A DNA stretch of 30,244 nucleotides, from contig CAMTVK010000004.1 in the NCBI GenBank assembly GCA_947085185.1, positions 1-30,244 on the forward strand, written 5' to 3'. Both the position numbers and the translations under genes were made by a program. How positions within the stretch are numbered: position 1 is the stretch's first letter; every line of letters starts with the position of its first letter. Origin of the DNA: Candidatus Fraserbacteria bacterium. GTDB lineage: Bacteria > Bipolaricaulota > Bipolaricaulia > RBG-16-55-9 > DRXL01. Shown here piece by piece: positions 1 through 30,244 of this stretch. Under the pieces are notes generated by a model that had not been told where the DNA came from, did not search any database, and saw only the letters and a program-made list of their open reading frames with translations.

Positions 1-227
1 CCCTCAGCCCTCAGTGCTGCCCGCAAGCCGCCTGCCCATATGATGAGCACGCGCATCAATATCCAAATAAAGACAACAAACACAGCAGCCCAGACCATGG
101 TTAGCATACCGAGTCGCCCAGCGCTCATCTCCAGTCCAGCAAAAGTGACGACCAAGAGTAGAGTCATAAGCGTCAGCGCTACTCCAAAGGCAGCGAAAAA
201 TCCCCATGCTGTCACTGGTGTAAACAT
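1..227 (-). CDS. Partial membrane protein running off the left edge (MFTPVTAWGFFAAFGVALTLMTLLLVVTFAG...)
   Basis: Hand translation: ATG at 227 preceded by GAGGTG, no stop to position 1, two long hydrophobic stretches. Absent from the ORF track because it is open-ended. Confidence 0.65.
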   Translation of the reverse strand, partial: MFTPVTAWGFFAAFGVALTLMTLLLVVTFAGLEMSAGRLGMLTMVWAAVFVVFIWILMRVLIIWAGGLRAALRAE

Positions 228-263
228 AAACTTCACCTCGTTCCTCAGCGTTTAACTTGGCTG

Positions 264-515
264 TCACGGGGTGAAAGCAGCCACACAGCCCATGATTGCT
301 CCTGCTCCTGTTGGTAGTTGGGTATCGAGTTCTTTGGATACCCTGGTCTCATCAGTTACAGGGAGAGAGCCTGCTATATCAAAACTTGACTGTTTGCCGC
401 AACGAGGACAAAGGCCGCTTGGCCGGTGCGAGTCCGGCAAGCCTTCATTTTCGGGCGGCAATACTTCGTCTCGTCGTCCTTTGCGCTTTGGTTCGCTTTT
501 TTCGAACATAAACAT
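264..515 (-). CDS. 83-aa cassette ORF with a single CxxC (LCPRCGKQSSF); possibly a truncated or fused gene
   Basis: ATG 515 follows the core site at 585-591, with AAGGG upstream. Only one zinc-ribbon knuckle is present. Confidence 0.45.
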   Translation of the reverse strand: MFMFEKSEPKRKGRRDEVLPPENEGLPDSHRPSGLCPRCGKQSSFDIAGSLPVTDETRVSKELDTQLPTGAGAIMGCVAAFTP

Positions 516-584
516 GCTGTTACCCTTTGGTTCGGTGTATGTGCCTTTGATAGCTTTATGCACAACTGTCGGCATAGAGGAAGC

Positions 585-650
585 ACCCAACGGCCCGCGC
601 TTCAGCCGCCGCGAGCGAGCGTAGCGGTCGGCTGCAAGCGCTTGTTAGCC
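585..650 (-). other. attC: attC site (66 bp)
   Basis: Minus strand: GGCTAAC-AAGCG-CTTGCAGC...GCTGAAG-CGCGGGCC-GTTGGGT. L'' equals the reverse complement of L' plus one extra base. Confidence 0.93.
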
Positions 651-719
651 AGCCATTCCCCGTTACGGGACACACCGTTTTCTGGACTATCTCGCACTTC
701 AACCCTTCGGTGCGTTCGA

Positions 720-1280
720 TTACCAGAACTTCGGCTTAATAACCATCAAGCCCAGCGAAATGAGCGGTAAAACCGTAGCCACGATTCCCCAAAAATACCA
801 CCTGTGAAGCACCTGAAAATATTCCTTGGGAAGAGTCTCTCCTGCTTGAGCATTCGCAGACAGCCGAATGAGTCTATTTTGGTCTGGAATTAAAAACCCA
901 GCCCACACAACACCTGACAAGGTGAACAGCACCAGAGCAACAGTAATCCAACTCACACCAAGTATTCCGCCCCACGTTGTGGCAAGAATCAGTCCATTCG
1001 CCAGCAACAGTAATACCCCTGGCGCGGTGAACAGCACATCCGCCCAGTTCACTACCTTTGAAGCAAATCGCAGTATTGCTACTTCTTGTGCGCGTTCTGC
1101 TAGAAACATCCATACGCCCGTTACGATGATGTTTCCCAGAAAGATCACCGCTCCGAAAATGTGCAGCACCTTGTGCACGGCGTAAGGGAAAAGGGGCGCG
1201 TAATTGGTAATTCCCAACAAGGTAAGGACGAATACAGTGATCGCAATTTCGCCGATCAACCACTTGGTGCTTGTATGCAT
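720..1280 (-). CDS. DUF2269-like integral membrane protein, 186 aa (cassette)
   Basis: ATG 1280 with AAGGAG. Motifs HKVLHIFGAVIFLGN, DVLFTAPG, LIPDQ, WYFWG and terminal LMVIKP; about five hydrophobic segments. Confidence 0.8.
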   Translation of the reverse strand: MHTSTKWLIGEIAITVFVLTLLGITNYAPLFPYAVHKVLHIFGAVIFLGNIIVTGVWMFLAERAQEVAILRFASKVVNWADVLFTAPGVLLLLANGLILATTWGGILGVSWITVALVLFTLSGVVWAGFLIPDQNRLIRLSANAQAGETLPKEYFQVLHRWYFWGIVATVLPLISLGLMVIKPKFW

Positions 1281-1349
1281 ATCAACTCCTTTACAATGCT
1301 CGTTTTCTCGCGCAGCATGAGTGCAAGACTGCTCTGTATGGGCTGGCCT

Positions 1350-1409
1350 GGCTAACACTCGGCATCAGCGGCGGCGCGCAGCGCCGTCCGCTGTATGCTG
1401 TTGTTAGAC
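1350..1409 (-). other. attC: attC site (60 bp)
   Basis: Minus strand: GTCTAAC-AACAG-CATACAGC...GCTGATG-CCGAGT-GTTAGCC. Confidence 0.93.
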
Positions 1410-1412
1410 GTC

Positions 1413-1913
1413 TTACTTCAGCCGCTTGTCAAGAACATCCCATTTGTCCCTGTGCTCCCTCAACATCTCTGGGCGAATCGCCATGTGGAAGGAATCGTGC
1501 TTTCTCGGTCGAACACCGCCGTGGCTCTCAAGATACCGGCGATAGCCGGCTATGGCGATCTTCTGGAGGTCACTCCAGGTCAGGATGTAGAACTCGTCGG
1601 CTCCTTGTTCGCGCAGTCGCACAAGCACGCAGACCAGATCAGGATACGGGGCCTCGGTCGGCCGAACGATGACCTGTTTCTTGCCCGCGAGCCGGATTTC
1701 CATGAAGGCACGGGAATCAAACTGCCATGCCCCTCCCTTTATGGCCTTTACCTGAATCGCCTGGTGCCTACCGCTCCCATTTGAGGCAATAATGTCGTAG
1801 TGCGGCACGTTTCCTGTGAATGTGGTGGCAATGAACCCGCGCCTACAGACCTCAGCTGCTACAAGATACTCGCCGACCTGCTTAGTGAGCTGATTGTCAC
1901 GGCCTGTCGCCAT
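1413..1913 (-). CDS. Small PD-(D/E)xK-superfamily nuclease, 166 aa (cassette)
   Basis: GEYLVAAE...PHYDIIA...IQVK pattern of restriction/Hjc-like nucleases; fills the cassette between two attC sites. Confidence 0.78.
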   Translation of the reverse strand: MATGRDNQLTKQVGEYLVAAEVCRRGFIATTFTGNVPHYDIIASNGSGRHQAIQVKAIKGGAWQFDSRAFMEIRLAGKKQVIVRPTEAPYPDLVCVLVRLREQGADEFYILTWSDLQKIAIAGYRRYLESHGGVRPRKHDSFHMAIRPEMLREHRDKWDVLDKRLK

Positions 1914-1927
1914 GCTTCACCCTACAC

Positions 1928-1989
1928 GTCTAACGGCCCGCGCTTCACCTGCGCCGCGCAGCGGCGTCAGGTGCAAGCGCGTGTTGGGC
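1928..1989 (-). other. attC: attC site (62 bp)
   Basis: Minus strand: GCCCAAC-ACGCG-CTTGCACC...GGTGAAG-CGCGGGCC-GTTAGAC. Confidence 0.93.
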
Positions 1990-2019
1990 GCAACGTGCTT
2001 TAAACAGAAGAGGCACACC

Positions 2020-2241
2020 TTACAGTAGTTCCCACAACTCGTCACGTGTCATCTCACAATCGTGTAGAATCTTGGACATCAAACCTGGTCCAATTGTTTC
2101 TCCGCGATGCACTGGTACAACTGTACACCGTCCATCGGAATGACGCAGAAAGTGATGACTTCCTTTTACGCGTATCACTTCAAAGCCAGCCCTACGCAAC
2201 GCCGCAACAAGTTCTTGACCTTTGACGCGCGGCACTTTCAT
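2020..2241 (-). CDS. hicA: HicA/YcfA-family toxin (mRNA interferase), 73 aa
   Basis: GFEVIRVKGSHH...VVPVH...IGPGLMSKIL motif; ATGA overlap with the upstream hicB. Confidence 0.9.
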   Translation of the reverse strand: MKVPRVKGQELVAALRRAGFEVIRVKGSHHFLRHSDGRCTVVPVHRGETIGPGLMSKILHDCEMTRDELWELL

Positions 2242-2453
2242 GCTTCAACCCAGATGCGCTGAACCCCTATGAATTCCTGAGGCGAGACTTCCTTACCTTC
2301 GACTTCTAGGCACAACTCGATTGCCTCGCGAACTCGCTTCATCAGGGTATCCAGAGATTTGGCTTGAGTGTGGCAACCGCGCAATTCAGGAACGCTGGCT
2401 ACATAGTAACCTTCTGAGTCGCGTTCAATGATAACGCTAAATGCTCTTGGCAT
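2238..2453 (-). CDS. hicB: Short HicB-family antitoxin with no C-terminal DNA-binding domain, 71 aa
   Basis: YVASVPELRGCHTQAKSLDTLMKRVREAIEL motif. Confidence 0.9.
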   Translation of the reverse strand: MPRAFSVIIERDSEGYYVASVPELRGCHTQAKSLDTLMKRVREAIELCLEVEGKEVSPQEFIGVQRIWVEA

Positions 2454-2501
2454 TGGTCTTCACCCCATTCTGTTGTTTTGCATCTTGCTTCGAAGGCTTG
2501 C

Positions 2502-2523
2502 GCCTAACGGCTCGCGCTTCACC
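2502..2523 (-). other. Half attC (L' and R' only)
   Basis: Minus strand: GGTGAAG-CGCGAGCC-GTTAGGC, joined directly to the promoter module; no R''/L'' arm. Confidence 0.8.
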
Positions 2524-2601
2524 CTTTCTCTTCCGGCAACGCACGCACAATCCCGCCGCCATCACCTTTATACCACAACGGCAGGCAAATCACAACTGCC
2601 C
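2520..2601 (-). promoter_or_regulatory. Repeated cassette promoter module, copy A
   Basis: TTGTGA (2595-2590), 17 bp, TGg-TATAAA (2572-2567). Near-identical to 3688-3773. Confidence 0.7.
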
Positions 2602-2682
2602 ACACGCCCGCCGGGCTACACCCCTTCTCGGGCCACCGACTCGGCAGGCACCACCCCGAATTCCCTTTTTCACTCCATCTGC

Positions 2683-2804
2683 GCCCAATGGTAGCGTCAG
2701 CGGCGCGGCGTGACTGTCCGACAAGCCGGCAGGCGAAGCAACTTTGCCTTTCGCGGCCACGGTTGGGCGCGGCCCAGCCGCGTCCGCTGAACGCGGGGTT
2801 GGGC
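2683..2804 (-). other. attC: Long, degenerate attC (122 bp)
   Basis: Minus strand: GCCCAAC-CCCG-CGTTCAGC-GGACGCGGC...GCCGCGCC-GCTGACG-CTACC-ATTGGGC. The core GTT reads ATT and the R''-L'' spacer is only 4 bp. Confidence 0.75.
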
Positions 2805-2815
2805 AGCTCTTCACT

Positions 2816-3571
2816 TCACTTTATCATGGGCCGTAAGATGGCCACATACCACATCGCTCGCTCTAAGGGTGCTGATTCGACATACTGCCCGCTTTCATAG
2901 TCCATCATCCCACCCGCTTTCACGCTCACCAGCTTCAGACCCGTGCCTTCCAGAAGTAACCGCAAATCGGCGGGAGAATAGCAGCGCAAAGATTGTTCAA
3001 TGCTCTCCCCAGTCTCTTCCACCCACCAGCGGTCAATCCACCGGCACCCTTCACCATCAAAGTCGTATACTCGCTGCGCTTTTCCCACACGTCCACCATG
3101 CCCGATGGATTTCGCCGCATGCCAAGGCGTATACACATCAATCAACGCTATGCCTTTGGGACGCAACCAAGTGCAAATGCGCTTCAGCAAAACCCGCTGT
3201 TCTTCGTCTGTCCCGATGCCAAACCCATCCCAATAACACACGGCATCAAAAGAGGCTGCAGGCAATTCCACCCGATAGAAATCGTCTTCCACAACTTCTA
3301 CTTGCGCTTTAGGATGCTGCCGGCGCAACTTGTGAATGTGCTGCACCAAAGCGGGTACCTGTTCAACTGCCACAACTTCATACCTTTGTTCCGCCAGCGC
3401 AATGGCATCCTGCCCCCCGCCCGCGCCTAACTCCAGAATGCGTTGTGGCGGCGGCCCAAGAACGGTTTGCACCCATTTCGCTTTGCGGCGATGCCACTCT
3501 TCCACACCGCCCCAATAAGCGCCACTCCATTCGGCCTGCTTGGTATAAAAATCGCGCGTCCACGATAACAT
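2816..3571 (-). CDS. Class I SAM-dependent methyltransferase, 251 aa (cassette)
   Basis: ILELGAGGG motif I, DDF, FDAV and LRPKG motifs; ATG 3571 lies just downstream of the attC core site. Confidence 0.88.
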   Translation of the reverse strand: MLSWTRDFYTKQAEWSGAYWGGVEEWHRRKAKWVQTVLGPPPQRILELGAGGGQDAIALAEQRYEVVAVEQVPALVQHIHKLRRQHPKAQVEVVEDDFYRVELPAASFDAVCYWDGFGIGTDEEQRVLLKRICTWLRPKGIALIDVYTPWHAAKSIGHGGRVGKAQRVYDFDGEGCRWIDRWWVEETGESIEQSLRCYSPADLRLLLEGTGLKLVSVKAGGMMDYESGQYVESAPLERAMWYVAILRPMIK

Positions 3572-3582
3572 GACAGTGTGGT

Positions 3583-3649
3583 GCCCAAGGGCTCGCGCTT
3601 CAGCCGCCGCGAGCAAGCGCAGCGGTCGGCCTGTAAACGCGGGTTGGGC
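3583..3649 (-). other. attC: Degenerate attC (67 bp), close relative of attC 585-650
   Basis: Minus strand: GCCCAAC-CCGCG-TTTACAGG-CCGACCGCTGCGCTTGCTCGCGGCG-GCTGAAG-CGCGAGCC-CTTGGGC. The core GTT reads CTT. Confidence 0.82.
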
Positions 3650-3687
3650 GCAGCCCACTTGCTGGAGCAAGTCCCCATCACCACAAA

Positions 3688-3773
3688 CACCCTTTCTCTT
3701 CCGGCAATGCACGCACAATCCCGCAACGCACCATCCCCTTTATACCACAACGGCAGGCCGGTGACAACTGCCC
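3688..3773 (-). promoter_or_regulatory. Repeated cassette promoter module, copy B (Pc-like position at the head of the array)
   Basis: TTGTCA (3767-3762), 17 bp, TGg-TATAAA (3744-3739). Confidence 0.72.
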
Positions 3774-3878
3774 TTCCAGCTCCGTGCCCTGCCGTCCCCT
3801 TCAGTATCAATGTACTCCACCGTGAGCCGCCCGTCGCCTAAGACCGTTGCTTTCATTGACCGATTTTGAAGCCAAACA

Positions 3879-3909
3879 GCGGCATCTCGCCGCCACGCAC
3901 GGATGCCGC
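3879..3909 (-). terminator. Possible hairpin/terminator downstream of proC
   Basis: 8-bp inverted repeat GCGGCATC...GATGCCGC followed by TGTTT on the minus strand; long loop and weak U tract. Confidence 0.3.
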
Positions 3910-3944
3910 CCATACTCACTCGGCTGTGTTGCGTCATCAGAGAC

Positions 3945-4760
3945 TCACTGCGACAGCTCTTTGGATTTCTCCGTGGCGCGATCTACCGTTTTGATGAGCG
4001 TGACGCGAATCCCCCCGTCCTCTAACGCCATGATCCCGTCTATCGTCACCCCCGCAGGAGTCGTCACCTCGTCCTTGAGCTTGGCCGGATGCTCCCCCGT
4101 CTCTAAGACCATCTTCGCCGCCCCTAAGAGCGATTGCGCCGCAAGCATCGTCGAGAGCGAGCGGGGCAAGCCGACTTTCACCCCGCCCTCGGCCAACGCT
4201 TCAATCATAATGTACGCATACGCCGGGCCGCTTCCCGACAGCGCCGTCACCGCGTCCATCAAGTCCTCGTTGTCAATGACCGCAACAAGCCCCACCGCCC
4301 CGAAGATCTCCCGCGCCACTTCTATGTGCTCTTTGGCCGCATAGCGCCCTGGACAGAGCACGGTCATCCCCGCGTTCACCAGACATGGGGTGTTGGGCAT
4401 GGCCCGCACCACGGGGATGTTTTTCTGCAGATGCTCTTCGATGAAGCGCGTGGTGCGCGCCGCCGCGAGCGTGATGAGAAGTTGATCGGCACGCACAGCG
4501 TCTCTGATCTCAAGCAAGACTTTCTTCATAGTTTGGGGCTTGACCGCAAGAACGATGATCTGAGCATCAGCAACAGCCCGAACGTTGTCGGTGAGAGCCT
4601 GCACACCATAGCGTTTGGCCGCCTCGAGAGCGCTCTCACGATGGCCGGTCGTGCCGATGAGACTCTTGCGAGGGACGATCTTGTTGCGCACGAGGCTGCT
4701 GGCCAGCGCCCCACCGATCTTGCCCATCCCGATGATTGCTACTTTCTTGCCCTTCAGCAT
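3945..4760 (-). CDS. proC: Pyrroline-5-carboxylate reductase
   Basis: IIGMGKIG Rossmann motif, LAVKPQ, RAMPNTP, TALSGSGPAY, VTTPAGVT. Start moved to ATG 4760, downstream of the predicted promoter. Confidence 0.95.
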   Translation of the reverse strand: MLKGKKVAIIGMGKIGGALASSLVRNKIVPRKSLIGTTGHRESALEAAKRYGVQALTDNVRAVADAQIIVLAVKPQTMKKVLLEIRDAVRADQLLITLAAARTTRFIEEHLQKNIPVVRAMPNTPCLVNAGMTVLCPGRYAAKEHIEVAREIFGAVGLVAVIDNEDLMDAVTALSGSGPAYAYIMIEALAEGGVKVGLPRSLSTMLAAQSLLGAAKMVLETGEHPAKLKDEVTTPAGVTIDGIMALEDGGIRVTLIKTVDRATEKSKELSQ

Positions 4761-4770
4761 AGTGATGGAG

Positions 4771-4841
4771 AGCATAGCCGAAAGCTGGTGCTCAGTCAAG
4801 GGCTCGCGACATTTGACTTTCTTCTCGTCAACGCGTAAAAT
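4771..4841. promoter_or_regulatory. Back-to-back sigma70-type promoters (proC and the GT2-rpiB-glyA operon)
   Basis: Minus strand: TTGACT (4799-4794), 17 bp, TATGCT (4776-4771). Plus strand: TTGACT (4813-4818), 17 bp, TAAAAT (4836-4841). Confidence 0.75.
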
Positions 4842-4851
4842 CTTAATGGCC

Positions 4852-5514
4852 ATGAGCGGATCTCACAGTGTGGTGCGGGTGTCAGCGATCGTTCCCGCAT
4901 ACAACGAAGCCGAACGGATCGGTGCGGTGCTGTGGCCGCTCTTGCAAGCCCCCTCCGTCGGTGAGATCATCGTGGTGGATGACGGCTCGACTGATGGGAC
5001 GGCTCATAGAGCGCAGTCATTCGGCGTGCGGGTGATCTCCCTGCCCATCAATTGTGGGAAATCGGTGGCGCTCGACCGCGGCGTGCAGGCGGCCCTCTAT
5101 GAGACACTGCTCTTCTTAGATGCAGACTTAGTGGGCCTACGCCCAGACCATATCGAGCGCATGATCCGCACCTACATCGAAGACGGCCGAGATATGGTCG
5201 TGGGGGTCTTTCGCAAGGGTCGGCTCAATACGGATCTTGCACAAGCGATAGCCCCGTATCTCTCAGGGCAGCGGGTCTTGAGCAAATCCCTCTGGAGAAA
5301 GTTGCGCCGGAAGATTCATACGCTCGACTTCGGCGTGGAGATCGCCCTGACAAAGCTCGCCCTCAAAGAGAACTGGACGCAAGGGTTTGTCGAATTGGAC
5401 GGCGTGACCCACGTGATGAAAGAAGAGAAATTTGGGCTTTCTCGGGGACTGGTCTCGCGCTTCAAGATGTACGGGGATATCGTACGTTCGGTCTTCACGC
5501 GCGTGACGGAATGA
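4852..5514 (+). CDS. Glycosyltransferase family 2
   Basis: IVPAYNE, VDDGSTD, FLDAD, SGQR motifs; start at ATG 4846 or 4852. Confidence 0.9.
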   Translation: MSGSHSVVRVSAIVPAYNEAERIGAVLWPLLQAPSVGEIIVVDDGSTDGTAHRAQSFGVRVISLPINCGKSVALDRGVQAALYETLLFLDADLVGLRPDHIERMIRTYIEDGRDMVVGVFRKGRLNTDLAQAIAPYLSGQRVLSKSLWRKLRRKIHTLDFGVEIALTKLALKENWTQGFVELDGVTHVMKEEKFGLSRGLVSRFKMYGDIVRSVFTRVTE

Positions 5515-5954
5515 AGATTGCTATCGGGTGTGACCACAACGGCTTATCTCTCAAAGAAGCCCTGCTGAAAGACGTGCTGCACGGGCACACGGTGCGCGAC
5601 TTTGGTGTCTTCAGCACGGATTCTGTGGACTATCCCGACATCGCGTTCGCGGTCGCGCGCGCGGTGGCTTCGGGAGAATATGAGCGAGGTATCTTAATCT
5701 GTGGGACAGGGATTGGCATGGCCATCGCAGCCAACAAAGTGCAAGGCATCCGTGCGGCCGCGTGCAGCGACGTCTACTCGGCGAAGATGAGCCGCCGCGA
5801 TAATGACGCCAATATTCTGTGCTTTGGCGGCCGCGTGATCGGGCTGGGATTGGCCTCAGAGATCGTCACGGCGTGGCTCAACGAGCCGTTCGCTGGGGGA
5901 CGCCATCAGCGCCGCATTGCCAAGATCCATGCCCAAGAACGTGAGATATCATGA
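5511..5954 (+). CDS. rpiB: Ribose-5-phosphate isomerase B
   Basis: [34 protein letters not shown]. Confidence 0.96.
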
Positions 5955-7207
5955 ACGACAGCGAACTGGCCCGCACAGACCCGGAAGTCTATCGCGCGAT
6001 TCAAGGGGAGCTGGAGCGTCAGCGCTTCTCGATAGAGCTGATCGCTTCAGAAAATTTCTGTTCGCGCGCCGTGCTTGAGGCCCAAGGCTCCGTGTTGACG
6101 AATAAATACGCGGAAGGCTACCCGAGAAGACGCTACTACGGCGGCTGCCGCTGGATGGACGTCGTCGAAGACTTAGCGCGAGAACGTCTGAAAAAGCTCT
6201 TTGGCGCGGAGCACGCCAACGTCCAGCCCCACTCTGGCACCCAAGCGAACATGGCCGTCTACTTTGCCGTGCTCCAGCCGGGAGATACGATCTTAAGCAT
6301 GTCGTTAGCTCATGGGGGCCATCTCTCCCACGGCCATCCGGCGAGCGTCTCCGGGAAGCTCTATAGAGTCGTCTCGTATGGGGTCTCGCGCGAGACGGAA
6401 CAAATAGACTATTCAGAAGTGCGTCGGCTGGCTCACGAGCACAAGCCCAAACTGATCGTCTGTGGGGCGAGCGCCTACCCCAGAATTATTGATTTCAAGA
6501 GATTTCGTGAGATCGCCGACGAGGTCGGGGCATATCTGATGGCGGACGTCGCGCATATAGCGGGGCTGATTGCCGCTGGGGTACATCCGTCACCTCTTCC
6601 GTGGGCAGACTTCGTGACGACGACGACACACAAGACCTTGCGGGGGCCGCGCGGCGGCGCCATACTCTGCCGCAGAGAGTTTGCCCAGGTCATTGACAAA
6701 TCGGTCTTTCCGGGCAGCCAAGGCGGACCGCTCATGCACGTGATCGCGGCGAAGGCGGTGGCCTTCGGCGAGGCGCTGCGCCCAGAGTTCAGCGCGTATC
6801 AACGACAGATCGTCGAGAACGCTCGGGCGCTCGCACACGCCCTAGCTCGTGCAGGCTTCCGCATCGTCTCCGGAGGCACAGACACCCATCTGCTCTTGGT
6901 GGACGTGCGCACCCACGGGGTGACAGGGGCCGAAGCCGAACAGCTCCTCGAAGAGATCGGGGTGACGGTCAATAAGAACGCCATCCCCTTCGATCCGCAA
7001 AAGCCCACGGTCACCAGCGGGATTCGTCTTGGCACCCCAGCGGTGACCACGCGGGGGATGGGGCCGCCAGAGATGGAAGAGATCGCTCACGTTATCGCCC
7101 AGGTGCTACGGGAGCGCTCTGCAGAGGCGCTCGATGCCGCGCGCGCCCAGGTGCGCCAGCTCTGTGAGCGCTTCCCACTCTATGAACCCCTGGGGCTTGT
7201 CAAATAG
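5951..7207 (+). CDS. glyA: Serine hydroxymethyltransferase
   Basis: [35 protein letters not shown] (PLP lysine). Confidence 0.98.
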
Positions 7208-7225
7208 CTTGACACGTGCTATAAT
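7197..7225 (+). promoter_or_regulatory. Near-consensus promoter of the rho operon
   Basis: TTGTCA (7197-7202), 17 bp, TGc-TATAAT (7220-7225). Confidence 0.8.
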
Positions 7226-7388
7226 AAGAATTACCAAATCTCGATGCGCTACGCTCTCTTCGCTCTGTGACAGCTTCTGTTAGAGTACGGCTTGTCAGAG
7301 GGCTACAGATGAGTGTAACGCGCGAAGCGAATCTCAATGAGAGGAATTTTCACGCAGTTTCCCCATCTAGGAGGTGCCCGCCAACGCT

Positions 7389-8705
7389 ATGCCCGACACA
7401 AACGGTGCAAACGACAAAGAAGAAAGGGAGCAAGCAAAGCCCATGGGCGAAACTCTCGACATCACGGAGTTGAAGTCCAAGGACATGTCAGAATTACGTG
7501 CGTTAGCAGAGCGATTTAACATCAACGGGCGCGGTCGGATCAAGAAAGAAGACCTCGTCTTTGCTATTTTGAAAGCCCAAGCGGAAAAGCAAGGGCTGCA
7601 TTTTAAAGACGGGGTTTTAGAGATCCTCCCCGATGGGTACGGGTTCTTGCGAGACAGCTCGTGCCTGCCGGGCTCTCACGATATTTATGTCTCTCCGTCG
7701 CAGATCAAGCGCTTCGCCCTCAAAGACGGGGACATCGTCAGCGGCGTCGTCCGTCCCCCCAAAGAAGACGAGAAATACTTCGCACTGCTGAAGATCGAAG
7801 CGATCAACTTTGAGGACCCCGAAGCCGTCCGAAACCGACAAGCGTTTGAAGATCTCATTCCCTATCACCCGCGGGAGCAGCTGAAGCTCGAGTACGACAG
7901 CAACGAGTTTTCCACCCGGATTATTGACTTGTTTGCCCCCATCGGGAAGGGCCAGCGCGGACTGATCGTCTCCCCACCCAAGGCGGGCAAGACGACGCTC
8001 TTAAAGCATATCGCGCACGGGATCGCGGCCAACCACCCCGAAGTCTATCTGATCGTCTTACTCGTGGATGAGCGCCCTGAGGAGGTCACGGACTTCAGGG
8101 AATCCATTACGATGGGGGAGGTTGTCGCAGCAACGTTCGATCAGAAGCCTGAGATCCATTGTCGCATCTCCGAATTGGTGATCGCCAAGGCCAAGAGATT
8201 AGTGGAGATGGGGCGCGATGTCGTGATCTTGATGGACTCGATCACGCGCTTGGCGCGCGCGTATAACTTGGCGATCGCTCCCAGCGGCAAGCTGCTCTCT
8301 GGGGGCATGGACCCCACCGCGCTCTACAAGCCCAAAGAATTTCTCGGCGCGGCGCGCAACATCAAAGACGGGGGGAGCCTCACGATCATCGGGACCGCTC
8401 TTGTGGACACGGGCTCTCGACTCGACCAGGTCGTCTTTGAGGAGTTCAAGGGCACGGGCAACATGGAGCTGGTGCTCGATAGGACGTTGGCGAACAAGCG
8501 CATCTTCCCCGCGATCGATCTGGAAGTCTCGGGCACCCGCAAGGAGGAGCTCTTGCTCCCCGAAAAAGTCCTCAAGCGCGTCTGGGTGCTGCGCAAACTG
8601 ATCGGCGATATGAACGACAAACAAAAAGCCTTGGAATGGATTCTCTCCCGCATGGAGCAGACTAAGAATAACGAGCAGTTCTTAGAGTTAATGCGCAATG
8701 AGTAG
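7389..8705 (+). CDS. rho: Transcription termination factor Rho
   Basis: DGYGFLR, DIYVSPSQI, GKGQRGLIVSPPKAGKT, DERPEEVTD, EEFKGTGNME. Start uncertain (7374 GTG, 7389 or 7443 ATG). Confidence 0.98.
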   Translation: MPDTNGANDKEEREQAKPMGETLDITELKSKDMSELRALAERFNINGRGRIKKEDLVFAILKAQAEKQGLHFKDGVLEILPDGYGFLRDSSCLPGSHDIYVSPSQIKRFALKDGDIVSGVVRPPKEDEKYFALLKIEAINFEDPEAVRNRQAFEDLIPYHPREQLKLEYDSNEFSTRIIDLFAPIGKGQRGLIVSPPKAGKTTLLKHIAHGIAANHPEVYLIVLLVDERPEEVTDFRESITMGEVVAATFDQKPEIHCRISELVIAKAKRLVEMGRDVVILMDSITRLARAYNLAIAPSGKLLSGGMDPTALYKPKEFLGAARNIKDGGSLTIIGTALVDTGSRLDQVVFEEFKGTGNMELVLDRTLANKRIFPAIDLEVSGTRKEELLLPEKVLKRVWVLRKLIGDMNDKQKALEWILSRMEQTKNNEQFLELMRNE

Positions 8706-9591
8706 AGTCTTTAAAGTTGTGGTGCTGGGGTGGTGCGGGCTGGCCCTGGTCTTGGGAGCCTTCTGGGTGCAGCACAGCCCGCTCTCGCGCAATACCCCGT
8801 CCCTTGCCCAAGGAGGCCCCACGCCCTCCGATGAGGGCGTCACGCTCGCCCCGCAGATCATCGAATATGCAGTCCAACCCGGGGAGACGATAGAACAGAT
8901 CGCCGCTCGCTTTGGCGTCTCTCTCGAAGCGCTCGTCGGCAGCAACGCGAACGCCCTTGACAGCCTCGATAGCGTTGCGCCGGGGACAGTCTTGAAGATC
9001 GTTCAGAACGGGGTCTTGCACTCGGTCAAGCGCGGCCAGACGTTGACCGACATCGCTCGGACATATGAGATCTCTCTCGCGCAGATTCTCCAGGCCAACC
9101 GTCTCGAAGCTCGAAAGTATATCTATCCGGGTGAAGAGTTTTTCATTCCTGGGGCGACGAGCTCACCGGCTTTTATATATCTGAAGATGGCTGGGGGCAA
9201 GAAGAATCTCTTTGCGTGGCCGGTGCGCGGTGTGATCACTTCAAAATTTGGGCCAAGAATTCACCCGATCAGCGGGGAGCCCGACTTCCATCAAGGGATA
9301 GATATCGAAGTTCCCGAGGGCACCGACGTCTATGCGTCGTGCCCGGGGAGGGTGCTGGTCGCGGGGCGCCATAGTGGGTACGGGCTCTATGTCGTGTTAG
9401 AGCACAGCAATGGGTATCGCACGCTCTATGGGCATCTTTCGGAGATTGGAGTCTATCGAGGACAATTCGTCGAAGGAGGTCAGCGCATCGCCCGATCGGG
9501 CAACACGGGGAACTCGACCGGCCCCCATCTGCACTTTGAGATTCTGCAGTACGGCCGGCCGCTTAACCCGTTGGCCATACTACCACCATGA
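8698..9591 (+). CDS. LysM x2 plus M23 metallopeptidase
   Basis: N-terminal hydrophobic anchor; two LysM repeats (YAVQPGET, HSVKRGQT); HQGID, YGHL and STGPHLHFE. Confidence 0.93.
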   Translation: MSRVFKVVVLGWCGLALVLGAFWVQHSPLSRNTPSLAQGGPTPSDEGVTLAPQIIEYAVQPGETIEQIAARFGVSLEALVGSNANALDSLDSVAPGTVLKIVQNGVLHSVKRGQTLTDIARTYEISLAQILQANRLEARKYIYPGEEFFIPGATSSPAFIYLKMAGGKKNLFAWPVRGVITSKFGPRIHPISGEPDFHQGIDIEVPEGTDVYASCPGRVLVAGRHSGYGLYVVLEHSNGYRTLYGHLSEIGVYRGQFVEGGQRIARSGNTGNSTGPHLHFEILQYGRPLNPLAILPP

Positions 9592-10892
9592 AGTTCACGG
9601 TCTACGGAGGCCGCCGACTCTTCGGAGAGATCTCGGTTGACGGAGCGAAGAACGCCGCGCTCCCCTTGCTGGCCGCGACGCTGCTCACCGACGAAGAGAT
9701 CATCTTAGAGAACGTCCCGGATGTGAGTGACGTGCGTGTGATGATCGCGCTGCTGGAGAGTGTGGGCAAGCGTGTCCAAGCTCATGGGGCGGGCTTCTTA
9801 AGTGTTCGCACGGAGAGGGAGCTTGTGGGCACTCCCCCAGATGAGCTGGTGCGGAGGCTGCGCGCGTCGTTTTTGATGTTAGGGCCGCTCATGGCGCGGA
9901 TCGGCACCAGTCGGCTCGCCCTGCCCGGCGGCTGCCCCATCGGCGTCCGCCCAGTAGATCTCCATCTCAAGGGCCTCAAAGCGCTAGGGGCACAGCTCGA
10001 CTTAGAAGGCGCCTTCTGGCGCGCTCACGCGGAAAGACTCCACCCAGCCGAGATCCATCTGGACTACCCCTCCGTGGGCGCCACAGAACAGATCATGATG
10101 ACCGCAGCTCTGATCCCCGGACGCACGGTCATCAGCAACCCCGCGCAAGACCCCGAAGTTCATGACCTGGCCCGGCTGCTCATCAAGATGGGCGCCGGTG
10201 TCTATATCGAGCCGGGACGGCTCCAGATCGAAGGAGCTCCGTCTTTGCAAGGCACAACTCACACGGTGATCCCTGATCGCATCAACGCCGGGACGTTTCT
10301 CATCGCCGGGGCGATCGCCGGTGGGGACGTGACGGTGCGCCGGTGTCAGCCACTCCACCTCGAAGCTCTGTTGAGTAAATTGGACGAGCTGGGCATCACG
10401 GTGCAAGAGCATGTGGAGAGCGTGCGCGTCGTCAGTGACGGGCCGGGGAGCTTTTCGGGCGGGCGGGTAGAAGCGCGGCCCTACCCGGGATTCCCCACGG
10501 ACTTGCAGCCCCAGATGATGGCGTTGCTCAGCGTGGCTCGTGGGTCGAGCGTCGTCAAAGAGACGGTGTGGGAGAGCCGATTCGCCCATGCGACGGAGCT
10601 GGCACGCATGGGGGCACAGATCCGACTCGAAGGGTCTACAGCACTGATCGAGGGGGTTTCTGTGCTCTCGGGCACAGAAGTGCATACGACCGATGTGCGC
10701 GCCGGTGCTGCGCTCACTCTTGCGGGCATCGCTGCTGCAGGCACGACTATAGTTCTAGATCGCGATGGGCACATTGGGCGTGGGCATCGAGATCTGGCGG
10801 GCGAGCTGAATCGCCTCGGAGCTGCTATAATAGTCGAAGACGAGCAAACTCCAGAAGAGAAGAAGGAGGTTCTCAGTACTGAGCTTCGATGA
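9588..10892 (+). CDS. murA: UDP-N-acetylglucosamine 1-carboxyvinyltransferase
   Basis: GAKNAALP, LPGGCPIGVRPVDLH, PSVGATE, PYPGFPTDLQ. Confidence 0.97.
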   Translation: MKFTVYGGRRLFGEISVDGAKNAALPLLAATLLTDEEIILENVPDVSDVRVMIALLESVGKRVQAHGAGFLSVRTERELVGTPPDELVRRLRASFLMLGPLMARIGTSRLALPGGCPIGVRPVDLHLKGLKALGAQLDLEGAFWRAHAERLHPAEIHLDYPSVGATEQIMMTAALIPGRTVISNPAQDPEVHDLARLLIKMGAGVYIEPGRLQIEGAPSLQGTTHTVIPDRINAGTFLIAGAIAGGDVTVRRCQPLHLEALLSKLDELGITVQEHVESVRVVSDGPGSFSGGRVEARPYPGFPTDLQPQMMALLSVARGSSVVKETVWESRFAHATELARMGAQIRLEGSTALIEGVSVLSGTEVHTTDVRAGAALTLAGIAAAGTTIVLDRDGHIGRGHRDLAGELNRLGAAIIVEDEQTPEEKKEVLSTELR

Positions 10893-12046
10893 ACCAACTG
10901 ATTGAAGATCGGCTCGGGGAGCGAGCGCGAGTCTTTGCAGGGGAACGAGCGATCTTAGTGGGGTTGGACACAGGGCAAGGGGCGGAGTGGCAGGAGCGCG
11001 AATCTATCGAAGAACTGATGGAACTGGCGCGGACGGCGGGACTGGAAGTCTTGCGGACGATCCTGCAAAAGCGTGACAAGCCCGATCCGGCGTTTTTCAT
11101 CGGCAAGGGCAAGGCCGACGAGCTCCGTGAGCTCGCTGCCAAATCCAACGCCAATGTGATCGTCTTCAACGATGCGCTCACGCCGGCCCAAGCCCGTAAT
11201 CTCGAAGAGAGCATTCAGAGAAAGATCATAGATCGCGCGCAATTGATTATGAACATCTTTGCGCAGCGGGCGCGCTCCAAAGAAGCCAAGCTCCAAGTTG
11301 AGCTGGCTCAGTTAGAGTATCTGTTGCCGAGGTTACGCGGGTGGGCGGAGGCGCTGGGGCAGCCTGGGGCGGGGATCGGCACGCGCGGCCCCGGCGAAAC
11401 CCGGCTCGCCCAAGAGCGCCATGCGATCCGCCAGCGCATGCACACTCTCAAAGAGCAGTTAGCTAAAGCCGCCCAAGAGCGTGCCGTGCGCCGCAAGTTG
11501 CGCGAAAAGCACAAGATCCCGGAGATCGCCCTCATCGGGTACACCAACACCGGGAAATCCACGCTGTTGCGCGTCCTGACCGGCGCAGATGCCTTTGTCG
11601 AAGACAAGCTCTTCGCAACACTAGACCCCCTGACGCGCAAGTTCTCTCTGCCCGATGGGCGCCTTGCCGTCGTCACCGATACGGTCGGGTTTATTAAGAA
11701 GCTCCCCCATCAGCTTATTCCGGCATTCGCATCCACGTTAGAAGCCGCGCAGACCGCGGATCTGTTGCTCAACGTGCTCGACGTTTCAAACCCCTACCTC
11801 TTTGAGCACTGGCGCACGATCGCGGCAGTGCTCAACGACCTCTTCCAGAATGGGAGCCGCCCACCCATCATCAACGTCCTCAATAAAGCCGATAAGCTCC
11901 GGACTCCAGAAGACCGGCAGCGTCTGGAGCTGGCGCTCTCGACGATCCCCAACGCCGTGGTGATCTCGGCGCACGAGGGGACAGGGCTGGAGGAGCTGAA
12001 ACACCGGATTATGCAGGCGCTTCTGCCAGCGCCTGTCGCAGCCTAA
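10889..12046 (+). CDS. hflX: Ribosome-splitting GTPase HflX
   Basis: IGKGKADE, EAKLQVELAQL, GTRGPGE, GYTNTGKS, LFATLD, DTVGF, NKAD. Confidence 0.97.
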   Translation: MNQLIEDRLGERARVFAGERAILVGLDTGQGAEWQERESIEELMELARTAGLEVLRTILQKRDKPDPAFFIGKGKADELRELAAKSNANVIVFNDALTPAQARNLEESIQRKIIDRAQLIMNIFAQRARSKEAKLQVELAQLEYLLPRLRGWAEALGQPGAGIGTRGPGETRLAQERHAIRQRMHTLKEQLAKAAQERAVRRKLREKHKIPEIALIGYTNTGKSTLLRVLTGADAFVEDKLFATLDPLTRKFSLPDGRLAVVTDTVGFIKKLPHQLIPAFASTLEAAQTADLLLNVLDVSNPYLFEHWRTIAAVLNDLFQNGSRPPIINVLNKADKLRTPEDRQRLELALSTIPNAVVISAHEGTGLEELKHRIMQALLPAPVAA

Positions 12047-12962
12047 AGAGCAATGATTCAAGCAGTAACTGCACGTTGGCGTTACGCTGCAGCTTCCACA
12101 GTGCAGTCTCTAGAGCGTGCACCGCGGGACCTACCCCCACCCCGTTCTTCTCCAGCACCAACAGATCGCGACACCAATAGAGGGCTTCGCGGATGAAAGA
12201 CTCGAGCACGTCTGGGTCGCACTTGCTCAGCGTCGCCGCAAGAGAGAGGACTTGGGCGCTGGTGTAGCGTTTCAGTCGCCCCAAGAGTTCTAAGATCGCT
12301 TCGCGGCGCGCGAAGGGATTTGTGTCGTTGAGGGCGTTCCACAGCTCGGTATCAGAAAGCTCTGCAAGATGTCTTTGAAGATGTGAACGCTCGGGGAGAA
12401 ACTTTCGGACGGCTTCTATGAGGGGTTCTGGGGGCATGAGGCCCTTGGTAAGGCTGAGAAGAGTCTCGATCTCCTGGGTGCTTAGGCCGCGTTCGTGCAA
12501 GATTTTCTCTATCTGAGAGCGCGGCGGTGTGGGGAGCTTGACGATCTGGCAGCGCGAGAGGATCGTCGGCAGGATATTCGTGCTCTTAGCCAGCAGAATG
12601 AAGACGAGATATCTGGGCGGAGCTTCGAGAATCTTTAAGAGACTATTCGCAGCTTCGAGGCTGAGATCCTCGACGCTCTCGATGATATAGATTTTTTTGG
12701 GGGCTTCGACGGGGGGGTAGAGGGCTTTCTGTTGGAGGTCACGAACTTGGTCTATAGAGATGCGTTTCCCCGATTTGCTCACCCATATGAGATCGGGGTG
12801 AGTGCCGTGGGCGAGCTTCTGGCAGTGTGAGCAGGTGCCGCACTGAGCAGGGCAGAAGATGTGTTGCACGAGCTGCCGTGCAAGCTCCTGCGCCGTCGCC
12901 CCCACGAAGAGATAAGCCTGCGCAAGCTGAACGGTCTTCAACATTCGGGCAGCAGTGCTCAT
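12009..12962 (-). CDS. holB: DNA polymerase III delta-prime subunit
   Basis: AYLF, C-x3-CGTCSHC zinc module, HPD, ISIDQVR, AANSLLKILE, LPTILSRC. Start moved to ATG 12962. Confidence 0.88.
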   Translation of the reverse strand: MSTAARMLKTVQLAQAYLFVGATAQELARQLVQHIFCPAQCGTCSHCQKLAHGTHPDLIWVSKSGKRISIDQVRDLQQKALYPPVEAPKKIYIIESVEDLSLEAANSLLKILEAPPRYLVFILLAKSTNILPTILSRCQIVKLPTPPRSQIEKILHERGLSTQEIETLLSLTKGLMPPEPLIEAVRKFLPERSHLQRHLAELSDTELWNALNDTNPFARREAILELLGRLKRYTSAQVLSLAATLSKCDPDVLESFIREALYWCRDLLVLEKNGVGVGPAVHALETALWKLQRNANVQLLLESLLFRLRQALAEAPA

Positions 12963-12971
12963 AATCTCTCT

Positions 12972-13012
12972 AGGGTACCAAAAGGGCGCAGCTGTGCCAA
13001 TGGCGGTATAAT
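12972..13012. promoter_or_regulatory. Overlapping divergent promoters (holB and the wecA-like gene)
   Basis: Minus strand: TTGGCA (13000-12995), 17 bp, TGg-TACCCT (12977-12972). Plus strand: TATAAT (13007-13012), 7 nt before GTG 13020, with no clear -35. Confidence 0.6.
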
Positions 13013-13019
13013 AGCCTTC

Positions 13020-13940
13020 GTGGTGAGAGAATTTTTTGTTGGTTTTGTGTTCAGCGTGGGCTTTGGGTATCTCAGTCATCGGCTTGCGCCGCTGATGGGA
13101 CTGCTCGACTCCCCTGATGACGCGCACAAAGCTCACGGGCGCACTGTGGCGATTGGCGGCTGGGCTGTGGCCCTTGCAGCTCTGGCAGTCTTTGTTTTGC
13201 TCAACGTCACTGAGATATGGAAGCTCGCGTTAGGGAGCTTCGTCGCGCTCTGTGTGGGTTTGCTTGATGATCGCCTTGGCTTGAGCCCCAAAGCCAAACT
13301 CTTGGGGCAGCTTCTGTGCGCGCTCGTTACGGCACTTGTCATGGGATGGACGGTCCAATCTGTTAGATTCTTTGGAGTTGAGCTTGCTTTGAGCTGGCTA
13401 GCGATCCCGTTCACGCTCTTTTGGATCATCGGGGCGATTAACGCGTTCAATCTCATGGATGGCTTGGATGGCCTTGCTACGGGGGGCGCAGCCATCATCT
13501 TTGGCGCGACGGCTCTCATCGCGCATCAGTTGGGCAACGGCATCGCGCTTGCGCTCTCGGCGGGTTTTGTCGGGGTCTTACTGGGGTTTTTGCTCTTCAA
13601 TTGGGCTCCGGCCCGGGTCTTTCTCGGGGACGGAGGCACACACTTCGTCGGCTATTGGCTGGCAATTCTCTCCGTTGAGGCGACGCAGGCGGATCTCAGT
13701 CTTGGAGCGAGCAGGGTGCCGCTCTTGGTCTCACTGCTCTTGTTGGGTGTGCCCATTGCTGATACGGCGTGGGCGATCCTGCGCCGACTGAGTAAGAGAC
13801 AATCAATCTTTCATGCCGATCGGGAGCATGTGCATCATAGGCTCGTGGCGATGGGGATGAGCGAACGGACGGCGGTGCTGATCTTGTACGCGATCATTGC
13901 GGCTTTGTGCGGGCTAGCGATCGTGATCTTCAATCTCTGA
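13020..13940 (+). CDS. Undecaprenyl-phosphate GlcNAc-1-phosphate transferase (WecA/TagO; MraY-like polyprenyl-phosphate HexNAc-1-P transferase family)
   Basis: GLLDD, NAFNLMDGLDGLA, FNWAPARVFLGDGG, DREHVHH; polytopic membrane protein. Confidence 0.92.
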   Translation: MVREFFVGFVFSVGFGYLSHRLAPLMGLLDSPDDAHKAHGRTVAIGGWAVALAALAVFVLLNVTEIWKLALGSFVALCVGLLDDRLGLSPKAKLLGQLLCALVTALVMGWTVQSVRFFGVELALSWLAIPFTLFWIIGAINAFNLMDGLDGLATGGAAIIFGATALIAHQLGNGIALALSAGFVGVLLGFLLFNWAPARVFLGDGGTHFVGYWLAILSVEATQADLSLGASRVPLLVSLLLLGVPIADTAWAILRRLSKRQSIFHADREHVHHRLVAMGMSERTAVLILYAIIAALCGLAIVIFNL

Positions 13941-14094
13941 TCGATATCACCCCCCAGGACAAACAGCCCCACGGAGAGCCGCACCAGCGGGACGACGGGA
14001 AAGCCCATCCCCAATGCCCCAGTCACGTCTATCCACGCGCCCCCACCAAGCCCGATCACCCGGGCTGACGCATTGTAATCTCCGGAGGGGATCC

Positions 14095-14127
14095 TTGACA
14101 AAACGAGCATGGAAGTTTTAGTATAGT
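14095..14127 (+). promoter_or_regulatory. Promoter of wecB
   Basis: TTGACA (14095-14100), 18 bp, TAGTAT (overlapping TATAGT). Confidence 0.6.
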
Positions 14128-14138
14128 TGGGCTTTTCT

Positions 14139-15269
14139 ATGAAGACTCTTACGATCTTCGGCACGCGCCCGGAAGCGATCAAGCTCGCTCCAGTGCTCAA
14201 AGAGCTTCAGAAATTTCCGAAGATCGAATCGCGTGTCTGCGTCACGGCGCAACATCGCGAAATGCTCGACCAAGTCCTCAAAATCTTCGAGATCACCCCC
14301 GACTACGACTTGGATCTCATGCGCCCCAACCAGAGTCTCTCTACGCTGACGGCTGAAGCTCTCATCGCACTGGAATCTGTGATGCAAAGAGAGCAGCCCG
14401 ACGTCGTCATCACCCAAGGGGATACGACGACAACGTTTGTCGCATCTTTGAGCGCGTATTATGCGCAGATCCCCGTGGCGCGCGTCGAGGCCGGATTACG
14501 CACTCATAAGAAATACAGCCCATTCCCCGAAGAGATCAATCGCGTCTTGGCCGATCACATCGCGGACGTGCACTTTGCCCCCACCGAACGCGCCAGAGAG
14601 AATCTCTTGCGCGAGGGCATCCCTCCCGAAAAGATCTGCGTCACCGGAAACCCTGTGATTGACGCACTCCAGCAGACATGGGCGCGCGTGAAAGAGCGCG
14701 ATCTGGGCAGAGAGCTGCCCGTGCCCCTTGAGCTCTGTTCACAGGTCGCGCACGGGCAGAAGAAGCTCATTCTCGTCACTGGTCATCGGCGCGAGAGCTT
14801 TGGCCCAGAGTTCGAGCGCATCTGTCTTGGACTGAAGCAGATCGCGCGCAGCTTCCCGGACGTCGTCATAATCTACCCCGTACACCTCAACCCCAACGTG
14901 CGCGCGCCGGCCTACAAGATCCTCAAAGACCAAGAGCGCGTTTTTTTAATAGAGCCGTTGGATTATGAAAAATTTGTCTGGCTCATGGGCCGAGCGTTTT
15001 TTATTCTGACGGACTCTGGAGGAATTCAAGAAGAAGCACCAGCATTGGGCAAGCCCGTGCTCGTCATGCGCAAGGTGACTGAGCGCCCCGAAGCACTAGA
15101 AGCTGGCACAGCTCGGCTTGTGGGAACAGAGACGGAGCATATCGTTCGTGAAGCAGCGCGGCTTCTTGAAGATCGCACTGCGTATGAGCGCATGGCTCGC
15201 GCGGTCAATCCCTTTGGAGATGGGCACGCTGCTGAGCGCATCGTGAAGATCTTGCGCGAGCGTTTTTGA
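14139..15269 (+). CDS. wecB: Non-hydrolysing UDP-N-acetylglucosamine 2-epimerase
   Basis: FGTRPEAIK, QHREML, QGDTTT, VEAGLRT, SPFPEEINR, HRRE, TDSGGIQEEA, NPFGDG. Confidence 0.96.
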   Translation: MKTLTIFGTRPEAIKLAPVLKELQKFPKIESRVCVTAQHREMLDQVLKIFEITPDYDLDLMRPNQSLSTLTAEALIALESVMQREQPDVVITQGDTTTTFVASLSAYYAQIPVARVEAGLRTHKKYSPFPEEINRVLADHIADVHFAPTERARENLLREGIPPEKICVTGNPVIDALQQTWARVKERDLGRELPVPLELCSQVAHGQKKLILVTGHRRESFGPEFERICLGLKQIARSFPDVVIIYPVHLNPNVRAPAYKILKDQERVFLIEPLDYEKFVWLMGRAFFILTDSGGIQEEAPALGKPVLVMRKVTERPEALEAGTARLVGTETEHIVREAARLLEDRTAYERMARAVNPFGDGHAAERIVKILRERF

Positions 15270-15321
15270 CGCCGTGAGCTCCACTATGATATTGTGTGAC
15301 CAACAAGGAGATGATGAGAGG

Positions 15322-16290
15322 ATGGCCTCTGAAAGACGGTGGATATTCATCGTGACTGTCGTAGCAGCTCTCATTGCTTCAGCGATCTACACCCTGCGCC
15401 AGCCGTTGGAATTTGAGACGGGCGCGTTGGTGCGTGTCAAGACTCCGCCTTTGCCCTCAGAATTTTCCGTGCGCTTCCACTGGGGCGAGGACTTCTGGCG
15501 CAGCCCAGACTTGGCTCTCCAAGTCGCTAAGACGATCAGAGTCTCAGAAGAGCCTGGGGAGACCTGGCCTGTGGTCTCATGGTTGTCTCACAACTTAGAA
15601 GTTCGCGAATCCGACGGGGTAGTCACGCTGAGGCTGCGCGGCGGCTTTGCCCAGCGCACCGTGCGCGATGCCCTCGCCGAGTATATCAAGCAAGCCTCAG
15701 AGAAGATCAAGAGCGACCTGCGCGCAAGCCTTGAGCGCGAGAGCGCTCGCTTGAGCGAACTGCAACAAGCACTTGAGAACTATCGCCAGCACATTATCCA
15801 AACGCTCACAGCCCGGGTAGAAGAGCAACGAGCTTTACTCCAGAGTCAAAAAGAGCGCATCACGAAAGAGCTTCAAGAGCTCCTCAAGAGCCGGCTGGCT
15901 CAGATACGAATCACTGAGCAGGGCGCGACGCTGGAGAGTTGGTACTATCGCAATTATTTAGAGTCGCTGCTGCGACGCCTGGAAGAGCTTGAGCGCGAGC
16001 TCGATCGCCTGGGAGCCCACGGGATCAGTATCTTTGAGGAAGAGTATCGGCGTGTTGGAGAGCTCGAGGGGCGTATGGCGTCCCTGGCCCAAGCGCGCGT
16101 GGAAGCGCAGCAAATTCTCGAACGATGGGAGCCCGTAGAGATCATAACGCCGGCCCAGCTGCCGCAGGGGCCGGTGGGGCCGGATCGCTCCCAGACTCTC
16201 TTATGGGGGACGGGCGTTGGGATTGTTTTAGGGATTGTGCTGGCGATCTTCTCCCCGCGACGGCGCAACACAGAGCGCGCACGCGATTAG
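15322..16290 (+). CDS. Wzz/polysaccharide co-polymerase-like membrane protein
   Basis: N-terminal TM, long coiled coil, Pro-rich segment (PAQLPQGPVGP) before a Gly-rich C-terminal TM; follows wecB. Confidence 0.7.
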   Translation: MASERRWIFIVTVVAALIASAIYTLRQPLEFETGALVRVKTPPLPSEFSVRFHWGEDFWRSPDLALQVAKTIRVSEEPGETWPVVSWLSHNLEVRESDGVVTLRLRGGFAQRTVRDALAEYIKQASEKIKSDLRASLERESARLSELQQALENYRQHIIQTLTARVEEQRALLQSQKERITKELQELLKSRLAQIRITEQGATLESWYYRNYLESLLRRLEELERELDRLGAHGISIFEEEYRRVGELEGRMASLAQARVEAQQILERWEPVEIITPAQLPQGPVGPDRSQTLLWGTGVGIVLGIVLAIFSPRRRNTERARD

Positions 16291-17036
16291 TCTGGCCAAA
16301 ACTCTTCAGGATAGCTCAGAAATCTTAATCGTTCTGGAGTCTTGATGAGCTCGTAGATGGGGCGGCCGTGAGAGAGCCCCAATTCTGGGTATTGGGGAGC
16401 AAGGATGATGCGCAGCGGGGGCAGAGAGTTATAGTGGGGGTTGGGGATGATTGTCAGATCTCCCTCACCCGCAGGACGGGGTGAGGACCTCAGCACAAAG
16501 TACGCCCCGCCACCTTTCTCTTCAAAGGGCTCGTAGAGGCTCTCGACTTTGGTCGAGACCCAGTTGGCCATCTTCAGAATCTGATCTGTGGGGTTGATCG
16601 TGACGTGGCCGTAATTGGGAGGCACAAGCACGATCTGGCCTTCGTGGGCGACGACGAGCACCACATCAGTAATTCTGTCGTGGTCGCGCTTCTGCAATAA
16701 GACGTGAGCTTGGCCCTCTAAGACCTGATAGAGCTCGGGGTAGCAGAGCCCCGGCTTGTACTCAGAGTGATAGTGCCCCTTCGTTTTATTGTGCTCTTGC
16801 CCGAGGGGCGTGGGGAGCAGCACGGTGATATCGTAGCGTATGTGGAGCTGCCCTGCGATCTGTCGGTCTTCAGGGAGCACACAATCGCGGTACATCAGAT
16901 AGAGGGGTCGGTCCAAATCAGCGGTGCGCAGCCAGTCTCTGTCGAAGATCACCGACTGCATCTCACGGAGAGTGCGAACTTGGGGGCGGATCTCGCGATC
17001 GCCGACGCACAGAGCTTCCATAGTGATGTCCACCAT
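16287..17036 (-). CDS. Cupin-type (archaeal-type) glucose-6-phosphate isomerase family protein
   Basis: LYLMYRD, RYDITV, KTKGHYH, YPELYQVLEG, VPPNYGHVTIN, GGAY. Start uncertain (17060, 17036 or 17021). Confidence 0.85.
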   Translation of the reverse strand: MVDITMEALCVGDREIRPQVRTLREMQSVIFDRDWLRTADLDRPLYLMYRDCVLPEDRQIAGQLHIRYDITVLLPTPLGQEHNKTKGHYHSEYKPGLCYPELYQVLEGQAHVLLQKRDHDRITDVVLVVAHEGQIVLVPPNYGHVTINPTDQILKMANWVSTKVESLYEPFEEKGGGAYFVLRSSPRPAGEGDLTIIPNPHYNSLPPLRIILAPQYPELGLSHGRPIYELIKTPERLRFLSYPEEFWPD

Positions 17037-17060
17037 AGCAGCTGGTTTTGCTCGATGCAA

Positions 17061-18197
17061 CTATAAGCTCATAAGAGCCTGCAATGCGTCTCGCGTGATC
17101 TGCATGGCTTGCTCGAGGCGTTCGGGGCTGGACTCGTCCAGGGCGTCAATCAAGTGCTCTAAGAGCATCTTGATGGGGGTCACGCGAAAGAGCTTTTCAG
17201 CATAGACAAAAGCGCTGATTCTCTGGCGGCGCAGTAAGATATTGAGGGCGTCCGTCAGTTGCAGCTCGTTGTTTTTATCTGGGGGAGTCGCCTGAAGAGC
17301 TTCGAAGATCTGGGGCACAAGCACGTAGCGCCCGACGATAGTCAGCCCCTTGCTATGCCCCTTGGTCGGCTTCTCTTGGAGCTCTTCGATCAAATAGACG
17401 TGCTCTTGGATGGGCTTGCCCAAGTGCGCGATCCCGTAGTTTTTGAAATCAGCTGCCCCTTCGGCGCCGGTGACCGCGAGCACGCTGCACCGATAGTGTT
17501 CATAGAGAGCCAGCATCTGCCGCAGACAGTTGCGGCCCTCCCCTAAGAGAATATCATCGGGCAGGATGACGGCAAAGGGCTCGTCGCCCACGACCCCATG
17601 AGTAGTTAGAATGGCGTGGCCCAGCCCCAATTGCGGCTCTTGGACGACCGTGCGCACTTTGAGAGATCGGGGAAGCTTTAATGTTGGGACGGCTTTGCCG
17701 GGCGCCAGCACCAAGACGACCTCGCTCACGCCTGCGAGGGCGGCTTCTTGGAGCGCGGGGCGGAGCATCTTCCCGAGCTGTTCTGGGGAGAGCAACCGGG
17801 GCTGCCAGCCCGCCACGGGGATGACAGCGCGACGCACGCGCTTGCGGCGCAGCTCCCGCCAGCGCCCGATCATCCGAGAGAACTCTTCGATCAGCTCATC
17901 GCGCTCAGGCTGGGGAAGCTCGGCGAGCTGTTCTGTAATATCGTTCAGGCGCGGCGTCAGCTCTGCTGTGGGCTGATGGCCTGCGGCCTGCAGGAGCTCT
18001 CTCTTCTCTGAGGGGGTCAGGTCGAGCGCCTGCATCAGGCGCGTGAGCATGGCAAGCGAGGGCCGGCGCTGCCCCCGCTCAAGATACGTGACAAAGCTTG
18101 CCGAGACCCCGGCACGCTGGGCCAACTGGGCTCTGTTCAGCCCCAGCCGCTCCCGATGCCCCTGCAGCAAGCGCGCCAGCTCCGTTAGGTCGTGCAT
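17061..18197 (-). CDS. XRE-family HTH fused to a degenerate GalU-like (UTP-glucose-1-phosphate uridylyltransferase) domain; putative transcription regulator
   Basis: N-terminus RERLGLNRAQLAQRAGVSASFVTYLERGQRRPS. C-terminal domain keeps AVIPVAG, Q-x3-LGLGHA, FAVILPD, YG, EKP, GRYVL and ELQLTDA, but lacks GxGTR/PKEM and the terminal DxG. Confidence 0.85.
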   Translation of the reverse strand: MHDLTELARLLQGHRERLGLNRAQLAQRAGVSASFVTYLERGQRRPSLAMLTRLMQALDLTPSEKRELLQAAGHQPTAELTPRLNDITEQLAELPQPERDELIEEFSRMIGRWRELRRKRVRRAVIPVAGWQPRLLSPEQLGKMLRPALQEAALAGVSEVVLVLAPGKAVPTLKLPRSLKVRTVVQEPQLGLGHAILTTHGVVGDEPFAVILPDDILLGEGRNCLRQMLALYEHYRCSVLAVTGAEGAADFKNYGIAHLGKPIQEHVYLIEELQEKPTKGHSKGLTIVGRYVLVPQIFEALQATPPDKNNELQLTDALNILLRRQRISAFVYAEKLFRVTPIKMLLEHLIDALDESSPERLEQAMQITRDALQALMSL

Positions 18198-18212
18198 AGT
18201 TCCGGTGATGTA

Positions 18213-18241
18213 AGCTTAGCTCTTGCTCTTCACTCTGTCAA
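18213..18241 (-). promoter_or_regulatory. Promoter of the HTH-GalU/PGI genes with an overlapping candidate operator
   Basis: TTGACA (18241-18236), 17 bp, TAAGCT (18218-18213); box TTCACTCTGTCAA at 18229-18241. Confidence 0.7.
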
Positions 18242-18331
18242 GAGCCCCACCAAGAGATAAGCCCTCTTCCCCCATAGCGTTGTGGAAGCTCCAGCAAGAA
18301 AATCGCGATCAGAAGAGTATCTTTATAGCAG

Positions 18332-18382
18332 TTGACGTTCACTTTGTGAATATTTTATAGTATAAATGGTTCACTCAGTGAT
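18332..18382 (+). promoter_or_regulatory. ppsA promoter with two palindromic candidate operators
   Basis: TTGACG (18332-18337), 18 bp, TATAGT (18356-18361); boxes TTCACTTTGTGAA (18338-18350) and TTCACTCAGTGAT (18370-18382). Confidence 0.75.
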
Positions 18383-18401
18383 GAGCGTAAGGAGGCAGCC
18401 C

Positions 18402-20828
18402 ATGAGAACCATCGCATGGTTGGATGAGGTCGGACAAGCTGATGTGAGCTTGGTAGGGGGAAAGGGGGCATCTTTGGGGGAGATGCGTCGGGCCCTGCAA
18501 GGCATTCCCGTGCCCGACGGCTTTATCGTTACTGCCGAAGCGTTTCGTGCGTTTTTGGAGCGCACAGGGCTGGACAAGCGCATCCGCGCGCTCACCAGCC
18601 AGCTCGATACCCATAACGTCCAGATGCTCGCCGACTATGGGCAAAGCCTCAGAAATCTTATCATTGAGACGCCCTTGCCGTCTGATCTTGAGAGCGAGAT
18701 CGTGCGCGCCTATCGCGAGCTGGTGCGCAAGACCGGCAGCCCAGACGTCGCCGTGCGCTCTTCAGCAACACTCGAAGATTCCCAAGAGCACTCATTTGCC
18801 GGCCAGCACGACACGTTCTTGAATATCAAAACCGAAGCGATGCTTTTAGATCGCGTGCGTCGGTGCTTTGCCAGCCTCTTCACCGATCGCGCGATCTCTT
18901 ATAGGCGCGACCGAGGGGTTGCTAACGGTGACGTGGACTTAGCCGTGGTCGTCCAGCAGATGGTGCGCTCAGACCTAGCAGCTTCTGGGGTACTCTTCAC
19001 CATTGACCCCGAATCGGGCGCGGAGAATGTCGTCTATGTGACGTCGTCGTATGGGTTTGGGGAGCTCGTCGTGCAGGGGCGGGTCAACCCTGATCAGTTC
19101 TATGTTTTTAAGCCGGGGCTGGTCAATGGCTATGCAGCCCTGATCGAGAAACGTTTAGGGAGCAAGCAGAAGAAGCTCGTCTGCGCCAATGGCGCGCTCA
19201 CAGAAGAAGACGTCTCTCTTGAAGAACAACAACGGTTTTCTCTCAGTGACGACGAAGTGTTGCAATTAGCTCGGTGGGCGGTGCAGATCGAGAAGCATTA
19301 CGGGCGCCCCATGGACATCGAGTGGGCCAAAGATGGGGGCAGTCAAAGACTTTTTATCGTGCAGGCGCGTCCGGAGACGGTCCACGGGGCCAAGGGCGCC
19401 CATACTCTTGAGAACTTCGTGCTTGAGGAGACGGGGGAACTCTTAGCTTGGGGCGAGCCGGTGGGCAGCAAGATCGGTCAAGGGCCAGCGCACGTCATTC
19501 TCGACGTCAAAGAGATCGCGCGTTTTGCTCCCGGCGAAGTTCTGGTGACCGAGATGACCGATCCCGACTGGGAACCCATTATGAAGATTGCCTCGGCGAT
19601 CGTGACCGAGCGCGGGGGGAGGACGTGCCATGCCGCGATCATCTCGCGCGAGCTAGGCATTCCGTGCGTCATCGGAGCAGAGAACGCCACCAAGAAGATT
19701 CAGTCCGGGCAAGAGATCACCGTAGACTGCTCTCAGGGTGAAGGGCGCGTCTTTGCTGGGCGCTTGAAGTTCAGAATTGATCGCATCGATGTGGCACAGC
19801 TGCCTCGCACGCGCACAAAAATTATGATGAACGTGGGCATCCCGGAGACGGCGTTTGCCCAAGCGCGCATCCCCAACGACGGCGTCGGGCTCGCCCGCGA
19901 AGAGTTTATTATCAGTTCGCACATTGGGATTCACCCCAAGGCGCTCTTAGAATACGAGCAGCTCAAAGCCCGCGCGCCCCACGATGAGCAGATCGCCCAG
20001 ATCATTAAAGAGATCGACGCGCGCACCGTGGGCTACCTCGACAAGGCCCAGTTCTTTATAGACAAGCTTGCGTCGGGGGTCGCGAAGATCGCTGCGGCCT
20101 TCTGGCCCAACGACGTGATCGTCAGGCTGTCAGACTTCAAGAGCAACGAGTACGCGAGCTTGATCGGGGGCGCGCTCTACGAACCGACCGAGTCCAATCC
20201 CATGATCGGCTGGCGGGGCGCGTCGCGGTATTACGATCCCAAATACAAAGATGCATTCGGTCTCGAATGCCAAGCGCTTGTGAAAGCCCGCGACGAGATG
20301 GGTCTCACAAACATTAAAGTGATGATCCCCTTCTGTCGCACTCCCCAAGAAGGGCGCAAAGTCATCGAGACGATGGGGGAGTTTGGGCTCAAGCAGGGCG
20401 AGAATGGTCTTGAGATCTATGTGATGTGCGAGATCCCAAGCAACGTGATCTTGGCTGAAGAGTTCGCTGAGATTTTTGACGGTTTTTCGATTGGGAGCAA
20501 CGATCTCACGCAGTTAACGTTGGGGCTGGATCGAGACTCAGAGCTGGTCGCGCATATTTACGATGAGCGCAACGAGGCCGTCAAGCGTCTGGTCCGGCAC
20601 GTCATTGGCGTAGCACGACGCAAGGGGCGCAAGATCGGGATCTGCGGGCAGGCGCCCTCAGACTTCCCAGAATTTGCAGAGTTCTTGGTCGAATGTGGGA
20701 TCGACAGCATCTCGCTCAACCCCGATACGGTCATCAAGACGAGATTGCTCATAGCCGAGAAAGAACGCGAGCTTTCACTTTCCCCACAAACTCACATCGC
20801 CCTTGGCGAAGCGCTCCGCTTCGTCTAA
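18402..20828 (+). CDS. ppsA: Phosphoenolpyruvate synthase (pyruvate, water dikinase)
   Basis: VGGKGASLGEM, VAVRSSA, SFAGQ, GGRTCHAAI (phospho-His), NPMIGWRGASRY, FSIGSNDLTQ; ATG 18402 with AAGGAGG. Confidence 0.98.
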   Translation: MRTIAWLDEVGQADVSLVGGKGASLGEMRRALQGIPVPDGFIVTAEAFRAFLERTGLDKRIRALTSQLDTHNVQMLADYGQSLRNLIIETPLPSDLESEIVRAYRELVRKTGSPDVAVRSSATLEDSQEHSFAGQHDTFLNIKTEAMLLDRVRRCFASLFTDRAISYRRDRGVANGDVDLAVVVQQMVRSDLAASGVLFTIDPESGAENVVYVTSSYGFGELVVQGRVNPDQFYVFKPGLVNGYAALIEKRLGSKQKKLVCANGALTEEDVSLEEQQRFSLSDDEVLQLARWAVQIEKHYGRPMDIEWAKDGGSQRLFIVQARPETVHGAKGAHTLENFVLEETGELLAWGEPVGSKIGQGPAHVILDVKEIARFAPGEVLVTEMTDPDWEPIMKIASAIVTERGGRTCHAAIISRELGIPCVIGAENATKKIQSGQEITVDCSQGEGRVFAGRLKFRIDRIDVAQLPRTRTKIMMNVGIPETAFAQARIPNDGVGLAREEFIISSHIGIHPKALLEYEQLKARAPHDEQIAQIIKEIDARTVGYLDKAQFFIDKLASGVAKIAAAFWPNDVIVRLSDFKSNEYASLIGGALYEPTESNPMIGWRGASRYYDPKYKDAFGLECQALVKARDEMGLTNIKVMIPFCRTPQEGRKVIETMGEFGLKQGENGLEIYVMCEIPSNVILAEEFAEIFDGFSIGSNDLTQLTLGLDRDSELVAHIYDERNEAVKRLVRHVIGVARRKGRKIGICGQAPSDFPEFAEFLVECGIDSISLNPDTVIKTRLLIAEKERELSLSPQTHIALGEALRFV

Positions 20829-22247
20829 GACTGCGCGCACTTTGTCAAGGGAGTCAAGCTCACAATAGAGTCTGAGTACCGGCTCGGTCCCGCTGGCGCG
20901 TAGCAGCAGCCACCCATGCGGAAAGCGCACCTTCACCCCGTCGAGCATCTCCGTCTTGATCACTTCTAAGCCCGCGATCTGCAGCGGCGGCCGACGCTTC
21001 ACGCGCTCCACGATCTCTAGACGACTCTCTAAGTGCAGATCACGCCGGTCGTACCAGTGCGGGCCAACTTCAGCTAAAAGATCGTTCACGATCTCGCTTG
21101 CGGGCTTTTGCGCTCGTGCTGCAATCTCACACAGCAACAGAGAATTCAACACGCCGTCACGCTCCGGAATATGATTTTTTACGGCGATCCCGCCTGATTC
21201 CTCACCCCCGATCAAGACGTCTTCACGGATCATCTTCTCGCAGATATACTTGAACCCCACGGGGACCTCGTCGAGCTCTACGTTATTTTTCACAGCGAGC
21301 GTATCAATCATATCGGAGAGCGCAAATGATTTAACGACTTTGCCGCGCCAGCCCTTCGCCAGGAAGTGTTTGAGAATGAGCGCGAAGCACCGATGGGAGT
21401 CTATGACGTGTCCCAGCTCGTCCATCGCCGCGACGCGGTCGCCGTCGCCATCGGTGACGACGCCGAGCAAGCGCGTGGCGCTCTTCAATCTTTTCCGGCG
21501 TTCGCTGGCGATCACGGCGCGCAGCGGGCTTAAGTTTCTCTCGATGGGCTCAGGGTTCTTTCCCCCAAAGCGCGGGTTGTCCCCGTGGCGCACCGTCAGA
21601 AATTCGATGCCCAAGTCTTTGAGAATCTCCGCGACGTAGCCGCGCGCCGCCCCGTACATCGCGTCTATGACCACACAAAGATCGCTCTTTTGGAGAAGCT
21701 CCGTGTCGATGAGCTGGCGCACACGAGCCAGATAAGGGCTCTTAAAATCTGCGAAATTGAGGGCGCTCTCGGGAGTTTTCGGCGTCGGCGCCTCTGAAGG
21801 GACGAGAGACTCGATGAGCTGAGTGACGCTGGGCGGGGCAGAGCTCGCGTATTCGAGCTTCAGTTTGATCCCATTGTATTCGGGAGGGTTATGACTGGCC
21901 GTGACCATGACGCCCAACGCCGCTTGATAGTGCTGGACGGCATAGGAGAGCGCGGGAGTAGGCACGCAGTCCGCTGCGATCCAGACGGGGATCTCTGCGT
22001 CTTGCAGAATGCGCCCGATGTGTATAGCGAACTCTTTCGAGAGAAAGCGCGTATCATAGCCGATGACGACGCCGCACTCTGGAGGGCGCAAGCCCACGCC
22101 CCATTTTCTATAGACTTCTAAGGCGCGGCGCTGCGGGCTCTTTAAGTACTCAGCGATCGCGGAGGCGACGCGCCCTACGTTCTCAAACGTGAAATCTTGG
22201 GCGATCACCCCGCGCCAGCCGTCGGTGCCAAAGCGAATCGCGCTCAT
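20775..22247 (-). CDS. Phosphoglucomutase/phosphomannomutase family protein
   Basis: FGTDGWRG, TASHNP, DGDGDR, GEESGG, RASGTEP; ATG 22247. Confidence 0.95.
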   Translation of the reverse strand: MSAIRFGTDGWRGVIAQDFTFENVGRVASAIAEYLKSPQRRALEVYRKWGVGLRPPECGVVIGYDTRFLSKEFAIHIGRILQDAEIPVWIAADCVPTPALSYAVQHYQAALGVMVTASHNPPEYNGIKLKLEYASSAPPSVTQLIESLVPSEAPTPKTPESALNFADFKSPYLARVRQLIDTELLQKSDLCVVIDAMYGAARGYVAEILKDLGIEFLTVRHGDNPRFGGKNPEPIERNLSPLRAVIASERRKRLKSATRLLGVVTDGDGDRVAAMDELGHVIDSHRCFALILKHFLAKGWRGKVVKSFALSDMIDTLAVKNNVELDEVPVGFKYICEKMIREDVLIGGEESGGIAVKNHIPERDGVLNSLLLCEIAARAQKPASEIVNDLLAEVGPHWYDRRDLHLESRLEIVERVKRRPPLQIAGLEVIKTEMLDGVKVRFPHGWLLLRASGTEPVLRLYCELDSLDKVRAVLDEAERFAKGDVSLWGK

Positions 22248-22249
22248 CT

Positions 22250-22531
22250 TCAGAGTATGGGGTCTTGGGGCTGCAGGGGCTTCTGCTGAGCCAGAACTTG
22301 CCCATTGGGCCCCACGACGCGCTCGACGTGCGGCGGCAGCCGAATCTCCACAGTCTGAAAGACTTCGATGATGAGATCGCGCGGCAGTGCCAGCTCCATC
22401 CACAGGGCTTCTACGTCAACGACCCCGTTGACGACCGGGACTTCCGCGAGCGTCTTCTCGATCGCTCGCGCGTATCTCTGCATAGCGTCGGGCAAGTATG
22501 GCCCATCGGGCTCTCTCAAAAATTCCTCCAT
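22250..22531 (-). CDS. Hypothetical protein, 93 aa (MEEFLREPDGPY...)
   Basis: Fills the gap between the DUF4139-like gene (4 bp) and the mutase (2 bp) on the same strand. Confidence 0.7.
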   Translation of the reverse strand: MEEFLREPDGPYLPDAMQRYARAIEKTLAEVPVVNGVVDVEALWMELALPRDLIIEVFQTVEIRLPPHVERVVGPNGQVLAQQKPLQPQDPIL

Positions 22532-22535
22532 AGCG

Positions 22536-23888
22536 TCAGTACTTCCACTCCACGGTGTAGATGACCTTCGTCGTGTCGTGAGCTTTGACGGATGCTCTAA
22601 AGAGCACCGTGTTCGCGTCGAGCTTCTCGTAGCTTGGCTCAGCTGAGACGATCTTCCACACACCCTGAAGTCTCTCTCTCACTTCGATCACGACGTCGGA
22701 ATCTTTCTGATTGCGCAAAATAATTTCATACGTGTCGCGATAGAGCTCACGGCCCAGCTCGTCTCGGCCGACGACCTGACGGTCTTTGAGGACTCTTTCG
22801 GCTTTGAGATCGAAGGCCATCCCTGGCACGAGCGCGAGCTTCTCCCCTACAGGAGTGTGGCCGAGCAAATCTTCACCGATCCATTGGAGTGTGCCCGCGC
22901 GCTCCGTGTAGAGACGCACGACACCCGCAGGAAGTGCCATTCCCAAGCCGTGTGGCTCGTCATTGACGGAGCGGATCTCCACGCGCACCTGAGGTGCGAC
23001 GGCAGCCTCGTAGACATAGTGTTTGGAGACCGTGACGGCATCGGCGCGTATGAACGGTACTTGCAGAGCGCGCCGGTCCTCAAGAGTTACGCGTCGGGGG
23101 AACTCGTACTGATAGTACTCGAACGTGGGCTTGGTTTCGAGTTCTTTCTCTTGGGCCGCCAGCGGGACGGGCTTTGGGGGGCTGATGGGGGCAGGGGGCG
23201 GCGCCACGCGGCGTAGCTCCCCAGCGACCAGAGTGAGCCTGGCGTTTCTATACTCGCGACCACTAGAGTTTTGAATGGTCACCCAGCTGCGCAACTCCAT
23301 CTGGTCTTCTGTGTCGTTGAGGATCGCCGTGTAATACGCCGACCAGCTCAGCCCTCCGGTGATATAGCTTAGCTGTCCCTGGATTTCTCCGGAAAAATCG
23401 CTCTGGATGCGCCAGCGCAGCGCCGGGGTTTTGCGATAGTCCGCCGGCTGAGCAAGAGAGATCTCACTAAAATCTTTGATGAGCTGGATGCGTCCGGTTA
23501 CTTCTTGAAGGACGATGCCATCTGCGACGCTGAGGAGCGTCCCACGATAGGTCTTGGGGATCAAGCCGCGAGCGACGATCACTTCGACCTCCTGACCGAT
23601 AGAGTTCTGCAGGAGCTGCCAGCCCGTCGGCTCTTGTGATGGGAGAAACTCCTGCTCGACGATCTGGATCTCTTTGAGCGAGCGCAAGAGGACCGAATCG
23701 GGCAGAAGGGTTTTAGGCAAACCTTCGATGAGATACTCGTTTTCTCCCGAAGCGAGCGCAAGCGTGCGGGGTTCTTCGACGAGGGCCAAGTCGCTATAGA
23801 TGGTGATGCGTGGCCCGATGATATCCTGTTGGGCCCCGCCGAGGCTGCTGGTCAGCAGTGCGATCACGACTATGGCCAAGCGTTTCAT
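22536..23888 (-). CDS. Exported DUF4140/DUF4139-type protein
   Basis: Signal peptide; ITIYSDLALVEE, LSYITGGLSWSAYY, NSSG...ARLTLVAG, ALPAGVVRLY; SD AAGGAGG. Confidence 0.82.
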   Translation of the reverse strand: MKRLAIVVIALLTSSLGGAQQDIIGPRITIYSDLALVEEPRTLALASGENEYLIEGLPKTLLPDSVLLRSLKEIQIVEQEFLPSQEPTGWQLLQNSIGQEVEVIVARGLIPKTYRGTLLSVADGIVLQEVTGRIQLIKDFSEISLAQPADYRKTPALRWRIQSDFSGEIQGQLSYITGGLSWSAYYTAILNDTEDQMELRSWVTIQNSSGREYRNARLTLVAGELRRVAPPPAPISPPKPVPLAAQEKELETKPTFEYYQYEFPRRVTLEDRRALQVPFIRADAVTVSKHYVYEAAVAPQVRVEIRSVNDEPHGLGMALPAGVVRLYTERAGTLQWIGEDLLGHTPVGEKLALVPGMAFDLKAERVLKDRQVVGRDELGRELYRDTYEIILRNQKDSDVVIEVRERLQGVWKIVSAEPSYEKLDANTVLFRASVKAHDTTKVIYTVEWKY

Positions 23889-23948
23889 AGTCTCCTCCTT
23901 GTGTATTTAGTTTAGCTGAAGATAAGGGCTCCTGCCAGATCGAGGGGC

Positions 23949-23977
23949 TTGACAGGCACGAGAGAGCGCGTTACAAT
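23949..23977 (+). promoter_or_regulatory. tRNA operon promoter
   Basis: TTGACA, 17 bp, TACAAT, ending 12 nt before tRNA-Cys. Confidence 0.85.
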
Positions 23978-23989
23978 AGCATTGCTCAT

Positions 23990-24061
23990 GGCGGCGTAGC
24001 CAAGTGGTAAGGCGAGGGTCTGCAAAACCCTTATGCACCGGTTCGATTCCGGTCGCCGCCT
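23990..24061 (+). tRNA. tRNA-Cys (GCA); CCA not fully encoded
   Basis: Acceptor GGCGGCG/CGCCGCC with U discriminator; anticodon arm AGGGT-CTGCAAA-ACCCT; T arm ACCGG-TTCGATT-CCGGT. Confidence 0.96.
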
Positions 24062-24068
24062 CAGATAC

Positions 24069-24117
24069 AGTTTCAAGTGAAAAGTTGCAAGTTAAAAGCT
24101 CATTGAAACTTGGTACT
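24069..24117. repeat. Degenerate heptamer array (AGTTnnA-like x5, then two inverted units)
   Basis: AGTTTCA AGTGAAA AGTTGCA AGTTAAA AGCTCAT TGAAACT TGGTACT. Confidence 0.7.
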
Positions 24118-24125
24118 GTTCTTTC

Positions 24126-24200
24126 GGGTGGTTAGCTCAGCGGAAGAGCGTCTGCTTGACGTGCAGAAGGTCGGAGGTTCAAATCCTCCACCACCCACCA
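24126..24200 (+). tRNA. tRNA-Val (GAC), CCA encoded
   Basis: Acceptor GGGTGGT/ACCACCC followed by ACCA; anticodon arm TCTGC-TTGACGT-GCAGA; T arm GGAGG-TTCAAAT-CCTCC. Confidence 0.97.
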
Positions 24201-24213
24201 AAAGTTAGCGCCC

Positions 24214-24241
24214 ACTTCAAAGTTCACAGTTACAAGTTCAA
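24214..24241. repeat. Degenerate heptamer array x4
   Basis: ACTTCAA AGTTCAC AGTTACA AGTTCAA. Confidence 0.6.
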
Positions 24242-24807
24242 GTCACAAAAGCGATCTGTCTCTCAATGATCCGTGGTTCTGCCCCAGCCGTGTCCACCGT
24301 GACAAAAGATATATTATCAGAGCGCGGATCGCTCCAGCCGTCAGAGAGTTTCTGCTTCATCGCTTGATAGATCTCATAGCGCCCGTCGGAGTACCCGCGC
24401 CCGCGCAACGACACGCCCTGACGCGCTGCCAAACGCGCTTGCACTATCTCCTCAGAACACGTCACATAGATGATCCACAGTGAAGCCCGCCCTCGAAACT
24501 CTGCAAAAAATCTCAGGCGCGTCTCGCGGCGCAAGAACGTCCCATCGAGCACAACATGGCGACGCTTGCTCACAGCACGATGGGCACGAGCGAGCATATA
24601 TGCGTACACACGACGATAGTACTCGTCATCGTAAGAGCGCTTTTCCCCAAAGAGCCGATAGCCCACTCTGTCGGTGCTCAAGTAGCGCGCCCGCAGCTCG
24701 CGCGCGATCTGACGAGCGAGAGTCGTCTTACCCACGCCCACCAGCCCGCAGACCATTACCAGCCACGGCTCCGGCAGCTCCCCAAAAAGCTTGCGCCACT
24801 CAATCAT
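24238..24807 (-). CDS. P-loop kinase (AAA_33/gluconate-kinase-like)
   Basis: GLVGVGKTT Walker A, STD, VVLDGTF, lid motif RLAAR. Confidence 0.85.
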   Translation of the reverse strand: MIEWRKLFGELPEPWLVMVCGLVGVGKTTLARQIARELRARYLSTDRVGYRLFGEKRSYDDEYYRRVYAYMLARAHRAVSKRRHVVLDGTFLRRETRLRFFAEFRGRASLWIIYVTCSEEIVQARLAARQGVSLRGRGYSDGRYEIYQAMKQKLSDGWSDPRSDNISFVTVDTAGAEPRIIERQIAFVT

Positions 24808-24943
24808 CTGGGAGAGTAAAGCACTGAGCTCATACGGTTGTCAAGTTGGGGGGGGTCCCTGCGCCAAGAGATCGGTACCAGGGGGAGGTGTGGCAATGGC
24901 TCAAGAAAGCGGGCATCCTCTTCTTGACCCATTACATGCGGTC

Positions 24944-24975
24944 TTGACAAAAGCAGACTATTTTAGTATGCTTTT
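24944..24975 (+). promoter_or_regulatory. Iron-ABC operon promoter with an overlapping 12-3-12 inverted repeat
   Basis: TTGACA (24944-24949), 17 bp, TATGCT (24967-24972); AAAAGCAGACTA-TTT-TAGTATGCTTTT (24949-24975, 11 of 12 positions pair). Confidence 0.8.
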
Positions 24976-24998
24976 CTCACCAAAGAAGGAGGGAAGCT

Positions 24999-25997
24999 AT
25001 GTCACGGGTGTTCTTGGTCGGTGTGTTGGTCGTGGTGGTAGCGTCTTTGGTGGTGGCTCAACCGTCGGGCGAGCTGGTGATCTACTCTGGGCGCAGTGAG
25101 CCCTTGATCGTCCCGGTCATCCAGCTCTTTCAGCAGCAGACCGGCGTGAGGGTGACGCTCCAGAGCGGCACAGCGACCGCTCTTGCTAATCTCATCTTGC
25201 AGGAGCAACCCAACCCCAGGGCGGATCTGTTCATCGCTAACGACGCTGGGACGTTAGAGTTCCTCAACCTCAAAAAAGCCCTTCAGTCCTATATCTCTGA
25301 GCAGATCAAAAAGATTCCCGAAAACTTTCGTGCCCGCGACGGCAGTTGGCTTGGGGTCTCCGGCCGCAGCCGCGTCATCATGTACAATACGAAGCTCTTA
25401 AAGCCCGAAGAGCTTCCCCAATCGGTCTTCGAGCTCACCAACCCCACATGGAAGAACAAGATCGCGATGGCCACGACGCGCAATGAGTCGGTCATCGCCT
25501 GGGTAACGGCTCTGAGATTGACCAAGGGCGACGAGTTCACCAAAGAGTATCTGCTCAAGCTCAAAGCGAACGGCGTTGTGACCCTCAACGGGCATACTGA
25601 TGTGCGCAAGGCCGTCGGCCGGGGAGAGTTTGCTCTCGGGCTGATCAATCACTATTACTATCACTTGGAGGTGCGCGACGGCTCCCCTGTGGGGGTAATC
25701 TACCCCGATCAAGGACCTACTGATCTGGGGGTCTTGGTGAACGCTGCCGGTGCGGCGATCGTCAGGAACGCCAAGCGCCTCAGAGAAGCCCAGCGCTTTT
25801 TGGATTTTCTCGCTTCGCCTCAAGCGCAGAAGCTCTTTGCCGAGCTGAACTTCGAGTATCCGCTCCTGCCAGGGGTGCCCACGGCGCCCGGGGTGCGCCC
25901 GTTGGAGACCATTAAGCTCATGCCGGTGCGCCTGGATGAGCTAGGAGCAGAGCTCGAGAAGACATTAAAACTGTTAGACGAGGTCGGACTCGGGTAA
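24999..25997 (+). CDS. Fe3+ ABC transporter substrate-binding protein (FutA/FbpA-like)
   Basis: Signal peptide, YSGR, ADLF, RVIMYN, NHYYY tandem-Tyr motif, NFEYP; SD AAGGAGG. Confidence 0.9.
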   Translation: MSRVFLVGVLVVVVASLVVAQPSGELVIYSGRSEPLIVPVIQLFQQQTGVRVTLQSGTATALANLILQEQPNPRADLFIANDAGTLEFLNLKKALQSYISEQIKKIPENFRARDGSWLGVSGRSRVIMYNTKLLKPEELPQSVFELTNPTWKNKIAMATTRNESVIAWVTALRLTKGDEFTKEYLLKLKANGVVTLNGHTDVRKAVGRGEFALGLINHYYYHLEVRDGSPVGVIYPDQGPTDLGVLVNAAGAAIVRNAKRLREAQRFLDFLASPQAQKLFAELNFEYPLLPGVPTAPGVRPLETIKLMPVRLDELGAELEKTLKLLDEVGLG

Positions 25998-26009
25998 AAT
26001 AAGCTGCTC

Positions 26010-27647
26010 ATGGCTTCCTCGCGAACTCTTGTAAGACGCGCGTGGGCTCGCTGGGTCGGGCTGGGCTCGATCCAGCGAGCCGTTCTCTCCTTGATAGTGC
26101 TGGGCGTTGCCTGGGCGATAGCGCTCCCATTTATTATAACGCTTTGGCGCGGGATCACGGCAGGGACAGAGATTTGGAGCTCCCTCTGGCACGCGCGACT
26201 GGTGCCCTTGCTCGTCAGTACGCTCTTGCTGACCGGGGCCGTCACAGTTGGTGCGCTTGTCTTGGGAGGAAGCCTAGCATGGTTGATCGAGCGCACGGAC
26301 CTCCCCGGACGCCGCTGGCTCGGCCCTATGCTGGCTGCTCCGTTGGTCATGCCGTGCTATGTGATCGCCATTTGGCATGTCTCGTTCTGGGGGCCTGGAG
26401 GCGTGCTCAGCCGCCTCTTAGAACTCTTTGGTGTCTCTGTTCATGTCCCAACTCTCTATGGGTTTTTTGGGGCGTGGCTCATCTTAGTCATTGGGACTTA
26501 TCCCTATGTATATATGCTGACTCGAGCAGCGCTGCGTTCGCTCGACGTTCAGCTGGAAGAAGCTGCTCGCTCTCTAGGAGTTCGCAGATGGCACATCGTG
26601 ACGAGAGTCACTCTGCCCTTGCTCGCCCCGGCGCTCGCCGCAGGGGGACTATTGGCAGCTGTCTATGTGCTTTCTGATTACGGAGCCGTGGCGACGCTGC
26701 GCTACGAGACGTTTACCACAGCGATCTATAAGCAATTAGCTGGACGCTACGATCAAGCCCCTGCAGCGGCGATGAGCACGGTCTTGATTGCCCTCACGGT
26801 GCTCTTGCTTGTGGCACAGCAGCGCTTGTGGGGGCGTGGACGACACTATTACAAAGCTTCGCCCAGGCCACTCCCCTTGGTGCCGCTGCGCTCCTGGAAG
26901 AGATGGGCCGCGTTGGGGTTTCTCGTGCTCTGCGTGATCTTAGGGGTGCTCCTGCCAGGTGGGGTCTCGCTCTATTGGCTGCTTGAGGGGGTTGTTCATC
27001 CTCAGCCAATGGCAGCGTTCTGGGGGACGTCTCTTGCTGATTTAGGGAGTTATGCTTGGAATAGCCTGGTGAGCGCTTCTGCTGCGGCGACGGGCGCACT
27101 CTTTTTAGCTTGGCCGCTCGCGTATAGGGCTGTTCGATATAATGCGCGCGGTCTGGCAAGGCTCTCCCAAGCGGGCCAGGCCCTGCCGGGAGTGCTCATC
27201 GCTTTAGCGATAGCGCTGGTGCTTCATCGATTTGTGCCCTTTCTGTACTTCACCGTCTGGGCGTTGATTATCGCGTATATTGTGAGATTCTTTGCTGTGG
27301 CGCTCCAGGCTACAGAGGCAGGGCTGGCTCGTGTGCCGGTGCGCTTGGAAGAGGCCGCGCGCTCCCTGGGGTGTTCTTCTGTTGGGGTGTGGTGGCGCCT
27401 GACGCTGCCGCTGGTCAGGCCAAGCCTGATCGCTGGTTGGACTCTGGTCTTTCTCAACGCGCTGCGGGAGCTACCCGCGACGCTGCTGTTGCGTCCACCG
27501 GGATTTGACACCCTGCCGGTGCGCTTCTGGATTGCTGCTGGGGAGGGCTTTTACGCTCAGGCGGCCGCGCCCGCCCTGCTCCTGATGGTGCTCTCGCTCC
27601 CGCTGTTCTTCTTGGGGCATCAGCTGGAGGTCCACCGTGGCACATGA
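26010..27647 (+). CDS. Fe3+ ABC transporter permease (FbpB-like, two EAA loops)
   Basis: ERTDLPGR, two LEEAARSLG motifs, RELPATLLLRP; polytopic membrane protein. Confidence 0.92.
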   Translation: MASSRTLVRRAWARWVGLGSIQRAVLSLIVLGVAWAIALPFIITLWRGITAGTEIWSSLWHARLVPLLVSTLLLTGAVTVGALVLGGSLAWLIERTDLPGRRWLGPMLAAPLVMPCYVIAIWHVSFWGPGGVLSRLLELFGVSVHVPTLYGFFGAWLILVIGTYPYVYMLTRAALRSLDVQLEEAARSLGVRRWHIVTRVTLPLLAPALAAGGLLAAVYVLSDYGAVATLRYETFTTAIYKQLAGRYDQAPAAAMSTVLIALTVLLLVAQQRLWGRGRHYYKASPRPLPLVPLRSWKRWAALGFLVLCVILGVLLPGGVSLYWLLEGVVHPQPMAAFWGTSLADLGSYAWNSLVSASAAATGALFLAWPLAYRAVRYNARGLARLSQAGQALPGVLIALAIALVLHRFVPFLYFTVWALIIAYIVRFFAVALQATEAGLARVPVRLEEAARSLGCSSVGVWWRLTLPLVRPSLIAGWTLVFLNALRELPATLLLRPPGFDTLPVRFWIAAGEGFYAQAAAPALLLMVLSLPLFFLGHQLEVHRGT

Positions 27648-28416
27648 GATCGTCATAGAGAATCTGCTGAAGAGATTTTCTGATGATTTTACTCTGGGGC
27701 CGCTGTCGCTTGCGGTGAGCCAAAGCGAGCTGTTGGGGGTGATCGGGCCATCGGGGTCGGGCAAGACGACGCTGTTGCGGCTGATCGCGGGATTTGAACG
27801 TCCCGATTCGGGCCGTATCGTCATAGGCTCTCGCACCGTCGCTGACGCGATCCACTGGGTCGAGCCGGAAGATCGTGGGGTGGGCATGGTCTTCCAAGAG
27901 TATGCGCTCTTTCCCCATCTGACGGTCGCAGAGAATATCGCGTTTGGGGTGCCCAAGCCGGTGCGAGCGCAGCGTGTGCGAGAACTTATGGAGCTTGTGG
28001 GGCTTGCGGGATTTGCGGGGCGCTACCCCCATGAGCTTTCCGGGGGAGAGCAGCAGCGCGTCGCCATAGCGCGAGCCCTCGCAGCTGCGCCCAATGTGCT
28101 CTTGCTCGATGAGCCCTTTTCTCATTTAGATGCCGACTTGCGCCCCAAGATGCGCGCTTTTCTCAAAGTCTTATTGCAAAGACTCGGCTGCACCACGATC
28201 TTTGTCACCCATGACCAAGAAGAAGCGTTTGAGCTTGCCGATCGGGTGGCGGTGCTCAACGCGGGGCGCTTGGAGCAGATAGATGTGCCTGAGAGGCTCT
28301 ATCGTGAGCCAGCGACGCGCTTCGTCGCGGAGTTTATCGGCAGACCGTGCGCGGTGTGCCGGCGACTGATGCGCGCTGCTGATTTATTCTGCGCGCTGCC
28401 CCAGCTTCTGATCTAA
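27637..28416 (+). CDS. ABC transporter ATPase (FbpC-like, short)
   Basis: GPSGSGKT, VFQEYALFPH, LSGGEQQR, LLLDEP, VTHD; GTG start with GGAGG. Confidence 0.93.
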   Translation: MAHEIVIENLLKRFSDDFTLGPLSLAVSQSELLGVIGPSGSGKTTLLRLIAGFERPDSGRIVIGSRTVADAIHWVEPEDRGVGMVFQEYALFPHLTVAENIAFGVPKPVRAQRVRELMELVGLAGFAGRYPHELSGGEQQRVAIARALAAAPNVLLLDEPFSHLDADLRPKMRAFLKVLLQRLGCTTIFVTHDQEEAFELADRVAVLNAGRLEQIDVPERLYREPATRFVAEFIGRPCAVCRRLMRAADLFCALPQLLI

Positions 28417-28875
28417 GAGGAAGAGCCCCGCGCCCTCATCGCCGACGAGCTTTAACTGCTCTATGACTTCGCTGGCGCTCTTTTCTTCTTCGACTTGCTC
28501 CTCGATGAACCACTGGAGCATCACTTCGGTGGGGTAATCGTCCTCGTCGTCGGCCAGGTCATAGAGTTTGTTGATAGAATCAGTGATCTTTTGTTCGTGA
28601 GCCAGGGCTTTCTCAAAAGCGTCGAGTGGAGACTGAAAGTGTGTAGGGGGCTTGGCGATGGCGCCCAGCTCAACGCGCCCGCCGCGATCGGTGACAAAAT
28701 CGAAGATCTTCATGGCGTGGTTGATCTCTTCTTGGGCTTGCTGGCGCATCCAGTGGGCCATGCCTCGCAGGTTCTGGGCTTCGAAGTAGGCGCACATGGA
28801 CAGATAGACATACGCCGACTCGAGTTCTCGGACGATCTGGTCGTTGAGGGCTGTTTGGAGTCTCTTGCTGAGCAT
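28384..28875 (-). CDS. ftnA: Non-haem ferritin
   Basis: E..SAYVYLSM, QAQEEINHAMK, HEQKIT, LQWFIEEQVEEE ferroxidase motifs; SD AAGGAG. Confidence 0.95.
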   Translation of the reverse strand: MLSKRLQTALNDQIVRELESAYVYLSMCAYFEAQNLRGMAHWMRQQAQEEINHAMKIFDFVTDRGGRVELGAIAKPPTHFQSPLDAFEKALAHEQKITDSINKLYDLADDEDDYPTEVMLQWFIEEQVEEEKSASEVIEQLKLVGDEGAGLFLLDQKLGQRAE

Positions 28876-28907
28876 GATAGTACCACTCCTTCGGAGAAGA
28901 TAGAGTT

Positions 28908-28937
28908 ATTGTAAACAGAAGACCATGCGCTTGGCAA
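28908..28937 (-). promoter_or_regulatory. Ferritin promoter
   Basis: TTGCCA, 18 bp, TACAAT. Confidence 0.6.
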
Positions 28938-29250
28938 GGTCTTGAGTCTTCCCGCACGCTAGACTTTGAGGTTGTCTGACGCTCTGCTTGCAGGATTTTC
29001 TGGACCATCCACCTGACGTGCTTGTCAGCAGTTCGGGCAATCAGCTTGGCGGGGGCTTTATGGGGCGCCGTGAGCCAAGGCTCGGAGTTTCGGCGACGTC
29101 GGGGATTGTGGAATCTTATTGGGGTAGCAGAGGGCCCAACTCCCGATCTATACGAGATTTTTCTGTGGGCTCTTGACTTTTTCCCTCGGTTGTAGTATAG
29201 ATAAGCTGAAATCCCAGAAAGACGCCCATCCCCACCCAGAGGGAGGAGCC

Positions 29251-30244
29251 ATGCGCATAGCTTCCTTGGGAAAGCTCGTCCTGGTCGTCGGTCTCGTCTC
29301 GGTCCTTGTCGGTTGTACCCCACTCTTCAAGCAGTCTCGGAATGTCACCCCCCCCCCCGCTGAACTCTGACTCCGCTTCTGCAGCAAACTTCCAAGCACT
29401 CAGTGCTCAACTCGGTGAGAGGTGTTCTGCTCCCATTCTCGAGCCAGAGCGCTCGGCCCTGCTCCAAGAGGCCTTGGCAGACTCCCAGTTGCAAGCAGTC
29501 AAGGCCCAGCTGGAGCGTCGCGGGTTTGGCATGAATGCCGACGAAGCCCAAGCGGTGCGGCTTGTCGGGGGAGAACAAGTGTTGATCCCCTTTGGGGGTG
29601 GAGCCCATCTCGTTTGGACGAGGGCCAACGGGCAGACAGCGGCAATGGGCTTGATCCGTCAAGGGAACAAGACGCTCAACGTCAGCGCGGATGGGCAGGA
29701 GCGCGTCGTCAGATTCCTCCCTGTGCAGAAGGTGGAGAAGCTGCTGCGCAAGCTGCGTGAGAAGCCCAAGTTCCAGCAGTTTGAGAGGAAGCTCCACCAG
29801 AAGGGGAAGCGAGTGGGGAAGGTCCGTGTGCTCTTTGACGAGACTAGCAAGCTTGCCATTGTGGGGATAGCCAGTGAGGGGAGTGATGAGAAGATCGCGC
29901 ATCAGGTGCGGATCAAGCTCAAGGCGGGGAGAGACGACGAGCCGGAAGAGAACGAGGAGCCAGTGATCCAGGCGACGGCCTGCGGGCAGGCAACTGGGGA
30001 AGCCGTGCCAACGGGAGCCAAGATGCAGGCCCAGATGTACTATGAAGGGGAGGGAGCGACGACTAGCGGCGCTTATTCTGAGGGGTACAATTATGAAGGC
30101 CCTCAGCTCTGCACATCCCAATGGGGGTATGACTACTGGTGCACCAGCACGACCCCGATGCTCAGCCTCTCGGTGACGAGCTTAGCGTTGGCAGCTTTCA
30201 AGGGCCAGAGCGTGCAAGCGACCCTAACGATCTGGAACTCTGGA
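29251..30244 (+). pseudogene. Lipoprotein gene frameshifted at a C11 tract (phase-OFF allele or sequencing error); continues beyond the window
   Basis: GGAGG plus ATG 29251; lipobox LVGC (Cys22); stop at 29370. The +1 frame 29360-30244 is open for 295 codons by hand translation. C10 or C13 would join the two frames. Confidence 0.85.
29348..29358 (+). repeat. Poly-C homopolymer (11 nt)
   Basis: GTCA-CCCCCCCCCCC-GCTG, located at the frame junction. Confidence 0.9.

Follow-up and report, generated by a model that had tools for sequence, protein, structure and literature searches.

Our comparative analysis suggests that two short modules in the window (the whole 30,244-nucleotide stretch of DNA analysed) are likely to be deleted copies of a gene-less integron cassette family that also occurs in Chloroflexota arrays. 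At the core of both copies is a predicted housekeeping-sigma promoter, which would transcribe whichever cassette lies behind it. The modules belong to a cassette array that occupies bases 1-3945 of contig C4 of the window's genome (G000; 1.72 Mb, 96.8% complete), on the minus strand behind proC. From its head, the array comprises patchwork DNA, copy B of the module, attC6, a SAM methyltransferase gene, attC5, copy A and a half attC4, followed by hicB-hicA, attC3, a 166-aa protein of unknown family, attC2, DUF2269, attC1 and the contig end. The array runs off the contig start, and only its near end is visible. Its features, from the chromosomal flank inward, are as follows.

3945-4760, minus strand: proC (Pfam P5CR_dimer), the chromosomal flank, pointing into the array
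3879-3896, minus strand: weak terminator-like hairpin between proC and the array, a pattern match only (5 found against 7.9 expected in shuffles)
3802-3847, minus strand: 46 bp matching exactly the 3' end of a chromosomal gene (G000:C21:82467-82512); belongs to the patchwork that took the place of the 5' half of copy B
3688-3773, minus strand: module B, promoter core and first part of the leader (-35 at 3767-3762, TG at 3747-3746, -10 at 3744-3739, predicted +1 at 3732; family HMM E 3e-13)
3650-3687, minus strand: 3' portion of the family cassette's leader, present in B but deleted from A (45-47 nt align with the G194 homolog at 83% identity)
3583-3649, minus strand: attC6, a degenerate site belonging to the family cassette itself (R' CTTGGGC; L'' altered)
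2805-3582, minus strand: SAM-dependent methyltransferase cassette (ORF 2816-3571), the first gene behind B, with closest relatives in Chloroflexota
2683-2804, minus strand: attC5, 122 bp (R' ATTGGGC where relatives in L058, X6 and X11 have GTT)
2602-2688, minus strand: copy A's 5' portion of the family cassette, from which about 110-115 nt have been deleted at a 6-7-nt direct repeat (2608-2614), near -50
2520-2601, minus strand: module A, promoter core and 40 nt of leader (-35 at 2595-2590, TG at 2575-2574, -10 at 2572-2567, predicted +1 at 2560; family HMM E 5e-11)
2502-2524, minus strand: half attC4 consisting of L'-spacer-R' alone; a GGGTG microhomology marks its junction with the leader, and it fuses A to the hicBA cassette
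2020-2453, minus strand: hicB (2238-2453)-hicA (2020-2241) toxin-antitoxin cassette, 107 nt behind A's predicted start
1928-1989, minus strand: attC3, intact (z -5.7)
1350-1409, minus strand: attC2, intact (z -5.5), behind a 166-aa ORF of no known family (1413-1913)
585-650, minus strand: attC1, behind the DUF2269 cassette

No intI was found at the array head, and no match in the genome passes the TIGR02249 cut-off for an integron integrase (tblastn with a relative's IntI gave a best E of 6e-5). The array therefore fits the CALIN category, described by Cury et al. (2016, PMC4889954) as at least two attC sites without a nearby intI, with its far end lying beyond the contig start. Two adjacent tyrosine recombinase frames on contig C30 (L001, L003) lie beside IS-like remnants and are not integron integrases. 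Among relatives, the same-genus genome G012 carries an intI with an internal stop (L036:1501-2442) and a second, internally deleted intI (L043), with cassettes at each, and in G020 (L033:400-900) only the 5' and 3' ends of intI are left, ahead of attI and an intact array. The sequence behind proC varies across the 10 relatives' loci shown. The head junction of the array is also present in run X3 of another study (3731-4041) and is therefore no assembly artefact. Within that head, the 46-bp piece has no obvious homology at its junctions, and its source is presumably an alkaline phosphatase D gene.

Other parts of the array also have close copies in the genome. A 198-bp, 99.5% identical copy of 2699-2896, which contains the 3' end of the methyltransferase gene and attC5 minus its last bases, lies at G000:C2:167960-168157 between a palindromic repeat with several genomic copies and the consensus promoter of a transporter-like gene. 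Positions 1-290, the last segment of the array, are 99% identical to G000:C3:1-290, there within a non-integron locus. Together with the C21 piece, these copies make it seem that short exact pieces of DNA move in and out of the array. The part of the array spanning the methyltransferase and attC5 likely came from Chloroflexota, since both have their closest relatives there. A terminator-like hairpin (3566-3551) sits at the start of the methyltransferase gene. A stop-free open frame (2816-3718, minus strand) runs from B's leader through attC6 into this gene; it has no Pfam match and is probably a chance product of two 1-nt indels.

A preliminary description of this DNA had reported the module as a duplicated promoter cassette, and its observations are confirmed in part. 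The two copies are 87% identical over 86 columns with one 4-nt indel (E ~1e-24), and no third copy is found in the 1.72-Mb genome. In both, the minus strand carries TTGT(G/C)A and TATAAA 17 bp apart and TG at -15/-14. The end strings TTGGGCGCAG and CTGCGCCCAAC are present at the start of the segment holding A and the end of that holding B, and neither segment has a convincing ORF. The claim that each copy sits just upstream of an attC needs qualifying: B lies 38 nt before attC6, which is degenerate (its L'' has two substitutions and one extra base relative to attC1), and A has only the half attC4, R'' being absent from its segment. The shared CGCGAGCC spacer is there, but it is an ordinary attC spacer that also occurs in relatives' attC sites, and the pairing of the segment ends, though real, has a similar extended counterpart in the hicBA cassette. 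For these reasons, the spacer and end-pairing arguments alone prove little. That A and B are nevertheless one cassette type, as had been proposed, is established by full-length homologs.

These homologs come partly from metagenomes. We compared 11 contigs from four studies across 2508-2700, on the basis of coordinates and 30-letter loose ends, leaving X1 and X4 uncounted because they may stem from the source study itself. Record 6 of X6 and record 9 of X9, hot-spring contigs from two studies, contain B-like 3' sequence, the module, a middle part of 104-110 letters missing from A, and A's 5' part. A's 5' part directly follows an attC in X6 (records 6 and 8) and X11 (record 1); record 11 of X9 has an A-like 5' part without the expected preceding attC. 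The parent cassette reconstructed in this way is ORF-less and about 340 bp long, and the alignments indicate that A and B are complementary relics of it. Copy A keeps the 5' end and has lost about 110 nt upstream of -53 as well as the stretch from +41 to L' of its attC, both deletions lying at short direct repeats. Copy B has lost everything upstream of -41, which is the edge of the conserved core, and retains the 3' half. In run X6, hicBA comes after an ordinary attC stem (loose end at 2515). In the window, the segments are not flanked by intact attC sites on both sides, and B lacks its 5' end. Integron recombination is placed between G and TT of GTT in the account of PMC8876359. With no IntI detected in the genome, only half of attC4 left, and the G of GTT missing from both attC5 and attC6, copies A and B are probably immobile relics. 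The earlier idea of a mobile promoter cassette thus applies to the family and not to the window copies, given their deletions and the crippled attC sites beside them.

The family itself was traced to another phylum. Neither BLAST nor pattern searches found the module in the 183 other genomes of the window's phylum, and none was found in 60 relatives. A match appeared in 1 of 401 genomes of the Chloroflexota, the phylum of G184. The two phyla are distinct, since that of the window has 184 genomes in all and the Chloroflexota sample was drawn from more than 400. With the Chloroflexota homolog as query, matches were found in five of 151 relatives, itself included. A pattern restricted to the promoter core gave nine matches in seven of the 291 genomes of the homolog's class and none in a reversed-pattern control; attC sequence lies about 100 nt behind five of the eight new matches. 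One candidate, L088 (G1144), was removed from the family as an ordinary chromosomal promoter (3 mismatches, HMM E 0.003), leaving 13 loci in 10 Chloroflexota genomes. An HMM built from 11 Chloroflexota members matches exactly A and B in G000.

The preliminary description had asked whether homologs precede attC sites, and most do: the family is found almost only in cassette arrays, and in 11 of the 13 loci the -10 box is followed by attC sequence at a distance of about 93-104 nt. Eight of these sites are whole (two with a degenerate box, in G990 and G273) and three are reduced to the R''-L'' half. No attC lies behind the core in L085 or in the fragment L090. Full-length bodies span 297-668 bp with complementary ends and, in the five measured, have a GC content of 57-67%. 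Both cassette bounds, a GTTRRRY R' and a downstream attC, are present in G194, G414, G1023, G1046b, G1261 and record 6 of X6. The genes downstream differ at every locus examined (alpha/beta hydrolase, WXG100, SnoaL, DUF433, a Cys/Met PLP enzyme and unknowns), and the family can therefore be regarded as mobile. Two copies per genome occur in G000, G1046 and G1319. The family cassette of G194 (L077:1808, minus strand) is the first in a short array; it occupies a GTT site that no attC precedes, lies within an open frame on the opposite strand, and possibly arose by secondary-site insertion. A GTCTTGC-containing motif of the cassette leader recurs in the long attC loops of L079, L077 and L078, with mixed z-scores for the similarity.

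Searches further afield gave little. None of 401 genomes of the Armatimonadetes, the phylum of G185, matched, using a query that also missed G414 and G273 among the 401 Chloroflexota genomes, which makes this a weak negative. An exact 18-mer scan of metagenome contigs gave 15 matches, none homologous beyond the word itself, and most family members differ from that word at -13; an exact 22-mer had no match in GTDB genomes. Three scans of viral contigs returned one chance match, none and none, and plasmids and phages gave only short weak matches or none.

Conservation within the family is concentrated in the promoter core. Across 14 copies, which are related and not independent, so that the counts describe a pattern and not probabilities, the peak of conservation is TTG-N3/17 bp/TGnTATAA. 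All 14 have TTG at -35, the 17-bp spacer, G-14, A-11 and T-10. Among the 11 Chloroflexota copies, mean pairwise identity is 0.82 in -40 to -7 and 0.40-0.56 in four flanking blocks. A pyrimidine-purine start at a 6-nt discriminator is present in 12 of the 14 copies, matching the predicted starts at 2560 and 3732, and the same 6-nt spacing peaks among 150 promoter-like sites of G000 chosen irrespective of position -7 (68 sites against 26-35 at other spacings). On the minus strand of 1-3945, no sites look more sigma70-like than those of the two copies, which score 11 and 10 of 13 positions (next 9), and the hicBA cassette has no stronger such site before hicB. A standard scanner missed both sites because it demands T at the last -10 position. 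The core thus has a predicted sigma70-type -35, 17-bp spacer, extended -10 and initiator aimed at the downstream cassette, and by its conservation appears to be a promoter-like element under selection. The fit is uneven: in Chloroflexota copies the -35 box is poor beyond TTG and three of 11 cores score no better than shuffles, G1319b has a degenerate -10, and conservation of the spacer goes beyond what a plain promoter would require.

T occupies -7 in one of the 14 family copies and in 124 of the 150 host promoter-like sites. In the account of PMC7703639, 90-99% of non-alphaproteobacterial promoters carry -7T, and promoters lacking it are weak unless a factor such as CarD assists. We rejected dependence on CarD, as CarD_C (PF21095) was found neither in G000 nor in the five Chloroflexota hosts searched (0 of 6), with matches in 5 of 14 controls. 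Upstream of and within the core, TTGCY boxes occur at -93, -77 and -28, and neither window copy retains the boxes at -93 and -77. The output of the window promoters may consequently be weak, given the missing -7T, the lack of a detected CarD and the loss of the upstream boxes. The earlier suggestion that the modules power the array is weakened by the first and last of these.

These same features raise the alternative that the promoter is conditional, with a factor bound to the TTGCY boxes being required to rescue a promoter that lacks -7T; the window copies would then have almost no activity, and any transcription of the array would come by read-through from proC. The fixed positions of the boxes and the rarity of -7T fit this idea. 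So do the orientation of proC into the array with only the weak hairpin between, and the likeness of the -80 to -31 block to the -30 to +18 block, which resembles an old 49-bp duplication and whose score was reached by none of 200 shuffles. The repeated boxes may, however, be a mere relic of that duplication, and no regulator gene was seen recurring beside the loci. Moreover, the break in B falls exactly at the core edge, A keeps the core despite two deletions, and the window -35 boxes are near consensus (5 and 4 of 6). We therefore regard a conditional promoter as unlikely.

A role for the cassette as a small-RNA gene, in which a leader-plus-attC RNA of 100-200 nt acts in trans and downstream expression is incidental, seems to us slightly less probable still. 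The nearly constant distance of about 93-104 nt from the -10 box to R'' and a few invariant leader bases speak for it, and ORF-less cassettes encoding regulatory RNAs are known from Xanthomonas according to PMC8876359. Three consensus folds yielded no compensatory pair on either strand (7-12 sequences, giving limited power), and no Rfam family reached threshold. Leader identity is just 0.47-0.55, no terminator-like site was called in the leader of B or A, and half of the leader is gone from A, all of which argue against such an RNA. A coding function is also not apparent: no frame is open in all nine full-length members, the substitutions follow no codon phase, indel length is divisible by three in 15 of 67 cases, and the chance ORFs tested have no Pfam match. 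A leader peptide reading through attC was rejected, as ATG follows the -10 box in five of the 14 copies but precedes the predicted start, and the frames are not kept. Sigma54, ECF, LexA and DnaA-box readings, compared by eye, did not fit.

The remaining alternatives concern origin. The module might be the remnant of a MITE, an IS1111-attC element or a group IIC-attC intron that inserted into an attC and brought an outward promoter, in line with A's junction inside an attC and the outward promoters ascribed to IIC-attC introns in PMC8876359. This is highly improbable given the full-length members: intact members have whole attC sites on both sides and no terminal inverted repeats besides R'/R'', no intron or IS family matched, G000 holds only two copies, and microhomology deletion explains A's junction. 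Least probable of all is that the module derives by duplication from the attI/Pc region of an integron platform since lost, for although B stands at the array head and the G1115 core abuts a broken intI, the module does not lie beside an intI 5' end without its own attC, no match was found to the intI/attI regions of the window's relatives, and G414, G1023, G1046a/b, G1261 and G1319b have attC on both sides with complementary R'/R'' ends. An origin of the cassette from attC loop debris, for which z-scores are mixed, is only suggestive.

We therefore favor the reading of A and B as deleted copies of a gene-less promoter cassette. Under this reading, housekeeping RNA polymerase would start at 3732 and 2560. 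From B, transcription would cross attC6 into the methyltransferase gene, and from A it would enter hicB-hicA and the cassettes beyond. Without -7T, the promoters would be moderate or weak. With no IntI and crippled attC sites, the arrangement of the array is likely frozen, and the promoters would thus now serve as fixed stand-ins for Pc. Truncations that spare the core recur in the window (A and B), in G1115 (joined to a broken intI), in G1225 (core 64 nt before the Cys/Met enzyme gene) and in G1319b. Those in the three Chloroflexota genomes suggest, but do not prove, repeated domestication, as ordinary decay would look alike; partial attC loss may likewise be ordinary decay of integrase-less arrays. 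It is possible to speculate further, and only tentatively, that integrons of Chloroflexota and their hot-spring neighbors share an ancient, phylum-crossing plug-in promoter cassette, which is kept below full strength by avoidance of -7T and gated by a factor on TTGCC boxes. Such a cassette would have been domesticated repeatedly by attC deletions that weld it to the next gene (toxin-antitoxin here, the Cys/Met enzyme elsewhere), keeping integrase-less arrays expressed.

Gene-less promoter cassettes are already known from Treponema and Vibrio; what appears new from these comparisons is a cross-phylum family with one conserved predicted promoter in which -7T is consistently avoided. We found no description of this family in the literature, though cassette lists in subscription journals and supplements beyond our reach could hold members. 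The gene-less promoter cassettes of Vibrionaceae superintegrons, as presented by Blanco et al. (2024, PMC11014356), are likewise ORF-less, attC-bearing and a few hundred bp long, with sense-strand promoter potential for downstream cassettes. Their activity was measured, however, with starts that were often scattered and possibly reflect AT-rich spurious transcription, and that account reports that in-silico prediction did not track measured promoter activity. In contrast, the present family has a predicted promoter only, a GC-rich body, one architecture at a fixed distance from attC, and a conservation peak across two phyla. The ORF-less promoter cassettes of oral Treponema (Tansirichaiya et al. 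2019, PMC6557892) are similar in carrying sigma70-type promoters, one of them in first position (a 'genetic clutch'), but several are described there as bidirectional or antisense, in integrons with Pc, whereas the data here point to just one promoter, on the sense strand, of an array that lacks both intI and Pc. Paralogous non-coding cassettes of Vibrio (Boucher et al. 2006, PMC1382264) also occur in multiple copies in one array under apparent purifying selection, with promoter or RNA roles proposed; in that account they are conserved over their whole length and have no homologs outside vibrios, while the present family crosses phyla, ranges in length from about 300 to 670 bp and has most of its conservation at the promoter core. 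Loss of attC is described as fusing neighboring cassettes (PMC8876359), and compared with CALINs and fused cassettes as treated there and in PMC4889954, the fusion partner here is a gene-less promoter cassette, a candidate for expression of an array that lacks Pc. Two questions are open in the literature: what drives expression of arrays lacking intI and Pc, and whether gene-less cassettes evolved as promoters or are mere AT-rich noise. In this GC-rich family, comparisons single out one exact predicted promoter and one start base. As natural variants are at hand (L083 with -7T, L091 with a broken -10, and core-only as well as full-length forms), both questions can be tested.

What the first reader, a model, noticed from the sequence alone, without database searches (positions are those of the whole stretch)
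18229..18382. Three TTCACT-N2-GTGAA-like boxes over both divergent promoters
Seen: TTCACTTTGTGAA fills the ppsA -35/-10 spacer (TTCAC/GTGAA palindrome). TTCACTCAGTGAT lies 32 bp further on, just past the predicted start. TTCACTCTGTCAA overlaps the regulator's own -35. I saw no such box in the other promoters of the window. Known: XRE dimers bind short palindromes, and operators in these positions usually repress. Inference: these are the operators of the HTH-GalU protein, repressing ppsA and itself plus PGI. The motif can be used to predict the regulon.
Basis: partly seen in the sequence, partly recalled or inferred. Interest (0 to 1): 0.8.

Follow-up and report, generated by a model that had tools for sequence, protein, structure and literature searches.

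The report
Operators of a GalU-derived gluconeogenesis repressor
Three copies of a short DNA palindrome sit on the promoter of a sugar-building enzyme gene and are conserved across this bacterial family; they are likely binding sites for the neighbouring regulator, which is built from a sugar-activating enzyme and would switch sugar synthesis off when its end product is plentiful.

Summary
Observation confirmed. The three 13-bp boxes (consensus WTVAC-N3-GTBAW) are the only exact matches in the window (0.41 expected). Their arms are 87-97% conserved in 10 orthologous regions, against 32% for the DNA between boxes 1 and 2. All 15 family genomes with ppsA found keep 2-4 boxes, including four where the XRE-GalU gene lies elsewhere. 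Two of those four also have a box at the same promoter position before FBP aldolase/phosphatase. A promoter-plus-box pattern occurs in 12 of 184 phylum genomes, all fusion carriers (one family). The best independent link: a 37%-identical homologue lies divergent to an intact galU, with three such boxes over both promoters. The GalU-like domain keeps the sugar-phosphate pocket but has an altered GxGTR loop. No Rex, LysR or LacI was found; CRP/FNR proteins remain a rival. Best reading: operators of an apparently undescribed enzyme-derived repressor (BzdR/NadR-like design) that damps gluconeogenesis, probably with UDP-glucose as corepressor. Binding, ligand and direction are inferred. Autoregulation and pgi control are limited to some lineages, and the regulon is small.

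The parts
18229..18241 (.). Box 1. Upstream operator of ppsA; its right arm doubles as the predicted -35 of the regulator promoter on the - strand
   Evidence: kept 43-44 or 105-110 bp upstream of box 2, also where the regulator gene is not adjacent
18338..18350 (.). Box 2. Perfect dyad filling the ppsA -35/-10 spacer
   Evidence: intact in 14 of 15 family ppsA promoters
18370..18382 (.). Box 3. 32 bp after box 2, just past the predicted transcription start
   Evidence: 32-33 bp spacing kept in both genera
18332..18361 (+). Predicted sigma-70-type promoter of ppsA (-35 at 18332-18337, 18-bp spacer, -10 at 18356-18361)
   Evidence: conserved in orthologues; transcription start not mapped
18213..18241 (-). 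Predicted promoter of the regulator (-35 at 18241..18236, 17-bp spacer, weak -10 at 18218..18213)
   Evidence: read from the sequence; similar hexamer in most same-genus orthologues; not called by the scanner
17061..18197 (-). XRE helix-turn-helix + GalU-like nucleotidyltransferase fusion, 378 aa; candidate binder of the boxes
18402..20828 (+). ppsA, phosphoenolpyruvate synthase; ribosome-binding site at 18390-18395
   Evidence: TIGR01418 and PRK06464 above cut-off
16287..17060 (-). Cupin-type glucose-6-phosphate isomerase directly after the regulator, probably co-transcribed here
   Evidence: PF06560; adjacency in 6 of 15 fusion loci

Best explanation
The three boxes are conserved palindromes on the ppsA promoter and are likely the operators of the adjacent XRE-GalU fusion protein, which would repress ppsA, and in this lineage its own gene, probably when a sugar nucleotide such as UDP-glucose fills its GalU-like pocket. 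Steps: (1) shown: the boxes exist, are conserved, and sit in the spacer, just past the predicted start, and upstream. (2) Inferred, about 0.95: they are transcription-factor sites. (3) Inferred, about 0.8: the binder is a dimer of the fusion protein, through its XRE domain. (4) Inferred from position, about 0.85: binding blocks RNA polymerase. (5) Inferred, about 0.5: the GalU-like domain is a poor or dead enzyme used as a sensor, and UDP-glucose acts as corepressor. That is the one direction that fits all the targets seen (ppsA, FBP aldolase/phosphatase, and galU in a distant homologue), since each lies upstream of UDP-glucose. The result would be end-product feedback on the committed steps of gluconeogenesis. 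The confidence given is for steps 1-4.
For: Footprint: arms 94/100, 97/100 and 87/100 identical to the window across 10 orthologues, against 282/880 between boxes 1 and 2. 15 of 15 family ppsA promoters have at least 2 boxes, 14 of 15 at least 3. Second target: in G015 and G016, the two genomes where FBP aldolase/phosphatase is not behind the rmlA-like gene, a box directly follows the -35, as box 2 does at ppsA. G014, with no fusion found, has none there. Co-occurrence: fusion in 15 of 184 phylum genomes; promoter-plus-box pattern in 12 of 184, all carriers, 0 of 169 non-carriers. Distant homologue L174 (37% identity) is divergent to an intact galU, with three boxes over both promoters, two of them 32 bp apart (0 of 200 shuffles). 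Of 9 distant loci, the three with the closest HTH (46, 41, 38%) have at least 2 sites upstream and the six at 27-30% have none; null 3 of 685 promoters. The fusion is the only XRE above cut-off in G000, G003 and G015. No Rex or LysR, and no LacI above cut-off, in 5 of 5 genomes. Protein: XRE five-helix domain plus GalU fold. It keeps GLGHA, LPDD and EKP, but GxGTR has become AGWQPR and the PKEML lysine is deleted in all fusions aligned. In E. coli GalU the EKP lysine serves Glc-1-P binding, and changing the GLGTR loop cut activity about 500-fold (PMC4643126 passages). Pyruvate kinase is present and no PfkA-family kinase was found in 5 of 5 genomes, which fits a gluconeogenic role for ppsA.
Against: No binding, expression or ligand data. 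All carriers in the phylum form one family, so the co-occurrence is one evolutionary event, and the pattern was built from the carriers. Four genomes (G003, G015-G017) have no box upstream of the fusion gene. These genomes hold 8-13 CRP/FNR-type and several MarR-type matches, and many regulator families were not screened. The Entotheonella-type clade and L177/L178 have no such boxes. The sites in L171 and L175 each carry one mismatch. One arm resembles a -35 hexamer, which inflates scores at promoters. No canonical galU was found in 17 of 17 relatives and the catalytic Arg is kept, so the domain may still be an enzyme. G012 has a two-box promoter before an unrelated ThiF/E1-like operon, which a sugar-sensing model does not explain. 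The FBP aldolase/phosphatase operon promoter was not reached in the same-genus genomes, and no strong site lay within 1.5 kb.
Confidence: 0.7

Rival explanations
1. The boxes are real operators but belong to another trans-acting regulator, such as one of the many CRP/FNR-type proteins or a MarR-type or unscreened factor. The fusion gene sits beside ppsA by rearrangement.
For: Boxes stay with ppsA when the fusion gene is elsewhere and box-free. 8-13 CRP/FNR-type matches per genome. A boxed promoter precedes an unrelated operon in G012.
Against: CRP/FNR sites have an even TGA-N6-TCA core (recalled), whereas this site is odd-spaced and mostly TCA-N5-TGA. G014 has 13 CRP/FNR matches but no box at FBP aldolase/phosphatase. 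This reading does not explain boxes beside the 37%-identical homologue L174. No Rex or LysR, no LacI above cut-off, and TrmB clearly only in G014.
Confidence: 0.15
2. The fusion binds the boxes but is a working bifunctional enzyme-regulator that supplies UDP-glucose itself, or its ligand releases rather than tightens binding.
For: No canonical galU in 17 of 17 relatives; the genome's own copy is frameshifted on a 3.2-kb contig. The Arg of the GxGTR loop, the DD pair and the EKP lysine are kept.
Against: The loop is rewritten and shortened by two 5-residue deletions throughout the family. L174 keeps an intact galU next door. An rmlA-like transferase that might make UDP-glucose is present in 17 of 18 family genomes (its substrate range is untested).
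Confidence: 0.12
3. The boxes are only conserved promoter sequence or chance similarity to -35 hexamers.
For: Box 1's arm is a -35 hexamer. The stretch between boxes 2 and 3 is also 77% conserved.
Against: Three copies at fixed spacing in two genera, variation concentrated in the central three bases and at symmetric arm positions, box 1 kept in G017 with the -35 hexamer broken, and recurrence at a second gluconeogenic gene.
Confidence: 0.03

Closest known systems
BzdR (XRE HTH + shikimate-kinase-like effector domain)
   Same: N-terminal DNA-binding domain joined by a linker to an enzyme-derived ligand-binding domain that has lost activity (PMC3602430 abstract). The fusion itself scores weakly against the BzdR model over its N-terminus.
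   Different: The sensor here is a GalU/nucleotidyltransferase fold. Predicted targets are gluconeogenic, and the predicted logic is corepression, not induction by benzoyl-CoA.
Enterobacterial NadR (XRE HTH + NMN adenylyltransferase + kinase)
   Same: An XRE domain fused to a nucleotidyltransferase that represses synthesis when the end product is bound (recalled; PMC5343134 seen only in a search listing).
   Different: A different transferase fold (HIGH-type versus GalU-type; recalled), ligand, operator and pathway. NadR keeps enzyme activity.
GalU / GalF UDP-glucose pyrophosphorylases
   Same: Fold and sugar-phosphate pocket: all listed Foldseek hits are GalU structures, best E 9e-20. Like GalF, it has an altered GxG(T/S)R loop (PMC4643126 passages).
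   Different: Carries an XRE domain, scores 142 bits against the TIGR01099 cut-off of 327, and the loop change differs from GalF's (Arg kept, PKEML lysine and two 5-residue stretches lost).
Archaeal TrmB/TrmBL1 gluconeogenesis regulators
   Same: One sugar-sensing factor controls gluconeogenic genes (PMC10817205, start of abstract in listing).
   Different: Unrelated protein family. The Thermococcales motif has a 5-bp spacer (recalled). TrmB is clearly present only in G014, which lacks the boxes where tested.
XRE controller (C) proteins of restriction-modification systems
   Same: XRE dimers on short palindromic operators overlapping their own promoter (PMC2632904 passages). The HTH matches C.AhdI (E 6e-5).
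   Different: C proteins have no sensor domain and use two closely abutting operators; here sites lie 32 and 44-110 bp apart.

Membership tests
XRE (HTH_3) one-component regulators | Cro/C1-type five-helix HTH domain | tested here: met
   PF01381 44.9 bits, cut-off 23; PF13560 52.7 bits; five helices in residues 2-71 of the model
XRE (HTH_3) one-component regulators | Binds palindromic operators as a dimer | not testable with these tools
   inferred from footprinting and homologue neighbourhoods only; no dimer model was obtained
Enzyme-derived sensor regulators (BzdR-like design) | DNA-binding domain fused to a domain with an enzyme fold | tested here: met
Enzyme-derived sensor regulators (BzdR-like design) | Enzyme activity lost, ligand binding kept | tested here: inconclusive
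   loop degenerate, pocket residues kept, but Arg kept and no other galU in relatives; needs an assay
BzdR subfamily | Shikimate-kinase-like C-terminal domain | tested here: not met
   NF006015 matches residues 4-113 only, 31 bits against cut-off 204
GalU (TIGR01099) | Whole-protein score above cut-off and intact GxG(T/S)R...PKEML signature | tested here: not met
   141.9 against 326.8 bits; signature reads AGWQPR with deletions
Rex regulon | Rex protein present, and TTGTGAA-N4-TTCACAA site (site recalled) | tested here: not met
   PF06971 in 0 of 5 genomes; the half-sites here face the other way
LysR T-N11-A sites | LysR-type protein present | tested here: not met
   PF00126 in 0 of 5 genomes, although the 13-bp box fits T-N11-A formally
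CRP/FNR regulons | CRP/FNR protein present | tested here: met
   8-13 matches per genome in 5 of 5
CRP/FNR regulons | TGA-N6-TCA core spacing (recalled) | tested here: not met
   the box is one base shorter and mostly inverted
TrmB regulons | TrmB protein in box-carrying genomes | tested here: not met
   above cut-off only in G014 (73.9 bits) and marginally in G003 (28.9); below cut-off in G000, G015, G016

The most novel reading that the evidence does not exclude
A widespread, undescribed family of XRE-pseudo-GalU transcription factors (signature AGWQxRL; about 50 full-length clusters at 50% identity among the best 150 hits) senses UDP-glucose directly. It uses WTVAC-N3-GTBAW operators to shut down gluconeogenesis and UDP-glucose synthesis by end-product feedback, and in some strains also gates a c-di-GMP-riboswitch surface operon. 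It would be a bacterial counterpart of archaeal TrmB control built from a retired GalU, and a ready-made UDP-glucose biosensor.
Probability: 0.4. Interest if true: 0.8.

Novelty: new variant of a known kind. Interest (0 to 1): 0.62.

Why it matters
It pairs an apparently uncharacterised regulator family with a specific operator, named targets and a ligand hypothesis, all testable with one purified protein and three oligonucleotides. If right, it adds a sugar-nucleotide-sensing transcription factor to the few known enzyme-turned-regulator cases. It also gives a first account of how a deep-branching, probably autotrophic lineage meters gluconeogenesis: PMC3267732 (passages) describes ppsA and FBP aldolase/phosphatase as gluconeogenic there and has no occurrence of 'regulat'. 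Literature searches found no description of this fusion or motif; they cover open-licence PMC and bioRxiv only, and curated regulon databases were not searched.

Tried and rejected
Rex, LysR, LacI, TrmB and GntR as binders: not found or below cut-off in the box-carrying genomes, apart from marginal TrmB and GntR hits in G003. Broad regulon: a PWM scan of 868 upstream regions of this genome gave few candidates. The site at C19:68243 (aminotransferase/subtilase) was not conserved in the other 11 loci, one of which lacked upstream sequence. The site at C6:103846 recurs in G008 and G009 but lies within or next to coding sequence and was not resolved. A glnA site in G002 is absent in G000. Other recurrent matches were inside a conserved Clp-type ATPase gene. 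A structured RNA: Rfam found nothing at the locus. GTDB-wide promoter pattern: 15 loci, 12 from this family (11 judged by record title, L088 by its genes) and 3 unrelated, treated as chance without testing them for the fusion. A metagenome scan with P0052 found nothing. Expression: no RNA holder listed. A homodimer prediction was not obtained, so dimer formation is untested. A per-column tally of the boxes was not made; the count matrix stands in for it. Paper searches gave nothing usable on the PKEML lysine, so its catalytic role is recalled. Three look-ups of earlier findings returned nothing. Rows dropped before the distant-locus count: L172 (duplicate of L171), L173 and L176 (under 60 bp upstream).

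Full report
Observation. They lie in the 204-bp gap between ppsA (18402-20828, +; above the TIGR01418 cut-off) and a divergent 378-aa gene (17061-18197, -) that joins an XRE helix-turn-helix to a GalU-like domain. A cupin glucose-6-phosphate isomerase follows that gene. The dyad is 13 bp with a 3-bp centre. Box 2 fills the spacer of the one promoter the scanner calls. Box 3 begins 32 bp later. Box 1's right arm is a perfect -35 for the - strand. These are the only three exact matches to WTVAC-N3-GTBAW in the window, against 0.41 expected, and none of 20,000 simulated intergenic regions had even two sites. Protein names in the databases place the lineage in Ca. Bipolaricaulota.

Footprinting. 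In 10 same-genus orthologous regions the box arms match the window at 94/100, 97/100 and 87/100 positions. The DNA between boxes 1 and 2 matches at 282/880 and varies in length by more than 60 bp. The stretch between boxes 2 and 3, which holds the -10, matches at 146/190. Of 18 family genomes, 15 yielded ppsA; all 15 have at least two boxes and 14 have at least three, with the 32-33 bp spacing kept in both genera. Two genomes of another family have ppsA without boxes, but there it lies inside an operon, so this is a weak control. In G017 box 1 survives with the -35 hexamer broken, so it is kept as a site in its own right.

What the boxes follow. They follow ppsA. In G003, G015, G016 and G017 the fusion gene is elsewhere and has no box upstream (best PWM score under 1), yet ppsA keeps 3-4 boxes. 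The divergent arrangement, with box 1 on the regulator's -35, holds in 11 of the 12 same-genus genomes with a full fusion gene. pgi lies close behind the fusion in 6 of those 12. A second target appeared: in G015 and G016 a box directly follows the -35 of the promoter for FBP aldolase/phosphatase, in the position of box 2. In the 12 same-genus genomes with that gene it lies, where the contig shows it, behind an rmlA-like gene, and no strong site was within 1.5 kb; G014, where no fusion was found, has none. In this genome a PWM scan of 868 upstream regions gave one further conserved site, before a c-di-GMP riboswitch operon. The regulon is therefore small. G012 has an unexplained two-box promoter before a ThiF/E1-like operon.

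Which protein binds. (a) The fusion occurs in 15 of 184 phylum genomes, all in one family. A promoter-plus-box pattern occurs in 12 of 184, all carriers. A GTDB-wide scan gave 15 loci, 12 from this family. This is one evolutionary event, and the pattern was built from carriers. (b) In five genomes screened, Rex and LysR were not found, LacI was below cut-off, and TrmB and GntR were clear only in G014. The fusion is the only XRE above cut-off in G000, G003 and G015; G016 has several others. CRP/FNR-type (8-13 matches each) and MarR-type proteins are present, and other families were not screened. (c) The most independent evidence comes from distant homologues found in metagenomes. L174, 37% identical overall and 41% in the HTH, lies divergent to an intact galU. 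The gap holds three boxes: one forms the galU -35 and spacer, one follows it, and one lies on the fusion's own predicted -35, 32 bp from the first (0 of 200 shuffles; 0 of 838 upstream windows of this genome had two sites of that score). Of 9 distant loci counted, those with HTH identity of 46, 41 and 38% have at least two sites within one mismatch, against 3 of 685 in the null; the six at 27-30% have none. The L171 and L175 sites are weak, and one arm resembles a -35, so I weight L174 most.

The protein. The model (mean pLDDT 84, pTM 0.70) has a five-helix XRE domain, a helical linker and a GalU fold. All listed Foldseek hits are UDP-glucose pyrophosphorylases, and the HTH matches XRE structures including C.AhdI. 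Across the family the GxGTR loop reads AGWQ[PAS]R, two 5-residue stretches including the PKEML lysine are missing, and GLGHA, LPDD, EKP and GRY are largely kept. In E. coli GalU the loop matters for catalysis (about 500-fold loss on a double change) and the EKP lysine for Glc-1-P affinity (PMC4643126, passages). That suggests a pocket kept for binding. Against this, the Arg is kept and no canonical galU was found in 17 of 17 relatives, so residual activity is not excluded. The family is wider than this lineage: about 50 of the best 150 representatives at 50% identity match over both domains (my count), 19 of 150 carry the loop signature by a strict pattern, and the Atlas holds three clusters of 50-74 members with both domains. 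Neighbours of distant members include galU, a GAPDH-like gene and sugar epimerases.

Mechanism. Shown: boxes, positions, conservation, domain content. Inferred: a dimer of the fusion binds each box; occupancy of the spacer and of the site past the start blocks polymerase at ppsA; box 1 adds an upstream site and, in this lineage, self-repression. The targets seen (ppsA, FBP aldolase/phosphatase, pgi here, galU in L174) all lie upstream of UDP-glucose. Pyruvate kinase is present and no PfkA-family kinase was found in 5 of 5 genomes, and PMC3267732 (passages) treats these enzymes as gluconeogenic in a member of this phylum. Corepression by UDP-glucose is the simplest logic that fits. I put the fusion-as-repressor reading at 0.7 and the ligand at about 0.5. 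Rivals: another regulator 0.15, a bifunctional enzyme or opposite ligand effect 0.12, mere promoter conservation 0.03.

Comparison and novelty. It works like BzdR (PMC3602430, abstract) and NadR (recalled): an XRE domain with an enzyme-derived sensor. It is not a member of either family, nor a GalU by cut-off. Functionally it parallels archaeal TrmB control of gluconeogenesis (PMC10817205, listing only). XRE dimers on short promoter-overlapping palindromes are established (PMC2632904, passages). Searches found no paper on this fusion or motif in the open-licence library; subscription journals, regulon databases and supplementary tables were not seen and might list the domain pairing. Verdict: a real feature, a new variant of a known kind of regulator-operator system, directly testable; interest 0.62.

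Noticed in passing
G000:C19:51285-51297 (L047): A box overlaps the -35 of a promoter that leads into a c-di-GMP-I riboswitch (Rfam RF03167, 75 bits) and a secreted-protein operon that looks pilus-like (label by eye). The box is kept in 6 of the 7 genomes with this leader and absent in the 6 where a different promoter drives the next gene. Candidate regulon member.
   Followed up: partly
L075:7372-7439 (G012:C63): A two-box promoter (44-bp spacing, like the ppsA promoter of the other genus) precedes a ThiF/E1-like and AAA-ATPase operon; the first ORF has a stop right after its apparent start codon. The E1-like gene is in 2 of 184 phylum genomes; the G006 copy has a different upstream gene order and its promoter was not reached. 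Unexplained.
   Followed up: partly
L168, L169, L170, L179 upstream of the fusion gene: This clade (a cluster member is named Ca. Entotheonella) has the fusion divergent to an archaeal-type GAPDH-like gene in L168, L170 and L179 (E 3e-12). A conserved inverted repeat there uses a similar half-site with a gap of about 20 bp.
   Followed up: partly
L039, L155, L159, L034: Some genomes have a fourth box: 32 bp from box 1 towards the regulator, mirroring the box 2-3 spacing, or further into the ppsA leader in G003.
   Followed up: no
G000:C11:516-1380: A canonical galU in three frame-shifted pieces on a 3.2-kb contig; none found in 17 relatives. May be an assembly error or a foreign contig.
   Followed up: partly
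L171/L172 and L175: Other distant fusions have sugar-enzyme neighbours: an aldose 1-epimerase domain two genes upstream, and a dTDP-sugar epimerase downstream.
   Followed up: no
L088: A record titled as a Thermotogae MAG carries this family's ppsA-regulator locus with the same coordinates as G009, so the title is probably a mislabel.
   Followed up: no
window 263-275: A near-match lies in a stretch also present at the start of contig C3, so probably a repeated element.
   Followed up: no
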